This document shows positions 1 through 64,000 of a stretch of DNA of 64,000 nucleotides, piece after piece (positions within the stretch are counted from its first letter, which is position 1; each line of letters opens with the position of its first letter). Below the pieces are notes generated by a model. The model was given only the letters and a program-made list of their open reading frames with translations. It ran no database searches and was not told the DNA's origin. The stretch lies in the IMG/VR virus record IMGVR_UViG_3300023174_000045, positions 1 through 64,000 of that record; one strand, given 5' to 3'. Both the position numbers and the translations under genes were made by a program.

Positions 1-2
1 TG

Positions 3-218
3 CAGCCCGACTCGATACCCAGGATGGCTGCTTTTATATCAATTATTAGACCGGGCAAAGCACACTTGCAAAGGAAGCCCTGGTCAGAAGTGTTTGCTAG
101 TGTATGGGATGGGGATGAATCGCGTGGATATACATTTAAAAAGTCACACGCTGTGAGTTATGCGGCCTTGGTGGCCCTGCACATGAACTTGCTTAATCAA
201 GCCGGCGTACAAGTGTAA
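3..218 (+). CDS. C-terminal part of a small DNA polymerase III alpha (DnaE)-like protein, 5' truncated by window edge
   Basis: Frame is open to the window edge (QPDSIPRMAAFISIIRPGK...). YTFKKSHAVSY resembles the DnaE F-N/K-K-S-H-A-x-x-Y motif. Confidence 0.6.
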   Translation, partial: QPDSIPRMAAFISIIRPGKAHLQRKPWSEVFASVWDGDESRGYTFKKSHAVSYAALVALHMNLLNQAGVQV

Positions 219-570
219 TTGATTTGCGCTTGCTCTTTTTGCGGGCAATATCTATTAGGCTGCACACAGGCCCATGCAAAATTTCTAAATCTTTGTTGCT
301 GAATGTGCGTAGTGTAAATTTGAATTGATCCCATTCTCCACGCAAGAATATGTTGATGGGTATGCTGCGATTGCTTTCCCACCACCAGGTGTTGGCAAGC
401 TCTAAAAATTCCAGTTTATCTTGTTGTGCAAGCACAGCACCAAAGTCGTAGATGGTTGTAACAGCATCGTCTCTATTTTGCACCACACCCACATACTCTT
501 GACTGGCGTACACGCACAGAGTTATAAAGGGATATTTTTCCGCCAATTTTTCAAAGATGTTATTACCCAT
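193..570 (-). CDS. hypothetical phage protein
   Basis: 125-aa ORF with protein-like composition, convergent with the DnaE-like gene. Confidence 0.7.
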   Translation of the reverse strand: MGNNIFEKLAEKYPFITLCVYASQEYVGVVQNRDDAVTTIYDFGAVLAQQDKLEFLELANTWWWESNRSIPINIFLRGEWDQFKFTLRTFSNKDLEILHGPVCSLIDIARKKSKRKSITLVRRLD

Positions 571-590
571 AAATACGTTTTGAGGATCCT

Positions 591-1670
591 ATGTATTCAA
601 CCACCATTTACTTATATCAACAAATCATTCGGGTATTATTGATTGACACCAGTGGTGGATACTTTACTGCGAGGTATGACCCAGTGTATGCAAAAACTTT
701 AACTGTTAACAAAGGCGTGGACAACGTGCTGTTGTTTGAGTTCATCAACCAAGATGAAAAACCTGTGAATATTACAGGCAGCAACTTTAAATTTAGACTG
801 CTAAACCAAGCAGGTGACAGATTGTTGATCGAAAAAGACATGATTGTACTTAGCGCCGCTTTGGGCCGAGTCAAAGTTGTGCTGGACACAGCTGATACCA
901 TCAATATTCTTGCACAACCCGGCAGCTACAGCATACAACGCACAGCCGGCAACTATGTGCAGGCAGCATTTACAGATGCCAACTCAGGTGCCAGAGCTGA
1001 CTGCAACATTGTGGACAGCATATTGCCCGAATTCATGGCCAGCCAACCTGTGACAATTCCCACAATAAATGGCAAAAATTCTTGGCCACAGCCAGGCCCA
1101 CAATCATGGCCAGACTGGGCACTGCAACCACAACCACAGTCACGCAACTATTTGACTGAGTACTATTCCAGCCACATCAACACCACTGGATCAAGCCTGA
1201 CCACCATCAAGTATGACCTGGTACACTATACAGGCACAGTCAAAGTGCAGGCTGCACAAGACTACGAAGCACTTTGGGTGGATGTCACAGAAAGTCGCGA
1301 ATACTTTGACGAAACCAGCACTCAGTATATCAATGTTGTGGGATTCCATCCCCTGCTGAGATTGGGACTGAATAACAGCCAAGGCTATGGTGCATCAGCA
1401 ACTGCCACTGTGGTTGATGGTGTGGTCACCAGTGTGTCAATTACCAATGCAGGCACAGGTTACATGGCTGCACCTTGTGTGCAATTATTGGGCAATGGTG
1501 CTGGTGCCACAGCCGTTGGTGAACCATTTGTCGGTCCCAGTGGTATTGGTGCTATTACTGTGACCAATGGTGGATCTGGATACTTGCCACTAAACTTTGG
1601 TGGCACAGAGAACCAAGCAGTCACAGTGTTGATCACAACTGGTTACGTTACCAATATCTTTTATCGTTAA
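591..1670 (+). CDS. putative virion structural protein (Ig/beta-rich, C-terminal GxGY repeat domain)
   Basis: TAAATA at 570-575 upstream. SITNAGTGY/VTNGGSGY repeats are typical of phage tail/baseplate proteins. Confidence 0.6.
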   Translation: MYSTTIYLYQQIIRVLLIDTSGGYFTARYDPVYAKTLTVNKGVDNVLLFEFINQDEKPVNITGSNFKFRLLNQAGDRLLIEKDMIVLSAALGRVKVVLDTADTINILAQPGSYSIQRTAGNYVQAAFTDANSGARADCNIVDSILPEFMASQPVTIPTINGKNSWPQPGPQSWPDWALQPQPQSRNYLTEYYSSHINTTGSSLTTIKYDLVHYTGTVKVQAAQDYEALWVDVTESREYFDETSTQYINVVGFHPLLRLGLNNSQGYGASATATVVDGVVTSVSITNAGTGYMAAPCVQLLGNGAGATAVGEPFVGPSGIGAITVTNGGSGYLPLNFGGTENQAVTVLITTGYVTNIFYR

Positions 1671-1673
1671 GCA

Positions 1674-1702
1674 TTGCATTTGCGTGACAAATCTGTTACA
1701 CT
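1674..1702 (+). promoter_or_regulatory. sigma70-type promoter for primase (leaderless)
   Basis: TTGCAT-N17-TACACT; ATG 6 nt after -10. Confidence 0.7.
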
Positions 1703-1708
1703 GTACAG

Positions 1709-2695
1709 ATGCTTGACATCCTTGCTTACCTACCTGCAAAAAAGAAACCCACACCTTCGGGTTGGTTGAGTTTCAATGCGGTATGCTGTCAACACAATGG
1801 CAGCACACGAGACACACGTGGCCGTGGTGGACTCAAAGCCAGTGAAGCTGGTTGGAGTTATCACTGTTTCAATTGCAGTTACACAGCCAGTTTTATCCTA
1901 GGTCGTACTGTAAGTTACAAAGCTCGAAAACTATTAGGTTGGATGGGTGTTCCAGAAGCCGAAATAGAAATGTTGAATCTAGAAAGCCTGCGGCATCGTA
2001 GCATACATGGCATCTTGGAAGATCGACAACAAACATGGAATATACTAAATGATATTTCTTTTGAAGAACGAGACTTGCCACCATATGCTGAGTTGTTGAT
2101 GCCCGAGCATGAAACATATTGGGAATACGTGCGTAGAAGACATATACCCGAAGACTTTCCTGCCATGGTGCAGATAGAAAATGACGGGGTACATTGGATT
2201 AGACCGCACGTGGTAATACCATTCACACACAATGACAAGATTGTGGGATATACCTGTAGATTTTTAGATAACCGGCAGCCCAAGTTCATCAGCGACAGTC
2301 AACCAGGATATGTGTTTGGCATAGACTTGCAACACTCAGACTGGCAGCACATGATAGTTGTGGAAGGCATATTCGATGCTCTCAGTATTGGTGGTGTGGC
2401 TGTGATGCACAACACTGTCAGCGATGCACAAGCTAGATTGATACGCAGTCTTGGTCGAGAAATAACTGTAGTACCAGACCAAGATCGGGCAGGCGTTGAA
2501 TTAATTGACCGAGCGGTGGAACTGGGCTGGGCAGTGAGCATACCAGACTGGCCTGAAGGCTGCAAAGATGTCAACGATGCTGTGATAAAGTTGGGACGAT
2601 TGGCCACCTTGCTAACTATAATGCAATCAAGAGAGACCAGTAAAATCAAAATAGAGTTAAGGAAGAAAGCACTTGTTAAAAGAATACGGACTTGA
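1709..2695 (+). CDS. DNA primase (T4 gp61/DnaG-like)
   Basis: N-terminal Zn-binding Cys motifs (CC...HCFNC), TOPRIM motifs VEGIFD and PDQD, adjacent to helicase. Confidence 0.9.
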   Translation: MLDILAYLPAKKKPTPSGWLSFNAVCCQHNGSTRDTRGRGGLKASEAGWSYHCFNCSYTASFILGRTVSYKARKLLGWMGVPEAEIEMLNLESLRHRSIHGILEDRQQTWNILNDISFEERDLPPYAELLMPEHETYWEYVRRRHIPEDFPAMVQIENDGVHWIRPHVVIPFTHNDKIVGYTCRFLDNRQPKFISDSQPGYVFGIDLQHSDWQHMIVVEGIFDALSIGGVAVMHNTVSDAQARLIRSLGREITVVPDQDRAGVELIDRAVELGWAVSIPDWPEGCKDVNDAVIKLGRLATLLTIMQSRETSKIKIELRKKALVKRIRT

Positions 2696-4091
2696 CGTTC
2701 AACGATTATTTTTAGAAATGATGTTGGAAGACGCACAAAGCTACGTGCGTGTGCAGAACATCTACAACCCGCAGAACTTTGACAAGAGTTTGCGATCAGC
2801 GGCTGAGTTCATCAAAGAACATTCTGACAAGCACAAGACCTTGCCTGACCGTATGCAAATTAGTGCCACCACAGGCATAAAATTACAAGCGGTGCCCGAC
2901 TTGAACGAAGGTCACTTTGACTGGTTCATGGGCGAGTTTGAACAGTTTACCAAACGACAAGAACTTGAACGTGCTATTTTAAAAGCCGCAGACATGCTGG
3001 AAAAGGGTGACTTTGAACCCGTAGAAAAGTTAATTAAAGATGCTGTGCAAATATCATTGACCAAAGACATGGGCACAGATTACTTTGCTGATCCCAAGGC
3101 ACGTATTGAAAAATACTTTAACTCAGGTGGACAAGTATCAACAGGCTGGCCACAGCTGGACAGATTGTTGTATGGTGGATTCAGTCGCGGTGAACTCAAC
3201 ATCTTTGCTGGTGGATCAGGGTCGGGTAAGTCACTGGTTATGATGAACATTGCCTTGAACTGGCTGCAACAGGGCTTGAGCGGTGTATACATTACGCTGG
3301 AGTTGAGTGAAGAACTCACAAGTTTGCGTACAGATGCCATGCTCACAAACATGAGCACAAAAGATATTCGCAAGGACATTGACACCACAGAACTCAAAGT
3401 CAAATTGGTGGCCAAGAAGAGCGGCAACTATCAAGTCAAAGGCTTGCCAGCACAAAGCAACATCAACGACATACGTGCATACTTGAAAGAGTATCAAATA
3501 CAAACAGGCAAGCGTGTGGATTTTGTGATGATTGATTATTTGGACTTGTTGATGCCGGTCAGTGCAAAAGTTTCACCCAATGATTTGTTTGTCAAAGACA
3601 AGTATGTGAGTGAAGAACTTCGCAACTTGGCCAAAGAACTGGGATTCTTGATGGTCACAGCATCACAGTTGAACCGAAGTGCTGTGGAAGAAATTGAATT
3701 TGATCACAGTCATATTTCAGGTGGCATATCTAAAATCAACACAGCAGATAACGTGTTTGGTATCTTTACAAGCCGTGCCATGAAAGAGCGTGGCAAGTAT
3801 CAGATACAGTGTATGAAGTCTCGAAGCTCGACCGGCGTTGGTCAAAAAATTGATTTGGAGTACAACATTGAAACCATGCGCATTACTGACGAAGGCGGAG
3901 AAGATGGAGACACTTATTCAAAGAAACCATCTGCATCAATCATGGACTCAATCAAAGCCCGCAGCCAAGTTAGCCCGGCTAGTGATGACGCAAACAGCCC
4001 TCCATGGGACAGTGCGGAACCTGCCAAAGTCACAGCAGATGTTCAAAGCGCCAAACTAAAACAACTGCTGGGCAAGATCAAAACTGGATAA
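2673..4091 (+). CDS. replicative DNA helicase (T4 gp41/DnaB family)
   Basis: Walker A GGSGSGKS, YITLE, Walker B IDYLD, TASQLNR. Confidence 0.93.
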   Translation: MLKEYGLDVQRLFLEMMLEDAQSYVRVQNIYNPQNFDKSLRSAAEFIKEHSDKHKTLPDRMQISATTGIKLQAVPDLNEGHFDWFMGEFEQFTKRQELERAILKAADMLEKGDFEPVEKLIKDAVQISLTKDMGTDYFADPKARIEKYFNSGGQVSTGWPQLDRLLYGGFSRGELNIFAGGSGSGKSLVMMNIALNWLQQGLSGVYITLELSEELTSLRTDAMLTNMSTKDIRKDIDTTELKVKLVAKKSGNYQVKGLPAQSNINDIRAYLKEYQIQTGKRVDFVMIDYLDLLMPVSAKVSPNDLFVKDKYVSEELRNLAKELGFLMVTASQLNRSAVEEIEFDHSHISGGISKINTADNVFGIFTSRAMKERGKYQIQCMKSRSSTGVGQKIDLEYNIETMRITDEGGEDGDTYSKKPSASIMDSIKARSQVSPASDDANSPPWDSAEPAKVTADVQSAKLKQLLGKIKTG

Positions 4092-5083
4092 TGAATAATT
4101 GTATTGATGCTTTTAAAAGTTTAAATGTTGTAGACTACAACGGTTCTATTCTTGTATCACCTTGTTGTATATCTCCGCCAGTTGAATTTAAAAAAACGAT
4201 AGATTTTAAAAATGTTCAATATTTAAAAAACATTAGAGATTCATGGAGCGAGGGAATTTCTCCTGAACCATGCAGTGCCTGTAAATCGGCCGAGTCCACA
4301 GGGATCAGCAGTCGTCGATTAGGTGCCAACCAATGGTATCAAGACAACGGATATGACAATAACGATGTTGAATTAGTGCGATTTGATTATTGGGTTGGTG
4401 ACACATGTAATTTACGTTGCACAATATGTTTGCCTGAATTCAGCAGTGCTTGGAAACAAGAATTAGGTGTTTCGCCTAAACTTAAGAAATCTGTTGTAAA
4501 TCATTTTTGGGAAACAATGGATTTATCAACATTAAAATGGGTGCATTTCAATGGTGGCGAACCGTTGTTGAGTAAAACGCATGTGGAATTTTTACAAGCT
4601 CTGCCCAGCAAACATCAGATACACATCAATTACAATACCAATGCAACCATACTGCCAGATCAAACATTGTTAGATCTGTGGCAGCAGTTTAAATTGGTAC
4701 AACTGGATTTTAGTATCGACGATGTTGAACATCGATTTGAATATCAACGATACCCAGCCAATTGGAATCAAGTAACAAATAATTTGCAATGGTACATCGA
4801 TCAAGCCCCACACAACTGTATGTTTGCAGTTAATACATCGGTGGGAATTTTAAATCATGCAAACTTAGACAATTTAAATAAGTGGTTAACACAAAATTTC
4901 TATGTGTCTAGATTTACTGATCCTATAGAACATAGACAACAGTTGACACAAGGAACATTTGCATTGGCTGGTGCTAAACAAAAAACAAAACAAATCAAAC
5001 GATTTTTAGATGCCTGCGACCTACGTCGCGGCACAGACTGGCGTACAACTTTTCCAGAATTAACTTGGATAGATCATGACTAG
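4091..5083 (+). CDS. radical SAM protein with N-terminal SPASM/twitch-like Cys domain
   Basis: CNLRCTIC (CX3CX2C), GGEP motif, N-terminal PCC...CxxC. Start re-assigned to the ATG overlapping the helicase stop. Confidence 0.88.
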   Translation: MNNCIDAFKSLNVVDYNGSILVSPCCISPPVEFKKTIDFKNVQYLKNIRDSWSEGISPEPCSACKSAESTGISSRRLGANQWYQDNGYDNNDVELVRFDYWVGDTCNLRCTICLPEFSSAWKQELGVSPKLKKSVVNHFWETMDLSTLKWVHFNGGEPLLSKTHVEFLQALPSKHQIHINYNTNATILPDQTLLDLWQQFKLVQLDFSIDDVEHRFEYQRYPANWNQVTNNLQWYIDQAPHNCMFAVNTSVGILNHANLDNLNKWLTQNFYVSRFTDPIEHRQQLTQGTFALAGAKQKTKQIKRFLDACDLRRGTDWRTTFPELTWIDHD

Positions 5084-6152
5084 AATTGTTTCAAATTGGC
5101 GAATCAATACAAAAAATACCAAACTTGAACATATTGATCAATTTCAGCCCGGCGATATTTTTTTTGTTCCCGGCTATGTTCCGCCGTTGGTGCTAAAACA
5201 TTGGATACAAGTGTATGGTACCCCAGATTTTATTGTTTGTGATCATGCAGGCGAAGTCAATATAGATGGTTTAAAAATTTATTCAGCGCCGTTGAGGGGG
5301 TTAGCATACGCATTTGAAAAATTTGAAAAATTTAACCAAGTAGATTTGCCAAGAGAAGTAAACACAAAATTTTGTTTTAATTTTTTTATCAACAACAGCA
5401 TGGGACGAACAAACAGGCATGTGTTGCTTAAATTAGTTGAATATTTTAAACTTGAATGCTTTGACTACATTTTAAATGATACTGCAAAGTATCATGACAT
5501 GCAGTATGTAATCAATGAATTAAATGCCATTGCCAATGATAAATTTTCAGCTGACTTTAGGAATAAATTGTTAGCACCAGCAACGCTGGCCACAAAACAC
5601 AACAAAAACTTTTCTCATGATCCATTTGACGAATTGTCATCGTATAAAAGTCATATATGGAAAGATGATGTCGAATTAATTTTTAATAATAGTGCAGTAT
5701 CTTTGGTCAGTGAGTTTTGGTATGGATGGCAATTGGCGTCAGTTTTTAGTGAAAAAACTATACTTGCAATAATGGGGCTGACTTTTCCTATTTTTGTAGG
5801 GGGATACGGACATGCAAATTGTCTCAAACAAGCAGGATTAGATGTATTTGATGATGTGATTGATCACAGTTATCAATATCGTACAACTTTGATAGAACAA
5901 TGCTTTTACGCCTTCAAGGATAATTTGCACATTTTAACTGATTTGCAATTGGCTAAAAATTTGAGAGAGACACATTTAAACCGATTGTTAAAAAATCGAG
6001 ATCTGTTGTACGAACATATTTTGACCAAACATGTTTATAATGTTGTAGATACTTGGCCTGAACCGTTACGATCATCTATTAACTCTTACTGGTACTTTAT
6101 ACAAAATTTGCAAGTTGGCAAAGTTATGAGACAAGATTTTTACGCAGATTAA
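5076..6152 (+). CDS. putative glycosyltransferase-like protein
   Basis: C-terminal SEKT...FPIFVGG...GLDVFDDVIDHSY motif shared with ORF 43330-44565; AT-rich insert. Confidence 0.45.
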   Translation: MTRIVSNWRINTKNTKLEHIDQFQPGDIFFVPGYVPPLVLKHWIQVYGTPDFIVCDHAGEVNIDGLKIYSAPLRGLAYAFEKFEKFNQVDLPREVNTKFCFNFFINNSMGRTNRHVLLKLVEYFKLECFDYILNDTAKYHDMQYVINELNAIANDKFSADFRNKLLAPATLATKHNKNFSHDPFDELSSYKSHIWKDDVELIFNNSAVSLVSEFWYGWQLASVFSEKTILAIMGLTFPIFVGGYGHANCLKQAGLDVFDDVIDHSYQYRTTLIEQCFYAFKDNLHILTDLQLAKNLRETHLNRLLKNRDLLYEHILTKHVYNVVDTWPEPLRSSINSYWYFIQNLQVGKVMRQDFYAD

Positions 6153-7348
6153 GACGCAGTGGTCACAGCAGTCCAGGTAGTTGATCCATTGGTATTGACG
6201 TACATGCGATTGTTTGTTGTGGTTCCATCTGTACGCAAATACAAACTTCCTTGTGCTGCACTCAATGTTGGCGCACCAGATCCAAAGAACACGCCAAGAT
6301 TGGTAGTACTAGAAAATTTGTAACCAGCACCAGCAGTTCCGCCAGCAGGCACAGCAGTTCCGCTTAATATTGCGGCAGTGCCTGCAGACAATACGTTACC
6401 ACCAGTGATGTTGCCCGATACCGATACTGTGGTACCTGTGTGTGTGGTGGCATTGACATTGGCTCCACCTAGAACATTACCACCAGTGATGTTGCCTGTT
6501 GTAGAGAATGAAGAGGCAATCAATGTACCAATGATATTACCGCCAGTGATGTTGCCCGTGGCACTGATCAACCCTGGTGTATGTAAATTACCGCCGGTGA
6601 CATTGCCGGTGACGTTGAGAGCCGAAACAACATTGGAACTCAAACTCAGTCCAGCTGCGTTTAAGTTACCTGCTGTGATATTACCAGTATAGCTGAGGTT
6701 GCCAGAAGTAGAAACATTTCCGGCCACAGACAAATTGCCCAACATGGTCACATCATTGGTGTAATAACTCAGAGGACGATTCAAATCAAACATGGTGATA
6801 TTACTGCCGCCAGTGGTGGTCAAAAACCCAAATTCATATGTGCCAGCTTGAGCAAATGTGATCACATTGCTGGAAAAACCTTGAATGCCAGTGATGCCGT
6901 TGCTGACTGCCAAGGGCAAGGCCATGGTGCGTCCAGCTTGGTCCACAGTGATTTGAGTGCGTACCATGCCTGCTGTGCCCGCTGTAGGCCAAGTGTTGGA
7001 ATCAAATCCCAGGCTGATGTTGCCGGCCATGTAAATGCTTTGATAATGCCCTGCATTGCAATCTATGTTGATGGTGCCCGAAGTGTTGGCAATGGCCACT
7101 GTGGTGCCAGAAAATCCGCGGATTTGTGCATTGTAAATTACATTGTTGGCCAAGTTGTTGTCCAATGTAGTACCGGTCAATGCAGCCTTTAACAGGGCTT
7201 TGCTTTGTAGGTCAGTTATTTCATCGGCTGCGTATTGAAAATTTGTTTTTGTATTGGTAAAATTATCACGCATGCCTTGGGTGTTATTGCTCACGCCTGC
7301 AATAGGGTAGTTTCCGTCAATGTCGTTGGGGTTAATCTGGCTGGTCAT
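6149..7348 (-). CDS. tail fibre / tail-associated structural protein
   Basis: Repeated GNITGGN motifs; TAAATA plus SD (AAGGAA) upstream. Confidence 0.7.
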   Translation of the reverse strand: MTSQINPNDIDGNYPIAGVSNNTQGMRDNFTNTKTNFQYAADEITDLQSKALLKAALTGTTLDNNLANNVIYNAQIRGFSGTTVAIANTSGTINIDCNAGHYQSIYMAGNISLGFDSNTWPTAGTAGMVRTQITVDQAGRTMALPLAVSNGITGIQGFSSNVITFAQAGTYEFGFLTTTGGSNITMFDLNRPLSYYTNDVTMLGNLSVAGNVSTSGNLSYTGNITAGNLNAAGLSLSSNVVSALNVTGNVTGGNLHTPGLISATGNITGGNIIGTLIASSFSTTGNITGGNVLGGANVNATTHTGTTVSVSGNITGGNVLSAGTAAILSGTAVPAGGTAGAGYKFSSTTNLGVFFGSGAPTLSAAQGSLYLRTDGTTTNNRMYVNTNGSTTWTAVTTAS

Positions 7349-7417
7349 ACTGGTTCCTTGTATTAGATATTTATTGTAACTGCGTTTCCGCTAAATAATC
7401 CAAAGGCCCTTGAGCAA

Positions 7418-7666
7418 ATGCAAAAGAAGACTAAAAGTATATTAGAAGAACTGGACAGTTTGTACATAGAACGCGATCGCCAGTCGGTGATCGAAACTCG
7501 TGCCAGTAATTTGATTGAAACAGCCATTCGTTTGATGGAACAAATCGACGCTGAGTACAGCCCTGAGCAAGCAGAAAATCTGCAACGCAAACTGCTGAAT
7601 GCTATCAAACATCGTGACACCGGCAAATTCTCAAGGTCTGTAAGGAGAACTCATGCAGATCTTTGA
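7418..7666 (+). CDS. hypothetical protein (head gene region)
   Basis: TAAATA upstream; helical 82-aa ORF coupled to next gene. Confidence 0.7.
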   Translation: MQKKTKSILEELDSLYIERDRQSVIETRASNLIETAIRLMEQIDAEYSPEQAENLQRKLLNAIKHRDTGKFSRSVRRTHADL

Positions 7667-8702
7667 AATCACACAACCTAGAAAAAAATTAGATGAGATA
7701 GACTTTGGTGCTGTCAAAGCACCTGCGGCCCGGGGTGTTGCTGCGGCTGGAGGATTTGCTTCAGCACTGGGCAAGGCCATAACTAATGCACCACTCAAAG
7801 CACTGGGAGCAAAAACTGGCGCTGATTTAGTGCCTGATCCCGATGCGGGCAAAAGCCGCGCATCCGTTGCTGCCAGAATGGATGCAGCAACCAAGGCTGC
7901 CATGCCGGTAATCACTCAACAGGCTGATCAACAACAAAAGATGTGGGCAGCCAGTGTAGCTAACATGATGAAAAAAGCCGGCGTGACCACGATGACCGAG
8001 CTAGATCCTGCTCAACTGCGCGAACCATTGATGAAACAAATTGAGACCATGGGCAAACCTTATGGACTCAGCAACTATAAAAATCTACCCAATGCAGTTG
8101 ACCCAGAAAGTTTTGGCGGTGCAGGCAAAGAAGAAGCCATGAACACAGTCGAAGCCATTGACGCTGCCATTGCGGCAATCCTGAGTCCAGATCCAAAACA
8201 ACAAACCGGTGCTCAAGCAAGAAACAACTGGATCAATTTATCCAAAGAAATTTACGCAGCCGGTCAACAGGCTCAATTTAGAGAGAAAAGTTATGCTTCA
8301 GGTCATGACCTTGCTGCACCTGAAGTTGTGGATGGATTAGCCCAGAGGCTTGACGCTGCTGGGCTGACGGCTGGCAAATTACGCTTGCCATCTGGAGTGG
8401 TTCGCCCCACCGGCGATCCGCGAGTTAACAACTTTTTGTCAGCTCTGGGATTGATTCCCAAAGCAGTCACACCTGCACCTGCGCCAAAGACAGCACCAGT
8501 TGCTGTCCCAGCACCAGTCACAGCTGAAGCGGTTGGTACTGGAATCAATGTGGCAGCGCTGGCACAAAAAGCCGCCAGCGCCAAGCTCACAGCACAAGCA
8601 TTGGGCTTGCCATCAGGCAAAGTGGCGTTGACCAATGATCCCAATATAAATGCTTTGCTTCAGGCAGTTGGCCTTGTTCCAATGCAAGCAGGCGCCAAAT
8701 GA
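7653..8702 (+). CDS. Ala-rich putative internal head protein with duplicated C-terminal module
   Basis: N-terminus MQIFEI...LDE; two copies of an LTAxxLxLPSG...TxDPxxNxxLxAxGL motif. Confidence 0.6.
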   Translation: MQIFEITQPRKKLDEIDFGAVKAPAARGVAAAGGFASALGKAITNAPLKALGAKTGADLVPDPDAGKSRASVAARMDAATKAAMPVITQQADQQQKMWAASVANMMKKAGVTTMTELDPAQLREPLMKQIETMGKPYGLSNYKNLPNAVDPESFGGAGKEEAMNTVEAIDAAIAAILSPDPKQQTGAQARNNWINLSKEIYAAGQQAQFREKSYASGHDLAAPEVVDGLAQRLDAAGLTAGKLRLPSGVVRPTGDPRVNNFLSALGLIPKAVTPAPAPKTAPVAVPAPVTAEAVGTGINVAALAQKAASAKLTAQALGLPSGKVALTNDPNINALLQAVGLVPMQAGAK

Positions 8703-10621
8703 AAAGTCTACGCACACTCTTAGAAGGCGGCAATGTATTCAAAGATGCCGAAGGCCAACCACTCACAGGTCGTATCAATCAAAGCGATGTGCCTGCCACT
8801 GTGGCCTGGATTGAACAACTCACAGGCTTGCAATTCCCACGTGAACGTTGGCTGGGTAGCACAGGCAAAGCACCCACATCAGGCGACATGGATCTTGCTG
8901 TGGACACCAGTGAGATGACCAAGGACCAATTGGCCGCAAAACTCATGTCATGGATTGCCAGTCACAAACTGCCTCCTGCAGAGTGGATCAAAAAGGGCGG
9001 CGAAGTACACCTGCGCACACCCATACAGGGACGTCCTGAACTGGGCTATGTGCAAACAGACTTCATGTTCTTCCCTAACTTAGATTGGGGCACATTCTTC
9101 TACTCAGGTGGCGAAGGTTCAGCATACAAAGGCATGAACCGCAATGTGTTGATGAGCAGTATTGCCAAACAACTGGGACTCAAAGTGGGGGCCAATGGCA
9201 TGTTCAGTCGTGCCACAAATCAGTTAGTGGATGGTGGCATGGATCCAGACTATGTGGCACAGGTGTTATTGGGTCGTGAACGCACAAGAAAAGATCTCAA
9301 AAACGTAGAAAGCATTTTTGCTGCCTTGGCCAAAGACAAAGACAAAGAAGCCAAGGTCAAGGACTTTCGTGACTACTTGAACAAAGAAGGCCTGCAACAA
9401 CCAGACGCTGTGAAAGAAGATACAGACACTTATTTCTTGGCACGACTGCGTGATAGAATTGTGAACCAAGGCATGCAACCGCTGGTAGAACGTGAAACGG
9501 CCAATCCGTATCAAATCTACGAAGCTGAAGAAGCTGGAGTGGGTGGCAAGGCCAAGGGCATTGAACACCTGGAAGATTATGTTTTTCGCAATGGCTTGCC
9601 AGGTGTTACCAAAGCCTTGCAAATTGTGGCAGCGGCAGCTGATGCTCCTGCCAAGACCACCACAGTAAAATGGGACGGCAAACCTGCTGTGATATTTGGA
9701 CGCAAGCCTGACACCGGTGAGTTTGTGCTCACAGACGGATCTGGATTTGAAGCCAAGGGCTATGACGGCTTGGCAACAAGTCCACGCATGATGGCTGACA
9801 TACAGCGTACACGTTCAGGCGCTAGAGACGAGCTAATTCAATTGTATGCTGATCTGTGGCCCAAGCTGGAAGCAGCCACCCCACAAAACTTTCGTGGCTA
9901 CGTCAAAGGCGACTTGCTGTACATGTCAACACCGCCACTGGAAGCTGGCAACTATGTGTTCAAACCCAACACAGTGCAGTACAGAATCCCGGCCAAGACT
10001 TCCTTGGGTCAACGTATAGGTGCCAGTGACACAGGTATTGCCATGCATTCCATGTACGCAGATGCAGGTGATTCACGCCAGCCACTGAGTGGTGTGCGCT
10101 TCAATGACGTACCTGGTTTGTTGTTGATTGAACCCATTGGCGGCAAGGAAATTGTACCTGATGCCAACTTGATCAAGCAAATCAAATCTGTGGCCAATAG
10201 CCCAGATGGTCGTGCCATGGCCACACTGTTCAACCCTGCAGAACTGCGAGCACAACAAATCACAGATCTAGCAAAACTGTGTGTGGACTACATCAACTAC
10301 AGAATCAAAACCAGTGGCAACTTTGACAACTTGTTGCCAGGGTTTGGCGACTGGTTGCAAACCAAAGTCACTCCCAAGAAATTTGGCAACATTGTAGAAT
10401 ACTTGAACAGTCCAGCCAGCAACACAGGTGCGCTGTCAGCGGCATTTACCCTGTTCTTGCTGTTGCACGATTTAAAGCTGGACATACTGCGCCAGTTGGA
10501 TTTGAAGGATCCAGGGCACGAAGGCTGGGTCATGGCCACTGATTCGGGCTATGCCAAAGCTGTGAATAGATTTGATTTTACAGCAAGAAATGCAGCCCAA
10601 AACAATCCGCAACAGGCGTAA
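8699..10621 (+). CDS. fusion of Pol-beta-type nucleotidyltransferase-like domain and ATP-dependent ligase-like (KxDG) domain
   Basis: GSTGK..SGDMDLAVD and VQTD in N-half; KWDG, GDLL, EGWV, KAVNR in C-half. Confidence 0.55.
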   Translation: MKSLRTLLEGGNVFKDAEGQPLTGRINQSDVPATVAWIEQLTGLQFPRERWLGSTGKAPTSGDMDLAVDTSEMTKDQLAAKLMSWIASHKLPPAEWIKKGGEVHLRTPIQGRPELGYVQTDFMFFPNLDWGTFFYSGGEGSAYKGMNRNVLMSSIAKQLGLKVGANGMFSRATNQLVDGGMDPDYVAQVLLGRERTRKDLKNVESIFAALAKDKDKEAKVKDFRDYLNKEGLQQPDAVKEDTDTYFLARLRDRIVNQGMQPLVERETANPYQIYEAEEAGVGGKAKGIEHLEDYVFRNGLPGVTKALQIVAAAADAPAKTTTVKWDGKPAVIFGRKPDTGEFVLTDGSGFEAKGYDGLATSPRMMADIQRTRSGARDELIQLYADLWPKLEAATPQNFRGYVKGDLLYMSTPPLEAGNYVFKPNTVQYRIPAKTSLGQRIGASDTGIAMHSMYADAGDSRQPLSGVRFNDVPGLLLIEPIGGKEIVPDANLIKQIKSVANSPDGRAMATLFNPAELRAQQITDLAKLCVDYINYRIKTSGNFDNLLPGFGDWLQTKVTPKKFGNIVEYLNSPASNTGALSAAFTLFLLLHDLKLDILRQLDLKDPGHEGWVMATDSGYAKAVNRFDFTARNAAQNNPQQA

Positions 10622-10634
10622 TTTTTACCGATTG

Positions 10635-10642
10635 TATAAATA
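10635..10642 (+). promoter_or_regulatory. T4-like late promoter TATAAATA
   Basis: Exact T4 late consensus upstream of a structural gene; TAAATA core recurs before many genes in the window. Confidence 0.75.
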
Positions 10643-10685
10643 AAAGCAGGTCCACCGAGACCACTTAACTTTAAAGGAAAAAATC

Positions 10686-11126
10686 ATGGCACAGTTTACA
10701 AAAGTAAATGGAACTACACAACCAGTATTTGCACTGGATGTTGCAAACGGTTCAATCGCAGGTACAGCTAACGTTGCGGCCCAAGGCCCAGTGATGCTGT
10801 CTGGTCCAAAACTGGACTTCTTCTTATTGACAGCCAACGGCGCTCTTACCAATGCTGGTAACGTCAACGGTTACTTGAACAATGTGATCCAGGCTGTTCA
10901 GTCTGGTGCAGGCATTACAGGTGGCGGTGCAGGCGGTACAGTTGCTTTCTATCAAGCAGGCGCAACAGCCGGCACAATCAACTTGGCTATCTATCCAAGT
11001 GGTGCTTACACCACAGCTACTTTGGTTGCTGCTGCTCAAACAGCCAATGCCACAGGTGGTTTGAACATTGGTATCCCAACTGGTAACGTCAGCAATGCTG
11101 CCACATTCACCAGCTTGGTCAGCTAA
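10686..11126 (+). CDS. probable abundant virion protein (head decoration-like)
   Basis: Ala/Gly/Thr-rich 146 aa, own late promoter, SD and terminator. Confidence 0.6.
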   Translation: MAQFTKVNGTTQPVFALDVANGSIAGTANVAAQGPVMLSGPKLDFFLLTANGALTNAGNVNGYLNNVIQAVQSGAGITGGGAGGTVAFYQAGATAGTINLAIYPSGAYTTATLVAAAQTANATGGLNIGIPTGNVSNAATFTSLVS

Positions 11127-11145
11127 TAACTAGATAGTTGAACTC

Positions 11146-11179
11146 AACCCTGGACGTAAAAAATCCAGGGTTTCTTTTT
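11146..11179 (+). terminator. intrinsic terminator
   Basis: AACCCTGGA/TCCAGGGTT stem followed by T-run. Confidence 0.8.
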
Positions 11180-11198
11180 GGCATTAAATATGCACATA

Positions 11199-11642
11199 AT
11201 GAAAGTCATGTGCCGCACCCTTTTTGATTGTACCCATACTGGTGTCACAGGACATTTTCGTCCCCAACAACTACCTTACACCACCAAGTCGGGTGTGAGA
11301 CTTGAAACTCCTGAACACTGGAATCTAGCTAGAAACCAACAACGCAACTGGGAGAGCATATTGCAAATCATCAGTTTGCGAACACAACCCATGAATGTGG
11401 TATTGCCCAAAAAACAACCAGACGGCTGGCACTTTGAATTTGAAGTAGAAGCCGAAGGCGTACTCAGCAGTAACATTGACAGTGACGACCTAGCAGGACT
11501 TGTGGCCGACTGCGAAGGTGTGCCCATGGTCACGGGCCTGGGCGAACTCACCCTTGATACTGCCACACTGCATGCTCAAGGCACAGATCAAAACATTTGG
11601 TTTACTGCCATAAATAAGCCATTGGAGCCCCACAATGGTTGA
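11199..11642 (+). CDS. hypothetical protein
   Basis: ORF; TAAATA 8 nt before ATG. Confidence 0.7.
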   Translation: MKVMCRTLFDCTHTGVTGHFRPQQLPYTTKSGVRLETPEHWNLARNQQRNWESILQIISLRTQPMNVVLPKKQPDGWHFEFEVEAEGVLSSNIDSDDLAGLVADCEGVPMVTGLGELTLDTATLHAQGTDQNIWFTAINKPLEPHNG

Positions 11643-11901
11643 TACCACTGACATCGAAAAGAAAAGCCTTGAAGCTCACGTTGAACTGTGTGCAGAACGT
11701 TACCGCATGCTGGAACTCAAAGTAGAAACAGTAGAAAAAGAAATTTCAGAAGTCAAAAGCATGGTCTCAGACGTACATGGTATTGTGCGCAACATGGGCG
11801 AAAAACGCAACGACCAACTGATTGCCTGGGGTATAGGCATCATAGGTACATTGCTGGCCGTGGTTGGTTGGCTCACAGCCCACTACATCAAGACATTATG
11901 A
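11635..11901 (+). CDS. small coiled-coil protein with C-terminal transmembrane helix (holin-like topology possible)
   Basis: Heptad N-terminus, hydrophobic LIAWGIGIIGTLLAVVGWL. Confidence 0.6.
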   Translation: MVDTTDIEKKSLEAHVELCAERYRMLELKVETVEKEISEVKSMVSDVHGIVRNMGEKRNDQLIAWGIGIIGTLLAVVGWLTAHYIKTL

Positions 11902-12353
11902 CCCGTGATCAAAAATTAGAACGATTTGCCGAGCGTGAACTCAAACGTGTGTACACCGAACTCATCATCGATGACGAGCAAGGTGGGTACGTTGCGTTTG
12001 GACGTTATCATGTAAAACCACAGCCTGCAGGATTTGCTGTGTATTATCACAGTGACGATCTTGTGAGCACATTCAGCAGTAAAAAAACTGCAATGAGCTG
12101 GTGTGTAGCAGATCATTTGCAACAGCATAAATTAGCACAAAACATTCGCATATTAGATAACAAAAAACAAACACTCACTGCTGACATCCATTGCCGTCGT
12201 GGACAAGCAGATCGTAGCACAAAACCTGAATTCCGAGAAATGGTGCGTACAAAACTTGCACCCAAAATTGAGAACCTTACACTGCTGAATCAAGAACTTG
12301 AAAAATGTTTAAATTCGGCTAAATATCTACAACTAAGAGGATTTGCCAAATGA
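11898..12353 (+). CDS. hypothetical protein
   Basis: ATGA overlap with upstream stop. Confidence 0.7.
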   Translation: MTRDQKLERFAERELKRVYTELIIDDEQGGYVAFGRYHVKPQPAGFAVYYHSDDLVSTFSSKKTAMSWCVADHLQQHKLAQNIRILDNKKQTLTADIHCRRGQADRSTKPEFREMVRTKLAPKIENLTLLNQELEKCLNSAKYLQLRGFAK

Positions 12354-13264
12354 AATTAACCGAACTGGCCACACCAAAAAAGAGCCGCCAAGTAACCCAA
12401 GTATTTGAAAGTTACTTTGGTACTAAGATGCCTGTGAACAAGCTCACAGTGCGCGAAGCACAGGCCATGCTGAAACGTGTGCGTGGTGTGATTGCTGAAC
12501 ATCAGCGTAGCCCCAGCCGTCATACCAGTGAGCGCAATCCTGCGTATCTCAAATTGGTCATGATGGAACAAGCACTTGCTCACCGCGTGAGTGAAGACAT
12601 GGTTCCATCTACCACTCCCGCCCCTGGCGCTCAACAAAACACTGCTGCCAATGCAGCCTCAGTGATTGCAACAACAAAAGATCCTGAACTCAAAGCAGCA
12701 TTACAAAAATCTGCCAAAGGTCAGTCATTGAATCCTGATGAACAAAAACTTGTTGCTGGTGCTGCCTTGATGAAGACTGAAGCACGTTTGCGCAATGCAT
12801 ACCGTGTGTTGAGAGAATCAGAAGTACAACAAGCTCAAGTTGTTTTGGCTGCGCAAGACATGGTAGACAAAATGCAATCAATGTTGGAAGACACCACAGA
12901 GATGCAATTCAAAGAACTGCCTGCATTAGTAGATTCAATTCGCAATCAAATTGGTATTGAACAAGCCACACAATTCAACAGTGATGTCACTGCGGCATTG
13001 CAAGGTCTTGTGCAAAATTTGCAAGGTTCCAAACAACAACTGGAAACAGCACTGGGTGTTGTAACAGGCCAACCTGCACCACTTGACGCCAGCATGGCGG
13101 CCAGTGGCATGCCAGGTGCTGCCCCTGCTCCAGTACCTGGTGCTGAAGCTGGTGCTGAAATGGGCGCCGAAGTTGGTGCTGACGTTGGCGCAGACATTGG
13201 TGCTGAAATAGGTGCCGAAGAACCTGCACCAGCAGGAGCCGCGTTGGGCCGAGCACGTAGATAA
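12350..13264 (+). CDS. putative prohead core/scaffold-like protein
   Basis: Helical, internal LxE sites, acidic Ala/Gly/Glu-rich tail, TAAATA upstream. Confidence 0.5.
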   Translation: MKLTELATPKKSRQVTQVFESYFGTKMPVNKLTVREAQAMLKRVRGVIAEHQRSPSRHTSERNPAYLKLVMMEQALAHRVSEDMVPSTTPAPGAQQNTAANAASVIATTKDPELKAALQKSAKGQSLNPDEQKLVAGAALMKTEARLRNAYRVLRESEVQQAQVVLAAQDMVDKMQSMLEDTTEMQFKELPALVDSIRNQIGIEQATQFNSDVTAALQGLVQNLQGSKQQLETALGVVTGQPAPLDASMAASGMPGAAPAPVPGAEAGAEMGAEVGADVGADIGAEIGAEEPAPAGAALGRARR

Positions 13265-13617
13265 TGAGAATCGACGAAGTCGAAAACTCAAATTCACTAG
13301 ATCCAAATAAGTTAATGGGTCTGGTGAATTTTCTTTCTGGCAGAGCCGATGACGAAAACGCACAAAAACAAATCAGCACCGACGCATTCATATCAACTGC
13401 TCAAAGTCTAGGATTCCCGGTCAACCAACGAAACGTAGTGAGTGTGGTAAGCCAGTCTCCACTGGATTCAGTATTAGAGCCAATTGACCCAAACAACCCT
13501 GGTGTGATCATGTACAAAGGCGCCAACACTGGTGCGACCCAAATGCCTGTAAACAAGGCGCAAGACATTGTGGCCGCCTCGGCCAAACAAGCTGCCGGCA
13601 AAGACCGCGGCGTATAA
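13264..13617 (+). CDS. hypothetical protein (head region)
   Basis: Translationally coupled ORF beginning MRIDEV. Confidence 0.65.
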   Translation: MRIDEVENSNSLDPNKLMGLVNFLSGRADDENAQKQISTDAFISTAQSLGFPVNQRNVVSVVSQSPLDSVLEPIDPNNPGVIMYKGANTGATQMPVNKAQDIVAASAKQAAGKDRGV

Positions 13618-13672
13618 CCATTCTCATTGACATCTATCAGTAAATACGCTATAATCAGCGAAGGAATATCAC

Positions 13673-14044
13673 ATGGCCTATTCAGAAAAAGTAATTGATC
13701 ACTATGAAAATCCACGCAACGTGGGCAAATTTGAAATCGATGACACCATTGGTACAGGCATGGTAGGAGCACCAGCCTGTGGTGATGTGATGAAATTGCA
13801 AATCAAAGTCGAAAACGGAGTTATAACCGATGCCAGGTTCAAAACATACGGATGCGGAAGTGCCATTGCCTCATCCTCTCTTGTTACCGAGTGGGTTAAA
13901 GGACGAACGCTTGACGAGGCCGCAGCTCTTAAAAATTCAGAGATTGCTCAAGAACTCGCATTGCCACCAGTCAAGATTCATTGTTCTATTCTTGCTGAAG
14001 ATGCTATAAAAGCCGCAGTGGAAGATTATCGAAAGAAACACTAA
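13673..14044 (+). CDS. iscU: Fe-S cluster scaffold protein IscU
   Basis: MAYSEKVIDHYENPRNVG, GAPACGD, GCGSAIASSS, LPPVKIHCS. Confidence 0.95.
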   Translation: MAYSEKVIDHYENPRNVGKFEIDDTIGTGMVGAPACGDVMKLQIKVENGVITDARFKTYGCGSAIASSSLVTEWVKGRTLDEAAALKNSEIAQELALPPVKIHCSILAEDAIKAAVEDYRKKH

Positions 14045-14047
14045 TTC

Positions 14048-15745
14048 ATGGTGGATCACCGATTTCGCATATTGATCTATCATGCTGGCGGTGCAAACTC
14101 TTGGTTATATCCGGCAGTATTGCATTTAAAAACATATATTGATGTAACTTATCCTGAGCTGGCCGATCAACTTGAATGGTTAATTCCTATTCAACAAACA
14201 ATGACCAACTCAGAATTGTTGGACTATATCCATCAACATGAACCAGATGCGCTTTGCACCAGTCATTACATATGGAATCATGAATATCTAATCAATCAAC
14301 TTAGTCAAATTAGATCACAGTTGCCTGAACACATCAAAGTCATTGCTGGTGGCCCTAGCATCGACGTCAATCTTGACCCAGACTTCTTCAGCAAACATTC
14401 TTATATTGATTACGCTGTATACGGCGCAGGTGAACATGCATTTGCAGACATTATCAAAAGTTTAGTTAATAAAACACCATTGGTTGCATTTAATACATCC
14501 AATTGTGGTTGGATCAATCACAAAACTGGCTTTCCTATTGTGGCAGAGTACAAATTTGTAAAAATGATCAGCACCAGTCCCTTTACTCACAATCGAGAAT
14601 TATTTGCCGAAATGACTCGTACTTTGCTGGAACGCAATGGATCATTGCACTTGCCTTATACGTTGACCAGGGGGTGTCCGTACTCGTGTACCTTTTGTGA
14701 TTGGAACAGTGGGTTAGGAAACAAACTGTCAAGACGAAAAAATACCTATCAAGAAGAAATTGATTTGTTTCACGAATTAGGTATCAAACAAATTTATTTG
14801 TCTGACGCCAATGTTGGACAGTATGATGAAGATGTTGCTATGATAGAATATTTTGCACAAAAAAATCTGCAACACAATGCTGGATTCAAAATCAGCGGCA
14901 ACTATAGCAAACTGCGCAAAGATGTGAATTTAAAAATCTTCAACATCATGGCCGAAAGTGGATTGGTGAAAAAAACATTGAATTTTTCCATACAAGATAC
15001 CAACGAACAGATATTAAAAAATATCGATCGGCCAGATGTTGGATGGGAGACTCACGCTGCCATGGCCAACGAGCTTGTGACCAAGCATCCGCAATTGACT
15101 GTAAAAGCACAATTGATTTATGGCTTGCCTGGACAAACGCCGTCGACCTGGCGGCACACACTGCGCCAGGTCACTGAGGAAAACATACTGCCTATTGTGT
15201 TTTTAAATGAACCATTGCCGGCCAGCCCTGCCATGTACGATCCCGAATACCAACGTCAATTTCAATTTGAGTACGTAAAGTCCACACGTATTACGTATGA
15301 TACTGATTTTTATATTAGTGAAATTCCAAAAAAATGTATATCTTTTGATCAACGACAATTGGTAGAAATGACAGTGTTATCTGGAGTCTACTATGCCTTG
15401 AGTACAATAAAGTTTTTAATGATTCGACAGGCAGAGTTACATATAAACATCGAACCAATAGTTGATAATTTTTTAATCAGTTCTCAATATCACGATTCTT
15501 GTGAAAATCTTTACACCAACTGGTCTACTAAACAAAAATTCTATTTTACAAGAAATTTTTCGGGTAATCCTGTTATGTTATCTTGTGATCCTATGTCATA
15601 TGGTAGTGCGTTAGTTGTTGACAATAATTTCATTGCGTACATTGCAAAATTGCTGCCACACGATGTATCAAAAAAACTCATGCAATTAACACTGCAAGAT
15701 AATCTTAAAGATATTGTGGCCAACTTGTCCAGCGAAATTGATTAG
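14048..15745 (+). CDS. cobalamin-binding radical SAM protein (class B methyltransferase-like)
   Basis: N-terminal B12-binding-like region (IAGGP, GAGE), TRGCPYSCTFC, LIYGLPGQT. Confidence 0.8.
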   Translation: MVDHRFRILIYHAGGANSWLYPAVLHLKTYIDVTYPELADQLEWLIPIQQTMTNSELLDYIHQHEPDALCTSHYIWNHEYLINQLSQIRSQLPEHIKVIAGGPSIDVNLDPDFFSKHSYIDYAVYGAGEHAFADIIKSLVNKTPLVAFNTSNCGWINHKTGFPIVAEYKFVKMISTSPFTHNRELFAEMTRTLLERNGSLHLPYTLTRGCPYSCTFCDWNSGLGNKLSRRKNTYQEEIDLFHELGIKQIYLSDANVGQYDEDVAMIEYFAQKNLQHNAGFKISGNYSKLRKDVNLKIFNIMAESGLVKKTLNFSIQDTNEQILKNIDRPDVGWETHAAMANELVTKHPQLTVKAQLIYGLPGQTPSTWRHTLRQVTEENILPIVFLNEPLPASPAMYDPEYQRQFQFEYVKSTRITYDTDFYISEIPKKCISFDQRQLVEMTVLSGVYYALSTIKFLMIRQAELHINIEPIVDNFLISSQYHDSCENLYTNWSTKQKFYFTRNFSGNPVMLSCDPMSYGSALVVDNNFIAYIAKLLPHDVSKKLMQLTLQDNLKDIVANLSSEID

Positions 15746-15756
15746 TAAATATTAAC

Positions 15757-16080
15757 ATGATAACCATAACTGATCAGGCTCGAACCAAAATTCAAAAACT
15801 AGTCACTACCAAAGGCTATGCTGGCATACGACTTGGCGTAAAAACCACAGGTTGCTCAGGGCTTGCTTATGTGTTAGAATATGTTAAAAAGTATGAGCCC
15901 GATGACAGCACTATAAATTATGCCCAAAATGAATTTTGTGTGTTAGTAGACAAAAAACATGATGTGTATTTGAAAGGCACACAAGTAGACTATGTGCGCC
16001 AAGGCCTCAACGAAGGCTTTGAATTCACCAACCCCAATGAACGTGACCGCTGTGGATGCGGAGAAAGTTTTAGAGTTTAA
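15757..16080 (+). CDS. iscA: A-type Fe-S carrier IscA/HesB
   Basis: GVKTTGCSG and CGCGESF motifs. Confidence 0.93.
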   Translation: MITITDQARTKIQKLVTTKGYAGIRLGVKTTGCSGLAYVLEYVKKYEPDDSTINYAQNEFCVLVDKKHDVYLKGTQVDYVRQGLNEGFEFTNPNERDRCGCGESFRV

Positions 16081-16082
16081 CA

Positions 16083-16799
16083 TTGTATAATCCAAAATTC
16101 AACTATCAACCCATTCCCCGGGAAAACGTCAATGGCCGCAGACTGTATGCCACTCCAGATGGCAACCGGTTGCCATCAGTTACTACAATCTTAGAAGCTA
16201 CCAAAAGCGAGGAAAGCAAAAAGGCCTTGCAGAACTGGCGCAACAGCATTGGTGCTGAAAAAGCACAGGCCATCACAACAGAAGCAGCCAACCGTGGCAC
16301 ACGTATGCACACGTATCTTGAACAGTATGTTCGAGAAGGCGCTATTAAAGAACGTGGTACAAATCCGTTCTCATGGGCCAGTCATGCCATGGCACACAAG
16401 GTTGTGGAGCATGGCTTAAAGAACGTGTCAGAATTCTGGGGTATCGAAGTTCCGTTGTATTTCCCCAAGGTATACGCAGGCACCACAGATGGTGCAGGCA
16501 TACATTTGAATGATCAAGCCATCTTGGACTACAAGCAAACCAACAAGCCCAAAAAACGTGAGTGGATTGATGACTACTTTGTGCAGTTGTGCGCCTATGC
16601 AGAAGCACACAACGAACTGCATGGTACAAAGATCAAAAAAGGCGTAGTTTTGATGTGTGTCAAGCCCACACTAGATGCGCAAATGAACATGGTCACGCAG
16701 CCAGAATATCAGGAATTTGTGCTAGAAGGTCGGGAGTTTGAAAAGTATCGCAACTTGTGGTGGAAAAAGGTCGAACAGTATTACTTGCTAAATATGTGA
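16083..16799 (+). CDS. PD-(D/E)XK exonuclease
   Basis: LPSVTTIL, GTRMH, GTTD...DYK motifs. Confidence 0.8.
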   Translation: MYNPKFNYQPIPRENVNGRRLYATPDGNRLPSVTTILEATKSEESKKALQNWRNSIGAEKAQAITTEAANRGTRMHTYLEQYVREGAIKERGTNPFSWASHAMAHKVVEHGLKNVSEFWGIEVPLYFPKVYAGTTDGAGIHLNDQAILDYKQTNKPKKREWIDDYFVQLCAYAEAHNELHGTKIKKGVVLMCVKPTLDAQMNMVTQPEYQEFVLEGREFEKYRNLWWKKVEQYYLLNM

Positions 16800-16818
16800 T
16801 ACCCTAAGGAATCACACT

Positions 16819-18558
16819 GTGGCAATCGTACAAATATCAAGAATCACCAACCGCAAAGGTCTAGCAGTAGACCTACCGCAACCTTTAGCCGGCGCTGAAC
16901 TGGGATGGGTTGTCGACGAGCGCAGATTGTTCATTGGCAACGGCACACTGGAAGAAGGTGCTCCTGTTGTAGGCAACACAGAAGTTCTCACTGAATTTTC
17001 AGATATTTTGAGTTTCGCTGACCAGTACACCTACCAAGGCACAGCAGCAGGGTACATTGTGCAAACTGGCCCAACACCAGGATCTCCTGTCACACAAAGC
17101 CTTCAAAACAGATTGGACAGTTTTGTTGTGGTCACAGACTTTGGGGCCACTGGCGATGGTGTCACAGACGACACTGCTGCCATCAATCGTGCATTGTATC
17201 AATTGTACTGTGTGCAAAACAACACACAAACACGCCGTGGATTGTTTTTTCCAGCAGGTACTTACATTGTAACTGATACTATCAACGTTCCAAGTTTTGC
17301 CAAGTTATACGGTGAAGGACTTGAAGGGTCTATTATTAGTTTTAATGTACAGAATTGGGCAGCCAACACTGCATACGCATCTGGAGTATTGGTATACAAC
17401 ACATCCAACACCACATATTATCGAAGCATCGCCACAGTTCCAGCCACTGGAATTTCTGTAACCGACACTCTATATTGGACAGCGACCACTTTGCCCACTT
17501 ATGTCATGCGCACGGCAGACAGCATGCAACAAACTGGTGCCAACATTGCCACCAATGGTGCCACACCACCACAAAACATTGATGTGTCAGAGATCAGCAT
17601 TGTTACCAACAAATCAAATCATGGCATGCTGGTAGAGAAAGCCAATCAATGTTATTTCAATGTAAACATTGCTGGTACGTTGACCACTGCTGATCTTACC
17701 ACCACTGCCAACGCCACAGTTGCAGTGGAATTCAGTAGCACAGCAAGTTTACCATGCACTCAAATTGAATTCAACGGTTTTGCATTTTCTGGATTTACAT
17801 ATGGCGTGAATACTGCCCAACAAATTAAAAGCGCACTCTTTACCGGTGGTTCATTTGACACATTGTATCAAGGCATATTGTTGGGTGGCGCCAGTCTCAG
17901 CAACGGCGGGGCACAAGGTGTTCGCATTACCAACAACATATTCGACAACATCTACGAAGAAGGTGTTTATTTTTATGGTGTGGGCATGAACGCCACAGGA
18001 TATAATATTTTTTATGACGTGGGCAATCACTTCAATGGTGCAGGTAATCCAGCATCCGCAGTGATGACCATTGATTCGGCCAGCAATGTCAGCATGGGAG
18101 ACATGTTCCAACGCAGCCTAGCACAGGCCGCTGTATATCCCAGAATAAAATTATACAACATAGCTACCAGTACCATTCCTGCTGCCATTGCCATTGACAA
18201 TTCTGCTCAAATACAAATGGGAAGTTTCATTAGAGAAACTGGTCAACAAGCCACCATCACTGCCGGTGCTACCAACACCACATTATTCACAGTGAATACT
18301 GTGTTTATCAAAGCATTCAAGATGGAGTATACCATTGTGGTAGATACATCAGTGCGCACAGGCACCATGACCATTGTCAACGATCCAGACGACTCAGCAG
18401 GAGACACGTTGCAGTCCGTGGACGATTACGTAGAAAATTCTACAACAGATGTCACACTGTCAGTCACAGACGTTGATGGTACCATCACAGTATCTTATGC
18501 CGCTGGTCGTGCTGGTTTAATTTATTACAGTTTGACACATCTAGGACGTAGCACTTAA
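16819..18558 (+). CDS. virion tail/baseplate protein with pectate-lyase-like beta-helix
   Basis: VTDFGATGDGVTDDTAAINRAL and LFFPAGTY motifs; late promoter upstream. Confidence 0.7.
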   Translation: MAIVQISRITNRKGLAVDLPQPLAGAELGWVVDERRLFIGNGTLEEGAPVVGNTEVLTEFSDILSFADQYTYQGTAAGYIVQTGPTPGSPVTQSLQNRLDSFVVVTDFGATGDGVTDDTAAINRALYQLYCVQNNTQTRRGLFFPAGTYIVTDTINVPSFAKLYGEGLEGSIISFNVQNWAANTAYASGVLVYNTSNTTYYRSIATVPATGISVTDTLYWTATTLPTYVMRTADSMQQTGANIATNGATPPQNIDVSEISIVTNKSNHGMLVEKANQCYFNVNIAGTLTTADLTTTANATVAVEFSSTASLPCTQIEFNGFAFSGFTYGVNTAQQIKSALFTGGSFDTLYQGILLGGASLSNGGAQGVRITNNIFDNIYEEGVYFYGVGMNATGYNIFYDVGNHFNGAGNPASAVMTIDSASNVSMGDMFQRSLAQAAVYPRIKLYNIATSTIPAAIAIDNSAQIQMGSFIRETGQQATITAGATNTTLFTVNTVFIKAFKMEYTIVVDTSVRTGTMTIVNDPDDSAGDTLQSVDDYVENSTTDVTLSVTDVDGTITVSYAAGRAGLIYYSLTHLGRST

Positions 18559-18564
18559 CAATCA

Positions 18565-18990
18565 ATGTGGCCTAGAAACTTCAGTGAGCGGCTGGAGAGT
18601 TGGGCACAGTTAAGACAGCAATGTCAGACACTGGACTCAGAGCCTGCTTTAATCAAAATCAACGCCTGGTGGTTCCAGACTCCTTGGACTGCCTATCATT
18701 TGCACTGGGACGACCAGGCAGATTGGCCTGATCCTTGGCAATTATTGGGAGACGACCAATATTGTCCGGTTGCAAGAGGGCTGGGAATACTGTATACTAT
18801 TGCTATGCTAGACCGTGAAGACTTGCAGGATGCCTGCATGATCGAGTATCAAAGCGACAATTTAGTCCTGGTCAACAAAGAGAAATATATACTGAATTGG
18901 GATCCAGATCAAGTGTTAAATATCAGCCTGGGGCGATCAAAACCCAGGCGGCGTGTCAGTCAAGAAGAAATAAAACAAAAAATTCGTTAG
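18565..18990 (+). CDS. hypothetical protein
   Basis: Trp-rich conserved-looking ORF between structural gene and nrdA. Confidence 0.7.
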   Translation: MWPRNFSERLESWAQLRQQCQTLDSEPALIKINAWWFQTPWTAYHLHWDDQADWPDPWQLLGDDQYCPVARGLGILYTIAMLDREDLQDACMIEYQSDNLVLVNKEKYILNWDPDQVLNISLGRSKPRRRVSQEEIKQKIR

Positions 18991-18996
18991 GAAGAG

Positions 18997-21312
18997 ATGA
19001 AAAGCATTACAGTTGTAAAGCGCAGTGGCCTTCGTGAGCCGCTGGCATTGGAGAAATGGCAAACCCAAATTGCCAAAGTATGCGCAGGCATAGCAGATGT
19101 TAGCCAGAGCATGGTAGAGATCAAAGCACAGTTGCACTTTTATGATGGTATTACCACTAAAGAAATTGATGGTATTACCCTACGTGCCATTGTGGACTTG
19201 ATTGACGTAGAGTCCAACCCTGATGTTGGGCACACCAACTATCAGTACGTGGCAGGCAAACAGCGACTATCAATGCTACGCAAAGATGTCTATGGCAGTT
19301 ATGATCCTCCCCACTTGTACGAGATCGTAAAGACCAATGTGGCCACTGGCTTGTACACTCCTGAACTCCTGGAGTGGTACTCAGAGGACGACTGGAACAA
19401 GATGAACGACATGATTGATCATGCCAAGGATGAGTCATACAGTTATGCCGCAGTAGAACAGTTGATTGAAAAATACCTAGTAAAGAATCGTAGCACAGGA
19501 CAAACATATGAAACTCCGCAAGTTAGATACATGGTGGCAGCGGCCACTGTATTCCACAAAGAAGAACCTAACACAGCTCGCATGCGCTATATCAAAGAAT
19601 ACTACACAGCAGCCAGCGACGGACTTTTCACTCTGGCAACACCTGTGTTGGCTGGGCTTGGTACTCCTACTAAGCAGTTTAGCAGTTGTGTTCTTATTAG
19701 ATCAGACGATGACCTGGATAGTATATTTGCCAGCGGTGAGATGATGGCCAAGTATGCGAGCAAACGTGCTGGCATTGGTTTAGAGATAGGACGACTGCGT
19801 CCACTAGGCAGTCCTATTCGTGGTGGCGAAATCATGCACACCGGCATGATTCCTTTTTTGAAAAAGTGGTTTGGTGATTTACGTAGTTGTAGTCAAGGAG
19901 GTATTCGCAATGCAAGTGCTACTGTTTTCTATCCTATTTGGCACCTTCAGTTTGATGATCTTATTGTGCTTAAAAATAACCAAGGCACAGAAGAGACTCG
20001 AGTCAGACACATGGACTACGGTGTGGTCCTTTCGGCGTTCTTCTGGAGACGTTTCAAGAACAAAGAGAACATAACATTCTTTGATCCCAACCAAGTACCT
20101 GATCTGTATGAAGCCTTTTATAGCAACACTGCGCTGTTTGAGGAACTGTATGTAAAATACGAAAAAGATCCTACCTTGCGTAAGAAAACCATGAACGCAG
20201 AAGATGTGTTCAAGTCAGGCATCTTGAAAGAACGCACTGACACTGGACGCATTTATCTTGTGTTCATTGACAATGTAATGAACCAAGGCCCATTCAATCC
20301 TGAATATCATACCATTTACCAGAGTAACCTTTGCTGTGAAATACTTCTTCCTACTAAACCCTTTAAACGTCTGGATGACCGTGATGGTCGTATCGCTCTT
20401 TGCACACTGGGCTCAATCAACTGGGGTGCGTTCCGTAATCCAGAAGACATGCGTCGTGCTTGCCGCATACTTCAGCGTAGCCTGTGTAACATTCTTGACT
20501 ATCAAGACTTTCTCTCCATCCAGTCTCAACTCTCAAACGACGAGATCCAGCCCTTGGGCATTGGAATCACAAACCTCGCCTACTGGCACGCCAAACGCAG
20601 CCTCCGGTACGGAGAACAAGACGCCTTGGCTGAAGTCAAGGCGTGGATGGAACATCAAGCCTACTACTTAACCGAAGCCACAGTAGAACTGGCCTGTGAA
20701 CGTGGTCCATGTTTGGACAGTGCAAAGACACGTTATGGACAAGGTGTTTTTCCTTGGGAACTACGTGCTCAAGGTGTAAATGAACTCACAGACTTTGCTC
20801 CAGAACTTGACTGGGAAACTCTGCGTACAAATATGAAACAGTATGGTGTACGCAATGCCACACTGATGGCGGTGGCACCTGTAGAGTCTAGTAGCGTTGT
20901 TATCAACTCAACCAATGGCATTGAAATGCCCATGAGCTTGATCTCAGTCAAAGAAAGCAAGGCAGGTAGCCTTACACAAGTTGTACCCGAGTATCACAGA
21001 CTCAAAAACAAGTATCAAATGATGTGGCAACAAAAAGATTGCGTGGGATATTTGAAAACAGCCGCTGTGTTGGCAGCCTACATTGATCAGTCAATTTCTA
21101 CAAACACTTTCTACAATCCTGCACACTGGCCAGATCGCAAAGTACCTACCACCTTGATTGCCAAGAACTTGATGCAAGCACATCACTGGGGCATCAAGAC
21201 ATTTTACTACAGCCTAATCAACAAACAAGGTGCCCGAGCAGACAAAGAAACTGCACCATTGGAAGTCATAGACTTTGATGATGCGGAAGACTGCGAATCT
21301 TGTAAACTGTAA
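18997..21312 (+). CDS. nrdA: ribonucleotide reductase class Ia alpha subunit
   Basis: ATP cone, QFSSC, SNLCCEI, LCTLGS, APVESSS, C-terminal CESC. Confidence 0.97.
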   Translation: MKSITVVKRSGLREPLALEKWQTQIAKVCAGIADVSQSMVEIKAQLHFYDGITTKEIDGITLRAIVDLIDVESNPDVGHTNYQYVAGKQRLSMLRKDVYGSYDPPHLYEIVKTNVATGLYTPELLEWYSEDDWNKMNDMIDHAKDESYSYAAVEQLIEKYLVKNRSTGQTYETPQVRYMVAAATVFHKEEPNTARMRYIKEYYTAASDGLFTLATPVLAGLGTPTKQFSSCVLIRSDDDLDSIFASGEMMAKYASKRAGIGLEIGRLRPLGSPIRGGEIMHTGMIPFLKKWFGDLRSCSQGGIRNASATVFYPIWHLQFDDLIVLKNNQGTEETRVRHMDYGVVLSAFFWRRFKNKENITFFDPNQVPDLYEAFYSNTALFEELYVKYEKDPTLRKKTMNAEDVFKSGILKERTDTGRIYLVFIDNVMNQGPFNPEYHTIYQSNLCCEILLPTKPFKRLDDRDGRIALCTLGSINWGAFRNPEDMRRACRILQRSLCNILDYQDFLSIQSQLSNDEIQPLGIGITNLAYWHAKRSLRYGEQDALAEVKAWMEHQAYYLTEATVELACERGPCLDSAKTRYGQGVFPWELRAQGVNELTDFAPELDWETLRTNMKQYGVRNATLMAVAPVESSSVVINSTNGIEMPMSLISVKESKAGSLTQVVPEYHRLKNKYQMMWQQKDCVGYLKTAAVLAAYIDQSISTNTFYNPAHWPDRKVPTTLIAKNLMQAHHWGIKTFYYSLINKQGARADKETAPLEVIDFDDAEDCESCKL

Positions 21313-21314
21313 TC

Positions 21315-22229
21315 ATGGACTTTTTAGATCGCGTTGATTTTGAAAATCACGATGGGGTATATCTCTCCATGTTAAATGATGTCTCACGAAATCATTTTTA
21401 TGATCAAATGTTAACTGAAGTTCGAGATCATGATTGTGTGGAAATCGGATTTGGTACTGGGTTGCTGAGCATGTTGGCCTTGAAGCATGGTGCCCGTAGC
21501 ATTGTGGCCTACGAGTCGGATCCTGATCGTTATCGCCTGGGTTGCGAAGTAATCAAAGTACTAAAACTACAAGATCGCGTCACCTTGATCAATCAACGCT
21601 ATGATCATACCTGTGAACATGAGCAAGAGGTAGTGTTCACTGAAACTGTGGATGACAACATCTGGGGCGAAGGTTTATACAACAGTTTGCCTAGACAGCC
21701 AGGTAAAAGATTTTTGCCAGGGCAGTATTTTTTAGAAATATATGCTGTACCAATATCCGCAGCCATTGCCAATGGTTTGATTCAAGCACATGAAGAAAAT
21801 TATTTCTCTCCAGGAGTAGATGTTGATCCCGGGTTTGTGTCATATGTCAACTTGTTGCTGTCAAAAAAATACAACAAACCCGTCAAATCAAAGGTAGGGT
21901 TGCCCAAGGGTGTGACAGAACTAACACCTATGTCGACCTACATAGACTGGACCAACAACAACACTTATGCCGGTCGATATATGGTTGATGCCAACGCATC
22001 TTTTGTGGATCAACCTATTCGTCAACTGCAAGTTGACACAGTCAAGCAGCCAGTGTTGATTGTACCCAGAGCAGGCATGCAACACGGTAGTGAACGTCTT
22101 TACTTGGATACCGGGCATTGGAAACCATCAGCAAATCCTGCTGTGATAAATGCACCCAATAGCCGAGTAATAGTGGAACATGATTTCCGCACTGGAAAAA
22201 TAACATATAAAATAGAGGAGTTAAAATGA
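21315..22229 (+). CDS. SAM-dependent methyltransferase, PRMT-like
   Basis: MLNDVSRNHFY, VEIGFGTGLLS, double-E loop E-TVDDNIWG-E. Confidence 0.7.
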   Translation: MDFLDRVDFENHDGVYLSMLNDVSRNHFYDQMLTEVRDHDCVEIGFGTGLLSMLALKHGARSIVAYESDPDRYRLGCEVIKVLKLQDRVTLINQRYDHTCEHEQEVVFTETVDDNIWGEGLYNSLPRQPGKRFLPGQYFLEIYAVPISAAIANGLIQAHEENYFSPGVDVDPGFVSYVNLLLSKKYNKPVKSKVGLPKGVTELTPMSTYIDWTNNNTYAGRYMVDANASFVDQPIRQLQVDTVKQPVLIVPRAGMQHGSERLYLDTGHWKPSANPAVINAPNSRVIVEHDFRTGKITYKIEELK

Positions 22230-23326
22230 GCCAAGCACAATACAACCTAGCCACCAAAACAGATTACTTACATCGCAAAATGTTTCTTGACCCAGCAGGT
22301 CCAGTCACAATTCAACGATTTGAAGAAGTCAAGTACAACAAACTTGTCAAGTTCGAACAAGAGGCACGTGGCTTTTTTTGGATTCCTGAAGAAGTGTCTT
22401 TGACCAAAGATGCCAACGACTTCAAGGAAGCAAGCGACACTGTGAAGCATATCTTTACATCAAACTTGTTGCGTCAAACAGCCTTGGACAGTTTGCAAGG
22501 ACGTGGTCCTGCACAGGTGTTTACTCCTGTGGTGGGCATTCCTGAACTGGAAGCCTTGATGTACAACTGGAGTTTCTTTGAAACCAACATCCACAGCCGC
22601 AGTTACAGTCACATCATTCGCAACATCTACAACGTGCCCAAGGATGTGTTCAACACTATCCATGACACCAAAGAGATTGTGGACATGGCATCAAGTGTGG
22701 GCAACTACTATGATCACTTGCACATGGTCAACTGTGAAAAGGAACTAGAAGTTCCTGTTAAAGAATCAGCACACATCAAAGCAATTTGGTTGGCACTGAA
22801 TGCGTCATATGCACTGGAAGCATTCCGCTTCATGGTGAGTTTTGCCACGTCATTGGCCATGGTTGAGAATCGCATCTTTATTGGCAATGGCAACATCATT
22901 AGTCTGATCCTGCAAGATGAAATCTTGCACAAGGACTGGACTGCTTGGATCATCAATCAAGTTGTGAAAGAAGATCCACGCTTTGCCGCAGCCAAAGCAG
23001 AATGTGAAGCTGAAGTGTATCAAATGTACCTGGATGTGATACGTGAAGAAAAGGCCTGGGCAGACTACTTGTTCCAGAAAGGTCCTGTGATTGGACTCAA
23101 TGCACAGATTCTCAAAGACTTTGTGGATTACACAGCAGTGGGCGCACTCAAAGAAATTGGTATCAAGTATCAAGAACCTGCACCACGTAGCACACCCATA
23201 CCTTGGTTCATGAAGCATGTGGACACAAGCAAGAAACAGTCGGCTCTTCAGGAAACAGAGAGTACCAATTATGTTTTGGGAGTTATGTCGGAAGAGTTAG
23301 ATTACGATGATTTACCTGATCTTTGA
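22226..23326 (+). CDS. nrdB: ribonucleotide reductase class Ia beta subunit
   Basis: [20 protein letters not shown] di-iron motifs, QETE tail. Confidence 0.96.
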
Positions 23327-23843
23327 TCAATGACCATCCTTTAACTGATTTTTGACGAGGATTAACACCAAATAATGAATGAACATTGACTTTACAAAGA
23401 TTATATTTTGTATATAATTCACATTTGGTGCAATATTCAACAGCACCAGTGGCATGTTGAAAGCCATGTATAGTATGATCATATTGTCCATTCTGTTCTC
23501 CTTTAGTTTTACTCACTCGTCCTTTCATTTTAGATCGTTGTGCTTCTTTCTGAGTTTGGGTTCTAATTATTCCAGCAGAACCTTCGCCACCATCAGTTAA
23601 ATTTCTCAATATGCCAGTACCATTATCTTTACGGCCATACCAGCGTATCAGTCTTCTTTCAAGTGCTAACGCACCAATATCACTTAAATTTTGTTCAACT
23701 AAAACAATGCGAGATCTATCTTTGGGGACAGAAATGATTTTTTGATTTGTCCAGGCACGATATCCTTTGCCTTTACCAATATAATACGGAGTTCCATCTT
23801 TGCGCAAATATGCATAGACGTAAAAGTTTGTTGTTAAATACAT
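23283..23843 (-). CDS. free-standing GIY-YIG homing endonuclease
   Basis: FYVYAY...[24 protein letters not shown]; NUMOD-like basic linker; convergent, overlapping nrdB end by 44 nt. Confidence 0.88.
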
Positions 23844-23910
23844 GGCTGATGCCCTCCACGGCATTAGAGTAGTTGGGAATTTCCGTTCCGCGAACTACAC
23901 CTATATTTAT
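23844..23910 (-). promoter_or_regulatory. late promoter plus two-hairpin leader of the endonuclease gene
   Basis: TAAATA, GTAGTT/AACTAC stem with inner GGAA/TTCC, and ATGCC/GGCAT hairpin covering SD GGAGG. Confidence 0.7.
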
Positions 23911-23924
23911 ATAAAAGGAAAAAT

Positions 23925-24152
23925 ATGTATAAACCCAATCCTGCAATAAGAGATTCTGAAGACTTTCAGAACATTCGCACTGTGATGCAAAAGTTTGAAC
24001 GCATTAAAGAAAAGAATCGCTGCTTGCGAGTGCAATTTTTAGACTGGTTGTCAGTGAAAATGCACACCTGGGCAGATGGTGTCAAAGCCATGTCGGATCG
24101 TATCGATTCACCATGTATTATTAAAATTGAACCCAAAGGAAAACAAAAATGA
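23925..24152 (+). CDS. hypothetical protein
   Basis: SD AAGGA upstream; coupled to glutaredoxin. Confidence 0.65.
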   Translation: MYKPNPAIRDSEDFQNIRTVMQKFERIKEKNRCLRVQFLDWLSVKMHTWADGVKAMSDRIDSPCIIKIEPKGKQK

Positions 24153-24370
24153 AAGCCATAGTATGGAGCAAAGACCAATGTGCCTTTTGCGAACAAGCCA
24201 AGGCCTTGTTGGAAAGTCGGGGCATTGAATACGAAGTCCGCAACATCATGCATGACTGGACACGTGAACAATTATTAGAAGCAGTGCCCACTGCAAGATC
24301 AGTACCGCAGATCTTCTTGGATGAAGAATACGTGGGTGGATTTCAAGAACTGCGCCAAAGGTTGCAATAA
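24149..24370 (+). CDS. glutaredoxin
   Basis: CAFC, SVPQIF, VGG motifs. Confidence 0.92.
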   Translation: MKAIVWSKDQCAFCEQAKALLESRGIEYEVRNIMHDWTREQLLEAVPTARSVPQIFLDEEYVGGFQELRQRLQ

Positions 24371-24975
24371 TGACACAGTTCACATCTGACTGGTTCACCA
24401 ATGCACTGGTAAATTTTGAATACATTAAAAATTATCTCAGAGACACACAACCAATCAATGATATTCTTGAAATTGGCAGTCACGAAGGACGCAGTACTTG
24501 TTGGATGTTGGAAAACATGCTGACTGATACAGGCACAATTACTTGCGTAGATCCATTTGCTGACCGTCCTGTCACCGCATTCAGTTACGACACCATCCCA
24601 GAAGATCGCAGTATAGAACAACGTTTTAGATCCAACACAGCAGAATTCAAAAAGCCCAACCAAACTTTGGAAGTGCATGCCAACTTGAGTTTTTTTGCCT
24701 TGGCAGAATTGATTGTGCAAAAACGACAATATGATTTCATCTATGTAGATGGCAGTCACAGTGCTGACGATGTGTTGGCAGATGCAGTGATGTGTTTTGG
24801 CATGTTGCGTCCCGGAGGTGTGATGTTGTTTGATGATTATCTATGGGAAGATGGTGTTCAGGTTTACTTAGGGCGTCCCAAACAAAGCATAGATGCCTTT
24901 GTAAACATGTTCTATCACAGGCTCAAGTTGGGCCTGGTAAATTATCAGTTGGCAATAGTTAAAAAGGAAATATAA
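24370..24975 (+). CDS. class I SAM-dependent methyltransferase (Methyltransf_24-like)
   Basis: LEIGSHEGRS, FIYVDGSH, FDDY. Confidence 0.85.
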   Translation: MTQFTSDWFTNALVNFEYIKNYLRDTQPINDILEIGSHEGRSTCWMLENMLTDTGTITCVDPFADRPVTAFSYDTIPEDRSIEQRFRSNTAEFKKPNQTLEVHANLSFFALAELIVQKRQYDFIYVDGSHSADDVLADAVMCFGMLRPGGVMLFDDYLWEDGVQVYLGRPKQSIDAFVNMFYHRLKLGLVNYQLAIVKKEI

Positions 24976-25271
24976 TGATTGAAGCAGGAAAAACATACAC
25001 CTTGCGCATGGGCTATGGTGAAGAGATTGTGGCAAAAATTACATCATTTGACAGCAGTACTTACACGCTGAGCAAGCCTGTAGCAGTGGTGCCCGGGCAA
25101 CAGGGTATACAGTTGATGAACTCATTGTTTACCGCAGATCCCGAGTCGGATGTCACGGTAAATATATCTAGCGTGGCCATGATCGCCCCTGTGCGTGAAG
25201 ACGTTGGGGACAGTTATTTGGAAGCCACAACAGGTATCAAGCCTGTGCGCAGTAAAATTTTAATGGGATAA
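24975..25271 (+). CDS. small conserved phage protein (Sm-like beta fold suspected)
   Basis: GEEIVAK...TLSKP pattern. Confidence 0.6.
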   Translation: MIEAGKTYTLRMGYGEEIVAKITSFDSSTYTLSKPVAVVPGQQGIQLMNSLFTADPESDVTVNISSVAMIAPVREDVGDSYLEATTGIKPVRSKILMG

Positions 25272-25272
25272 C

Positions 25273-25557
25273 ATGCCAGCAGTACAACGACAAGGAGATC
25301 CAAACTCATCAGGAGGAGTTAACTCTTCGGGCATAGCATCTGTGCGAGTAAATGGGCGTCCTGTGGTCGTGCCTGGGATCTCAGTCTCGCCACATCCTTG
25401 TTGTGGTGGCGACGGCTGCGGCGTACATTGTTCAGCAGTGACCTCAGGCGGTTCAGGATCAGTACGTGCTGGTGGTCGCCCTGTCATACGAGACGGCGAT
25501 TCGGACACTTGTGGACATCCTAGGGTAGCTGGCAGCACCACGGTGAGGGTAGCATAA
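25273..25557 (+). CDS. PAAR-domain spike tip protein (T4 gp5.4-like)
   Basis: VRVNGRPV, VRAGGRPVIRDGD..TCGH, Zn-ligand His/Cys; implies contractile tail. Confidence 0.85.
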   Translation: MPAVQRQGDPNSSGGVNSSGIASVRVNGRPVVVPGISVSPHPCCGGDGCGVHCSAVTSGGSGSVRAGGRPVIRDGDSDTCGHPRVAGSTTVRVA

Positions 25558-26711
25558 TGGCCGAATCCATAGCAACACCACTGCAACTCACAGCAGGTCT
25601 AGGATTCTACGCAGGCAATGCTATCACGGCCAACACCGACTTGTCCAATAACATTTCCAGTTACAATGCATTGGCTCCTATTGCCAATTTGTTGTACACA
25701 ATCAATGCGGCTGCCAGCAATGTCAGTCTCAGCATTGGTGCTGGCACGTTGGCCAACTTGAAAACACTGGGTGCCAATGTGTCAGGCAACTATTGTCCTG
25801 CCCTGGGCGATTCAGTTCCTAGCAATATATCATGGACCGTGGGCAACGCTGGTTATGCCTCTACCATTACCACATCGGCCAGCACGTATTTGGGCTCAGG
25901 AGACTTTAGCAAATTTGCACAGGCATTTGGTGCCGCACAAGGTTACATCAGTTTTACCAACGGAATTATCAACAGTGCAGTCAATGCCAACAGCACTGAT
26001 TATCTTGGTCCAACATTTACCAACATGGACAATTTGATCACTGGGGATCTTGCACAGGTTAATTTGGCATTGGGTGCTCTTGGTGCTGACCTTGCACTGT
26101 GTGGAGATTTATTTGCCTTGGACAACATTGAACAATTTGGAACTCCGGCCGCATTGCTACAACAACTTGCAATCAAAGGCAACATGTTGAATGGTACCAC
26201 ACCGTGTGTGACCACGGCACTGAAAGCTCAAGGCCTAACTGATGCGGCCATTGCAGCCTTGGTCAACAACGATGTTCAAAGTTTGTACAAACCCAACGGA
26301 TTGACTCCAAATCAATTCGACACTTTACAAAAAGCCGCTTATCCAGCATTGACCAATGTTAGAGGTGATTGTTTGCAAAATGTGTTGGACATTTTGGATT
26401 GTACTTTGCCCAACATTGAAACCATGGCTGACTTGTTGGATCCTGTGATGATTTTCCCCACCAGTTATTCCAGTCTCACATTGCCCACGCCCGACGGGCC
26501 TGTGCTGATCTACAACGTAGATGGCAGTGTCAACAGTGCAGTTGAACCCATATTAAATTCAGGTGCATTGACCCCAGTTGGATGTGACCAATTGGCAAAA
26601 ATCATACCTGCGGCCAACGCCGCGGCCAATCGTGCTTTGCAAATTGCATTCCAACAGGTCAAAGGTATCAGTAATACCACAGTACCAAAATTGGCAGCTA
26701 TATTACAATGA
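25557..26711 (+). CDS. putative baseplate/tail structural protein
   Basis: Ala/Asn/Thr-rich, directly after PAAR gene. Confidence 0.55.
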   Translation: MAESIATPLQLTAGLGFYAGNAITANTDLSNNISSYNALAPIANLLYTINAAASNVSLSIGAGTLANLKTLGANVSGNYCPALGDSVPSNISWTVGNAGYASTITTSASTYLGSGDFSKFAQAFGAAQGYISFTNGIINSAVNANSTDYLGPTFTNMDNLITGDLAQVNLALGALGADLALCGDLFALDNIEQFGTPAALLQQLAIKGNMLNGTTPCVTTALKAQGLTDAAIAALVNNDVQSLYKPNGLTPNQFDTLQKAAYPALTNVRGDCLQNVLDILDCTLPNIETMADLLDPVMIFPTSYSSLTLPTPDGPVLIYNVDGSVNSAVEPILNSGALTPVGCDQLAKIIPAANAAANRALQIAFQQVKGISNTTVPKLAAILQ

Positions 26712-27553
26712 CCACCATCACACAAACAGCCGCAGAAACCGCAGCCTATTCACAAAAAATGGGCACACTAAAAGGTCTAGACCTAGCGGCCAATACTACC
26801 ACACCTATACCTGCCGCAGTGGCCACATACTATGCCACCAACATAGCCAAAGGATCAGGGCCCAATGGCACATACTTGACCACAGACTTTTTTGGATCAG
26901 CCGCTGGCATTCCTTACAACACAGATTTGACCACAGTGATCAGCACTATCAATGCTCAACTCACTGCTGGCACACTCACAGCACTCAATACCATATACTC
27001 ACAAATGAAAAGTGTAGTAACATCAGCCTATGGCGCACCACCCACAGTTGTAATACCATCAGGTCCTGCGGCCGGTACCTATGCCACATATGATGCAGCC
27101 ATTGCAGCCTTGGTCACTGCGGCTGACGCGGCCATTGGCACAGCCATCACCGCCATGGGCACTGCTACCACAACACTGAACACTGCCTGGACTGAAATGG
27201 TTCAGCACAGTGTGAACGAAAGTACTTTTCAAACTCAGGCCAGTATTGACTACGCCACGCTCACAGCTGGTGCACAGTTGCCTATCACTGCATTTATCCC
27301 TGCACTGGGTGGGTACGGCCAAGAAACACAAACTGGCATGGCAGCACAGTTTTTAGAAAGCATTGCCAACACCGCCAATGAATATGGTCAGGCCATGGTA
27401 GGTGCGTTACGTGAAGGACGCAACACCGCAGGACTCAACGCTGCCGGACTAATACCTGACAACGATGTGCCTAGCCAACCCAATGCAGTGCCACCGCAGG
27501 CCACACTCAGCAACTCAGAATACACAGTGGCCGAAGCCCGGGCACAAGTGTAA
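26708..27553 (+). CDS. putative baseplate/tail structural protein
   Basis: Ala/Thr-rich helical ORF coupled to previous gene. Confidence 0.55.
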   Translation: MTTITQTAAETAAYSQKMGTLKGLDLAANTTTPIPAAVATYYATNIAKGSGPNGTYLTTDFFGSAAGIPYNTDLTTVISTINAQLTAGTLTALNTIYSQMKSVVTSAYGAPPTVVIPSGPAAGTYATYDAAIAALVTAADAAIGTAITAMGTATTTLNTAWTEMVQHSVNESTFQTQASIDYATLTAGAQLPITAFIPALGGYGQETQTGMAAQFLESIANTANEYGQAMVGALREGRNTAGLNAAGLIPDNDVPSQPNAVPPQATLSNSEYTVAEARAQV

Positions 27554-27575
27554 AAAAGTAGTACTTTTGTAGTAC

Positions 27576-27604
27576 TTGACCAATAATTCCCAAAATGCTA
27601 TAAT
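27576..27604 (+). promoter_or_regulatory. early sigma70 promoter
   Basis: TTGACC-N17-TATAAT, preceded by 11-bp-period GTAGTACT repeats. Confidence 0.85.
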
Positions 27605-27610
27605 AACAGC

Positions 27611-27754
27611 ATGAACCGGGTAAACCAATTTAAACAAAAAGTATTACTAGCATACTATCGTACTAAGTTCACGGTGGTGGAATTGCTGGTGATTGCAATG
27701 CTGATATTTTGGTTGACCAAAAATTCCATTTTGTATATAATAGAGTTATTGTAG
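27611..27754 (+). CDS. 47-aa membrane peptide with prepilin-like N-terminal helix (not in ORF track)
   Basis: MNRVNQFKQKVLLAYYRTKFTVVELLVIAMLIFWLTKNSILYIIELL; ATG 6 nt after TATAAT. Confidence 0.5.
   Translation: MNRVNQFKQKVLLAYYRTKFTVVELLVIAMLIFWLTKNSILYIIELL
27713..27741 (+). promoter_or_regulatory. early sigma70 promoter
   Basis: TTGACC-N17-TATAAT. Confidence 0.85.
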
Positions 27755-27771
27755 TAAAAAAGGAGCCAAAG

Positions 27772-28047
27772 ATGTATTACATTGTTTCTAGAGGTACTGG
27801 GATGATTGTCACAGATGGTCCCAACAGAACCCGTGCTTACAAAACTTTTGGTGCGGCCCGTGCAACACGGACTCGCCTGTGCAACAAAGCAGGGTGGAGC
27901 GTGGACCAACTCAGCATCATTGCCACCAGGTATTACACACCCAAGATGGTTGTGCGTACCAATCTCATGACTGGCAAAGAATTCCTGGAAGATGTCAACA
28001 CCCCCAACTGTTGCTCGCCAGCCAGCGAAACTTTTTGGAGCATGTAA
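27772..28047 (+). CDS. early hypothetical protein
   Basis: SD AAGGAG; ends TPNCCSPASETFWSM. Confidence 0.75.
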   Translation: MYYIVSRGTGMIVTDGPNRTRAYKTFGAARATRTRLCNKAGWSVDQLSIIATRYYTPKMVVRTNLMTGKEFLEDVNTPNCCSPASETFWSM

Positions 28048-28072
28048 TACTTGAGTATTACCGTTTTGGTGG

Positions 28073-28101
28073 TTGACCAATAATTACCAAAATGCTATAA
28101 T
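28073..28101 (+). promoter_or_regulatory. early sigma70 promoter
   Basis: TTGACC-N17-TATAAT; palindrome GTAATACT-TG-AGTATTAC upstream at 28044-28061. Confidence 0.85.
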
Positions 28102-28125
28102 ATGGACATATTGTAACAAAAGGAG
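28090..28125 (+). repeat. 36-bp direct repeat (-10 box through SD), copy 1
   Basis: AAATGCTATAATATGGACATATTGTAACAAAAGGAG identical at 57248-57283. Confidence 0.9.
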
Positions 28126-28131
28126 CCTGAG

Positions 28132-28413
28132 ATGACATACGCAACAATCCAAGAAATTAACACTGCCATCATGTTTGGCAATTTTACAAACGATCAACTC
28201 ACCAGCATTGTGAATGCGGTGCAGTATGCTCGTGCCCAGTTAGGCAAGCAAAAGATCCGCACATTCACCAAAGGTGACACAGTCAAATTCCACAGCACCA
28301 AACGTGGTGTCACTGTCACAGGCACAGTAACCAAGGTTGCCATCAAGTATGTCACAGTCAAAGACGGTGTTATGCTGTGGAAAGTTCCTGCTAACATGTT
28401 GGAGGCCGCATAA
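28132..28413 (+). CDS. early hypothetical protein (SH3-like C-terminus)
   Basis: SD AAGGAG; KGDTVKF..GTVTKV..KYVTV. Confidence 0.75.
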   Translation: MTYATIQEINTAIMFGNFTNDQLTSIVNAVQYARAQLGKQKIRTFTKGDTVKFHSTKRGVTVTGTVTKVAIKYVTVKDGVMLWKVPANMLEAA

Positions 28414-28550
28414 TGAAAGTGGTATACAACAACGTCTTAGGTGGTTGGTACATTGTGCGTGGCGCACATCAAACACCCATCAGTGGCAGATTTGACAGCA
28501 AAGAATCTGCTCTAGCACATCTGCGCAGACGCAATCCTTTGCATTACTAA
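28413..28550 (+). CDS. 45-aa hypothetical protein (not in ORF track)
   Basis: TAATG overlap; MKVVYNNVLGGWYIVRG... Confidence 0.6.
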   Translation: MKVVYNNVLGGWYIVRGAHQTPISGRFDSKESALAHLRRRNPLHY

Positions 28551-28562
28551 CAGGAGAGAAAC

Positions 28563-28988
28563 ATGGGACTTGACATGTACGCATACGTGGCCGCCCGAGC
28601 AGGCCAACAAGAAGAATTTTACGAAGGCTCTGAGTGGGATCCAGATCATAAAGAGCACCGCAATCCCAATGTCAACCGGCCAAGAGAAATTGCATATTGG
28701 CGCAAACATCCCAACCTACACGGCTGGATGGCTGAACTGTGGATGGTGCGTGAAACTGGTGGCGAAGGCGATGTTGACAAGTTCAATGGTGTTGAACTAG
28801 AACTCACTGCCGAGGACTTAGATGACTTGGAGTATGCAGTACAAAACGATCAACTGCCCGCAACGTCAGGATTCTTTTTTGGCGACGGTGCGGATGATTA
28901 CTACAAGCCCAGTGATCTAAAATTTATTCAAGAAGCCCGAGCAGAAATGTTCTTGGGACTAAAAGTATTCTACAACAGTTCATGGTAA
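28563..28988 (+). CDS. conserved hypothetical phage protein
   Basis: MGLDMY, YWRKHPNLHGWM, FFFG, YNSSW; SD AGGAG. Confidence 0.8.
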   Translation: MGLDMYAYVAARAGQQEEFYEGSEWDPDHKEHRNPNVNRPREIAYWRKHPNLHGWMAELWMVRETGGEGDVDKFNGVELELTAEDLDDLEYAVQNDQLPATSGFFFGDGADDYYKPSDLKFIQEARAEMFLGLKVFYNSSW

Positions 28989-29000
28989 CACTGTAAATAT

Positions 29001-30377
29001 ATGCATGACATCGATTTCACACACAAACAATTCAACGGTATTCCTGTGGCGGCTGATTGGATAAGAGATCTTGAAAGTTCTGACAGCCGCCTGCACAAGG
29101 AAAAGGTGATTGAAAAAGCCTTGATGGCCTCAAAGTTGGGCAGTGCCAATGCACAGTGTTTCTTGTTCAACTGCTACCAAGCATACAATCCTTTCTACAC
29201 ATTCCATGTCAAACAAGTGCCTGAGAGCAGTGGCATTGAACACGCACCCAATCCTTGGCCTGTGTTTTGGGGCTTGCTGGAAGGCCTGCGCACAAGAACA
29301 TTCACTGGACATCGTGCCAGAGATGCTATTGTGGAATGCATGAAGCAGTTTGACAGTTTAGAGTGGAACAATCTCTGCAGACGTGTTATCACCAAAGACC
29401 TGAGATGCGGCATCAGTGAGAAAACACTGAACAAAGTACTAGGTAACACAGAGTGGAAGATTCCTGTGTTTACTTGCCAACTGGCACAAGATTCTACAGA
29501 CCAACCAAAGAAACTCAAAGGCATTAAACGCCTAGAGTGCAAACTGGATGGTGTGCGTGTGTTGGCAGTGGTGCAAGGCACAGATGTCACGCTGTACAGT
29601 CGCAATGGCAAACAGTTTGAAAACTTTCCGCAGATTGTGCAAGCCATTGAAGACAATCGCAAGGCATTGGGCGTACCAAACCACACCAGCTATAGTTTTG
29701 TGCTAGATGGCGAGATTGTGGGCGAGAGTTTCCAGAAGCTGATGAAACAAGCACACCGCAAATCGGATGCTGTCACAGACGGCATGGTGTATCACGTGTT
29801 TGATATCATACCGTTTGACAGTTTTATCGAAGGTCACTACAACGCACAACAACACAAACGCATTGAAATGTTGGAACGTGTACGTGCCAAATTGCCTGCG
29901 GATGGTCCCATCCAAATCATGAACGGACTTGAAGTGGACCTGGACACAGCCCAAGGACATGACATCATGCAACGCTATGCCGAAGCCGCTGTGGAAGGTG
30001 GCTTTGAAGGCATCATGATCAAGAGCATGGACGCACCCTATTTGTGCAAACGCACTGATTACTGGATGAAATGGAAACCCACAATCACAGTTGACCTGAG
30101 CATTGTGGGATTTGAAGAAGGTACTGGTCGCAATCTAAACCGACTGGGTGCTATAATCTGTGAAGGAGATGACAATGGACGACATATACGAGTCAATGTT
30201 GGTAGTGGTTTGTCTGATAGCGATCGTGATGAGTATTGGCACAGCAGGGACACTCTTCTTGGTCACTTGGTGGAAGTGCAAGCTGATGCAGTTACGCAAA
30301 ACCAAGACGGATCATACAGCCTGAGATTCCCAAGATTTTTACGTTTCAGAGATTTTGAAGCCGGCGAAAAAGTATGA
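29001..30377 (+). CDS. ATP-dependent DNA ligase
   Basis: KLDG, DGE, EGIMIK, KWKP, VGSG, SLRFPRF. Confidence 0.93.
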   Translation: MHDIDFTHKQFNGIPVAADWIRDLESSDSRLHKEKVIEKALMASKLGSANAQCFLFNCYQAYNPFYTFHVKQVPESSGIEHAPNPWPVFWGLLEGLRTRTFTGHRARDAIVECMKQFDSLEWNNLCRRVITKDLRCGISEKTLNKVLGNTEWKIPVFTCQLAQDSTDQPKKLKGIKRLECKLDGVRVLAVVQGTDVTLYSRNGKQFENFPQIVQAIEDNRKALGVPNHTSYSFVLDGEIVGESFQKLMKQAHRKSDAVTDGMVYHVFDIIPFDSFIEGHYNAQQHKRIEMLERVRAKLPADGPIQIMNGLEVDLDTAQGHDIMQRYAEAAVEGGFEGIMIKSMDAPYLCKRTDYWMKWKPTITVDLSIVGFEEGTGRNLNRLGAIICEGDDNGRHIRVNVGSGLSDSDRDEYWHSRDTLLGHLVEVQADAVTQNQDGSYSLRFPRFLRFRDFEAGEKV

Positions 30378-30646
30378 TTCATATTAGATTTGGATTGAGC
30401 AATCCTTGGGGTCGGCCCTTTGAGAACCTGTGGAATAGATCAGGACCAATTGCCCGCTACACGGCCTGGGAAGCAGAACTACTGCAAACCAGCCAATTGA
30501 TAGGATTTGAATTCAGTTACACTCGACGTCAAAGCCATGCTGGTCTGACTGTGGAACTGGCCGTGTTGGGTCGTAGTTTGTCCTTTATGATATACGACAC
30601 TCGACACTGGGATTACAAAACCAGCACCTGGGAGAAATATGACTAA
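30374..30646 (+). CDS. hypothetical protein
   Basis: Coupled ORF. Confidence 0.65.
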   Translation: MIHIRFGLSNPWGRPFENLWNRSGPIARYTAWEAELLQTSQLIGFEFSYTRRQSHAGLTVELAVLGRSLSFMIYDTRHWDYKTSTWEKYD

Positions 30647-31535
30647 GAAATTTAATACAGCAGGAAGATTGTTCACATTTGGAAGCAGTGATACTCGGTA
30701 TTATTGGCCAACGTGGGCCGACATCATTGGGACCTGTTGGAATACCTTTGAAAATTGGGGAAAAATAGGCGTAGGTAATCTATATATTTTTAACTCTATA
30801 ATTGAGTGCGATGCTAGAAACAATTTCAATGAAAACGACACAATTATAATTCATTGGGCACCGATAGCACGTATTGATTATTATCAATACAACGATTGGG
30901 GCACGGTGATTAATAAATTTCCAACAAAAAATCAACCAGATTATCCAGCATCTTGCATCAAGGGCTATGAAATTATAAACTATGCATACATCCGAGCAAT
31001 TGATGTTTTCCTAAAATCAAAAAAAGTTGAATTTAACATGTGGAGACCAGCGGGCTCCGAAACGGAAATTACAAAATTTTATTCGTCAGGCATTGATAAT
31101 TTAGAAGAAATCAAATTCATTACCAAACATTCAATACAGAATACTCCAAAAAATTTAAAAGAATCGATGTTTGCGATGTTCAAAGATGATGTCAATAACT
31201 TACAAAAAAAATTATACAACAGGCTTGCCGGCCCATCTTGGCCACCTTTAGAAGATATACTGAATAATTCTTACAGTGCTACTACTGCTATTCAAATTGA
31301 AATAGATGAATTTTTAAAAATTTTAGAAGACGATAAAAATGTAAATTCTTTAAAGTTCAAGCATGACCTTCACCCCGGCCCATTGGGATTCCTTGAACTT
31401 TTAAAAAGTTCAGATTATTTCAAAGATTTAGAAATACCAGACACCACAATTCAGTGGGTAAAAGATCTTGATCAAAAATTAAATCAAGGCGAAAAAATTA
31501 ATTTTAAACCTAATATTCCCAAAGATCGATTATAA
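30639..31535 (+). CDS. AT-rich hypothetical protein (SGNH-like N-terminus)
   Basis: FTFGSSDT...WPTWAD...GxGN resembles an SGNH block; DLHP near C-terminus. Confidence 0.5.
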   Translation: MTKKFNTAGRLFTFGSSDTRYYWPTWADIIGTCWNTFENWGKIGVGNLYIFNSIIECDARNNFNENDTIIIHWAPIARIDYYQYNDWGTVINKFPTKNQPDYPASCIKGYEIINYAYIRAIDVFLKSKKVEFNMWRPAGSETEITKFYSSGIDNLEEIKFITKHSIQNTPKNLKESMFAMFKDDVNNLQKKLYNRLAGPSWPPLEDILNNSYSATTAIQIEIDEFLKILEDDKNVNSLKFKHDLHPGPLGFLELLKSSDYFKDLEIPDTTIQWVKDLDQKLNQGEKINFKPNIPKDRL

Positions 31536-31552
31536 ACACTAATGGTGTATCT

Positions 31553-32020
31553 ATGACCAAGAAAATCTATTACGAAAAACGTGGACGTAGGTATGTGCCT
31601 GTGTCAGAATACGATAGTGAATACCTGGACAGTTTCTCTAAGGGCACACACATTGTGATGTGCTACCCAGGCGGTCAAAGCCGCCGATACAACATCGATC
31701 CCAACTACGCCGCAATGATTGCCGCAGGGCGTGTTGCTGAAGATGCTATCTGTCGAGCCATATCCAAATCTAGCGAAATGCGTCCGCAACGAACTCCTCT
31801 CACTCTAGGACAACAACGGGCCTGGAAAAAGTTAGCCAAAGAGTTTGGCGATGATTTGGCCACACTGAGTCTGGGCTGTGCCAGAGATCATGCCGAAGCC
31901 GGCGTACAGGCCATGCAAGCGGAAGCGGACAAACTGCTAACCAATCCCGCTGTGCGGCTGGCCTACGAGCAGTTTCTCCTGGTGTGCGAATTAACTAAAA
32001 AACAAGTTGACAACGCCTGA
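31553..32020 (+). CDS. conserved hypothetical phage protein
   Basis: 155-aa ORF. Confidence 0.7.
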   Translation: MTKKIYYEKRGRRYVPVSEYDSEYLDSFSKGTHIVMCYPGGQSRRYNIDPNYAAMIAAGRVAEDAICRAISKSSEMRPQRTPLTLGQQRAWKKLAKEFGDDLATLSLGCARDHAEAGVQAMQAEADKLLTNPAVRLAYEQFLLVCELTKKQVDNA

Positions 32021-32035
32021 CTTTTACAGTATAAT
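32007..32035 (+). promoter_or_regulatory. perfect-consensus sigma70 promoter
   Basis: TTGACA-N17-TATAAT. Confidence 0.9.
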
Positions 32036-32041
32036 TACTGT

Positions 32042-32212
32042 GCATGACCAGGGAGATTGGGTGGCTTAATGGGCATGGTAGGAAGAGATCTTTAACCGGT
32101 CCTGCTGTGTGCCGTGGCATCAGAAGCAGAAATCCCGTAGGATGAGACACTGGCTAGATCTGGCAACAGATCAAAACACTGGCTGGTACCCAGTGGAGTA
32201 TGCCTTGTAGAT
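32042..32212 (+). ncRNA. candidate highly structured ncRNA / long leader
   Basis: About 190 nt ORF-free after a consensus promoter; several hairpins including a GCAA tetraloop, plus long-range pairings. Confidence 0.5.
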
Positions 32213-32234
32213 AAAAACAGTGAGAAGGATAGCA

Positions 32235-32552
32235 ATGTCTGTTGAAATTGAAACCTCTGCGTTGAGCACGTTTGAATCCCTTGACTCTCTTAGATCAACG
32301 CCCTTGGTCATGCACCGTATTCAGATCGAGTTGCGTACTGTCAAAGACTGGTATGCAGTAATACGTGAACTCAATCAAATTGTTGGCGTCAACAATTGGA
32401 AGGGCCAACATCATGTCAAACGCCGATTGGAAAATCTGATCTGGGACGATAGCAAGACCATATGGGTTTGGTTTGATGTGCCTGATGAGAAGATTGCCAC
32501 ATGGTTGGCAGTTAAACTAGCCGTCACTGTCCGTATAACACCCAATAAATAA
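32235..32552 (+). CDS. hypothetical protein
   Basis: SD GAAGGA. Confidence 0.7.
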   Translation: MSVEIETSALSTFESLDSLRSTPLVMHRIQIELRTVKDWYAVIRELNQIVGVNNWKGQHHVKRRLENLIWDDSKTIWVWFDVPDEKIATWLAVKLAVTVRITPNK

Positions 32553-32556
32553 ATCT

Positions 32557-34065
32557 ATGTTCCTCAGTTATTTTACATTGTTAACCGCTCTTTCATTGAG
32601 CGTGGTTGCGGCCTGGTACAGTATACTAGGCCTTACTGCTATTTTTGCCTCAGCAGTGATACCTATTATTATTATGGGATCCATCTTGGAAGTGGCCAAA
32701 GTCACCGTCACAGTATGGTTGCACGAATACTGGCACCGTTGTAGACTGTTGATGAAAATATACCTGGTGCCAGCAGTGGGCATGCTTATGGTGATCACAT
32801 CAATGGGCATTTTTGGTTTTTTAAGCAAAGCACACAGTGATCAAAATTTAATCAGCGGTGACGCACAAAGCAAGATTGCAATATATGATGAAAAAATCAA
32901 AACCCAAAAGGATAATATTGAAGCAAACCGTAAGGCACTTAAACAGATGGATGAGGGCGTGGACTCTGTATTGGGCCGCTCAACAGATGAAAAAGGTGCC
33001 GACAAAGCTGTGGCTCTGCGAAAAGCCCAGCAGAAAGAGCGTGTTAGACTTCAAAATGAAATACTACAGTCGCAGAAGTCCATTGCGGAACTTAACGAAG
33101 CCCGTGCGCCTATTGCCGCCGAGGTACGTAAAGTCGAAGCAGAAGTTGGGCCAATTAAGTATATCGCGGCGTTCATCTACGGAGACAACCCAGACGCCAA
33201 TCTACTAGAACGTGCTGTACGTTGGGTCATCATCATACTTGTGGTGGTGTTTGATCCACTGGCCATCATGATGGTGCTGGCCGCCACAGAGAGCATGAAG
33301 TGGGAACGTGATGCACGTCGTCAACTGGCCTATGAGCCCGATGATGGGGCATTGACAGAGCAACAACTTGAACAACTACGTGCAACAGCAGAACTACCCA
33401 CAGGTGAGGCCATTGAAACCAGTTCATTGTTTGACAAAGACCCTCCCAAGGATCCGCATCCGCCAGGCTGGATGTATGATGAACTACAAACAAACGCACT
33501 CAGCGAAGAGGACGTGGAACAAGTCATTGCTGAATTTGATCAAGTACGACACACCGAACCCACTGTGTTTAACAATGATTATCTGAAAGAGCTCGACAAG
33601 CCCACAGTTGAATACCAAATACTCGAAGATGTCGATGAAGACCTCGACGACAACGATCCATTAAAAGCCGCAATTAAACAATGGAAAGATGAGAACCCCG
33701 ACGGAACCCTCAAGGAAGAACGATATAAACTTGCTCGTGGAAAAATTGATGAACTACCTTGGATGCGTTTGTTAGCAGACAATGACGATCTGGGCAGAGA
33801 ACCATTGACAGGATTTGGCATTGCTTTCCCGGAACAAGCTGTCAAGGGAGACACATTCATGCGTGTGGATCGCATGCCCAGTGTGCTGTACAAGTACAAT
33901 GGTCAGAACTGGATTATTGTGGACAAAACTTTAACAGATAACTACACATACGATGATGCGTATATCGAGCATTTGATCACACAACTGACATCTGGAGAAT
34001 ACGATCCAGACATGTTGAGTGATGCTGAAGCTGATGCTATTGCTCGTCGTGTAAAACCAATTTAA
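32557..34065 (+). CDS. multi-pass membrane protein with coiled coil and acidic cytoplasmic domain
   Basis: 3-4 TM helices, long heptad region; TAAATA 5 nt before ATG. Confidence 0.75.
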   Translation: MFLSYFTLLTALSLSVVAAWYSILGLTAIFASAVIPIIIMGSILEVAKVTVTVWLHEYWHRCRLLMKIYLVPAVGMLMVITSMGIFGFLSKAHSDQNLISGDAQSKIAIYDEKIKTQKDNIEANRKALKQMDEGVDSVLGRSTDEKGADKAVALRKAQQKERVRLQNEILQSQKSIAELNEARAPIAAEVRKVEAEVGPIKYIAAFIYGDNPDANLLERAVRWVIIILVVVFDPLAIMMVLAATESMKWERDARRQLAYEPDDGALTEQQLEQLRATAELPTGEAIETSSLFDKDPPKDPHPPGWMYDELQTNALSEEDVEQVIAEFDQVRHTEPTVFNNDYLKELDKPTVEYQILEDVDEDLDDNDPLKAAIKQWKDENPDGTLKEERYKLARGKIDELPWMRLLADNDDLGREPLTGFGIAFPEQAVKGDTFMRVDRMPSVLYKYNGQNWIIVDKTLTDNYTYDDAYIEHLITQLTSGEYDPDMLSDAEADAIARRVKPI

Positions 34066-34067
34066 AT

Positions 34068-35276
34068 ATGAAATCACCTGAAACCCTAGACAACTGTAGT
34101 TTCTGCGGCAAACACAAAGATTCAGTGGCCAAACTTATTGTGGGCAATGAAGTCTCAATTTGCAACGAGTGTGTGGACCTGTGTCAGACCTTGCTAGTAG
34201 AAGAACTTCCCGAAAAATCAAAAGAAGTCACAGACGACACCCTGGATCCCAGAGCCATCAAAGATCACCTAGATCAGTATGTGATTGGACAGGATCATGC
34301 CAAAATGGTGCTGAGTGTGGCCATTGCCAATCATTACAAACGCATAGCCAATGCTGATGCCAACATAGAAATTGAAAAAGCCAACATCCTCATGCTTGGC
34401 CCAACAGGCTCGGGCAAAACATTGTTGGCACGTACTGTGGCACGTTATTTGGATGTACCATTTGTCATAGCTGATGCCACCAGTTTGACCGAAGCAGGGT
34501 ATGTGGGCGATGATGTGGAGAGCCTGATCACCAGACTGTACACAGCCGCAGGCAGTGATGTGGCCAAGACACAACGTGGTATTGTGTTTGTGGATGAAAT
34601 TGACAAGATCAGCCGACGCAGTGAGAGTGCCAGTATCACCCGAGATGTGTCGGGAGAAGGTGTGCAACAGGCCTTACTCAAGTTGGTCGAAGGAACCAAG
34701 TGCAGAATCACTCCACAAGGTGGCCGCAAGCATCCTTCAGGTGAGACAGTGGAAATTGACACAGCCAACATACTGTTCATTGCCGGTGGTGCATTTGTGG
34801 GCCTAGACAACATTGTCAAAAGCCGGATAAAAGGCACCAGCATAGGATTCAACGCCAAGGTGGGCAATGACAAGACCGCGCACTTAGATCAAACCACTCC
34901 CGAAGACTTGATCAAGTTTGGTATGATACCTGAGTTTGTGGGACGTTTCCCCAGCTGGGTTGCATTGGAAGAACTCACCAAAGAAGATTTGATACGCATC
35001 TTGCAAGAAGTCAAACACAGTTATGTGAGCCAGTACAAATGGCTGTTTCAACGAGATCAAGTTGAACTCAAGTTCAGCACCGACAGTCTGGAATTGATTG
35101 CAGAACGCACCATTGCCAGTAAAACTGGCGCACGTGGTCTGCATTCAGAATTGGAACGTGTGTTGTTGCCCCATATGTATAACCTAGCTCGTTACCGCAA
35201 TCACGGAATCAAAACGGTTTCTATTGACACCCAACAGGTAAATATTCCCAAGGAGCTCAAAGAAATAAATGAATAA
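34068..35276 (+). CDS. clpX: ATP-dependent Clp protease ATPase ClpX
   Basis: C4 Zn finger [34 protein letters not shown] loop, GARGL. Confidence 0.95.
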
Positions 35277-35493
35277 GTCGCATGCTAGATCAGTGTTGGT
35301 ACAAGACAACAACATAGAAAAAGCTCTTCGCAAATTCAAGAAAAAAGTTCAGAATTCTGGGGTATTAGAAGATCTCAGGGCACGTGAATTTTACATCAAA
35401 CCCACCACAGCTCGTAAACTCAAACACAGTGCCGCAAAAAATCGTTGGCGCAAAAAACTTGAAAGTCAACAACTCCCTCCCCGCACACACTGA
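35269..35493 (+). CDS. rpsU: 30S ribosomal protein bS21
   Basis: ALRKFKK, LRAREFYIKPT, SQQLPP tail like Burkholderiales S21. Confidence 0.9.
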   Translation: MNKSHARSVLVQDNNIEKALRKFKKKVQNSGVLEDLRAREFYIKPTTARKLKHSAAKNRWRKKLESQQLPPRTH

Positions 35494-35729
35494 TGTACAT
35501 TGAGTTTGATTTGTCGGGAATTAAAACCAGTGGTGAATTTTTATTGTTACGCAAAGAATTACTGGAGTGGGGCAAACGATACAGCATCGAATATCGTGAA
35601 AAAACTATCAAACGCACACATCGTGTGACTTTTGACCAAGACGAAAATTATTCTTTTTGGGCAATAACTTGGAATCCACACTATAATTTCCAATATCGCA
35701 TTGTGTCTGACCTAAATAACAAAATATAA
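35493..35729 (+). CDS. hypothetical protein
   Basis: Coupled to rpsU. Confidence 0.65.
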   Translation: MYIEFDLSGIKTSGEFLLLRKELLEWGKRYSIEYREKTIKRTHRVTFDQDENYSFWAITWNPHYNFQYRIVSDLNNKI

Positions 35730-35819
35730 TTCTGGGTTGTGTTATAATAAATACTGATGTAGTGCCCATGGTGGGGCTACAATTCAAAATGTCATCTTGC
35801 TTAATAAAGGAGAAAACAA

Positions 35820-36278
35820 ATGACAAAAACTCTAACCCTTCGCAGTTTCGATCTTCCCGCACTTCACAAATTTGGTATTGGTTTTGATAACATGTTTGAT
35901 GAGATCATGCGTGTCAACGCTCAACAAAGCAACAGCAACTATCCACCTTATGACATTGTGCAAATCAACGATGATGAGTACATGATCTCAGTGGCTGTGG
36001 CCGGCTTTGGAGCAGATGACCTCACAGTGACCAAGGACAAGAAAACCTTGATCATTGAAGGCAAGCACAGCCGTGAGACGGTGGACAACGAAGACGCCAC
36101 TGCAAAATATTTGCACAAAGGCATAAGCGAACGCAGTTTCCGTAGAGAGTTTACATTAGCCGACTATGTAGAGATCAGCAATGCTCATCTTGAACTGGGC
36201 ATACTCAGCGTACATTTAAAACGCGAAGTACCCGAACAAGACAAGCCAAAGACCATTGCAATTACCTACAAAGAGTAA
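35820..36278 (+). CDS. small heat shock protein (Hsp20/IbpA family)
   Basis: YPPYDI, VAGF, YLHKGIS.RSF.REF.L, A.L..GIL. Confidence 0.93.
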   Translation: MTKTLTLRSFDLPALHKFGIGFDNMFDEIMRVNAQQSNSNYPPYDIVQINDDEYMISVAVAGFGADDLTVTKDKKTLIIEGKHSRETVDNEDATAKYLHKGISERSFRREFTLADYVEISNAHLELGILSVHLKREVPEQDKPKTIAITYKE

Positions 36279-36343
36279 TATAATGTAAATACAGTGACAG
36301 CAATCCTGCTGTCACTAATTGAGTAGCAAAGCAAGGAATAGAA

Positions 36344-36655
36344 ATGGCACACAGCGATACCCGCACACGAATCAAACCATCAGAGGCCGTAATAGAGCCG
36401 CCTATGTTTAAAGTTATCTACTTGAACGATAACCAAACCACAATGGAATTTGTTGTGGACAGCCTGGTCGAATATTTTGACTACACACCGGCCACTGCCG
36501 AACAAATCACCATAGACATTCATCAAGCAGGACAAGCCACAGTGGCAGTGTTGCCTTACGAAGTTGCCGAACAAAAAGGCATCGAAGTCACAATCAGCGC
36601 AAGATCACAAAGTTTTCCACTGCAAATCAAGCTGGAACCTGAAACTGTAAATTAA
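36344..36655 (+). CDS. clpS: Clp adaptor ClpS
   Basis: FKVIYLNDNQTTMEFVV, IHQAG, FPLQI. Confidence 0.9.
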   Translation: MAHSDTRTRIKPSEAVIEPPMFKVIYLNDNQTTMEFVVDSLVEYFDYTPATAEQITIDIHQAGQATVAVLPYEVAEQKGIEVTISARSQSFPLQIKLEPETVN

Positions 36656-37440
36656 TCGTCTACAACAATGCGCAAGGGATGGTATACATGTTGTTTCCAC
36701 TCAGTATCACCTCGACCTCTGCAGTTGTTGACAAACCGCACACCTTGACGTATTTGATCCACTGATCCATGATAGTGACCAAAACACCAGGTGTGCAATT
36801 TCTTCTCTGTGTCTGCACTCAAGGCCTGCATCATAAAACTGTTGCCCATGGTATTGAATCTTAGAGTTTCTGCCAATCCGATGTCGTGTGCAACCAAACT
36901 TGCATTGGGCACCGTGTGCGTGACACACACAATCTTGTTGACGTCATTGTGAGTTTGCAGACGTTTCACACTGCCAATCATGTAAGTACTGTCGGTTCGG
37001 GCCATGCGTCCCACAGTTTTGGCCACGGTGCCGTTGACCTTGGCATAATCTTGAAACCAAAGCGATGACTGCTCTGCATCAATACTGAGATCGAAATCAT
37101 AAGTCCACCAACCATTTGTGCCTATGATTGCTACCCCGTCAACCACTGCAACATTGTCTTGCAAGTATACCACATTGGGTATTCTTCTTATTTTTTTAGC
37201 AAGATCTGCATAACTGCTGTTTAAATCGTTAAGATAATATCTGTGTTCGTCATTGCCGTCTACGTAAAACACCGCCTGATAACATTGTCCAAGATGCCTT
37301 AACGAATCAACAACCACTGTGCGGTCACGTGCAATATCACCAGCTACAACGCAATAAGGACTGGTGGCCAGGCCTGACCAATCAAATCCGGGCCAGGTTT
37401 CAGTGTGTAAATCAGAAATTAAATCAAACGCAAAACTCAT
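36652..37440 (-). CDS. calcineurin-like metallophosphoesterase
   Basis: SDLH, GDI, GNDEH, THTVP, FGHYH. Confidence 0.85.
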   Translation of the reverse strand: MSFAFDLISDLHTETWPGFDWSGLATSPYCVVAGDIARDRTVVVDSLRHLGQCYQAVFYVDGNDEHRYYLNDLNSSYADLAKKIRRIPNVVYLQDNVAVVDGVAIIGTNGWWTYDFDLSIDAEQSSLWFQDYAKVNGTVAKTVGRMARTDSTYMIGSVKRLQTHNDVNKIVCVTHTVPNASLVAHDIGLAETLRFNTMGNSFMMQALSADTEKKLHTWCFGHYHGSVDQIRQGVRFVNNCRGRGDTEWKQHVYHPLRIVVDD

Positions 37441-37464
37441 GATACATATTTAAAAGGAAAATGT

Positions 37465-37821
37465 ATGAACATTATATTTGGAGACGCATTAGATAAACTG
37501 CCAGACAACTATACAGTGTTGGAATTAGATACATTTGTATTTCCTCCCAACAGCGACAAACGCACCAGTTATTGTGTGATTGAAAAAGTTCCGCTTACTG
37601 ACTTCCCTTTGATGGAGGCATACATCAAAGTTCACACTGACATGATGCAGGCCTATAGAGATCAAAATTGGGAGTATTGTCTGCATGCCATCAAAGGGCT
37701 GATAGGACATTGGAATGGAGAGTTAGACAGTTTTTATTCTAACTTGTTGCAACGTGTGGAAAAATATCAAGCCAATCCACCAGGTGACTACTGGACTGGC
37801 TACATCGACAAGACGGTTTAA
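37465..37821 (+). CDS. protein resembling the C-terminal helical tail of class III adenylate/guanylate cyclases
   Basis: AYRDQNW...RVEKY..NPP..WTG pattern; no catalytic cyclase domain. Confidence 0.5.
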   Translation: MNIIFGDALDKLPDNYTVLELDTFVFPPNSDKRTSYCVIEKVPLTDFPLMEAYIKVHTDMMQAYRDQNWEYCLHAIKGLIGHWNGELDSFYSNLLQRVEKYQANPPGDYWTGYIDKTV

Positions 37822-38108
37822 ATTTCAGGTTTGCTTGAAGTTTCGCCGGCACCCAACACGCAGGCCATGCTGGCGTCATATTCAATCATGGTCCATGATC
37901 GTTTTTCCCGGTTGACCAACAGTGTGATATGTGTGCCTGTGTTGGTTTTGCCCACCCATAATGGTGTTTCTTGAAAGTTAATTGAAAAATAACTCATCAC
38001 GCTTTGTGCGTCAGAACATTTGATCTGCTTTTGCATGTCGACAATTTGTTGGGCGTGGGCTATAGAGCTGATTAGGCAGAATAACAACGCCACTGCTGTG
38101 TTTTTCAT
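37818..38108 (-). CDS. small secreted protein
   Basis: Signal peptide MKNTAVALLFCLISSIAHA; TAAATA plus SD. Confidence 0.7.
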   Translation of the reverse strand: MKNTAVALLFCLISSIAHAQQIVDMQKQIKCSDAQSVMSYFSINFQETPLWVGKTNTGTHITLLVNREKRSWTMIEYDASMACVLGAGETSSKPEI

Positions 38109-38133
38109 AGTGGCTTCTCCTGTGTGATATTTA

Positions 38134-39132
38134 TTACACAACAGGTACCAGATTGTCTCTAAAAATTTCCCATGCTGTTTGCCATGACCAGCGTTGACTG
38201 CCGTCCCACACACGATGTCTGGGCAAGAACAAGCAATCGGTGACAGCTTGTTTCAAGTAAGGATTCATGCATCCTGTGATGCCTTCGTCTATGACATCCA
38301 GTGGTCCTGTAGCAGGATAAGCAGCCACTGGAGTTCCGCAGGCCATGGCTTCAATCATCACAATGCCAAATGTTTCCCACTGACTGGGAAACACAAATAC
38401 ATCTGCTAGGTTGTAGTAGTAGGCTAGATCAGCACCAGTTTTGAATCCCACATACTCTACGTCTGGATAACGTGATTGCAATTCTGCACGATACGGTCCA
38501 TCGCCTACCAAAATCTTGCGTGAGTTGGGATAGCTCATGCCGCAGAAATCATCCAAGTTCTTTTCTTTGCTGACTCTGCTGACACACACCAAGACAGTCT
38601 TATCATTGGGCAAGCGTTCTCTGGGATAAAATATTTCACGGTCTACACCGCGAGTCCATGGCACAATGTCGCCGTCAAATCCATGCTCACGTAACTCTTG
38701 CACCATAGTTTCGGTTGTAGTCAACACCTTACCGCTATGCTTATGAAACCAACGCACTAGAGGCCAAGTAATGGCTTCAGGTATGCCAAACAGTTTTCTA
38801 AGTCCTTCTGGAAATTTAGTATGATAAGCAGTGTTGTAGCGATAATGATGTTTGTCAAGATATTGTCTAACACGCAGACCAACAGGACCTTCTGTGGCGA
38901 TGTGGATATGATCCGGACGGATCTCCTCAAGTATCGCGCCCACATTCCGGGGAATGGCAATCTTGACTTGGTGGTAGCCAGGGCAATCAAAGTAGCGGAA
39001 CCGCCCGGGATCAAGATATACAACACGATAGTTGTCCAGAATCGCATGCGCCTCAATATTTTTATAGGTTGTAACCACGCCATTGATTTGATCCGGTAAG
39101 TTGTCTGTAACGATCAAGATTGTTTTTGACAT
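38134..39132 (-). CDS. agt: GT4 glycosyltransferase, Agt-like diacylglycerol glycosyl/glucuronosyltransferase
   Basis: ILIVTD...QINGVVTT, PDHIHIATEGPVG, TAYHTKFPE, RVSKEKN, ETFGIVMIEAMACG; downstream of plcP-like gene. Confidence 0.78.
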   Translation of the reverse strand: MSKTILIVTDNLPDQINGVVTTYKNIEAHAILDNYRVVYLDPGRFRYFDCPGYHQVKIAIPRNVGAILEEIRPDHIHIATEGPVGLRVRQYLDKHHYRYNTAYHTKFPEGLRKLFGIPEAITWPLVRWFHKHSGKVLTTTETMVQELREHGFDGDIVPWTRGVDREIFYPRERLPNDKTVLVCVSRVSKEKNLDDFCGMSYPNSRKILVGDGPYRAELQSRYPDVEYVGFKTGADLAYYYNLADVFVFPSQWETFGIVMIEAMACGTPVAAYPATGPLDVIDEGITGCMNPYLKQAVTDCLFLPRHRVWDGSQRWSWQTAWEIFRDNLVPVV

Positions 39133-39287
39133 TGCCCTGTTACCTTGAATGTTTTAAACTTTAAATCATATTTCATAGTCGCCAGCACCTGCTCGCAACT
39201 GATTTGATTTGGGAAAACTAATTCTATTCTTCCGGGTTGATCTTGCGGGTTCGTTGTGTGTACTGCTATCAATATCATCAACCACAT
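39114..39287 (-). CDS. 57-aa hypothetical protein nested in the plcP 3' extension (not in ORF track)
   Basis: MWLMILIAVHTTNPQDQPGRIELVFPNQISCEQVLATMKYDLKFKTFKVTGQCQKQS; overlaps the agt start. Confidence 0.55.
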   Translation of the reverse strand: MWLMILIAVHTTNPQDQPGRIELVFPNQISCEQVLATMKYDLKFKTFKVTGQCQKQS

Positions 39288-40038
39288 TGTCGCTCTCCTG
39301 TGTCCAAGTTACAATTTCCCATGTGCCATCATGCCGCTCTACCAAGGCTGTGCATGACTCTACCCAGTCACCGTCATTCATGTACACAATGCCATCTATA
39401 TCTTTGATTTCTGCGTGATGTATGTGTCCACAGATCACACCGTCAAATCCACGTTTCTTGCAGTATTGAGCAAGATTGTGTTCAAAGTGAAATATAAAGT
39501 CTACTGCTTTTTTGACCCGATGTTTAAGGAACAGGCTAAGGCTAAAGTACCCAAAACCGAAACGATGACGAATCCAATTGATCCGAGTATTGAGGCCAAG
39601 AATGAAATCATATGCTTTGTCTCCTAACATTGCCAACCACGGCGCCAGTCTAGTAATACCGTCAAATAAATCTCCATGCACTACTAGATAGTGTCGGCCG
39701 TCTGCACCTATATGCTCTGTTTGATTTACCAATTCAATTATGCCAAACCCAATGCCATAGTGCATGAAAGGTCTTAAAAACTCGTCATGATTACCAGCCA
39801 CATATACAACCCTAGTACCACGCTTGCTATGGCCCAGAACGCGGCGGATGACATTGGTGTGACTTTGTTTCCATCGCCACTTGTTTTGTTTGATTTTCCA
39901 GGCATCTATTATGTCTCCTACAAGATATAGTGTTTCGCAGGTGTTGTGTTTGAGAAAGTTGTTGAGTTTGTCAGCCTGGCAGTCTTTGGTGCCAAGATGA
40001 ACATCGCTGATAAAAATACTGCGATAAGTTTTTTGCAT
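39166..40038 (-). CDS. plcP: PlcP-type Mn-dependent phospholipase C (LpxH-like metallophosphoesterase)
   Basis: SDVHLG, GDIID, GNHD (not LpxH GNRD), HGD, GHIHH, NDGDWVES; membrane-binding insert LAMLGDKAY...FSLS. Confidence 0.82.
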   Translation of the reverse strand: MQKTYRSIFISDVHLGTKDCQADKLNNFLKHNTCETLYLVGDIIDAWKIKQNKWRWKQSHTNVIRRVLGHSKRGTRVVYVAGNHDEFLRPFMHYGIGFGIIELVNQTEHIGADGRHYLVVHGDLFDGITRLAPWLAMLGDKAYDFILGLNTRINWIRHRFGFGYFSLSLFLKHRVKKAVDFIFHFEHNLAQYCKKRGFDGVICGHIHHAEIKDIDGIVYMNDGDWVESCTALVERHDGTWEIVTWTQESDNVVDDIDSSTHNEPARSTRKNRISFPKSNQLRAGAGDYEI

Positions 40039-40060
40039 GTATTATTTAAATCTATATGTG

Positions 40061-40078
40061 TTACAGTAACATTACAAA
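40061..40078 (-). promoter_or_regulatory. Pho box upstream of plcP-agt
   Basis: TTGTAAT-GTTA-CTGTAAC vs consensus CTGTCAT-N4-CTGTCAY; followed by N9-TTTAAATAAT. Confidence 0.75.
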
Positions 40079-40122
40079 CTGCCATCACATAAATGTGTAA
40101 TATGTTGGCACATAAATACCCA

Positions 40123-40764
40123 GTGAAACCCACCATAGCCCTGTTCATATACGATCCCAAATGCTCAGTCCAATGCGGAAATGGCATGATACAGGCATTG
40201 AGTCCCTACTACAACTTCAAACTGTTCTCAAAGAATCGTGTGGAGAATGTGTTCTTTGATGATGTGGACATGGTTGCTGTGCCCGGGGGCATAGGTGACG
40301 CAGATGTCTTTAAACAACTGTTCAAAAATAATGGCGACCGTGTGCGTAAATTTATTGCTGACGGGGGCAGGTACCTGGGCATTTGCATGGGTGCGTACTG
40401 GGCAGGAAGCCACTATCTCAATGTATTACAAGATGTAGATGCTGTGCAATACTTGAAACGTCCAGGTGCAGACACACGCAGACCGCATGCCAAAAACATG
40501 TCTATTACCTGGCGCGGCCGACCTGATCACATGTTCTGGTATGATGGATGTGCTCTAGTAGGAGACAACACCAAGTTTGAAACTGTGTCAACTTATGTCA
40601 ACGGTGATGCCATGGCCATCATACAAAACAGAATTGGTTTGATAGGATGTCATCCTGAAGCAGATAAATTTTGGTATGATGGCTATTCCTGGATGCGCCG
40701 ACATTGGACCGGTAATCGTCATGCAGAACTGGTAGAGTTTACCGACCAAATCATGCGGTCATAA
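40123..40764 (+). CDS. class I glutamine amidotransferase-like / BPL_N-like protein
   Basis: VPGG.GD, YLGICMGAY nucleophile elbow, GCHPE; GTG 4 nt after TAAATA. Confidence 0.7.
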   Translation: MKPTIALFIYDPKCSVQCGNGMIQALSPYYNFKLFSKNRVENVFFDDVDMVAVPGGIGDADVFKQLFKNNGDRVRKFIADGGRYLGICMGAYWAGSHYLNVLQDVDAVQYLKRPGADTRRPHAKNMSITWRGRPDHMFWYDGCALVGDNTKFETVSTYVNGDAMAIIQNRIGLIGCHPEADKFWYDGYSWMRRHWTGNRHAELVEFTDQIMRS

Positions 40765-40787
40765 AAAAAAGGCCCTTCTGGGCCTTT
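40763..40787. terminator. intrinsic terminator between convergent genes
   Basis: AAAGGCCC-TTCT-GGGCCTTT with flanking A-run. Confidence 0.75.
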
Positions 40788-40839
40788 AGTACTGGTTACG
40801 AGTTCCAGTGCCGCTCTATCGTTGCGGTCGATTTTTCTA

Positions 40840-41976
40840 TTAGAAGCGATGTTGGATACCAACTGCCACAGCATTCTGCTTGTATTTGCTGTCGCTGAAA
40901 GTTGATGTGTCCTGGCTGGGAACCCAACGATCATACACAGTAAACGGAGCAGTAGCACCTGATGCACGAGTTGCAACCACATAGTCGGCAAACACTTGTG
41001 TGCGCTTGCTGAAATCATAAGTCACGCCAACAGCAGTCATTTTGACATTGTTAATGCCAGCAGTGACTTTGTCTTTGACCATGTAGTAACCGCCATTTAC
41101 GCCAAGATTGGCATTGACTTTGTACTTGGCGCCAACAAATGTTGTTTCAGCATCAGTCTTGCCATCGGCCTTGGTTGAGCTGGCATAGTAGTTGGTTTGT
41201 GCTGTGGGATTGTCAGTCTTAGCATAGCCTGCATTTACAGTTAATGCAGGCGTAACATCATATTTCACAGCATACAAATCAATCTTTTCACTGATAACTG
41301 AACTGCTCAAACGCACTTCTTCGTGTGTGTATGCCAAGTCCAACGGGCCTGCGGTGTAACGAACACCTACGTTGGTACCAGATTTATAAGCAGTGTCATC
41401 GGGCTGGTTGCCAAATGCTTTGGCGTAGTCAAACTTGAAACCGCTGTAGTCTTTGCTGGACCAGCGAACCATGTTGTCAAAGCGGCTCACACCTGAACCT
41501 GAGTAGAAACCAGCATAACGAGCAATGGGTTTCATACCACCAAAGTTCCAGTTGCCACGGCTATCAAATTCATCTAGCACGTTGTACAAAAAGTTTTTGC
41601 CACGACCCAATTTGACTTCACCAAAGCTGCCGCTGAGGCCCACATTGGCTTCGCGGTCAAACAACACAGTACCATTGGTGCCTGTGCCTGCTGAGTCTTT
41701 GCCAGCAGCGCCAGTGCGCAAACTCATGTTGCCTTCCAATTGGAAATTGGCTTTCAAACCATCACCAAGGTCTTCTGAACCTTTGATACCAAAGCGATTG
41801 CTGTTGTGAGCTTGGTCTGCAACACCAGTGAAATCACTGTTACTGCTGGTAAAGCCACTGCCACTGACAATGCCAGCGCCAACCACACCATACACTTGTG
41901 TGTTGTTTTGTGCTTGAGCAGTGCCAGCAACGCCGACAGCAACCAATGCCGCAATTAAAATATTCTTAAATTTCAT
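40840..41976 (-). CDS. outer-membrane porin (Betaproteobacterial general porin family)
   Basis: Signal peptide; SNRFGIKGSEDLGDGLKANFQLE, LFDREANVGLSG.FG...GR; C-terminal Phe. Confidence 0.9.
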   Translation of the reverse strand: MKFKNILIAALVAVGVAGTAQAQNNTQVYGVVGAGIVSGSGFTSSNSDFTGVADQAHNSNRFGIKGSEDLGDGLKANFQLEGNMSLRTGAAGKDSAGTGTNGTVLFDREANVGLSGSFGEVKLGRGKNFLYNVLDEFDSRGNWNFGGMKPIARYAGFYSGSGVSRFDNMVRWSSKDYSGFKFDYAKAFGNQPDDTAYKSGTNVGVRYTAGPLDLAYTHEEVRLSSSVISEKIDLYAVKYDVTPALTVNAGYAKTDNPTAQTNYYASSTKADGKTDAETTFVGAKYKVNANLGVNGGYYMVKDKVTAGINNVKMTAVGVTYDFSKRTQVFADYVVATRASGATAPFTVYDRWVPSQDTSTFSDSKYKQNAVAVGIQHRF

Positions 41977-42006
41977 AGTTTCTCCTTTGTAAATTACTAT
42001 GGGTTT

Positions 42007-42035
42007 ATTATATAGTATTTCTACTAACAATACAA
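42007..42035 (-). promoter_or_regulatory. sigma70 promoter for porin
   Basis: TTGTAT-N17-TATAAT. Confidence 0.7.
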
Positions 42036-43052
42036 CTATTTCTTGACCTGTGTCCAAACTTCGCTACGAATGCGATCCGTAACAGCTTTTGGCAATGGCA
42101 CATAGTCAAGATCTGCAGCCATTTTACCACCGTTTACAAAACTCCAGTCAAAGAATTTGATGACTTCTTGACCAGTCTTTGCATTTTTGGGTTCACGATA
42201 CATCAGCACAAACACAGCACCTGTGATGGGCCATGATTGCGCACCCTTTTGATTTACCAAACTGATGCCCATGCCCGGAACACTGAACCAATCAGCACCG
42301 GCAGCCGCTGCCGCAAATGTCAGATCATCGGGCTCGACCCATTTGCCGTCGCGATTTTGCAAACGTGCATAGCTGATTTTGTTTTTCTTGGCATAAGCAT
42401 ATTCTACGTAGCCAATGGAATTTTTGATACGTGTTACATTGGCAGCAACACCTTCATTGCCTTTGCCGCCCACACTGCTGGTGGCAGGCCATTTCACAGC
42501 GGCGCCTTTGCCAACTTCGTCTTTCCACAGTGGGCTGACTTCAGTCAAGTAGTCTGTGAAAATAAATGTTGTACCTGACCCATCCGCACGATGCACCACT
42601 GTGATGGGTTCGGCAGGCAATTTAACCTTGGGGTTCAAGTCTTGGATACGCTTGTCGTTCCACGTCACAATGTGTCCCACAAAGATCTTGGCCAGTACTT
42701 CACCGGTCAACTGCAACTCGCCAGGTTTGATGCCTTCTACATTGATGATTGGCACCACGCCGCCCAGCACAGCAGGAAACTGGATCAAGCCAGCGGCTGT
42801 TAATTCATCACCTTTCATGGGTGCATCACTGGCACCAAAATCCACTGTACCTGCTTTGATTTGCTTGATGCCGCCGGAACTACCAATGCTTTGATAGTTT
42901 AGTTGCACATCAGATTTTTCTCTGTAAGCTTCTGACCATTTAGAGAACATGGGAAAGGCAAATGTTGAACCTGCCCCTGTGATTGTTTCTGCATTTGCTT
43001 GTGGACTCATCAAGTACAATGATGCCGCAATTATTACCAAGATTTTTTTCAT
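42036..43052 (-). CDS. pstS: phosphate ABC transporter substrate-binding protein PstS
   Basis: GAGSTF, YQSIGSSGG, DFGASD, RADGSGTT, IGYVE, WPI. Confidence 0.95.
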   Translation of the reverse strand: MKKILVIIAASLYLMSPQANAETITGAGSTFAFPMFSKWSEAYREKSDVQLNYQSIGSSGGIKQIKAGTVDFGASDAPMKGDELTAAGLIQFPAVLGGVVPIINVEGIKPGELQLTGEVLAKIFVGHIVTWNDKRIQDLNPKVKLPAEPITVVHRADGSGTTFIFTDYLTEVSPLWKDEVGKGAAVKWPATSSVGGKGNEGVAANVTRIKNSIGYVEYAYAKKNKISYARLQNRDGKWVEPDDLTFAAAAAGADWFSVPGMGISLVNQKGAQSWPITGAVFVLMYREPKNAKTGQEVIKFFDWSFVNGGKMAADLDYVPLPKAVTDRIRSEVWTQVKK

Positions 43053-43104
43053 GTGTTTGTTCCTTTGTGAATGTGCGATGCACAAATTATTTAAACACAA
43101 AGAT

Positions 43105-43122
43105 GTTACAGTAGTATTACAG
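43105..43122 (-). promoter_or_regulatory. Pho box upstream of pstS
   Basis: CTGTAAT-ACTA-CTGTAAC; followed by N9-TTTAAATAAT, same geometry as at plcP. Confidence 0.82.
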
Positions 43123-43269
43123 TGATTTGACTTTTTTCTTCTTTTTGTCTGGGCCAGAGGCTTTGGCTTCTTCCAGCATGCGTTCTGTAGCTGGGGTATT
43201 TTGGGGAGGATGATATACGTGGGGTTTTTGGGGTTCGTTTCGTCGCGGTGCTCGTTTAAACCAACTCAT
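43117..43269 (-). CDS. 50-aa basic hypothetical protein (not in ORF track)
   Basis: MSWFKRAPRRNEPQKPHVYHPPQNTPATERMLEEAKASGPDKKKKKVKSL; SD AAGGAAG; stop lies inside the Pho box. Confidence 0.6.
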   Translation of the reverse strand: MSWFKRAPRRNEPQKPHVYHPPQNTPATERMLEEAKASGPDKKKKKVKSL

Positions 43270-43329
43270 ATGTGCTTCCTTTGCAGGTTAAAATACTTAT
43301 GGAATGAAAGAAATTTATATAACAATAGA

Positions 43330-44565
43330 TTATTTTTTGAGCAGTATCTCATGAATTTTTCTTAGATGTTTCCCAGTTCGATTTTGATCCATAATAGTCA
43401 TGGCATGATCTAAATTTGTTTTGTATTCTTGTATTACTTGATCAAAAAACTTGTTAAAAAAATGTTGTCGATTGTGTTGGCAAATTCTGTCAAGATCAAT
43501 CATGAGTTGTTGTTTTGTTGATGTGTCAAGTTGGCTGATTCTTTGCATTTCTTTAACTATGGCCTGTAATCTCAAGTGCGGCTCAGTTATTGAATCATAT
43601 GACTCATTGATATAGTCTGAGAATGTTTCAAAACCATAGTTTCTAAGATATTGCAAACTGCCTGGAGTGGCTGCCAATATAAAAGGTTTGCCACAGGCAA
43701 TGGGCCTTAAAGTTTTTTCTGTGAGATGCCACCGTTGATCATCAAACACAGTTTCTAATACTATTTCAATGGCTGACTCGCTGTAGTCCGTTGAGTTGTA
43801 ATCCGCACTGTATGAACTGTCAGTGGTGTTGCTTGGCAAATAGGTGTGTAAGTCAACACTGGTTATGCGTAAATTGTTGTTGACAAAGGCATGATTACGA
43901 TAGTCTACTTGATTGTCAGTGATACTAAAGCTGGTATTTGCACAGGTTTGCAGTCCATGATTGCACAACAGTTCAGTAAAAAACAAACGATATTCTCTAG
44001 TGCCACTCCATGCTCGATTATAAATTAAAAAATCTTTTTTTATTTTATGCCAGCTGAAACCAAGACTTGGATCATGCTCAGCATATCTAAACCAATCTTG
44101 AGAGATCACAGCATGGCTCCAGTAGTAAACAGGTACAAATCCATGTTTGGCAAATACCTCAACATTGGCGCTGTTTTGTTCTGAGTGCAACAACAATGTG
44201 AGATCGTATTGATTGATACAAGCTGTGAGTGATCGCAAATATTGATCGGCAGTGTATTCAAGCACTGCATCATCAGTTAACCAATCAGGATTGTAGCCTT
44301 CTATTCTGGTGGCACTATTTTGATTCAAATAGTTGTTTTTGGTTTGAGTTTTGATTTGTTCTCTGGTGTAGTAGTTCCAAATCAAGGGTTCTTGATCATG
44401 GCAGATCATTGGTGCATCAGTCACCGTTTGCCGCCCAAAATAAATGGTCAGTTGATTTAAATCTTCAAGTTTTCTTGAGCCGTGTGGCGCCCAGCGATAA
44501 ATTATTAGATCGTGGTTGACAATGTCCGCCAAGTAATGATATAATCTGTCTAAGGGAACGCTCAT
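43330..44565 (-). CDS. putative glycosyltransferase-like protein
   Basis: HDQEP, YNR..SG.REYR, IVLET...HLTEKTLRPI...PFI...L..YGFETF...ESYD. Confidence 0.55.
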   Translation of the reverse strand: MSVPLDRLYHYLADIVNHDLIIYRWAPHGSRKLEDLNQLTIYFGRQTVTDAPMICHDQEPLIWNYYTREQIKTQTKNNYLNQNSATRIEGYNPDWLTDDAVLEYTADQYLRSLTACINQYDLTLLLHSEQNSANVEVFAKHGFVPVYYWSHAVISQDWFRYAEHDPSLGFSWHKIKKDFLIYNRAWSGTREYRLFFTELLCNHGLQTCANTSFSITDNQVDYRNHAFVNNNLRITSVDLHTYLPSNTTDSSYSADYNSTDYSESAIEIVLETVFDDQRWHLTEKTLRPIACGKPFILAATPGSLQYLRNYGFETFSDYINESYDSITEPHLRLQAIVKEMQRISQLDTSTKQQLMIDLDRICQHNRQHFFNKFFDQVIQEYKTNLDHAMTIMDQNRTGKHLRKIHEILLKK

Positions 44566-45819
44566 ATGAAGAAAAAAATTGGGTTTATTGGAATTGGTAA
44601 ATTGGGCCTTGATTGTGCTGAAGTCATGGCCGAAAAACACGAAGTGCGCGGTTACGATATTTACCCACGAGTCAGTAGCTCAGTAAAAGTTTGCGACATT
44701 GATGAACTTGTAAACAAAAGTGAATGGATCTTTATTGCTGTGCCCACACCACATGCCAAAGGTTACGATGGCAGTGCGCCCAGCAGTCATTTAGAACCCA
44801 GAGACTTCGAATATGATGCTGTGATCGATGCCATCAACAACGTGAACAAATACGCCAAAACTTCTAAAAAAGTTGTGTTGATCAGTACTGTGCTGCCAGG
44901 CACCACACGCAAAAAGTTTGTTCCACTGCTAGATAAAAAACATCAGTTCTTGTACAACCCTTATTTGATTGCCATGGGGTCAGTGAAGTGGGACATGGTC
45001 AATCCTGAAATGGTCATGATTGGTACCGAAGACGGCAATCCCAATGCATTGGCTGGCGAGTTGATTGACTTGTACAAAACCATGATGCAAAACGATCCAC
45101 GTTATGAAATTGGCACCTGGGATGAGTGTGAAGCCATCAAGATCTTCTACAACACATTCATTTCAGCCAAGATTGGTCTTGTTAACATGGTTCAAGACTT
45201 TGCACTCAAAATTGGCAACATCAATGTTGATGTGGTCACTGACGCTCTCAGCAAGAGTACCATGCGCATCATGGGACCAAAATACATGACAGCAGGCATG
45301 GGCGATGCAGGTGCTTGTCATCCCCGAGACAACATTGCCCTGCGCTGGTTGGCCAAGGAATACAAAATTGGTTACGACTTGTTTGACACTGTGATGACTG
45401 CTAGAGAAGCACAAGCCAAGAACATGGCACTGTTTTTGATATATCATGCAAACAATCATGCAGTGGGAAAAGTTTTGCCCATTGTGATTCACGGCAAAGC
45501 GTACAAACCTGACGTTGAATACTGCATTGGATCCTACAGCACATTGGTAGGCCATACCATCAAAGAAATGGGTTATCATCTCATGTATGTGGATCCATTG
45601 GCTGATGACAGAACTGATGTGGTTGACTTAGTAGGCGTGCCAGCAGTTTATTTGTGGGCGCACAATCGCAAGATCACTTATGACTACACCGGTGATCAAG
45701 AAGAAACCACAGCCTATTGTCACATACTGCCGGGCAGTGTGATTGTTGATCCATGGCGCACACTTGAGCCAATCGAAGGCATTGATGTAATTCATTATGG
45801 TGACACACGCGGTTGTTAA
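44566..45819 (+). CDS. ugd: UDP-glucose/GDP-mannose 6-dehydrogenase
   Basis: GIGKLG Rossmann, AVPTP, ISTVLPGT, YNP, EAIKIFYNTF, G.GDAGACHPRD. Confidence 0.88.
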   Translation: MKKKIGFIGIGKLGLDCAEVMAEKHEVRGYDIYPRVSSSVKVCDIDELVNKSEWIFIAVPTPHAKGYDGSAPSSHLEPRDFEYDAVIDAINNVNKYAKTSKKVVLISTVLPGTTRKKFVPLLDKKHQFLYNPYLIAMGSVKWDMVNPEMVMIGTEDGNPNALAGELIDLYKTMMQNDPRYEIGTWDECEAIKIFYNTFISAKIGLVNMVQDFALKIGNINVDVVTDALSKSTMRIMGPKYMTAGMGDAGACHPRDNIALRWLAKEYKIGYDLFDTVMTAREAQAKNMALFLIYHANNHAVGKVLPIVIHGKAYKPDVEYCIGSYSTLVGHTIKEMGYHLMYVDPLADDRTDVVDLVGVPAVYLWAHNRKITYDYTGDQEETTAYCHILPGSVIVDPWRTLEPIEGIDVIHYGDTRGC

Positions 45820-46315
45820 GTCACATATCCCCAAGTTCTGGGATGATGAATTCAAGGACCTGGTATATGTCAACGAATCATTCAATGACAATGTCAACGT
45901 TGAACGTTGGTTGGCGCAAGGCTATGCCAACAAGTTCACTGGATCCATGTGTGACATGCGGTATCCACAGCCTAGTTGGAATCATTTGTTTGTGAAAATA
46001 TTTGAACAGCAAGGCTGGCAAGACGTGGGTACTAGCTATTATAGAATGAGCACTGGAACAATCCTCCCCACACATCAGGACTTGTATCTGCGTTATATTG
46101 ATGTGTTCAAGTTACACGGACAAGAACAACGCATACGCAGAGCTGTGGTATTCTTGGAAGATTGGCAACCGGGGCATTATGCAGAATACATGAATCGGCC
46201 CTACACAGCTTGGCAAGCAGGCAATGTAGTGGAGTGGCCTTATGACACCCCGCATATGGCAGCCAACCTGGGACCAACTCCAAGATACACACTACAAATA
46301 ACAGGATGGGTATGA
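45797..46315 (+). CDS. 2OG-Fe(II)/cupin-type oxygenase-like protein
   Basis: LPTHQD (HxD) and distal H (PHMAAN), R..LQITG. Confidence 0.65.
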   Translation: MVTHAVVKSHIPKFWDDEFKDLVYVNESFNDNVNVERWLAQGYANKFTGSMCDMRYPQPSWNHLFVKIFEQQGWQDVGTSYYRMSTGTILPTHQDLYLRYIDVFKLHGQEQRIRRAVVFLEDWQPGHYAEYMNRPYTAWQAGNVVEWPYDTPHMAANLGPTPRYTLQITGWV

Positions 46316-47229
46316 TTTCAACATACAACGAGTGGGATCCACTGAAACGAATTGTGGTAGGTCGAGCAGACACGGCCAATTGGCCCATCAACGATCCTGT
46401 GTTCAAGAACGAGGGCGATAAAACCACTTGGAAAGAAACACCTGTGCCGTCAGGACCTGTAGACCAATGGATCATTGACGAAGCCAACGAAGACCTTGAA
46501 ATATTGACTCAAACTTTGCAAGGTCTAGGTGTAGTAGTCGAACGTCCAGATCCTTGTCTAAACTTTCAAACACATGACGGACTCAGTGCCTACTGCCCCC
46601 GAGACCGCTTGTTGGTGTATGGTTCAACCATTGTGAACCCTGTGATGATGTACCCTTGCCGGGACATGGAAGCACAGTGCTACTATGACATCATTGATGA
46701 AGCTGAACACTATTTGCACATGCCCAGACACGAAGGCATGGTGCTGGAAGCAGCCAATGTGTGCAGACTCAATGACTCATGGTTGGTGCTGGAGAGCTCA
46801 GGATGCAACGCCGCTGCCTTGGCCTGGCTACGTGTGCAGTTTCCAGATGTCAAGATAGAATCTTGCAATTTCTATGCTGGCGTACATATTGATTCAACCA
46901 TTGTACCCATACGTGAAGGGCTTGTGCTGTTAAATGGTACTAGAGTAAATGAATCCAACTGTCCCAAAGTATTTGAGAACTGGGACAAGATCTATGTGGA
47001 TGATGTTGTGGCACAAGGATTCCACAATTATCCATATGCATCAAAATGGGTGGGCATGAACATGCTGGCTGTGAGTCCCGATACTGTGATCATGGATCGG
47101 AACCAAACCAACCTAATTGCCCAGCTAGAACAACGAAACTTCACAGTGATTCCGTTGGAATTGCGCCACAGTCGCACCTTGGGTGGAGGTTTTCACTGTG
47201 TTACCTTGGATTTGGTGCGATCAAATTAG
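46306..47229 (+). CDS. amidinotransferase (glycine/inosamine-phosphate amidinotransferase family)
   Basis: NEWDPL, CPRD, HIDST, N(M)L.VSP, RTLGGGFHC(V)T. Confidence 0.88.
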   Translation: MGMISTYNEWDPLKRIVVGRADTANWPINDPVFKNEGDKTTWKETPVPSGPVDQWIIDEANEDLEILTQTLQGLGVVVERPDPCLNFQTHDGLSAYCPRDRLLVYGSTIVNPVMMYPCRDMEAQCYYDIIDEAEHYLHMPRHEGMVLEAANVCRLNDSWLVLESSGCNAAALAWLRVQFPDVKIESCNFYAGVHIDSTIVPIREGLVLLNGTRVNESNCPKVFENWDKIYVDDVVAQGFHNYPYASKWVGMNMLAVSPDTVIMDRNQTNLIAQLEQRNFTVIPLELRHSRTLGGGFHCVTLDLVRSN

Positions 47230-47258
47230 TTGACCAATAAACACAATTCATGTATACT
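47230..47258 (+). promoter_or_regulatory. early sigma70 promoter (leaderless uvsE)
   Basis: TTGACC-N17-TATACT; ATG 6 nt later. Confidence 0.8.
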
Positions 47259-47264
47259 ACACAC

Positions 47265-48293
47265 ATGAACACACCTCGAATTGGCTTTTGTTGCAAATGG
47301 CTCAATGACCCCAGTGAAACTGGCGGCATGAAGGTCAATGCAAAGGACCGTGACTTAAACGGCAGATCAACCACCATGCGATGGCTGCGAGAACACGCAG
47401 ATGAAGCCGAGCAACGTCAGTGGGACATTATGAACCACAATGCTGCCGCGGCTGTACGACTGATTGAACGTGTGGGCACACTGCCACCTGAACGGCGCAT
47501 GGTACGTCTGGGTAGCGAAATGCTACAAGGCTACACTGAACCAAGCTGGATTGACTGGTGGCAACGACCAGAGATCCAAGAACACTGTGCAAAGATCTTT
47601 GCTCCTGTAGGTGAAGCCGCAAGACGACTGGGTGTGCGTATATCTTTCCATCCCGGACAGTTCTGTGTACTGGCCAGTGAGTCAGATGAAATTGTTCAAC
47701 GCAGTATTTTAGAATTTGAATATCATGTGGACATGGCTCGTTGGATGGGCTTTGGTGCTGGCTGGCATGATCATGGTTTTAAAATTAATGTGCATTTGTC
47801 AGGCAAAGGCGGGCCTGCCAAGTTCCTACGCACTCTGGGCAAACTTACCCCAGAAGCAAGGAACTTAATCGCTATTGAGAATGATGAGATAAGCAATGGT
47901 TTGGACGTTACTCTTGCTGTGGCTGATAGTGTGGCTCTTACTCTGGATATTCATCACCATTGGATCAACACCGGAGAATATATTCAACCCATGGATCCAC
48001 GTGCTCAACGGGTTGTTGAGTCTTGGCGTGGTGTGCGCCCTGTTTGTCACTACAGTGTTAGCCGTGAAGATGTTGTTATGGGACACAGTACCTTTGTTAG
48101 ACCCGACTTATCAGCACTACTCAGTCAAGGTTACAAGAAACAAAAGCTAAGAGCACATTCTGATTTTATGTGGAACACTGCTGTGAATGACTGGGCTTTG
48201 CAATTTGCTGGTCAGTGGGACATACAGGTCGAAGCCAAAGGCAAAAATCTTGCCAGCGAAATGTTATACAACCAATGGAAAGCCAATGCCTGA
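47265..48293 (+). CDS. uvsE: UV-damage endonuclease
   Basis: RIGFCC, RLGS, SFHPGQF, IENDE, LDIHHH, HYS, RAHSD, VEAKGK. Confidence 0.92.
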   Translation: MNTPRIGFCCKWLNDPSETGGMKVNAKDRDLNGRSTTMRWLREHADEAEQRQWDIMNHNAAAAVRLIERVGTLPPERRMVRLGSEMLQGYTEPSWIDWWQRPEIQEHCAKIFAPVGEAARRLGVRISFHPGQFCVLASESDEIVQRSILEFEYHVDMARWMGFGAGWHDHGFKINVHLSGKGGPAKFLRTLGKLTPEARNLIAIENDEISNGLDVTLAVADSVALTLDIHHHWINTGEYIQPMDPRAQRVVESWRGVRPVCHYSVSREDVVMGHSTFVRPDLSALLSQGYKKQKLRAHSDFMWNTAVNDWALQFAGQWDIQVEAKGKNLASEMLYNQWKANA

Positions 48294-48576
48294 TATTTTA
48301 ACTGGAATTTTTAAATGGATACAAGATGATTATCGCACTAATCGCTTTAGGTTTGTTGTTGAGCTCTTGGCTTGGTCTATCAGTATTGGCTGCTCAATTA
48401 CCATGGCACTCACCGTACCAACCCCTCCTCTTTTGTACATGTATCCTGTGTGGATCAGTGGTTGTGCCATGTATGCTTGGGCTGCCTACTCTCGAAAGAG
48501 TTTTGGCATGCTGGCCAACTATATCTTGTTGACAACAATAGATTCAGTTGGCCTAGCCCGGATGCTGTTAAACTGA
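48286..48576 (+). CDS. small multi-pass membrane protein
   Basis: Three hydrophobic segments. Confidence 0.7.
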   Translation: MPDILTGIFKWIQDDYRTNRFRFVVELLAWSISIGCSITMALTVPTPPLLYMYPVWISGCAMYAWAAYSRKSFGMLANYILLTTIDSVGLARMLLN

Positions 48577-48909
48577 TTTCTTTTTGGCAGGTGCTTTTTT
48601 AGCGGCAGCTGGTTTGGCTGCCGTTTTCTTGGCAGCTGGCTTTTTAGCAGGTGCTTGTTCCACAACTGGTGCAGGTGCTTCTACACGATTTTCACTGCCT
48701 GTAGGCTCTGCGGGTGCCACTGGTGCAACATCGGCAACTTTGACGTGAATTTTGCCCTCACCGACTTCACCGCCGGGAAATGGCCAAGAAGTTTTTGGCT
48801 TGGTTGCGGCGTCCAAAGGATGTGACCCATCAGACTTTTCTTTGTTCATGGTTTGGTATGCCCAATATCCTGCAACGCCCAAAACTGCAATAATGATGAT
48901 AATTTCCAT
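48568..48909 (-). CDS. membrane-anchored protein with Lys/Ala/Pro histone-H1-like tail
   Basis: N-terminal TM; PAKKPAAKKTAAKPAAAKKAPAKKK. Confidence 0.75.
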   Translation of the reverse strand: MEIIIIIAVLGVAGYWAYQTMNKEKSDGSHPLDAATKPKTSWPFPGGEVGEGKIHVKVADVAPVAPAEPTGSENRVEAPAPVVEQAPAKKPAAKKTAAKPAAAKKAPAKKKSV

Positions 48910-48966
48910 TGTAAATCTCCTATGAAATATTTAGTAGTCATTTACTAAAAAAGAATAAAAAAAATG

Positions 48967-48995
48967 TTGCACTGCCAGGTAAATAATGCTACAAT
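48967..48995 (+). promoter_or_regulatory. sigma70 promoter with embedded TAAATA for phasin-like pair
   Basis: TTGCAC-N17-TACAAT; TAAATA at 48980-48985. Confidence 0.7.
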
Positions 48996-49059
48996 AGATC
49001 AACAAGATGCCGCATGGGGCGGGTCTTGTATCTAGTAACTCGCTGTCAAGGAGAACACG

Positions 49060-49365
49060 GTGATCAAGCAAGCAAGTCTAACCATAGACACAATACAAAA
49101 TGGTAAAAAACAGTTTATCGACAAGTACATTGACAATCCAATCTTGAACAAAGCCTGGCACAATTTTGTGGCCAAACAAACGGCTTTTTGTCAAGCCGCA
49201 CTGGAAACTCAATTGGAAATGGTTTCTGAAGTCAGCAAAACGCTGATGGACACCAAAGTACGCAAATTGGTAAACCCATTCAACATTGACTGGTTCGATG
49301 CTGGCTGGGAAGCACTGGTTCAACAAAGCATAGCCGAAACAAACAAGGAGAAAAAACATGTTTAA
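49060..49365 (+). CDS. phasin-like helical protein
   Basis: IDTIQNGKKQFI...FVAKQTAF pattern, paralogous to next ORF; SD AAGGAG. Confidence 0.5.
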   Translation: MIKQASLTIDTIQNGKKQFIDKYIDNPILNKAWHNFVAKQTAFCQAALETQLEMVSEVSKTLMDTKVRKLVNPFNIDWFDAGWEALVQQSIAETNKEKKHV

Positions 49366-49621
49366 TTCTGTAATCGACACTGTGCAAACTGCACAAAAAA
49401 CTTTCATCAATACCGTTGTCACCAACGAAGAAATCGCCAAGCCCATGATCCGCATGATCGATGCACAAAGCGAAACTGCCAAATTGACTGCCAAGGCCAT
49501 TTTGGACATCACCACCACCATGGCATCGGCCACCACTGAAAAAGTGCAGGAAGCAATGAAGTTCGACTTCACCAAATTTGCTGACACATTCAAGCCAGCA
49601 ACTGCCACTGCCAAAAAGTAA
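49358..49621 (+). CDS. phasin-like helical protein
   Basis: IDTVQTAQKTFI...MIDAQSETAK; amphipathic helix; SD AAGGAG. Confidence 0.55.
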   Translation: MFNSVIDTVQTAQKTFINTVVTNEEIAKPMIRMIDAQSETAKLTAKAILDITTTMASATTEKVQEAMKFDFTKFADTFKPATATAKK

Positions 49622-49642
49622 TACTCAAGTACTACTTTTGAT

Positions 49643-49666
49643 AACCCTGCTGAGTGCAGGGTTTTT
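49643..49666 (+). terminator. intrinsic terminator
   Basis: AACCCTGC/GCAGGGTT plus T-run. Confidence 0.75.
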
Positions 49667-49667
49667 C

Positions 49668-49696
49668 TTGACCAGAATTTGCCGATCTGCTATAAT
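49668..49696 (+). promoter_or_regulatory. early sigma70 promoter
   Basis: TTGACC-N17-TATAAT. Confidence 0.85.
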
Positions 49697-49702
49697 TTGG
49701 AC

Positions 49703-49939
49703 ATGAAAACAAAAAAGGAGAACAAAGTGGAAGCATTCGTAACAGTAGCAGACATGATAGCGGCATTGAGTGCATTGCCCCCAGACGCACAATTAGTAGT
49801 GACCGAAAGCGGTTATTACAGTTATGGTGAGTTGTCCCGTTTATGCTTGCCCGAAGCTTACACCATGGACGGAGACGAGGATGACATTCCCCGTGGCACC
49901 GTGGTGTATCGCATTGGTCACAGCCACCAAAGTTATTGA
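49703..49939 (+). CDS. early hypothetical protein
   Basis: ORF after promoter; TVADMIAALSALP.DA. Confidence 0.7.
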   Translation: MKTKKENKVEAFVTVADMIAALSALPPDAQLVVTESGYYSYGELSRLCLPEAYTMDGDEDDIPRGTVVYRIGHSHQSY

Positions 49940-49943
49940 TTGG

Positions 49944-49972
49944 TTGACTAGTAATCGCCAATCTGCTATAAT
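49944..49972 (+). promoter_or_regulatory. early sigma70 promoter
   Basis: TTGACT-N17-TATAAT. Confidence 0.85.
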
Positions 49973-49978
49973 TACATC

Positions 49979-50128
49979 ATGAAAACACTCAGCTTCACTC
50001 TACAACTTCCTCGCCAGCGCCGTCGTGCGGTGGAGTTGTACAGCCGTGACACTCCGTTCAAGCCAAAAGTTGAACGGTCAAAGACAGTGTACAACCGCAA
50101 AGCCAAACATCGGAACCGTGATGAATAA
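49979..50128 (+). CDS. 49-aa basic peptide, ArfA-like (not in ORF track)
   Basis: MKTLSFTLQLPRQRRRAVELYSRDTPFKPKVERSKTVYNRKAKHRNRDE; leaderless. Confidence 0.55.
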   Translation: MKTLSFTLQLPRQRRRAVELYSRDTPFKPKVERSKTVYNRKAKHRNRDE

Positions 50129-50369
50129 ACTTTTAGCAGTGTTATTGACTGTGACTGTGGTTGGCTGTGCAAGTCAACCATATCGTCCACCCCTGGACAT
50201 CAGTACAATACCCAATGACTGCGGCAACAGAAATTCTATCACGGCCTGGCTGGAACGTCAGGCCGCCATCCCACCACAACCCATGGAATCCAATGAAGAC
50301 TACACAAGAAGTCGTGGACAAATTCGCTCGCGTATTTGGAGTCTGCGTTATACTTGTCAGCCTGTGTAG
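50121..50369 (+). CDS. small lipoprotein
   Basis: MNKLLAVLLTVTVVG-C lipobox. Confidence 0.7.
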   Translation: MNKLLAVLLTVTVVGCASQPYRPPLDISTIPNDCGNRNSITAWLERQAAIPPQPMESNEDYTRSRGQIRSRIWSLRYTCQPV

Positions 50370-50595
50370 CGGATGTGCCACAGGTACACCAGCGGCGCGG
50401 CCTATGCTGGCTGAGGATCTCAATCATTTTCAAGTCGATTGTCGAATCAAAGATCAACAACGAGCTTTTTTAGAAAGCATGCGACTCACTCGAGAGGATG
50501 TGTTTTTTAACCGGATGAATGTTTTTGAAGAAAAATACGGAGACGTTAATTCAAAAGTCAACTTCTATTTGTTTCACCTGAGGTACTGCCCATGA
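50293..50595 (+). CDS. small lipoprotein
   Basis: ...VILVSLCSG-C lipobox. Confidence 0.55.
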   Translation: MKTTQEVVDKFARVFGVCVILVSLCSGCATGTPAARPMLAEDLNHFQVDCRIKDQQRAFLESMRLTREDVFFNRMNVFEEKYGDVNSKVNFYLFHLRYCP

Positions 50596-51152
50596 AAAGA
50601 TTACTAGCCCTTGCACTTATTCCTGCCACTGTGCTGGCCGGTGAATGTGTGCTACAAGATCGCACAGTGAGTCGTTCAGCTGTGACCATCTCAGAACGTA
50701 GCAAGATCACACCTGAGGTTGTGCCCAGCATCAACAACGGCAAGACATGCATGGTGTCATTCCGTGTGCGCATTGGCTCAGACTGGCACAGTGCGCATGG
50801 CGAATATGAGTGGGCAGGTGACCGTCCCCGAGAAGAAGCCTGTGCTGTGGCGGTGAGTCGTGCCGAAGATGAAGTACGTGCTCGAGTGGGTCGAACTCAA
50901 ACTGTGAGTGAAAAGACCATGATATGCAGTGATCGTCCAGACTTGGATGCATTGCGTAGCACCAATCCAGGAACCATTGCTGAACTGCATCAGTTCAGAC
51001 CGCATCCAGACTTCCCTCGAGAATTTTGGCACAATGGTGCACCTTGTAGATATTTTTTGGACAGTGCATACATTCGGACGGATGTGCGTACCTTTCAAGG
51101 AGTGATTTGCAAAGTACACGACTCAAAATGGGTTGTGGTGGATAAATGGTAG
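50592..51152 (+). CDS. secreted Cys-containing protein
   Basis: Signal peptide MKRLLALALIPATVLA; paired Cys. Confidence 0.7.
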   Translation: MKRLLALALIPATVLAGECVLQDRTVSRSAVTISERSKITPEVVPSINNGKTCMVSFRVRIGSDWHSAHGEYEWAGDRPREEACAVAVSRAEDEVRARVGRTQTVSEKTMICSDRPDLDALRSTNPGTIAELHQFRPHPDFPREFWHNGAPCRYFLDSAYIRTDVRTFQGVICKVHDSKWVVVDKW

Positions 51153-51181
51153 TTGACCAATTATTCACTTTGTGTTAAACT
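51153..51181 (+). promoter_or_regulatory. sigma70 promoter
   Basis: TTGACC-N17-TAAACT. Confidence 0.75.
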
Positions 51182-51212
51182 TGTGTTATTGTAAACTGTT
51201 CAAAGGAACATC

Positions 51213-51923
51213 ATGAAAAAAGTATTTGCGATTTTGCCCTTGGTAGCGCTTGTGGCGTGTAGTTCAATCAAGCCTGCACCTATTGGCCAGGCCCCAGTAG
51301 TCAGTGCTCCGGTGGTATTGCCCACAGAGCAATACGACAATCGTGTGGCAGTGGCACAGGTCAATCGGGAAGCACAGGTCAATCAATCTATCACACAGGC
51401 TCCTGCGTGGATGACCAAATTGCCAGAAAGCAATTCAGCAGTCTACGCCAATGGCTCGGCAGTGAGCTCAGACATGAGCATGGCTGACTACAAGGCCAAG
51501 TTATTTGCATTTGGCAAGATCTGTATGGCAGCCGGTGGTAAGGTCAGTCAGCAGGCCAAAGTGTTCATGCAAGACACCACAGAAGCCAGCATGGAAATTT
51601 CTGAATTGGCCATCAAGTCAATGTGTCCAAGTGTAGACATCACAGGTGTGGAAATCAAAGAGATCAAACGCATTGCTGAGGGCGGTAGATTCCGCAGTTA
51701 TGCATTGGTTGTATTGCCCACAGGCGACGCCAATGTACTGCAACGCCGCAAAGATGTGCTCAAGCTGAAAGATCGTGCTGATCAACGCAGTGTAGAGGTG
51801 TTCAAAGAAATGGACAAGAATGCTGAGCCAGCGCCGGTAAAAACCACACCAAGTGTGCAGTTGTATCCTGACACAATTTCCTCCCCAGGAGAACGTGTTG
51901 TGATCAAGGAAACGCTGAACTAA
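51213..51923 (+). CDS. lipoprotein (LPP20-like)
   Basis: LVALVA-C lipobox; QAPAWM...YANG...D.SMA..KA. Confidence 0.65.
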   Translation: MKKVFAILPLVALVACSSIKPAPIGQAPVVSAPVVLPTEQYDNRVAVAQVNREAQVNQSITQAPAWMTKLPESNSAVYANGSAVSSDMSMADYKAKLFAFGKICMAAGGKVSQQAKVFMQDTTEASMEISELAIKSMCPSVDITGVEIKEIKRIAEGGRFRSYALVVLPTGDANVLQRRKDVLKLKDRADQRSVEVFKEMDKNAEPAPVKTTPSVQLYPDTISSPGERVVIKETLN

Positions 51924-51940
51924 TAAACGGCGTATAAATA

Positions 51941-51964
51941 AAAGCGGCTTTCGGGCCGCTTTTC
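51941..51964 (+). terminator. intrinsic terminator (UUCG loop)
   Basis: AAAGCGGCT-TTCG-GGCCGCTTTTT. Confidence 0.8.
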
Positions 51965-51973
51965 TCACCTTAT

Positions 51974-52543
51974 ATGAACACAGAAAACGAAACAATCCAA
52001 ACTCACAGCCAGGCTCTGCAAGAAAATGGCATGTATGTTTTCATGGGCGAAGTCAACAACGAAAACATCGCACCCATTGTGGAATGGATCTTGCACGAAA
52101 ACTTTGTGGTCAAAAAGAAACGCAAAGAATTGCTGTTGATGATTTGCTCGGAAGGTGGTGACATGGGTGCTGCCTTTGCCCTGATAGATGTCATGCGTAG
52201 CAGTCTCATACCTGTCAAAACAGTGGGGCTAGGCATGATAGCCAGCGCAGGCCTGTTGATCTTTATTTCTGGCACTCCAGGACGCAGGGTGCTCACACCC
52301 AATACGTCAATACTGAGCCATCAATTCTCCTGGAGCAATGAAGGCAAGGCACATGAACTGTTTGCCACCATGCGAGAGTTTGAACTCACCCAACAACGCA
52401 TGTTGGCGCACTATCAACTGTGTACAGGATTATCGGAAGATGAAATTAGGAAGAACTTGTTGCCACCACATGACATTTGGCTATCGGCAATAGAAGCCAT
52501 GGGTCTCAAAGTGTGTGACCACATTTCAGAACTTGTACGTTAA
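51974..52543 (+). CDS. divergent ClpP-family protease subunit
   Basis: ICSEGG, GMIASAG (catalytic Ser), SHQ (His), D.WLSA.EA. Confidence 0.8.
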   Translation: MNTENETIQTHSQALQENGMYVFMGEVNNENIAPIVEWILHENFVVKKKRKELLLMICSEGGDMGAAFALIDVMRSSLIPVKTVGLGMIASAGLLIFISGTPGRRVLTPNTSILSHQFSWSNEGKAHELFATMREFELTQQRMLAHYQLCTGLSEDEIRKNLLPPHDIWLSAIEAMGLKVCDHISELVR

Positions 52544-54141
52544 CTGCCGCGGCGTTCTCTGCCCAGTACTTCGGCAGTCATCTGTGGCTGTGTGGGTTTT
52601 CTAGCTGCCTTCACACCTGGACCAGTTAATCTACCAGCAGGCGCTTCAGCCGGAGTAACAGGGGATGCCGGGGCAGGCGCCGCGGCAACAGGAGTTTGCA
52701 CTACACCCAATGGAGCAGGAGGTTTTACTGTAGTTGTTGCTAGTTTATCTAAAAAAGTGCCGCCCTCGATAATTGTTCTAACTACATTACCAGCTGGACT
52801 AAAATAACTTCTTGCTTTGAATAGCAAATTGTCTTTGACATTTTTGATAGGTTGACCATTTATGCTACCAGTGACTTGGATACCAAGACCATTAGCAGTA
52901 GGCTCACCAAAAAGATCAACCTTCTGTAACGCATCGGTAAGTTTAGAATCAATTCTAAGCAATTCGTAACCGGGACTTCCGGGACTGGTGAGTAATTTAA
53001 CAACGTCGATGGTTTCGCTCTGGCCGGTTTCAGGATTGAAGTTATTAGAATATCTAATCAGTCCATTGGAAATACTTGTTACTAATTCTTTTTCTTTTTG
53101 TACACTAGCACCGCCAGTTAATTTCAGTATCTTGGGAATAACTAATGTGGACCAAATTCCTTGTAATGCTTTCATATGGGATTCATTATCAGTACCCCAC
53201 ATTGTTTGATATTTAGATACATCTACGCCAAATACGGTTTTGAAAAAATTGACTTGTTTTTGCCAATCATGCCCACTAGCTTGTCCAAGTTGACTTGGCC
53301 CAGTTTTAGCACTAATAAGATTGACACGTTCGCCATCTATGCTCATGACCAAATCGGCCTTTGTGCCTTTTTGATCACTAATACCATCACAAACAACTTC
53401 AATCATGTTGGTATTTGGATCATTGGCTGTTTTTTCAATACCAGCATCAATTTTTTGTGCATTGTTGGCATATTCCAAAGCTGATAAAATTGTTCCTTTA
53501 ATGTCATCGGGCAATGCATTTGCGTCAGACATGAAATTCATAAATTCTCTAACACTGCGACCTGGTGCCAAAACAGTAATTGTTACTTCATCCGCTTTGC
53601 CGTTGCCATGAACAAATGGACTAGACCATGACATTTCTAAACTATTTCCCACTTCGCCTTTTTTATTAAATGATTGGTCAACTGTCATCTGATTGGACAA
53701 TAATACAAAATCATTGAAATCAGCAACATCACCACCAACAAAAAATCTTGCACCAGCAGCAACTCCCAATGCAATTTCTCCAATGTCTCCAATGTTATAA
53801 TCTTGTTCAACCCCTTTGACTTCTTTGCCTTTGTCAATCAAGGTCAACGGAATTGCAGTACCATCTTTGGTTATTAATTTAGGAAAGTCCTGGATATCCA
53901 TGTAACCACTTTTATTTTTGGTATCTTTGTACTGCGCCAACAACTGTTTTAATTCACGGGCTACAGATTTTTTAAATATTGCAGCCTCGCCATATTTTGC
54001 ATGGGCACTTCCCACAAGAGGGACAGGTTTGTCATTTGAAATCAAATCTATTAAATTTTGCAAATATTGCGGGCGTAATTTAGATGGTTGAAGAGACGCT
54101 TCAGCCAGTACATTATCGAGTAAATTGAGTAAATCGCGCAT
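52540..54141 (-). CDS. hypothetical protein, possible PD-(D/E)XK nuclease with virion-targeting N-terminus
   Basis: GEIALG, TKAD...ISAK motif; AT-rich, inverted between the two clpP genes. Confidence 0.45.
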
Positions 54142-54192
54142 TGGTGTTTTCCAAGAATTATGCTATACTTATGCAATCAACAAGGAGACCCT

Positions 54193-54777
54193 GTGCCAAA
54201 TTTAGTACCCATAGTTTTAGAACACACCATGAAAGGTGAACGCAGTTACGATATCTACAGCAGATTATTACGAGATAGAGTGATCATCATGGACGGCGAA
54301 GTCAACTCAGCTACCAGCAGTTTGATCACTGCACAGTTGTTGTTTTTAGAGGCAGACAATCCGGACAAAGCCATCAGCTTGTACATCAACAGTCCGGGCG
54401 GCAGTGTCACAGCAGGCATGGCCATTTACGACACCATGAACTTTATCAAACCAGACATTCACACCATTGTGATGGGACAGGCTGCTTCGATGGGTAGCCT
54501 ATTGGCCACAGCAGGTACCAAGGGGCATCGTTACATACTGCCCAATGCCCGACACATGATTCACCAACCCTTGGGCGGAGCATCAGGACAGGCCACTGAT
54601 GTGGAAATTCAAGCCCGAGAACTGTTGCGTTGGAAAAAGGTATTGACTGATATCTATGTACAGCATACCGGCCGGGACTTTGAAACCCTGCGCACTGACA
54701 TGGAACGTGACAACTTCATGACTGCACAGGAAGCAGTTGACTATGGCCTAGCCGACAAGGTCATAGACAAACGTTAA
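54193..54777 (+). CDS. clpP: ATP-dependent Clp protease proteolytic subunit
   Basis: DIYSRLL.DR, YINSPGG, GQAASMG, MIHQP, RDNFM...EA.DYG; GTG start with SD AAGGAG. Confidence 0.95.
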
Positions 54778-55250
54778 TCTATGGGCCAGATCCAGCCCAT
54801 GTTTTCCAGTTGATGTATCCAGGAAAACACAGGAGCATCAAACTTCAACTGCCATCTGCCATTCCACCCCAGATGTGTTTCCCCGGCTTGAACAGGATTC
54901 GGTCGGGGATTTTGCTGACTGTACCAGGGTTCAGGAAACACAGGCTCATACGTGGCCAGCCAGTTAAAACGCGGCAAGTGTATGCCATTGATTCGCACAG
55001 CACCAATGGTGATGTATTTGTCCAAGCCCTGATCAGGCACACAGTCAGCATCAGTTTTGTTCAGCAGATCCACAAACACTGAATGTGTCCCAGGTGTTAG
55101 ATCAAATGCAAATCTCAAGGTACACAGTTGACTCAAGGTAATGTGATTGATCACTGTGTTGTCATGACCATATGCAATACGTGGAGCATCCTGATGATAC
55201 GTGGGAACAACATCTATTTCAATGTCAGTTTGATATTTTTTCATATCCAT
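54774..55250 (-). CDS. hypothetical protein coupled to radical SAM gene
   Basis: Overlaps the radical SAM stop. Confidence 0.65.
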
Positions 55251-56586
55251 ATTGATCTAAAAAGTTGCCCCATTCAGGATAGTAATCTTTGGCATTGAGA
55301 TTGCACAATTTATCCCATTTGTTTAACCAACCAACCAGTTCTACTTTGAGTGCTTCGGCATTGGGCAATTCGGGAATCTGAATCATTTTGTACACACTGT
55401 TGAGTTCATTGTAGAGATTCAGTGCATTCTTTCCGTGCTCTCTTGACTGCGGCATGTCTGGATGTTGGTCTTGTTTGATATATTCAGCCAACTTGCTCAA
55501 CACACGCTCGTATTCAGCAAAGTAACTTTGTCTGATCGTCAAGGGCAATGCAGCCGCACGTAAGTATGCAGGATTCCAACAAGTATTGTTTTCTGTCACA
55601 ATGTTGTTGTCAAACATCCATTCAGTCAGGGCAGGGAATGTAGGCACTGTGAGTGCTGTGATGGTAGGTTTCAAACACACGCAGAATGTTTCACTTTGGT
55701 GCGACAAGAACGAACGAATGTTGTTCCAATACAGTTCTTTGTCTAGTCCTTGGCGAATGTAGAAGTTGTTGTCAGACACAGACTCAATGCTGATGTCGAT
55801 GTCTGCACGGAAGAATTTGGCAAACTTTTCAGCAATCTCCCGGCTGTATATGGTGCCATTGGTGATCAGGCTCACAGCAAAGTCAGTGCGGTTGTTTTGA
55901 ATAAAGAAATCCAAGAACTCTTCCAGTTTTGGACTCATAAAAGGCTCGCCGCCCATGAAGTGAACACTGCGTAGGTTCTTCATGCCCAGCAGTTCATTCA
56001 GGAACCGTTGCCAAACTTCTTCGTCGTCCATCCAGTTCATTCTGGTATGGTAATCTTCTTTGCTGAGTATGCCCCAGATTTTGTATTTGGTTGCAATCTG
56101 TGTGCTGTAACTGGGATTGCAATGTTTGCAGTAGAGATTGCATTCGTTGCCCATGTCAATGTGCAGGTCCACAGGCATGCCATCATAGTGTTCATCCAGG
56201 GCCTGGCCAGATTGCTCGCTGACAAACACATCATGGTGTGGACTTTGTTCAAAACTTTGCTGGAAGTTTTGCTGTGTGAATATCACACTGCGCCAATTTT
56301 GTGTGTTGCGATAACTGTCGTTGCCATACTGCTCGTCTTGATAGCAACCGGCACATTCGGCCAAGGGTTGATCGGCCAGCATGGACTCACGGTATCGTTT
56401 CATCTTTTCACCACGGTACCAGTCACGAATGCTGGTGGTTTTGATATTGGGTTTGATTGATTCGGGTTGTTTTGCGTAGCCATCAAACACCGGCGCTCGC
56501 TCACTGCAACACAGTCCATAACTACCGTCATGGTAAAGTTGCATGTGGAACCAAGGCACATTACAGAATATTTTGGGATTTGGCAT
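55225..56586 (-). CDS. radical SAM protein with N-terminal SPASM/twitch-like domain
   Basis: CNVPW..GLCC..CAGC; CNLYCKHC; FMGGEPF. Confidence 0.88.
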   Translation of the reverse strand: MPNPKIFCNVPWFHMQLYHDGSYGLCCSERAPVFDGYAKQPESIKPNIKTTSIRDWYRGEKMKRYRESMLADQPLAECAGCYQDEQYGNDSYRNTQNWRSVIFTQQNFQQSFEQSPHHDVFVSEQSGQALDEHYDGMPVDLHIDMGNECNLYCKHCNPSYSTQIATKYKIWGILSKEDYHTRMNWMDDEEVWQRFLNELLGMKNLRSVHFMGGEPFMSPKLEEFLDFFIQNNRTDFAVSLITNGTIYSREIAEKFAKFFRADIDISIESVSDNNFYIRQGLDKELYWNNIRSFLSHQSETFCVCLKPTITALTVPTFPALTEWMFDNNIVTENNTCWNPAYLRAAALPLTIRQSYFAEYERVLSKLAEYIKQDQHPDMPQSREHGKNALNLYNELNSVYKMIQIPELPNAEALKVELVGWLNKWDKLCNLNAKDYYPEWGNFLDQYGYEKISN

Positions 56587-56624
56587 TAATAATATTTATT
56601 GCTACATGCCTGAGTCAGTGTAAA

Positions 56625-56717
56625 TCAGTAATAGTAGCGATAACCACTGCGATATGCCTGTGCTTGACGTTCGCGATTTTTGATCATTGCCTCATAAATG
56701 GCTCGAAGATATTTCAC
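56625..56717 (-). CDS. 30-aa peptide (not in ORF track)
   Basis: GTGA overlap; VKYLRAIYEAMIKNRERQAQAYRSGYRYYY. Confidence 0.4.
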   Translation of the reverse strand: MKYLRAIYEAMIKNRERQAQAYRSGYRYYY

Positions 56718-56875
56718 ACTAGACCTCTTTGTTGGTCTTGAAAGTACTGACGTTCCCAGTGTTCCACATCAGCGGCATTTTGCGGATTGCGACTGGCAAT
56801 GTAACGTTCCAGTCTGCTTTGGTAATCGCTGTCCGGGAACATTTCGGCCAGGCGTTCTAGTAGTTTTTCTAACAT
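56714..56875 (-). CDS. small hypothetical protein
   Basis: TAAATA plus SD AAGGA; MLEKLLERLAEMFP. Confidence 0.65.
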   Translation of the reverse strand: MLEKLLERLAEMFPDSDYQSRLERYIASRNPQNAADVEHWERQYFQDQQRGLV

Positions 56876-56951
56876 GGTTTTTCCTTGATTTGCACTGATA
56901 TTTATCTCATGGTTTCTACTGAGTACTACTTTGGTACTACTTTTGGGGTGG

Positions 56952-56980
56952 TTGACCAATAATTCGCCAAATGCTATAAT
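56952..56980 (+). promoter_or_regulatory. early sigma70 promoter
   Basis: TTGACC-N17-TATAAT; 11-bp-period GTACTAC repeats upstream. Confidence 0.85.
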
Positions 56981-57009
56981 TGTGGCATACAAACAAAGAA
57001 AGGTAATTT

Positions 57010-57234
57010 ATGAATCTCAAAGTCAAAGCAGCCGCAATCGTAGCAGGTATTCTTGCATTTACTATTGTTGCACAAGGTGTGATTGCAGTGGCCGCAGAAA
57101 CATACGGGGGTCAGGCAGTTGTTAATACTTTTGTAGGCGGTATACTTTTGTTTTTGATCTATCAAATGTATACTATGGTATTAGCAACTTTGGAACGCAA
57201 CAAAGAAATTGAAAAATTGGCAAAAAAGGATTGA
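57010..57234 (+). CDS. small two-TM membrane protein
   Basis: Two hydrophobic helices; SD AAGG. Confidence 0.7.
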   Translation: MNLKVKAAAIVAGILAFTIVAQGVIAVAAETYGGQAVVNTFVGGILLFLIYQMYTMVLATLERNKEIEKLAKKD

Positions 57235-57259
57235 CCAGAAATTGCCCAAATGCTATAAT
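57231..57259 (+). promoter_or_regulatory. early sigma70 promoter
   Basis: TTGACC-N17-TATAAT. Confidence 0.85.
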
Positions 57260-57283
57260 ATGGACATATTGTAACAAAAGGAG
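57248..57283 (+). repeat. 36-bp direct repeat, copy 2
   Basis: Identical to 28090-28125. Confidence 0.9.
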
Positions 57284-57288
57284 TTGAG

Positions 57289-57558
57289 ATGCGTAAACAG
57301 CGACTGATACAAGGCTTGAACAACAGCCAAAAAATCCGTTTTATTGTGGACAATGTTGGCATGTACTGCCGAATCTCAGACGTTGAGAATTTTGCTACCT
57401 ACTCTGCCCAGCAGGCAGTGATCACAGCTCTGCAAAATCTGCAGGCTCAACGTGAGCTGGCGTTTGCCATGTGCCGACAACAGCCCACTGGCTGGGGCAC
57501 CAACAGCATTTTTGCCGGCAAGCAACACAATGTTCAAGTTGATTTACTCAAGGACTAA
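57289..57558 (+). CDS. early hypothetical protein
   Basis: SD AAGGAG. Confidence 0.7.
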   Translation: MRKQRLIQGLNNSQKIRFIVDNVGMYCRISDVENFATYSAQQAVITALQNLQAQRELAFAMCRQQPTGWGTNSIFAGKQHNVQVDLLKD

Positions 57559-57560
57559 TT

Positions 57561-57722
57561 ATGGAAAACAATTCAATCCGTTGGGAATGGACACAACCAT
57601 ACACTGCCTGGCAGCCCATGGCCAATTATGCTCACACACACAATGAGACAATTGAGCAAGCACTTGAAACCGAAGATCTTGTTGAGGCTCGTGCCGTACT
57701 AGCAAGGATCATGGCCAAATGA
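57561..57722 (+). CDS. 53-aa hypothetical protein (not in ORF track)
   Basis: SD AAGGA; MENNSIRWEWTQPY...; ATGA overlap with next gene. Confidence 0.55.
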   Translation: MENNSIRWEWTQPYTAWQPMANYAHTHNETIEQALETEDLVEARAVLARIMAK

Positions 57723-58069
57723 AATGGTTTGCTGAAACTACAGAATGGGCTGATGCCAAAAGTGACAACCACATCTACTTGTTGGACGACAGCAAGAGCA
57801 AGATGTATGCGTATGTCCGACATGGTCGCGGCCTGCCCCAAAAGTTCAGCAAACCCATTCGCATTGACATTCGTGGACGCAAGTTCAAACTCAATCCCGA
57901 GCAGTTCAAAATTGACGTTGAGGCCGAAGTGCCAGAAGGGCGTGTGATTGAAGTGCAAGGCAGCAAGGGTGACGTTTATCGAGTAACCGAACTACGTGGT
58001 GAATACTCATGCACTTGCTCAGGCTTCAAGTTCCGTGGTGATTGTAAACATGTCAAAGGTGTACAATGA
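57719..58069 (+). CDS. SWIM-type zinc finger protein
   Basis: VQGSKG..Y.V...CTCSGFKFRGDCKH. Confidence 0.75.
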   Translation: MKWFAETTEWADAKSDNHIYLLDDSKSKMYAYVRHGRGLPQKFSKPIRIDIRGRKFKLNPEQFKIDVEAEVPEGRVIEVQGSKGDVYRVTELRGEYSCTCSGFKFRGDCKHVKGVQ

Positions 58070-58410
58070 TAGATTGGCGAACCAAAGACCTGCGAAACAT
58101 GGGTATGGAATTGTCCTTGGAAACGCAAGAAGCCATTGAGAACTATTTGCTTCGGGGATGGGCTCCTGGCGGCTATTTGGAAAGTATGCTGGCACACGAT
58201 TATGAACGTGCGTTTGCCTGTGCAGACACTGCCAATCGACAGACCATCTGGGCATTACAGCGTTGGATTTCGGAATCGGCACCACCACAGTGCCACGGCA
58301 GTTATGAGGCTGTTGGCATGTGGCGTGATGATGTTGGCTATTGCAGAACGGATTATATACGCAAAATTGAGCAGGCAGCAATTTGGCGCAAATTAAGCAC
58401 AGTTGCCTAA
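58066..58410 (+). CDS. hypothetical protein
   Basis: Coupled ORF. Confidence 0.7.
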   Translation: MIDWRTKDLRNMGMELSLETQEAIENYLLRGWAPGGYLESMLAHDYERAFACADTANRQTIWALQRWISESAPPQCHGSYEAVGMWRDDVGYCRTDYIRKIEQAAIWRKLSTVA

Positions 58411-58505
58411 AACAACCAAAAAACCCGGGAAATATACTGGGTTTGTATAGTACTCCTTAAATATTTGTCCACAAACTAAGAAGTTTGTTTTTAAAGGAGT
58501 CTTAA

Positions 58506-58736
58506 ATGGACAAAGCGTTTGAAATGGCCTCAGGCCTGTTGGGTCACGTAGTTGACCTTGGTATTAAGTTGATTGCAGTTGGTGTTGTGCTCCAAATCTT
58601 GTTTGGTGCCGCAGTGCCTTTCTTGGCAATTGATGTTGTTTCCAGCATAGTCAAATTGGTAACTGCACTAGGCAGCCAAGGTTTGGTTGGCTTGGTTTCA
58701 ATTGCAGTGATCTATTGGGCCTTCAACAAGAAATAA
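58506..58736 (+). CDS. small hydrophobic membrane protein
   Basis: Nearly all hydrophobic; TAAATA plus SD AAGGAG. Confidence 0.75.
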   Translation: MDKAFEMASGLLGHVVDLGIKLIAVGVVLQILFGAAVPFLAIDVVSSIVKLVTALGSQGLVGLVSIAVIYWAFNKK

Positions 58737-58755
58737 ATTTCTTGCCGGACTCATA

Positions 58756-58779
58756 AAAAACCACCCTAGGGTGGTTTTT
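58756..58779. terminator. bidirectional intrinsic terminator
   Basis: AAAAACCACCC/GGGTGGTTTTT between convergent genes. Confidence 0.8.
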
Positions 58780-58785
58780 CTTTGG

Positions 58786-59013
58786 TTACGCCGCGTCTAC
58801 GAACTTTTTAAGTTCTTCGGCCTTGGCCACAATATCCGTGCTGGACGGAAAATCAGGCAAGGTTGGGAACGGATGACTTTCCCGGTTGGCATCAGTTAAC
58901 TTGGAATGGTATTCCTGTAACTTGGCTTCGCGGGTTTGGTAAATTGGCGTTTGAAGAATTTCTTTGGCCAGGTTCAGAAGTTCGAGACGGATCTCGTAAG
59001 GTGTTTTGCTCAT
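58786..59013 (-). CDS. small conserved phage protein
   Basis: MSKTPYEIRLELL...PSSTDIVAKAEEL..FV; TAAATA, 5' hairpin and SD. Confidence 0.75.
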   Translation of the reverse strand: MSKTPYEIRLELLNLAKEILQTPIYQTREAKLQEYHSKLTDANRESHPFPTLPDFPSSTDIVAKAEELKKFVDAA

Positions 59014-59105
59014 ATTTTTCTCCTTTGTGTGTATGTGTGTCTAACACGAGCTGTGACTTTCATCACAATAATATTTAGTCTGGCAAAACTGATACTCAAA
59101 ATTTG

Positions 59106-59134
59106 TTGCATTGTAATACAAACCCGTGTATACT
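59106..59134 (+). promoter_or_regulatory. sigma70 promoter
   Basis: TTGCAT-N17-TATACT. Confidence 0.75.
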
Positions 59135-59184
59135 TGTGGAATGCTGTGATGCAACAGCTAATTTTTTATTTAAAGGAGTATTTT

Positions 59185-59454
59185 ATGATGCATTTCAATC
59201 CCGAAACCAAGACCTACAAACTGTTCCATGCCTTGTACAATGGCGAAACAGTGACTGCCAGCCAAGCTGAAAAGCGTTTTGGCATCAAGAACATCAGCGC
59301 TGAAGTCAGCCGTGTTCGCCAAGCTGGTTATGCAGTTTATGCCAACAGCCGCAAAGCTGGCAATGGCGTTAAAGTCACAGAGTATGTGATTGGCAAACCC
59401 AGCCGCAAATTGGTTGCCGCTGGTTACAAAGCAATGGCACTTGGTTTGGTCTAA
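59185..59454 (+). CDS. winged helix-turn-helix protein
   Basis: L..G.TVT..QA..RFGIKN.SA.VS.VR..GY; SD AAGGAG. Confidence 0.7.
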   Translation: MMHFNPETKTYKLFHALYNGETVTASQAEKRFGIKNISAEVSRVRQAGYAVYANSRKAGNGVKVTEYVIGKPSRKLVAAGYKAMALGLV

Positions 59455-59492
59455 ACCAACTCGCTGTCCAATTCACACTGGACACACATGAC

Positions 59493-59520
59493 AAAAGCCC
59501 TACAACTGGTAGGGCTTTTT
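59493..59520 (+). terminator. intrinsic terminator
   Basis: AAAAGCCCTAC/GTAGGGCTTTT. Confidence 0.8.
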
Positions 59521-59521
59521 C

Positions 59522-59550
59522 TTGACCGATAATTCTGTATCGTGTATAAT
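59522..59550 (+). promoter_or_regulatory. early sigma70 promoter (leaderless)
   Basis: TTGACC-N17-TATAAT; ATG 5 nt later. Confidence 0.85.
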
Positions 59551-59555
59551 ACACT

Positions 59556-60014
59556 ATGATTAAAGAACTCTTCCAACGTTGGGATCGGCACCGTGTGATC
59601 ATGGACCGTGTGAATGGCGAACCTTATTTGGAACGCTACTACGTGTTTCTTAAGGATAGAAAACGATTCCCATTCAACATCTTTGTGCATAAATTTTTGA
59701 AGTCGGATCCAGACGATGTGCATGATCATCCCTGGCCTTACTTTACTATTATATTGAAGGGTGGTTACTGGGAATGGATTCCGGTGTTTAACACACGTGG
59801 TCAAAAGATACACGAGTATTGTGTGTGGCGCAAGCCCGGCAGTTTTAGATGGGCCAGTGCCAACACCTATCACAGAATTGAATTGGATCCAGCAGTGACA
59901 TGTTGGACACTGTTCATGCCCGGCATCAAACAACGCGACTGGGGCTTCCTGGTCAAGAACAAGTGGGTGCAGTGGCAAGAATACTTGACCATGCGCCGAA
60001 GTCAATCAACCTGA
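59556..60014 (+). CDS. cupin-fold protein
   Basis: H.F..SD.DD.HDHPW, GGY.E, HRIEL, WTLF. Confidence 0.75.
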   Translation: MIKELFQRWDRHRVIMDRVNGEPYLERYYVFLKDRKRFPFNIFVHKFLKSDPDDVHDHPWPYFTIILKGGYWEWIPVFNTRGQKIHEYCVWRKPGSFRWASANTYHRIELDPAVTCWTLFMPGIKQRDWGFLVKNKWVQWQEYLTMRRSQST

Positions 60015-60024
60015 AAGTAAATAT

Positions 60025-60432
60025 ATGACAGACATAGGACAGTTTCTCATGGAATTCGGTGACTTTTTAATTTGGTTTGGACTGATATACTTTGCAGTTA
60101 CCATAGCATTTGGCCTGCTGGAAGCCTGGTTGATACACCGGTTTTCTCAAGAACTCACTGAAGAATTGTCTTCAGTGGGGCAGGCCTTGGATGAAGAACG
60201 GCTGATTGCACTCACAGTGGAACACGAGCATGATCAATATTTCTGTTATAATAGTGTCACCAACGACTTTGTTTGTCAAGGGCGTGATTTGAAGGAAATA
60301 CGTGAACGGTTTCGTGAGAGGTATCCCAACAAGGATGCGGCCATTTATGATGGTGACAAGACAGCAGTGGCCACGCTGAAATCGCAACTCAAAGAATTAA
60401 AGAAACAAAATGAAAATAGCATTGGTATCTGA
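60025..60432 (+). CDS. N-terminally membrane-anchored hypothetical protein
   Basis: TM helix followed by E.....YCY...TN.FVCQG. Confidence 0.7.
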   Translation: MTDIGQFLMEFGDFLIWFGLIYFAVTIAFGLLEAWLIHRFSQELTEELSSVGQALDEERLIALTVEHEHDQYFCYNSVTNDFVCQGRDLKEIRERFRERYPNKDAAIYDGDKTAVATLKSQLKELKKQNENSIGI

Positions 60433-61237
60433 CGTACACCTAGAGTTTGGTGACCTAGACTTTGACAACGACAGCGGCGCTGACGTCCTAATCCTGGGTG
60501 GTGACATTTGCATTGCCAACGATATGACGCAACGTGATCTTTACAACACCATGGGTGAAGAATATCGCAGTAACCGATTTCATGCGTTCTTCCAACGATG
60601 CAGTGAGAGATTTCCGCATGTGATTTTCATTGTGGGCAATCACGAACACTATCATGGTGACTTTGCCAAGACTGTGCCGCACTTCAAAGATGTCCTGAGA
60701 TATTTGCCCAACTTGCACATACTTGAAAAAGAAACTTTTGTGCTGGATGACATCACATTCATTGGTGGCACATTATGGACTGACATGAATAAGCGTAGTG
60801 TTCGTACCTTGCATGAGATTTCACGCATGATGAATGATTTTCGTTGTGTAGACAATACGGCCAAAGACAATGATCAATGGGGCAGTCGGTTTACCACCAC
60901 AGATGCTGCCAATGACCATGATGCCATGTTGGCATTTGTTCGAACCACTGTGGAGTCCAATCCTGCCGGACGCTATGTTGTGGTAGGGCATCATGCACCC
61001 AGCAGGCTCAGCACCCATCCAAAATATGCCCATGAGGCCATAATGAATGGTGGGTACAGTAGTGAACTGGATGACTTTATTTTGGATCACCCACAGATCA
61101 AGTTATGGACACACGGGCACACGCACGAGGACTTTGACTACCGAATTGGGTCATGTCGAATCTTGTGCAACCCAAGAGGTTATGTCAACTATGAAGAAAG
61201 GGCAGATACATGGCGCCTGGTCACAGTGGAAGTATAA
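60410..61237 (+). CDS. calcineurin-like metallophosphoesterase
   Basis: SDVHLE, GGDI, GNHEHY, GHHAP, HGHTH, NPRGY. Confidence 0.9.
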   Translation: MKIALVSDVHLEFGDLDFDNDSGADVLILGGDICIANDMTQRDLYNTMGEEYRSNRFHAFFQRCSERFPHVIFIVGNHEHYHGDFAKTVPHFKDVLRYLPNLHILEKETFVLDDITFIGGTLWTDMNKRSVRTLHEISRMMNDFRCVDNTAKDNDQWGSRFTTTDAANDHDAMLAFVRTTVESNPAGRYVVVGHHAPSRLSTHPKYAHEAIMNGGYSSELDDFILDHPQIKLWTHGHTHEDFDYRIGSCRILCNPRGYVNYEERADTWRLVTVEV

Positions 61238-61244
61238 AAAACTG

Positions 61245-61274
61245 GTTGCGTTATTCGGGATTTTGTGTTATAAT
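61245..61274 (+). promoter_or_regulatory. sigma70 promoter (extended -10)
   Basis: TTGCGT-N18-TATAAT with TGn. Confidence 0.7.
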
Positions 61275-61280
61275 AAAGGG

Positions 61281-61384
61281 AAATCCTTGTCATTGGAGTT
61301 TGTTGCCCTGGGCACGCCGAGAACCCAATGACGGATGGCCCAGTCCCAACGAACGCACGTGGAGTGTGGGTTGGATCTTTTTAA
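61281..61384 (+). ncRNA. candidate ~100-nt structured small RNA or attenuator
   Basis: Long stem ATCC-TT-GTCATTGG/CCAATGAC-GGAT, then hairpin CCAAC/GTTGG followed by T-run. Confidence 0.5.
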
Positions 61385-61399
61385 CCTTGAGAATATGGA

Positions 61400-61612
61400 T
61401 TGATGATGGAAGCTGGTAAAACAAAAACTCGTTTTGACATGGAACAAGAGATCATGCAGGCATGGCAAGTGCTGGATGATATCAAAATGTTGAGCGCCCG
61501 TGAAGGCACCGAAAAGGAAGACTGGGACGCAGTAGTCCGACTGTATCAAATTCGTTTTGAAACTTTGTTTGAAACATTTGAACAACTGATCAAAGCCGGC
61601 ACCATTCTTTGA
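61400..61612 (+). CDS. small hypothetical protein
   Basis: RFDMEQEIMQAW...Y..RF..L...FE. Confidence 0.7.
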   Translation: MMMEAGKTKTRFDMEQEIMQAWQVLDDIKMLSAREGTEKEDWDAVVRLYQIRFETLFETFEQLIKAGTIL

Positions 61613-62151
61613 TGTTTACAGAATCCATTGACACTGATCGATTTGTTTTGAGAGTGCCAAGATCCACTGATGGTGTGGCAGTGTATGCGGCTGTGGCAGA
61701 TGTAATTAAACAACTTCGCACATGGCCAGAATCATGGCCTTGGGCCAAGCAGGCACAAAGCCTGGCAGTTTCTACAGCATATTGTGAACGAGCACGTGAG
61801 AATTTTGAACGTGAACAACAATGGAGCCTGTTTGTGTTTGATCGACTCACTAAACAGGTGGTTGGCAATTTAGAATTTCACACTCTACACACAGAGTTGA
61901 ACATGTGGGAACTGGGGTTTTGGACCCGAACATCGCTGCAACGTTGTGGCTTGATGTATGAGTCAATGATTGCATTGTTTGACTGGATGAAACAACACAA
62001 TCCTGACATCGAAATGCTGACCAAACACAACATCAACAATGGTGCCAGTATGCAAATAATGGAAAAAGTGGGATTCAAGTCAGTTGGCGAATATGTGTTT
62101 GACTCAGTGGCATACAAAATGTATTCCAGCAATCCAAGAGGAGTTGAATGA
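61612..62151 (+). CDS. GNAT acetyltransferase, RimJ/RimL family
   Basis: IDTDRFVLR, ELGFW......G.M.E, N.AS..I.EKVGF. Confidence 0.82.
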   Translation: MFTESIDTDRFVLRVPRSTDGVAVYAAVADVIKQLRTWPESWPWAKQAQSLAVSTAYCERARENFEREQQWSLFVFDRLTKQVVGNLEFHTLHTELNMWELGFWTRTSLQRCGLMYESMIALFDWMKQHNPDIEMLTKHNINNGASMQIMEKVGFKSVGEYVFDSVAYKMYSSNPRGVE

Positions 62152-62390
62152 TGATTAGTGCAGTATTATTTGTCGTTGCCTTAATAGGATGGGGGTGGCT
62201 GGTGTTTGGAAATCATTTCACATGGCTGGAACGCCGCCGAGAACTATGCAGTATTGGTGACCATTGGTTGACCAATAAGGGATTTACTTGGCATAACAAG
62301 CACGGTGAATACTTTAGCGAGCATCATTGCAGAGCTTGCGATTACATGAAGGTACACAATGAGCCCAGAGCAACAGATCCGAGTACATGA
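62148..62390 (+). CDS. small membrane-anchored protein with Cys/His motif
   Basis: TM N-terminus; C..GDH...HHC..C. Confidence 0.55.
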   Translation: MMISAVLFVVALIGWGWLVFGNHFTWLERRRELCSIGDHWLTNKGFTWHNKHGEYFSEHHCRACDYMKVHNEPRATDPST

Positions 62391-62592
62391 AGAATGGTGC
62401 CGACTGCGAGTAGAGGCCGCTGAGGCTGATCGTGACTATGCACTGGGCTTGGCCGGTGCCGCACATTTGGAATTGATGCAAGCCTTGAAATATGGATTCA
62501 ATCCTGCCTCAGCACACAGCACACTGATCAGCATTGGCAAGTTGAGTCCAAGACTAAATCAAATAAGAGAAGAATATGAACGAAAAGTTTAA
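62359..62592 (+). CDS. hypothetical protein
   Basis: Coupled ORF. Confidence 0.55.
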   Translation: MSPEQQIRVHEEWCRLRVEAAEADRDYALGLAGAAHLELMQALKYGFNPASAHSTLISIGKLSPRLNQIREEYERKV

Positions 62593-62815
62593 ACAGTTGG
62601 CCCTCGAGGCCAAGATGGCGACTGCGGACTTTGATGTAGGCAGTTACTATGTGGCCACACCAGATCGGATGCAGAAACTTTGCGAATTGATTGTGCGGGA
62701 ATGTGCCAAAGCCTGTATCAATATGGGCAATGACTATGAAATAAAATCTGCTGGTCAGTATCAAGCAGAAATGTTTGCTTTTGCGATTAAAAAACATTTT
62801 GGAGTTGAACAATGA
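62576..62815 (+). CDS. hypothetical protein
   Basis: MNEKFKQLALEA...ELIVREC...IKKHFGVE. Confidence 0.7.
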   Translation: MNEKFKQLALEAKMATADFDVGSYYVATPDRMQKLCELIVRECAKACINMGNDYEIKSAGQYQAEMFAFAIKKHFGVEQ

Positions 62816-63537
62816 AAATTTACATCAGCGGATATAGAGATCATTGGATCTCACCTTACACCATGCTGGACTATGTGTTCTTCTGGACTGACTGGTCCAA
62901 GTGTGCTCGTTGGACTGTGGAACAAAGTCTTGAAGATCATCGTAGAGAAAAATCTCAGTTTGTGGAACGTCCAGACTGGTGTGAAAAGTGGAGTGACCGT
63001 CTTACACCCATCAGCCGGGGCATCATGTGGGTACTGGATCGTGTGCATCCGCCCATCAACTACATCAAGATTGACCGCTACGATACCTGGAGCATGGACC
63101 ATACATTGAGTCCAATTATCTTGCCCATGCTGAAACAACTCAAAGAAAAAAAGCATGGCGCACCGTTTGTGGATGACGAGGATGTGCCTGAAGAACTGAA
63201 GTCAACATCTGCACCGCCCAAAGAAAATGACTGGGACACTGATGCCAATCACTTTGCTCGTTGGGACTGGGTCATGGATGAAATGATCTTTGCGTTTGAG
63301 TGCAAGGTAGATGACTCCTGGGAAGAAGCGTTTCGTTCAGGCGAACATGACCTGCTTTGGATACCAGTAGACAAAGAAGGCAATGAAGTGCCCAAAGGTG
63401 AACACAAATACTATCAAATGGGCAAAGGTCCCAAAGATACCTACCAGTGCGATTACGAAGGAATGAAAGTGGTAGAAACTCGCATCCAAAACGGCTTCCG
63501 CTTGTTTGGAAAATATTTTTCTTCGCTCTGGGACTGA
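62812..63537 (+). CDS. conserved hypothetical phage protein
   Basis: IDRYDTWSMDHTL, GAPFVDD.DVP, RWDWVMDEMI.AF, GF.LFGKY...LWD. Confidence 0.8.
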   Translation: MKIYISGYRDHWISPYTMLDYVFFWTDWSKCARWTVEQSLEDHRREKSQFVERPDWCEKWSDRLTPISRGIMWVLDRVHPPINYIKIDRYDTWSMDHTLSPIILPMLKQLKEKKHGAPFVDDEDVPEELKSTSAPPKENDWDTDANHFARWDWVMDEMIFAFECKVDDSWEEAFRSGEHDLLWIPVDKEGNEVPKGEHKYYQMGKGPKDTYQCDYEGMKVVETRIQNGFRLFGKYFSSLWD

Positions 63538-63809
63538 TGCTCGGTCACAACTACAACGATCACAGAGCCAGTTTAGGCTATTCAATTAAAAGTCTAAAAG
63601 AAGCGGATCAGGCATTTCATTCTCGAGCTAAGTGGGCCGTGGAGTTTGCATGGTGGCCACACCGCTGTGAAATCACTAGAAAAATTATTTGGTTGCAACA
63701 TGCTTACCGTGGTTGTGTTAGGTGGTCTGATGGCTGGGCCACACCTGATTATCGTTGGCATGATCGCCATGAACATTTGATTTGGGTATTAAAAGGACCA
63801 TATGGGTAA
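63537..63809 (+). CDS. Trp-rich hypothetical protein
   Basis: TGATG overlap; FAWWPHRC..T...IWL..AY. Confidence 0.65.
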   Translation: MLGHNYNDHRASLGYSIKSLKEADQAFHSRAKWAVEFAWWPHRCEITRKIIWLQHAYRGCVRWSDGWATPDYRWHDRHEHLIWVLKGPYG

Positions 63810-64000
63810 TGATGCGTTTGAAAACATGACAGCAGACTTGATGAACATGGCCGAAGGAGTAGAACGTCAGCACAGCATTACTGAAGCAGCCTACGAGGCT
63901 TGGCGACTGGAATTCACGTTTGATGGCATTCGAGGTCTTAGATACGGACAGAGTTTTTGCAATCATTTCGACATAACAGATTACGTGCTGTTTTACAAAA
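63802..64000 (+). CDS. hypothetical protein, truncated by window end
   Basis: SD AAGGA; MGNDAFENM...GLRYGQSFCNHF. Confidence 0.6.
   Translation, partial: MGNDAFENMTADLMNMAEGVERQHSITEAAYEAWRLEFTFDGIRGLRYGQSFCNHFDITDYVLFYK

What the first reader, a model, noticed from the sequence alone, without database searches (positions are those of the whole stretch)
40038..43122. Hybrid promoter architecture: Pho box exactly 11 bp upstream of the phage late core TAAATA, twice
Seen: on the minus strand, TTGTAAT-GTTA-CTGTAAC (40061-40078) and CTGTAAT-ACTA-CTGTAAC (43105-43122) are each followed by 9 nt and then the identical TTTAAATAAT. TAAATA is the motif that precedes late/structural genes throughout this window. 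Established: PhoB binds 11-bp-periodic CTGTCAT-type repeats and normally activates sigma70 with a -10 about 10 bp downstream; host-Pho control of cyanophage pstS is known. Inference: host PhoB may gate a phage late (gp55-type sigma) promoter, integrating host P status with the phage late programme. Alternatively TTAAAT serves as a weak sigma70 -10.
Basis: partly seen in the sequence, partly recalled or inferred. Interest (0 to 1): 0.78.

Follow-up and report, generated by a model that had tools for sequence, protein, structure and literature searches.

The report
Pho box fused to phage late promoter
A large freshwater phage carries two phosphate-starvation gene cassettes (phosphate-binding protein plus porin, and a membrane-lipid remodelling pair). 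Each is driven by a promoter that joins a host PhoB binding site, at a fixed 11-bp distance, to the phage's own T4-like late promoter core instead of a normal bacterial -10 box. This design recurs in dozens of related phages and in none of the 75 box-bearing bacterial pstS promoters examined.

Summary
**Observation.** Confirmed, apart from one box that is off by 1 nt. On the minus strand, TTGTAATGTTACTGTAAC (40060-40077) and CTGTAATACTACTGTAAC (43105-43122) are each followed by 11 nt and then TAAATA. That is 2 matches against 0.00 expected by chance.

**Genes driven.** The sites drive pstS plus a porin, and a PlcP-like metallophosphoesterase plus a GT4 glycosyltransferase. Both are classic Pho-regulon functions.

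**Origin.** The window is not a cyanophage. It is a 225-kb fragment of a roughly 350-kb jumbo phage, and its PstS is closest to Burkholderiales.

**Comparative test.**
- In related phage contigs the box-to-TAAATA spacing is 11 nt in 54 distinct promoters and 21 nt in 32, with almost nothing else.
- 62 of 75 box-bearing bacterial pstS promoters have the box, then exactly 10 nt, then TAnnnT. None has TAAATA.

**The TAAATA motif.**
- It is the most enriched upstream hexamer in this phage.
- It precedes tail-fibre and virion genes.
- Near-complete relatives encode a gp55 late sigma.

**Geometry.** The extra base pair keeps the box at -40 to -23 relative to a T4-type start site.

**Verdict.** The hybrid architecture is real and conserved. 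PhoB binding, activation, and which sigma factor is used all remain untested.

The parts
43105..43122 (-). Pho box 2: CTGTAAT-ACTA-CTGTAAC, two 7-bp direct repeats 11 bp apart. The stop codon of the small upstream ORF lies inside the first repeat.
   Evidence: Homologous boxes occur in 31 of 52 distinct phage pstS upstream regions.
43094..43104 (-). 11-nt spacer ATCTTTGTGTT. It contains a degenerate third repeat, TTGTGTT, in register with the box.
43088..43093 (-). TAAATA core of the pstS promoter (T4-late-like). The transcription start is predicted about 5-6 nt downstream, near 43082-43083.
   Evidence: Register taken from PMC2988020.
43072..43084 (-). Palindrome TGTGC-ATC-GCACA, beginning 3 nt after TAAATA (its GTGC...GCAC core begins 4 nt after). 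It is either a hairpin at the 5' end of the mRNA or an operator.
   Evidence: The same element is present at the same offset in 12 of 33 phage pstS promoters and in 0 of 78 bacterial ones.
42036..43052 (-). pstS, the periplasmic phosphate-binding protein (338 aa, with signal peptide and a Shine-Dalgarno AAAGGA).
   Evidence: NF008171 at 402 bits against a cut-off of 339. Also.
40840..41976 (-). Gram-negative porin (Porin_4, 378 aa, Shine-Dalgarno AAGGAG). It lies 59 nt after pstS and is probably co-transcribed with it.
40768..40787 (-). Intrinsic terminator (8-bp stem with 5 G-C pairs, followed by a T run) that ends the pstS-porin unit.
40060..40077 (-). Pho box 1: TTGTAAT-GTTA-CTGTAAC.
   Evidence: Homologous boxes occur in 50 of 76 distinct phage plcP-like upstream regions.
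40043..40048 (-). TAAATA core of the plcP-like promoter. It is followed by only 4 nt (ATAC) before the ATG and there is no Shine-Dalgarno, so a leaderless or near-leaderless mRNA is predicted.
39166..40038 (-). PlcP-like metallophosphoesterase (290 aa). Its N-terminus resembles LpxH, but it scores far below the LpxH cut-offs.
38134..39132 (-). GT4 glycosyltransferase (332 aa). Its best named matches are glycolipid synthases. It is probably co-transcribed with the plcP-like gene.
40084..40118 (+). Possible weaker divergent composite: ATCACATAAATGTGTAAT (8 of 10 scored positions), then 11 nt, then TAAATA, then CCCA, then GTG.
   Evidence: It is conserved only in close relatives, and the G001 homologue has TAAATA but no box.
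40123..40764 (+). Divergent gene with a BPL_N / class I glutamine-amidotransferase-like fold. Its start is revised here to the GTG at 40123.
   Evidence: The G001 homologue begins MKPKVALFVYDPKCSVQ.

Best explanation
These are two phosphate-responsive composite promoters of a jumbo phage of a freshwater proteobacterium, probably in the Burkholderiales.

Each has a PhoB-type box: two nTGTAAy repeats with an 11-bp period. The box sits where a -35 element would be. The core 11 nt downstream is the phage's own TAAATA element, not a sigma70 -10 box. TAAATA is the six 3' bases of the T4 late promoter TATAAATA, which the late sigma factor gp55 recognises.

By T4 numbering, TAAATA occupies -11 to -6. 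An 11-nt spacer therefore puts the box at -40 to -23. That is where bacterial Pho promoters put it, using a 10-nt spacer and a hexamer at -12 to -7.

Proposed mechanism: in a phosphate-starved host, phosphorylated PhoB binds the box and recruits or stabilises the polymerase holoenzyme that initiates at TAAATA. The pstS-porin and plcP-like-glycosyltransferase cassettes would then still respond to phosphate after the phage has moved RNA polymerase away from sigma70.

Shown here:
- the elements themselves;
- the fixed spacing, conserved across many phages;
- the contrast with bacterial promoters;
- that TAAATA is the phage-wide promoter motif;
- gp55 genes in relatives.

Inferred: that PhoB binds, that it activates rather than represses, that the holoenzyme carries a gp55-type sigma, and the timing of expression.
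For: **1. The composite is far beyond chance.** It occurs twice against 0.00 expected.

**2. The downstream genes are Pho-regulon classics.**
- pstS scores 402 bits, with a porin after it.
- A PlcP-like esterase is followed by a GT4 glycosyltransferase.
- PlcP-glycosyltransferase operons with Pho boxes are described in PMC4796936.
- In related phages the same box also precedes PhoX (PF05787, 410 bits).

**3. The spacing is sharply fixed.** Across 129 related viral loci, box-to-TAAATA spacing has peaks at 11 nt (54 distinct promoters) and 21 nt (32). Only 10 nt (5) and 22 nt (6) occur beside them. The 14 at spacing 0 are a degenerate third repeat inside the 11-nt spacer, and a few singletons make up the rest. 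The spacer sequences themselves differ.

**4. The conserved hexamer is TAAATA.** The base before it is T 35, G 13, C 3 and A 3 times. None of the 54 class-11 promoters has TAnnnT at 10 nt.

**5. Bacterial pstS promoters differ.** These are Burkholderiales and others at 47-68% PstS identity. 75 of 79 have a box, 62 of the 75 have TAnnnT at exactly 10 nt, and none has TAAATA.

**6. TAAATA is the phage's general promoter motif.**
- It is the top upstream hexamer in this contig.
- In the related loci it is enriched 8.5-fold, second only to the Shine-Dalgarno hexamer AAGGAG.
- In the complete relative G001 it precedes 103 of 424 genes.
- It precedes tail fibre and virion genes.

**7. gp55 is in the lineage.** gp55 homologues (phrog_234, E 1e-22 to 1e-25) are present in G001 (100% complete), G002 (94%) and G004. 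The G001 helicase is 75% identical to the window's, and PA5oct's is 48%.

**8. The core tracks the phage, not the gene.** Phage groups in which TAAATA is not the general motif carry their own motif in front of plcP, and no box-plus-TAAATA.

**9. A whole-genome count agrees.** G001 has exactly two perfect composites in 360 kb, and they lie in front of pstS and plcP.

**10. The box binder is probably host-encoded.** No OmpR/PhoB-type winged-helix regulator is encoded in this contig or in five relatives.

**11. The numbering has a published basis.** The T4 late motif starts at -13 (PMC2988020).
Against: - No gp55 gene is in this 225-kb contig. Its presence is inferred from relatives and from about 35% of the genome being missing.
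- No gp45 clamp was detected in relatives, but that search also failed on all of its control genomes, so it is uninformative.
- From established knowledge, PhoB activates through sigma70 region 4. A gp55 holoenzyme lacks region 4, and in T4 the co-activator gp33 occupies the beta flap instead. A direct PhoB-gp55 polymerase contact therefore has no precedent.
- The many phage promoters are homologous, so the counts overstate the number of independent events.
- TAAATA also precedes non-late-looking genes such as DNA ligase.
- No transcript 5' ends or expression data could be obtained.
- Computational Pho-box predictions in phages have proved unreliable when tested by EMSA (PMC10976474).
Confidence: 0.5

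Rival explanations
1. One core is shared by two polymerase forms. Early in infection, host sigma70 holoenzyme with PhoB~P uses TAAATA as an imperfect -10, giving phosphate-dependent expression. Later, the gp55-type holoenzyme uses the same TAAATA without PhoB, giving constitutive late expression. The box and the late core are superimposed rather than working together.
For: - Relatives show a tandem form of this logic. In all 7 phoX promoters and 5 of 8 pstS promoters of the 21-nt class, the box is followed at exactly 10 nt by a canonical TGnTAnnnT, and TAAATA follows 5 nt after that. These phages therefore do combine a sigma70 Pho promoter with a late core.
- TAAATA keeps the T at -12 and the A at -11 that sigma70 needs.
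- The E. coli phoE promoter is recalled, from memory and not checked here, to use TAAAAA as its -10.
Against: - Sigma70 Pho promoters in 62 of 75 bacteria use a 10-nt spacer, and only 1 has TAnnnT at 11 nt. The phage class uses 11 nt.
- TAAATA lacks the T at -7 that the bacterial hexamers in this set share.
- The plcP start codon lies only 4-5 nt after TAAATA. That fits a start site 5-6 nt downstream better than the usual sigma70 distance of 7 nt.
Confidence: 0.27
2. These are ordinary sigma70 Pho promoters. TTAAAT (at 10 nt) or TAAATA (at 11 nt) is just a weak -10, and the match to the phage-wide motif is a coincidence of AT-rich sequence.
For: - TTAAAT lies exactly 10 nt from the box at both window sites and in all 19 class-11 pstS promoters.
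- That is the bacterial spacing.
Against: - In plcP promoters the position before TAAATA is G, T, A or C (GTAAAT 12, TTAAAT 13, ATAAAT 3, CTAAAT 2), so TTAAAT is not the conserved unit.
- All six bases of TAAATA are invariant in all 54 class-11 promoters, by construction of that class, while the flanks drift. Bacterial -10 hexamers vary at their three middle positions.
- The phage's own sigma70-type promoters use TATAAT with TTGACA.
- Phage groups without the TAAATA motif do not place it in front of plcP.
Confidence: 0.08
3. The repeats are bound by PhoB, or by another factor, as a brake or insulator on an otherwise constitutive late promoter. Alternatively they are bound by an unrecognised phage protein rather than by host PhoB.
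For: - A protein bound at -40 to -23 would occupy the place where gp33 and the gp45 clamp sit in T4 late complexes.
- The phage half-site is systematically TGTAAy (134 of 162), while bacterial boxes are TGTCAy (131 of 150).
Against: - Repressing pstS, plcP and phoX under phosphate starvation makes no physiological sense.
- Three unrelated Pho-regulon gene families carry the box.
- No winged-helix regulator of the PhoB family is encoded by these phages.
- TGTAAy half-sites also occur in bacterial boxes (16 of 150).
Confidence: 0.08

Closest known systems
Enterobacterial and Burkholderiales PhoB-dependent promoters (pstS, phoA, phoE type)
   Same: - An 18-bp box of two 7-bp direct repeats with an 11-bp period lies in place of the -35.
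- The downstream genes (pstS, a porin, phosphatase and lipid remodelling genes) are the same kinds.
- The box would sit at -40 to -23.
   Different: - The spacer is 11 nt, not 10.
- The core is an invariant TAAATA, not TAnnnT.
- The half-site is TGTAAy rather than TGTCAy.
T4-type late promoters (TATAAATA, gp55/gp33/gp45)
   Same: - The TAAATA core is identical to the 3' six bases of TATAAATA.
- There is no -35 element in the general class.
- The motif precedes virion genes and lies close to start codons.
- gp55 homologues are present in relatives.
   Different: - The 5' TA of the T4 motif is not conserved here.
[quoted passage not shown]
- The gp55 homologues are 277-298 aa and carry an insertion.
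- No gp45 or gp33 was identified.
Host PhoBR control of cyanophage pstS/phoA and other genes (P-SSM2, as cited in PMC10976474; S-PM2d, PMC10976474)
   Same: A phage-borne phosphate-acquisition gene is placed under a host Pho-regulator site, so that phage gene expression tracks the host's phosphate status.
   Different: - The host group and the box type differ. The cyanobacterial box is PyTTAAPyPy(T/A) repeats.
- No fixed coupling to a late core has been described for cyanophages.
- Here the cassettes also include a porin and a lipid-remodelling pair.
T4 middle promoters (MotA box with sigma appropriation)
   Same: An activator site centred near -30 replaces the -35 at a fixed distance from the downstream core.
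   Different: - The activator there is phage-encoded MotA, acting with AsiA on sigma70, and the core is a sigma70 TAnnnT.
- Here the site looks like one for a host regulator, and the core is the late type.
- This comparison rests on established knowledge and was not tested here.

Membership tests
PhoB-dependent (Pho regulon) promoter | Pho box: two 7-bp direct repeats of the CTGTCAT type separated by 4 bp (11-bp period) | tested here: met
   Both sites score 10 of 10 on nTGTnAy-N4-nTGTnAy. The variant half-site TGTAAy also occurs in bacterial boxes.
PhoB-dependent (Pho regulon) promoter | The box lies 10 bp upstream of a sigma70 -10 hexamer (TAnnnT) | tested here: not met
   The spacer is 11 nt and the hexamer is TAAATA. 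None of the 54 class-11 phage promoters has TAnnnT at 10 nt, against 62 of 75 bacterial ones. The sigma70 scan finds no promoter at either site.
PhoB-dependent (Pho regulon) promoter | The downstream genes belong to the phosphate-starvation response | tested here: met
   pstS, a porin, and a PlcP-like esterase with a glycosyltransferase. PhoX is driven the same way in relatives.
PhoB-dependent (Pho regulon) promoter | PhoB~P binds, and transcription depends on phosphate limitation | not testable with these tools
   This needs EMSA or footprinting and expression assays. The RNA runs that were found gave no usable signal.
T4-type late promoter | TATAAATA-like core near -10 with no -35 element | tested here: met
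   TAAATA is invariant and has no conserved upstream flank in the general class. Only six of the eight T4 positions are conserved.
T4-type late promoter | The phage encodes a gp55-family late sigma factor | tested here: inconclusive
   It is absent from this contig, which is 65% complete. It is present in relatives G001, G002 and G004 at E 1e-22 to 1e-25. Relatedness is shown by 73-75% helicase identity for G001 and G004, and 56% for G002.
T4-type late promoter | The motif precedes late (virion and lysis) genes | tested here: met
   It precedes a tail fibre gene, virion structural proteins and a 1074-aa lysozyme-domain protein. It also precedes some replication and metabolic genes.
T4-type late promoter | Activation by the gp45 clamp and gp33 co-activator, with late timing | tested here: inconclusive
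   phrog_223 found nothing in relatives, but it also found nothing in any control genome. gp33 was not searched. Timing cannot be tested with these tools.
Cyanophage pstS under host PhoBR | Cyanobacterial host and a cyanobacterial-type Pho box | tested here: not met
   The nearest cellular PstS proteins are from Burkholderiales at 55-68% identity, whereas cyanophage PstS proteins are 33-36% identical. The box is the proteobacterial type.
LpxH (UDP-2,3-diacylglucosamine diphosphatase) | Score above the curated equivalog cut-off over the full length | tested here: not met
   44.5 bits against a cut-off of 134, and 36.3 against 190. Only residues 6-124 match. Source names of 'LpxH' are automatic.
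PlcP-glycosyltransferase lipid-remodelling operon | An LpxH-like metallophosphoesterase next to a glycolipid glycosyltransferase, behind a Pho box | tested here: met
   for the genes, and (PMC4796936) for the definition. Phospholipase C activity itself cannot be tested here, and no sequence comparison with a characterised PlcP was made.

The most novel reading that the evidence does not exclude
Host PhoB~P directly activates a polymerase holoenzyme that carries a phage gp55-type sigma factor and therefore has no sigma70 region 4. The contact would have to be a new one, for example with the roughly 100-aa insertion in these gp55 homologues, with the free beta flap, or with alpha. That would make a host stress regulator a replication-independent substitute for the sliding-clamp activator of late transcription. 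It would let phosphate-acquisition and lipid-remodelling genes respond to phosphate during the late, DNA-synthesising phase of infection.
Probability: 0.4. Interest if true: 0.88.

Novelty: new variant of a known kind. Interest (0 to 1): 0.78.

Why it matters
Phages are known to borrow host phosphate-stress genes. In cyanophages they are also known to borrow host Pho regulation. It has not been described that a host regulator's site is grafted, at single-base-pair precision, onto a promoter core read by a phage sigma factor. I found no paper linking PhoB with gp55, and none describing a phage plcP gene.

If PhoB really works with the late holoenzyme, it would show that a response regulator thought to act through sigma70 region 4 can drive a sigma factor that lacks it. 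It would also explain how a phage keeps sensing nutrient status after taking over transcription.

The data also show several things that bear on phosphorus cycling in lakes:
- A PlcP-like esterase is very widespread in environmental phages. It occurs in 480 IMG/VR contigs, and the protein search hit its ceiling of 8000 scored clusters.
- That gene, pstS-porin and phoX are all carried as Pho-boxed cassettes.

Finally, the three promoter forms give a ready-made natural mutant series for experiments: fused at 11 nt, tandem with a real -10, and at 21 nt without one.

Tried and rejected
**Searches that gave nothing useful**
- Near-identical phage records: none found.
- gp55, a second late-sigma family and gp45 in the window's own contig: no match. 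This is uninformative because the contig is a fragment.
- gp55 in five closer but small fragments: none found.
- gp45 in relatives: no match, but the search also failed on every control genome, so it says nothing.
- Pfam on the gp55 homologues: no sigma region 4 or any other domain.
- RNA evidence. Two runs held only 5% of the sampled words, as assembled contigs of 90-95% relatives. One of the two is probably DNA. No read starts were reported, so there is no information on start sites or expression.

**Readings considered and rejected**
- Cyanophage origin: rejected on PstS similarity and box type.
- TTAAAT as the -10: rejected by the variable base before TAAATA.
- TAAATA as a translation signal rather than a promoter: rejected. 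The motif falls into two distance classes, 4-7 nt from start codons with no Shine-Dalgarno, and 15-26 nt upstream with a Shine-Dalgarno in between.
- A phage-encoded PhoB-like regulator: none found.
- A third weaker composite in front of the divergent gene: seen, but not supported in G001.

Full report
**1. The observation**

Reading the minus strand shows two sites.
- Site 1: TTGTAATGTTACTGTAAC-ACATATAGA-TTTAAATAAT-AC-ATG.
- Site 2: CTGTAATACTACTGTAAC-ATCTTTGTG-TTTAAATAAT, followed 31 nt later by the pstS ATG.

Pattern searches place the boxes at 40060-40077 and 43105-43122. The 10-mer lies at 40041-40050 and 43086-43095, its only two occurrences in the window. The composite of box, 11 nt and TAAATA matches twice against 0.00 in shuffles. 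In the whole 225,080-bp contig, only these two sites combine a high-scoring box with TAAATA.

**2. The genome**

- The window is the first 64 kb of a single linear viral contig of 225 kb with 44.8% G+C. CheckV estimates it at about 65% complete.
- It has no close relative among deposited phages.
- Its helicase is 48% identical to that of jumbo phage PA5oct and 46% to that of Atu_ph07. It is 73-97% identical to those of several IMG/VR contigs.
- Its PstS is 33-36% identical to cyanophage PstS. It is 55-68% identical to PstS of Burkholderiales such as Limnohabitans, Hydrogenophaga, Comamonadaceae and Oxalobacteraceae.
- The porin belongs to the Porin_4 family.

The host is therefore most likely a freshwater betaproteobacterium, not a cyanobacterium.

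**3. The genes the sites drive**

- Site 2 precedes pstS (NF008171, 402 bits). A porin with its own Shine-Dalgarno follows, and a strong terminator closes the unit at 40768-40787.
- Site 1 precedes a 290-aa metallophosphoesterase. Its N-terminus resembles LpxH, but it scores far below the LpxH cut-offs.
- That gene is followed by a GT4 glycosyltransferase whose best named matches are glycolipid synthases.

The site 1 pair matches the PlcP-glycosyltransferase arrangement that remodels membrane lipids under phosphate starvation. In bacteria that arrangement carries Pho boxes (PMC4796936). Enzyme activity is inferred, not shown.

**4. Conservation in related phages**

PstS relatives were found in 49 viral loci. 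The esterase was found in 480 viral contigs, of which 80 were fetched. After removing duplicate upstream sequences:
- 31 of 52 phage pstS promoters have a box scoring at least 9 of 10. In 19 of them TAAATA starts at 11 nt, in 7 at 21 nt and in 1 at 10 nt. Four have no TAAATA.
- 50 of 76 plcP-like promoters have such a box. In 30 TAAATA starts at 11 nt, in 9 at 21 nt, in 2 at 22 nt and in 1 at 10 nt. Eight have no TAAATA.

Across all 129 viral loci, regardless of the downstream gene, the spacing distribution has two sharp peaks: 11 nt (54 distinct sequences) and 21 nt (32). The 14 cases at spacing 0 are a degenerate third repeat inside the 11-nt spacer of pstS promoters.

The spacer sequences differ widely, for example ACATATAGATT, GGTCTTCTGCG, CGATTGAGCGG and CAAACAGGTTG. 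The six bases of TAAATA do not change. The base before TAAATA is T, G, C or A. This rules out TTAAAT as the selected element.

**5. Contrast with bacteria**

Of 79 distinct bacterial pstS upstream regions:
- 75 have a box;
- 62 of the 75 have TAnnnT starting exactly 10 nt after it (TAGACT, TACACT, TAGAGT, TATCTT, TAAAGT and others);
- only one has TAnnnT at 11 nt;
- none has TAAATA.

Bacterial half-sites are mostly TGTCAy (131 of 150). Phage half-sites are mostly TGTAAy (134 of 162).

**6. What TAAATA is**

- It is the most enriched hexamer upstream of genes in this contig.
- In the related loci it is enriched 8.5-fold, second only to the Shine-Dalgarno hexamer AAGGAG.
- It has no conserved flank and no -35 partner.
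- It precedes a tail fibre gene, virion proteins and a large lysozyme-domain protein.
- A separate class of promoters in this phage looks like sigma70 consensus, TTGAC(C/A)...TGnTATAAT.
- The T4 late promoter is TATAAATA, with its first base at -13 (PMC2988020).

A gp55 family profile finds nothing in this fragment. It does match ORFs of 277-298 aa in three relatives. Two of those are 94-100% complete, and two have helicases 73-75% identical to the window's.

In the complete relative G001:
- 103 of 424 genes carry TAAATA upstream;
- the only two perfect composites in 360 kb precede pstS and the plcP-like gene.

Phage groups whose loci lack TAAATA as a general motif put a different, group-specific motif in front of their plcP gene, with no box-plus-TAAATA. 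The core next to the box therefore tracks the phage's own transcription system.

**7. Geometry**

- With the T4 register, TAAATA occupies -11 to -6. An 11-nt spacer covers -22 to -12, so the box spans -40 to -23.
- With a sigma70 hexamer at -12 to -7 and a 10-nt spacer, the box spans the same positions.
- The one extra base pair is therefore what is needed to keep PhoB in the same place relative to the polymerase and the start site.

Two internal observations support a start 5-6 nt after TAAATA.
- In this phage and in G001, about a third of TAAATA-bearing genes have their start codon 4-7 nt after the motif with no Shine-Dalgarno. That implies leaderless mRNAs.
- The plcP-like gene keeps 4-5 nt across dozens of loci.

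A palindrome, GTGC-N3-5-GCAC, begins 4-5 nt after TAAATA in 12 of 33 phage pstS promoters and in none of 78 bacterial ones. That fits a hairpin at the very 5' end of the transcript.

**8. The 21-nt class**

- In all 7 phoX promoters and 5 of 8 pstS promoters of this class, the spacer contains TGnTAnnnT starting exactly 10 nt after the box. This is a canonical, extended -10 Pho promoter like the bacterial ones.
- TAAATA follows 5 nt later.
- These phages therefore place a sigma70 Pho promoter and a late core in tandem. That argues TAAATA is not itself read as the sigma70 -10.
- The remaining 21-nt cases (9 plcP, 3 pstS, 8 other genes) have no such hexamer.
- The 10-bp difference from the main class is one helical turn.

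**9. Mechanism and its limits**

The fixed spacing implies that the polymerase initiating at TAAATA interacts with whatever binds the box. Three facts point to host PhoB as that binder:
- the form of the box;
- three unrelated Pho-regulon gene families downstream of it;
- no phage gene for a PhoB-type regulator.

The open question is which sigma factor is involved. From established knowledge, PhoB works through sigma70 region 4. A gp55 holoenzyme lacks region 4, and in T4 gp33 occupies the flap. Direct activation would need a new contact.

The main rival is dual use of one core by both holoenzymes. I rate the cooperative hybrid model at about 0.5 and dual use at about 0.27. Plain sigma70 use and a repressor or other binder each get about 0.08.

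**10. Prior knowledge**

- Host PhoBR control of cyanophage genes is established. PhoB binding to some phage promoters has been shown, with the warning that predicted boxes often fail (PMC10976474).
- Searches found no paper that links PhoB with gp55, and none that describes phage plcP as an auxiliary gene.
- The PA5oct study reports only sigma70-like promoters.

The fused architecture looks undescribed. I class it as a new variant of host-regulated phage promoters.

Noticed in passing
window 38134-40038 (-); loci L050-L129: A PlcP-like esterase, often with a glycosyltransferase after it, is very common in environmental phages. It occurs in 480 IMG/VR contigs, and the protein search hit its ceiling of 8000 scored clusters. 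I found no paper that describes it as a phage auxiliary gene.
   Followed up: partly
whole contig G000 and relative G001 (L222-L239): About a third of TAAATA-preceded genes have the start codon only 4-7 nt after the motif, with no Shine-Dalgarno. This implies many leaderless late mRNAs. The other class has 15-26 nt with a Shine-Dalgarno in between.
   Followed up: partly
window 43072-43084 (-); L001, L008, L011, L039, L044, L050, L052, L053, L056, L057, L106, L121: The palindrome GTGC-N3-5-GCAC begins 4-5 nt after TAAATA in 12 of 33 phage pstS promoters and in 0 of 78 bacterial ones. The stem sequence is conserved while the loop varies. It could be a 5'-terminal mRNA hairpin or a protein operator.
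   Followed up: partly
window 43094-43104 (-): The 11-nt spacer of pstS promoters holds a degenerate third repeat (TTGTGTT) in register with the box and directly next to TAAATA. It is absent from plcP promoters.
   Followed up: no
L005, L009, L010, L019, L020, L026, L045 (phoX); L021, L027, L031, L041, L048 (pstS): Relatives have tandem promoters: box, then 10 nt, then (in 11 of the 12, with a TGn extension) TAnnnT, then 5 nt, then TAAATA. Related phages also carry a PhoX alkaline phosphatase (PF05787, 410 bits) behind such a promoter.
   Followed up: yes
window 40093-40764 (+): The divergent BPL_N / amidotransferase-like gene probably starts at the GTG at 40123, not the ATG at 40093. TAAATA lies 4 nt upstream of that GTG. 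In G001 its homologue sits directly before pstS, so it may belong to a phosphate-stress gene island.
   Followed up: partly
L076, L081, L083, L100, L103, L105, L107, L109, L111, L114, L117, L122, L125: A different phage group (37% G+C) has a conserved motif, TCGGTCAC-N8-GGTGACTCTGGAACCGTAACCAG, before plcP and before several other genes. It looks like that group's own promoter or hairpin signal.
   Followed up: no
window 44516-44545 (+): A perfect sigma70 consensus promoter (TTGACA, 18 nt, TG-TATAAT, 12 of 12 positions) lies in front of the UDP-glucose dehydrogenase gene (44566-45819).
   Followed up: no
window 38133/40113: One assembled contig from a freshwater run joins 38133 to 40113 with 5 other letters in between. 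It skips exactly the glycosyltransferase, the plcP-like gene and their promoter. Support is weak: a 28-nt side and relatives of 90-95% identity. It suggests the cassette is an insertion/deletion module.
   Followed up: no
window 36652-37440 (-): A second metallophosphoesterase (262 aa, phrog_1649) has TAAATA 6 nt before its ATG but no Pho box.
   Followed up: no
L131:1450-2283 (-), L133:1528-2424 (-): The gp55 homologues of this phage lineage are 277-298 aa, against 185 aa in T4. They have a long insertion after the conserved N-terminal NYLNNK motif, and the insertion matches no known domain.
   Followed up: partly

What the first reader, a model, noticed from the sequence alone, without database searches (positions are those of the whole stretch)
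48568..49621. Tandem phasin-like genes divergent from a membrane-anchored AAKP-tail protein: possible PHA-granule hijacking unit
Seen: two paralogous helical proteins (IDT.Q..K.FI...F/M...Q) with a dual early/late promoter, 5' hairpin and terminator. Opposite them is a TM protein with a PAAKK/AAKP tail. Established: phasins coat polyhydroxyalkanoate granules; Pseudomonas PhaF and Ralstonia PhaM use Ala/Lys/Pro tails to tether granules to DNA; PHA accumulates under P limitation. Inference: the phage remodels or mobilises host carbon granules, complementing the P module. The phasin assignment rests on pattern similarity only.
Basis: inference. Interest (0 to 1): 0.62.

Follow-up and report, generated by a model that had tools for sequence, protein, structure and literature searches.

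The report
Phage-encoded mini-phasin-like operon
An uncultured freshwater giant phage carries two small helical proteins that are faint but reproducible relatives of bacterial phasins (the coat proteins of bioplastic storage granules), next to an anchored protein with a histone-like tail; this hints, but does not prove, that the phage acts on its host's storage granules.

Summary
ORF1 (49060-49365) and ORF2 (49358-49621) are translationally coupled paralogues; ORF2 is modelled as helical with good confidence, ORF1 only weakly. They lie behind a conserved sigma-70-type promoter that contains a TAAATA box. A 5' stem-loop is supported by covariation (120/120 cells paired, 6 of 10 pairs with compensatory changes). 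A terminator follows. The divergent gene (48568-48909, minus strand) has an N-terminal TM helix and a Lys/Ala/Pro tail.

The phasin reading is partly supported. No curated model (Pfam, NCBIfam) is passed, Foldseek finds nothing, and the phage record holds no PHA enzymes. However:
- ORF2 belongs to a family of at least 136 clusters found only in uncultured phage contigs, and 16 of 64 members give sub-threshold Phasin_2 hits.
- The family profile, run over 151 bacterial genomes, gave 38 weak hits; 17 lie in frame on genuine Phasin_2 genes, all in one register.
- hhalign against short phasins gives 74% probability (reversed control 0.6%).
- A phasin HMM ranks ORF2 first among 2,695 frames of the phage genome.
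- PhaP (5IP0) superposes at 1.6 Å over 68 residues.

Most likely this is a shortened, phage-specific phasin-like coat protein. Granule binding, the tail's ligand and the host are untested.

The parts
48568..48909 (-). Anchor-plus-tail protein, 113 aa. It has an N-terminal hydrophobic helix (residues 3-18), a conserved central GKIHVK..DVAP...RVE block, and a C-terminal Lys/Ala/Pro tail ending KKAPAKKKSV.
   Evidence: ORF and translation. Alignment with relatives, A7. A divergent K/A/P-tail neighbour is present in 12 of 15 loci, including distant ones. Composition. Only sub-threshold low-complexity hits to HC2 and H1-like models.
48927..48934 (-). CTAAATAT box 17 nt upstream of the tail gene's start codon: a late-type promoter candidate.
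   Evidence: Sequence. The box is conserved in relatives. TAAATAT is 10.9x enriched upstream of genes. Listed among 34 gene-proximal boxes.
48967..48995 (+). Promoter of the ORF1-ORF2 operon: -35 TTGCAC (48967-48972), TG at 48987-48988, -10 TACAAT (48990-48995), with an embedded GTAAATAA box (48979-48986).
   Evidence: The promoter was found by the 29-31-nt pattern in 13 of the 15 loci that reach the region; in the other two (L135, L137) the TAAATA box and TACAAT are present but the full pattern did not match. The embedded TAAATA box is absent from the genome's other TTGACC-type promoters.
49002..49029 (+). 5'UTR stem-loop: an outer 6-bp stem and an inner 4-bp stem. It is followed by a conserved single-stranded stretch and the AAGGAG ribosome-binding site.
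   Evidence: Alignment A8. 120/120 cells paired and 6 of 10 pairs with compensatory changes. Not thermodynamically unusual on its own (z +1.1). Rfam gives only sub-threshold ROSE_3, 24 vs 43 bits.
49060..49365 (+). ORF1, 101 aa: a divergent second paralogue of the mini-phasin-like family. It is present only in the window's sub-lineage.
   Evidence: Absent from L003-L007 and L009-L013.
49358..49621 (+). ORF2, 87 aa: the conserved core member of the mini-phasin-like family. An amphipathic helical hairpin with an aromatic/Lys C-terminal segment.
49643..49669 (+). Intrinsic terminator: 8-bp perfect stem, 5-nt loop, T-rich tail. The next TTGACC-N17-TATAAT promoter starts at 49668.

Best explanation
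ORF2, and its lineage-specific duplicate ORF1, belong to a phage-borne family of about 90-aa amphipathic helical-hairpin proteins. The family is a shortened, very divergent relative of the bacterial Phasin_2 domain. It corresponds to roughly positions 37-100 of that domain and shares the core signature AK.l...I(D/E).QT.Y(A/T)K.A.

The operon is built for strong expression. It has a sigma-70-type promoter with an extended -10 that also contains the phage's TAAATA-type box, a covarying 5' stem-loop (probably an mRNA stabiliser or operator), strong ribosome-binding sites, translational coupling and a terminator.

The most likely role is that of a phasin. The protein would coat a hydrophobic storage inclusion of the infected cell (polyhydroxyalkanoate granules), displacing or supplementing host phasins, so that the carbon and energy store is kept dispersed or made accessible while the phage replicates under phosphate limitation.

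The divergently transcribed neighbour is anchored by an N-terminal TM helix (an amphipathic helix in some relatives). It exposes a cytoplasmic Lys/Ala/Pro polycation that binds a polyanion: DNA, RNA or polyphosphate.

Shown: gene structure, paralogy, regulatory elements, conservation, and a faint but specific Phasin_2 similarity.
Inferred: homology rather than convergence, granule binding, expression timing, tail ligand, and any cooperation of the two proteins.
For: Family and paralogy:
- 136 clusters at 50% identity, all small proteins. All contigs examined look phage-derived, up to 697 kb.
- ORF1 is linked to the family at hhalign probability 97.7%.

Phasin signal:
- PF09361 is the only recurrent Pfam family: 16 of 64 members, 13-17 bits, mostly protein 12-71 against profile 33-95.
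- The family profile run over 401 Pseudomonadota genomes gave one hit at E<=1e-3, and it is a genuine Phasin_2 gene.
- Over 151 genomes at E<=1, 17 of 38 hits lie in frame on Phasin_2 genes with a constant offset of about 23 positions. My estimate of the chance expectation is about 0.002 hits.
- hhalign against 24 short phasins: probability 74%, E 2.7e-5; reversed control 0.6%.
- HMM alignments show the shared I(D/E).QT.Y(A/T)K motif.
- A short-phasin HMM ranks ORF2 1st and ORF1 4th of 2,695 frames in the phage genome. In relatives' loci the nine family genes are the nine top hits of 752 frames.
- Family members score a mean 9.4 bits against a phasin HMM, versus 5.9 reversed and 1.5 shuffled.
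- Nearest named embedding clusters are Phasin_2, PHB_acc and PHA_synth_III_E.
- Amphipathicity of ORF2 (mean hydrophobic moment 0.33, z 3.3) is close to real short phasins at 0.36-0.37.

Expression:
- Regulatory elements.
- Contigs in RNA libraries lie on ORF1/ORF2.

Context:
- PstS-like and porin genes lie in the window.
- PhaF and PhaM use basic repeat tails to tie granules to DNA (PMC5658603).
Against: - The window's own ORF1 and ORF2 reach no curated threshold in Pfam, NCBIfam or PHROGs.
- The best family members stay below PF09361's 24.9-bit cut-off.
- hhalign against Cupriavidus PhaP2-type phasins gives probability 0.3%. Against all 39 phasins it gives 14-47%.
- Reversed family sequences still reach up to 16 bits, so amphipathic composition explains part of the signal.
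- No PHA synthase, depolymerase, PhaR or PhaF-type phasin domain is in the phage record, which is about 65% complete.
- The host is unknown.
- No cultured phage carries the family.
- The RNA-library contigs do not prove transcription.
Confidence: 0.4

Rival explanations
1. True descent from phasins but a different job. The helical hairpin has been exapted, for example as a chaperone-like anti-aggregation factor (some phasins have such activity), as a coat for membranes or another hydrophobic surface, or as an abundant scaffold in phage development. It would not act on PHA granules.
For: - The protein lacks about the first third of the Phasin_2 domain (register).
- No pha genes are in the record.
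- The family is a positionally fixed, core-like gene between UvdE and ClpP in very divergent relatives. That is more typical of a phage-cycle function than of a host-specific accessory gene.
- The phage also carries Hsp20 and two ClpP-like genes, i.e. a proteostasis theme.
Against: - There is no positive evidence for any other target.
- The nearest embedding clusters are all PHA-granule proteins.
- Amphipathicity is like that of real phasins.
Confidence: 0.25
2. No homology. ORF1 and ORF2 are generic amphipathic helical hairpins whose resemblance to Phasin_2 is convergent or compositional. They would be small host-takeover or regulatory proteins of unknown target.
For: - Every phasin score is sub-threshold.
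- Reversed sequences score up to 16 bits.
- Family members also give scattered weak hits to Perilipin, REF, Mistic and Senescence.
- Designed helical bundles top the PDB sequence search.
- The genes have a strong sigma-70-type promoter like many small genes of this genome.
Against: - Composition alone does not explain why 17 of 38 genome-wide hits land in frame, in one register, on Phasin_2 genes.
- It does not explain the shared ordered motif.
- It does not explain the 74% vs 0.6% forward/reversed contrast.
- It does not explain the reciprocal top ranks.
Confidence: 0.25
3. The two sides of the divergent promoter region are not a functional unit. The anchored Lys/Ala/Pro-tail protein acts on its own. 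It might tether nucleoid or phage DNA to the membrane, or bind polyphosphate granules (as the H1-like AlgP does) or RNA (as reported for PhaF's disordered tail). Its adjacency to the phasin-like gene would simply reflect conserved synteny.
For: - The whole UvdE-to-ClpP block is syntenic, not just the pair.
- In L136 a 538-aa gene and another small gene separate the two.
- The tail protein evolves much faster (34-58% identity) than ORF2 (78-92%).
- The fold test of the pair gave no support, which is not evidence against binding.
- AlgP associates with polyP granules (PMC9239181) and PhaF binds RNA (PMC12818456), both found.
- A phosphate-uptake module lies nearby.
Against: - The divergent pairing survives down to 39-48% ORF2 identity (L135, L137), even where the anchor changes from a TM helix to an amphipathic helix.
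- PhaF and PhaM set a precedent for a phasin plus a basic tail working together.
Confidence: 0.35

Closest known systems
Phasin_2 (PF09361) short phasins of about 110 aa, as in alphaproteobacterial-type PhaP (examples taken from genomes: L118, L100, L123)
   Same: - Small, all-helical, amphipathic.
- Shared ordered motif AKs(l/v).k.I(E/D).QT(D/E)Y(A/T)K.A in the long helix.
- Reciprocal best profile matches.
- Comparable hydrophobic moment.
   Different: - 85-100 aa instead of about 110-190 aa.
- No equivalent of about the first 36 domain positions.
- Different N-terminus (MF..D..ID.VQ..KK) and an aromatic KFD..KF C-terminus.
- Below every curated cut-off.
- Phage-encoded, with no pha gene neighbourhood.
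PhaP of Aeromonas hydrophila, crystal structure 5IP0
   Same: Helical hairpin. The AF2 model of ORF2 superposes at rmsd 1.6 Å over 68 residues, on chain residues 39-109.
PhaF/PhaI of Pseudomonas (PF05597 phasin domain; PhaF adds an AAKP-repeat histone-like tail)
   Same: A phasin-like module and a Lys/Ala/Pro polycationic tail are encoded side by side. PhaF's tail binds DNA non-specifically and helps granule segregation (PMC5658603).
   Different: - Here the two modules are on separate, divergently transcribed genes.
- The tail protein's N-terminus is a TM or amphipathic anchor, not a phasin domain.
- PF05597 does not match ORF1 or ORF2.
PhaM of Ralstonia eutropha
   Same: Lys/Ala/Pro-rich basic C-terminus. 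PhaM attaches PHB granules to the nucleoid (PMC5658603).
   Different: No detectable sequence relationship beyond low-complexity composition. PhaM is soluble and binds PhaC, whereas the phage protein is membrane-anchored.
AlgP and other bacterial histone H1-like proteins (HC2, NF038053)
   Same: KPAA/AAKK-type repeats. Sub-threshold matches of the tail to HC2 (20 bits) and the Burkholderia H1-like model (18 bits). AlgP associates with polyphosphate granules (PMC9239181).
   Different: Far below the cut-offs (40 and 80 bits). The tail is short (about 30 aa) and attached to a membrane anchor.

Membership tests
Phasin_2 (PF09361) | Score at or above Pfam's gathering cut-off (24.9 bits) | tested here: not met
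   ORF1 and ORF2 give no hit at E<=1, and six-frame search of the whole phage genome gives none at E<=10. Distant family members reach 13-17 bits in the 20 scanned singly; the best E among all 64 is 1.6e-4.
Phasin_2 (PF09361) | Reciprocal profile similarity to genuine members, in one consistent register | tested here: met
   - Phage-family profile: the single hit in 401 genomes is a Phasin_2 gene.
- 17 of 38 hits in 151 genomes lie on Phasin_2 genes, in frame, at a constant offset.
- Phasin HMM: ORF2 ranks 1 and ORF1 ranks 4 of 2,695 frames; 9 of 9 top ranks in relatives.
- Individual E-values are weak (0.006-3.5).
Phasin_2 (PF09361) | Profile-profile homology probability at a level usually accepted (above 90-95%) | tested here: inconclusive
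   hhalign gives 74% against 24 short phasins, 47% and 14% against all 39, 0.3% against the Cupriavidus PhaP2 group, and 0.6% against the reversed control.
Phasins in general | Small amphipathic alpha-helical protein | tested here: met
   AF2 model has helices 2-20 and 24-67, pLDDT 82. Mean hydrophobic moment is 0.33 (z 3.3 against shuffles), versus 0.36-0.37 in real short phasins. ORF1 is helical but less amphipathic.
Phasins in general | Binds PHA granules in vivo or in vitro | not testable with these tools
   Needs localisation or binding experiments.
Phasins in general | Occurs with PHA metabolism (phaC, phaZ, phaR) in the same genome or host | tested here: not met
   PF07167, PF06850, PF10503 and PF05233 are absent from the phage record, which is about 65% complete. 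The host is not identified.
NCBIfam phasin models (NCBIfam release 20.0; e.g. TIGR01841, the model that names Cupriavidus PhaP2) | Score above the curated cut-off | tested here: not met
   No NCBIfam family at E<=10 for ORF1 or ORF2.
PhaF/PhaI-type phasin (PF05597) | PF05597 domain; in PhaF it is fused to the AAKP tail | tested here: not met
   No match on ORF1, ORF2 or the tail protein. The only hit in the genome is 12.6 bits elsewhere, at 7845-8021. Tail and helical module are separate genes.
PhaF/PhaM/AlgP-type histone H1-like tail | Tandem Lys/Ala/Pro-rich basic repeats at the C-terminus | tested here: met
   The last 45 aa hold 10 K, 13 A and 7 P. The tail is conserved in relatives as KKAPAKKKS(V/T). 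The curated H1-like models stay below their cut-offs.
PhaF/PhaM/AlgP-type histone H1-like tail | Binds DNA (or polyP/RNA) | not testable with these tools
   Needs EMSA or polyP-binding assays.
ROSE_3 RNA thermometer (RF02523) | Score above Rfam's gathering score (43 bits) | tested here: not met
   24 bits, E 0.024, over 49001-49065.

The most novel reading that the evidence does not exclude
A widespread clade of uncultured freshwater giant phages carries a dedicated storage-granule takeover module. It consists of an abundantly expressed minimal phasin that re-coats the host's PHA granules, and an anchored histone-like polycation that ties granules (or polyphosphate or the nucleoid) to the membrane. 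Together with phage PstS and porin genes, the module would let the phage draw on the carbon and phosphorus reserves that P-starved hosts accumulate. This would be the first viral phasin and a new class of auxiliary gene aimed at bacterial inclusions.
Probability: 0.2. Interest if true: 0.8.

Novelty: new variant of a known kind. Interest (0 to 1): 0.58.

Why it matters
Phasins are known as bacterial and archaeal granule coat proteins. Two full-text searches for phage-encoded phasins or for phage effects on PHB granules found nothing relevant. No cultured phage in a 50,697-record collection matched either ORF2 or a canonical short phasin.

If the family really binds PHA granules, it would show that viruses manipulate bacterial carbon-storage inclusions, which would add a new target to the list of viral auxiliary functions. 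It would also provide a naturally minimised phasin of about 85 aa, of possible use as a granule tag. And it would link phage infection to carbon and phosphorus storage dynamics in lakes and rivers, where the family turns up in many metagenomes.

Independently of the function, the conserved promoter, stem-loop and leader are a clean example of a covarying phage 5'UTR element.

Tried and rejected
- Direct family scans of ORF1, ORF2 and the tail protein (Pfam, PHROGs, NCBIfam) gave no usable hit.
- Foldseek against PDB and the shape search of the ESM Atlas returned only generic helical matches.
- PDB sequence search with the family profile found only designed helical bundles.
- hhalign against a narrow Cupriavidus PhaP2 alignment gave probability 0.3%. 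That set was too narrow, and the signal is with short phasins.
- PHROG scan of 64 family members found no recurrent family.
- tblastn of ORF2 and of a genuine short phasin against cultured phages gave no match.
- The family profile run on four cultured phages sharing NrdA or UvdE similarity (RSP15, BUDD, IME-SM1, JA29) found nothing.
- Complex prediction of ORF2 with the tail protein's residues 20-85 gave no support (score 0.00). This is not evidence against binding.
- Host inference failed. NrdA is nearest to Xanthomonas, Ralstonia and Stenotrophomonas phages at 55-59%. The porin is only about 30-35% identical to Burkholderiales porins. There is no Gp23 match and no tRNA in the window. I therefore do not call the phage T4-like or name a host.
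- RNA libraries: only assembled contigs were available, so neither expression level nor transcript ends could be read. The roughly 1000x depth at 48540-48673 is cross-matching of AAKK-coding low complexity from other organisms.
- The single-sequence fold of the 5'UTR is not unusually stable; only the comparative test supports the hairpin.
- The antisense 178-aa ORF 49078-49614 (-) was considered and rejected. It has no ribosome-binding site, and all homologues are called and conserved in the + frame.
- No alternative genetic code was used.
Full report
**Setting**

The window is the first 64 kb of a single 225,080-bp viral contig. CheckV rates it about 65% complete, and its GC content is 44.8%. 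Near-identical DNA occurs in lake, river and other freshwater metagenomes from many studies. The window also holds:
- NrdA, nearest at 55-59% to Xanthomonas, Ralstonia and Stenotrophomonas phages;
- a UvdE endonuclease;
- a Porin_4 porin and a PstS-like protein, plus a UDP-glucose dehydrogenase and ClpP-like proteases;
- Hsp20 and NifU-like genes, and virion or tail-like genes.

No Gp23-type capsid match was found, so I do not assign the phage to a named group or host.

**Check of the observation**

Three genes sit as described.
- ORF1: 49060-49365, GTG start, 101 aa.
- ORF2: 49358-49621, 87 aa. It overlaps ORF1 by 8 nt (ATGTTTAA), which indicates translational coupling. Both genes have AAGGAG ribosome-binding sites.
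- Tail gene: 48568-48909 on the minus strand, 113 aa.

The two plus-strand proteins share IDT.Q...K.FI. Pairwise BLASTP is weak (E 3e-4 over 18 residues), and a profile of close ORF2 relatives gives only 61%. A profile of the wider family links them firmly: hhalign 97.7%, E 2e-12, 54 columns. That profile finds exactly these two places in the whole genome. ORF2 folds with good confidence into a helical hairpin (pLDDT 82, helices 2-20 and 24-67). ORF1 is all-helical at low confidence (pLDDT 66).

**Regulatory elements**

Upstream lies TTGCAC-N17-TACAAT with a TG extended -10 (48967-48995). Its spacer contains GTAAATAA. Alignment with relatives shows promoter, box and leader conserved, even in contigs whose ORF2 homologue is only 39-48% identical (L135-L137).

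The genome has about 20 stronger TTGACC-N17-TATAAT promoters, none of which carries the box. Conversely, TAAATA-containing 7-mers are the most enriched words upstream of genes (11-15x). They precede 34 genes, including virion and tail-like ones. A dual early-type plus late-type promoter is therefore a reasonable reading, but the timing is inferred. The minus-strand gene has its own CTAAATAT box 17 nt from its start.

The leader forms a stem-loop at 49002-49029. Across 12 distinct sequences all 120 pair cells are standard pairs and 6 of 10 pairs show changes on both sides, whereas slid controls pair at 26-55%. On its own the fold is not unusually stable. Rfam gives only a sub-threshold ROSE_3 match (24 vs 43 bits). 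A clean terminator follows ORF2 (49643-49663).

Contigs assembled from freshwater RNA libraries lie on ORF1/ORF2. One carries the ORF1-less arrangement of relatives. Contigs cannot show transcript level or ends.

**Family and synteny**

The word search found 134 close ORF2 relatives of 85-87 aa, but only five for ORF1. Pfam, PHROGs and NCBIfam left the protein open, so I used the exhaustive representative search. It found 136 clusters at 50% identity, all small proteins without names, on contigs of up to 697 kb.

The gene keeps its place between UvdE and ClpP in all contigs examined. Within the close clade it is conserved about as well as its neighbours, at 78-92%.

ORF1 exists only in the window's sub-lineage (window, L001, L002, L008, L014). 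It was inserted between the conserved leader and ORF2.

**Is it a phasin?**

At curated thresholds, no. Several tests nevertheless converge on Phasin_2.

1. Scanning 64 diverse family members against Pfam, the only recurrent family is Phasin_2. It hits 16 members at 13-17 bits, mostly protein 12-71 against profile 33-95.

2. I collected 39 genuine Phasin_2 proteins from bacterial genomes.
   - hhalign of the phage family gives 0.3% against a narrow Cupriavidus PhaP2 set, 14-47% against all 39, and 74% (E 2.7e-5) against the 24 short ones. The reversed control gives 0.6%.
   - The aligned core is AK.l...I(D/E).QT.Y(A/T)K.A.

3. The phage-family profile was run over 401 Pseudomonadota genomes.
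   - It gave one hit at E<=1e-3, which is a Phasin_2 gene.
   - Over 151 genomes at E<=1 it gave 38 hits. By my cross-check against, 17 lie on Phasin_2 genes, on the same strand, in frame, with a constant offset of about 23 positions.
   - Phasin_2 domains make up roughly 4e-5 of the sequence searched, so about 0.002 such hits would be expected by chance.

4. In the reverse direction, a short-phasin HMM ranks ORF2 first and ORF1 fourth among 2,695 open frames of the phage genome. It also ranks the nine family genes as the nine best of 752 frames in relatives' loci.

5. Family members score a mean 9.4 bits against a phasin HMM, versus 5.9 when reversed and 1.5 when shuffled.

6. A protein-language-model search puts Phasin_2, PHB_acc and PHA_synth_III_E as the nearest named clusters. 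The scores are 0.84-0.87, which the tool rates as leads only.

8. ORF2's hydrophobic moment matches that of real short phasins.

I conclude that the family is probably (about 0.65) a shortened, very divergent branch of Phasin_2-like proteins. It is not a member by any curated test. Convergence of amphipathic helices is not excluded.

**The divergent neighbour**

Its homologues keep three features: the N-terminal hydrophobic helix, a central GKIHVK..DVAP...RVE block, and the terminal KKAPAKKKS(V/T). A divergent Lys/Ala/Pro-tail protein accompanies the phasin-like gene in 12 of 15 loci by a strict filter, and tblastn finds it in the other three.

In the most distant contigs the anchor is either a TM helix (L137) or a short amphipathic helix (L135, L136). 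The tail and an APYKVE motif persist.

With only 'ME' before the helix and Lys residues after it, the positive-inside rule puts the tail in the cytoplasm; this is my inference. The H1-like models match only as low complexity, below their cut-offs.

Precedents for such tails:
- PhaF and PhaM, which bind DNA and granules (PMC5658603);
- AlgP on polyphosphate granules (PMC9239181);
- PhaF as an RNA-binding translation activator (PMC12818456).

A fold test of ORF2 with the tail protein's middle part gave no support, which is neither for nor against binding.

**What argues against the granule story**

- The record holds no PHA synthase, depolymerase, PhaR or PF05597 phasin.
- The host is unknown.
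- No cultured phage carries the family.
- Two literature searches found no description of phage phasins.
- The fixed, core-like position of the gene would also suit a role in the phage cycle itself.

**Verdict**

- Observation: confirmed.
- Interpretation: partly supported.
- Most likely explanation (about 0.4): a strongly expressed phage mini-phasin that coats a hydrophobic host inclusion, with a neighbouring anchored polycation whose ligand is open.
- Rivals: an exapted phasin fold with another role (about 0.25); mere convergence (about 0.25); and, cutting across these, the two genes not being a functional unit (about 0.35).
- Novelty: a new variant of a known kind. The interest is moderate to high because a simple localisation experiment could decide it.

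Read laying was given 4,001 letters. No alternative genetic code was used. Nothing needed referral.

Noticed in passing
window 40840-43100 (-): Phosphate-acquisition pair: a Porin_4-type Gram-negative porin (40840-42057) overlapping a PstS-like PBP_like_2 protein (42036-43100). The porin is only about 30-35% identical to Burkholderiales porins.
   Followed up: partly
whole genome, e.g. window 28073-28101, 57231-57259; genome 70260, 70820, 71345, 178664: At least a dozen near-identical promoter-plus-leader cassettes (TTGACCAATAATTGCCAAAATGCTATAAT followed by ATGGACATATTGTAACAAAAGGAG) lie in front of small genes. This is a repeated early-type expression cassette.
   Followed up: no
window 35820-36278 and 13673-14044: Hsp20 small heat-shock protein (PHROG E 8e-40) and a NifU-like Fe-S assembly protein (E 2e-43), each preceded by a TAAATA box.
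   Followed up: no
window 51974-52543 and 54160-54777: Two ClpP-like protease genes about 1.6 kb apart, on either side of an unannotated 533-aa minus-strand gene. The second has a strong Pfam match; the first is identified through its homologues in related contigs.
   Followed up: no
window 50118-51923: Three consecutive ORFs with lipoprotein or signal-peptide-like N-termini (lipobox-like ...VGC, ...LAGEC, ...VAC). They are conserved in relatives and match no family.
   Followed up: no
window 48286-48576 (+): A small protein, apparently with three hydrophobic helices, overlaps the UvdE stop and converges on the tail gene with a 9-nt overlap. It is 75-92% conserved in relatives and matches no family.
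   Followed up: partly
L003:3394-3828 (-) and the homologue in L009: In these relatives the tail protein carries a Cys-rich insert (CGCG...C..LHKLTAEEW) between the conserved core and the basic tail. It may be a small metal-binding module.
   Followed up: no
window 49001-49065 (+): A sub-threshold Rfam match to the ROSE_3 RNA thermometer (24 vs 43 bits, E 0.024) covers the whole 5'UTR of the operon.
   Followed up: partly
window 48540-48673: In three of the four RNA libraries laid the summed contig depth jumps to about 1000x (80x in the fourth) over the AAKK-coding stretch only. The contigs run on into unlike sequence, so this is cross-matching of basic-repeat genes from other organisms, not phage expression.
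   Followed up: yes
window 49029/49352 (RNA-library run X18): One contig joins 49029 to 49352 with 27 other letters between. This is the ORF1-less leader of related phages, showing both operon forms co-occur in freshwater samples.
   Followed up: yes
window 46306-47229 (+): A 307-aa protein with a weak C-terminal arginine-deiminase/amidinotransferase-like match (Pfam E 0.05; PHROG 25854 E 4e-26) is conserved next to UvdE in relatives.
   Followed up: no
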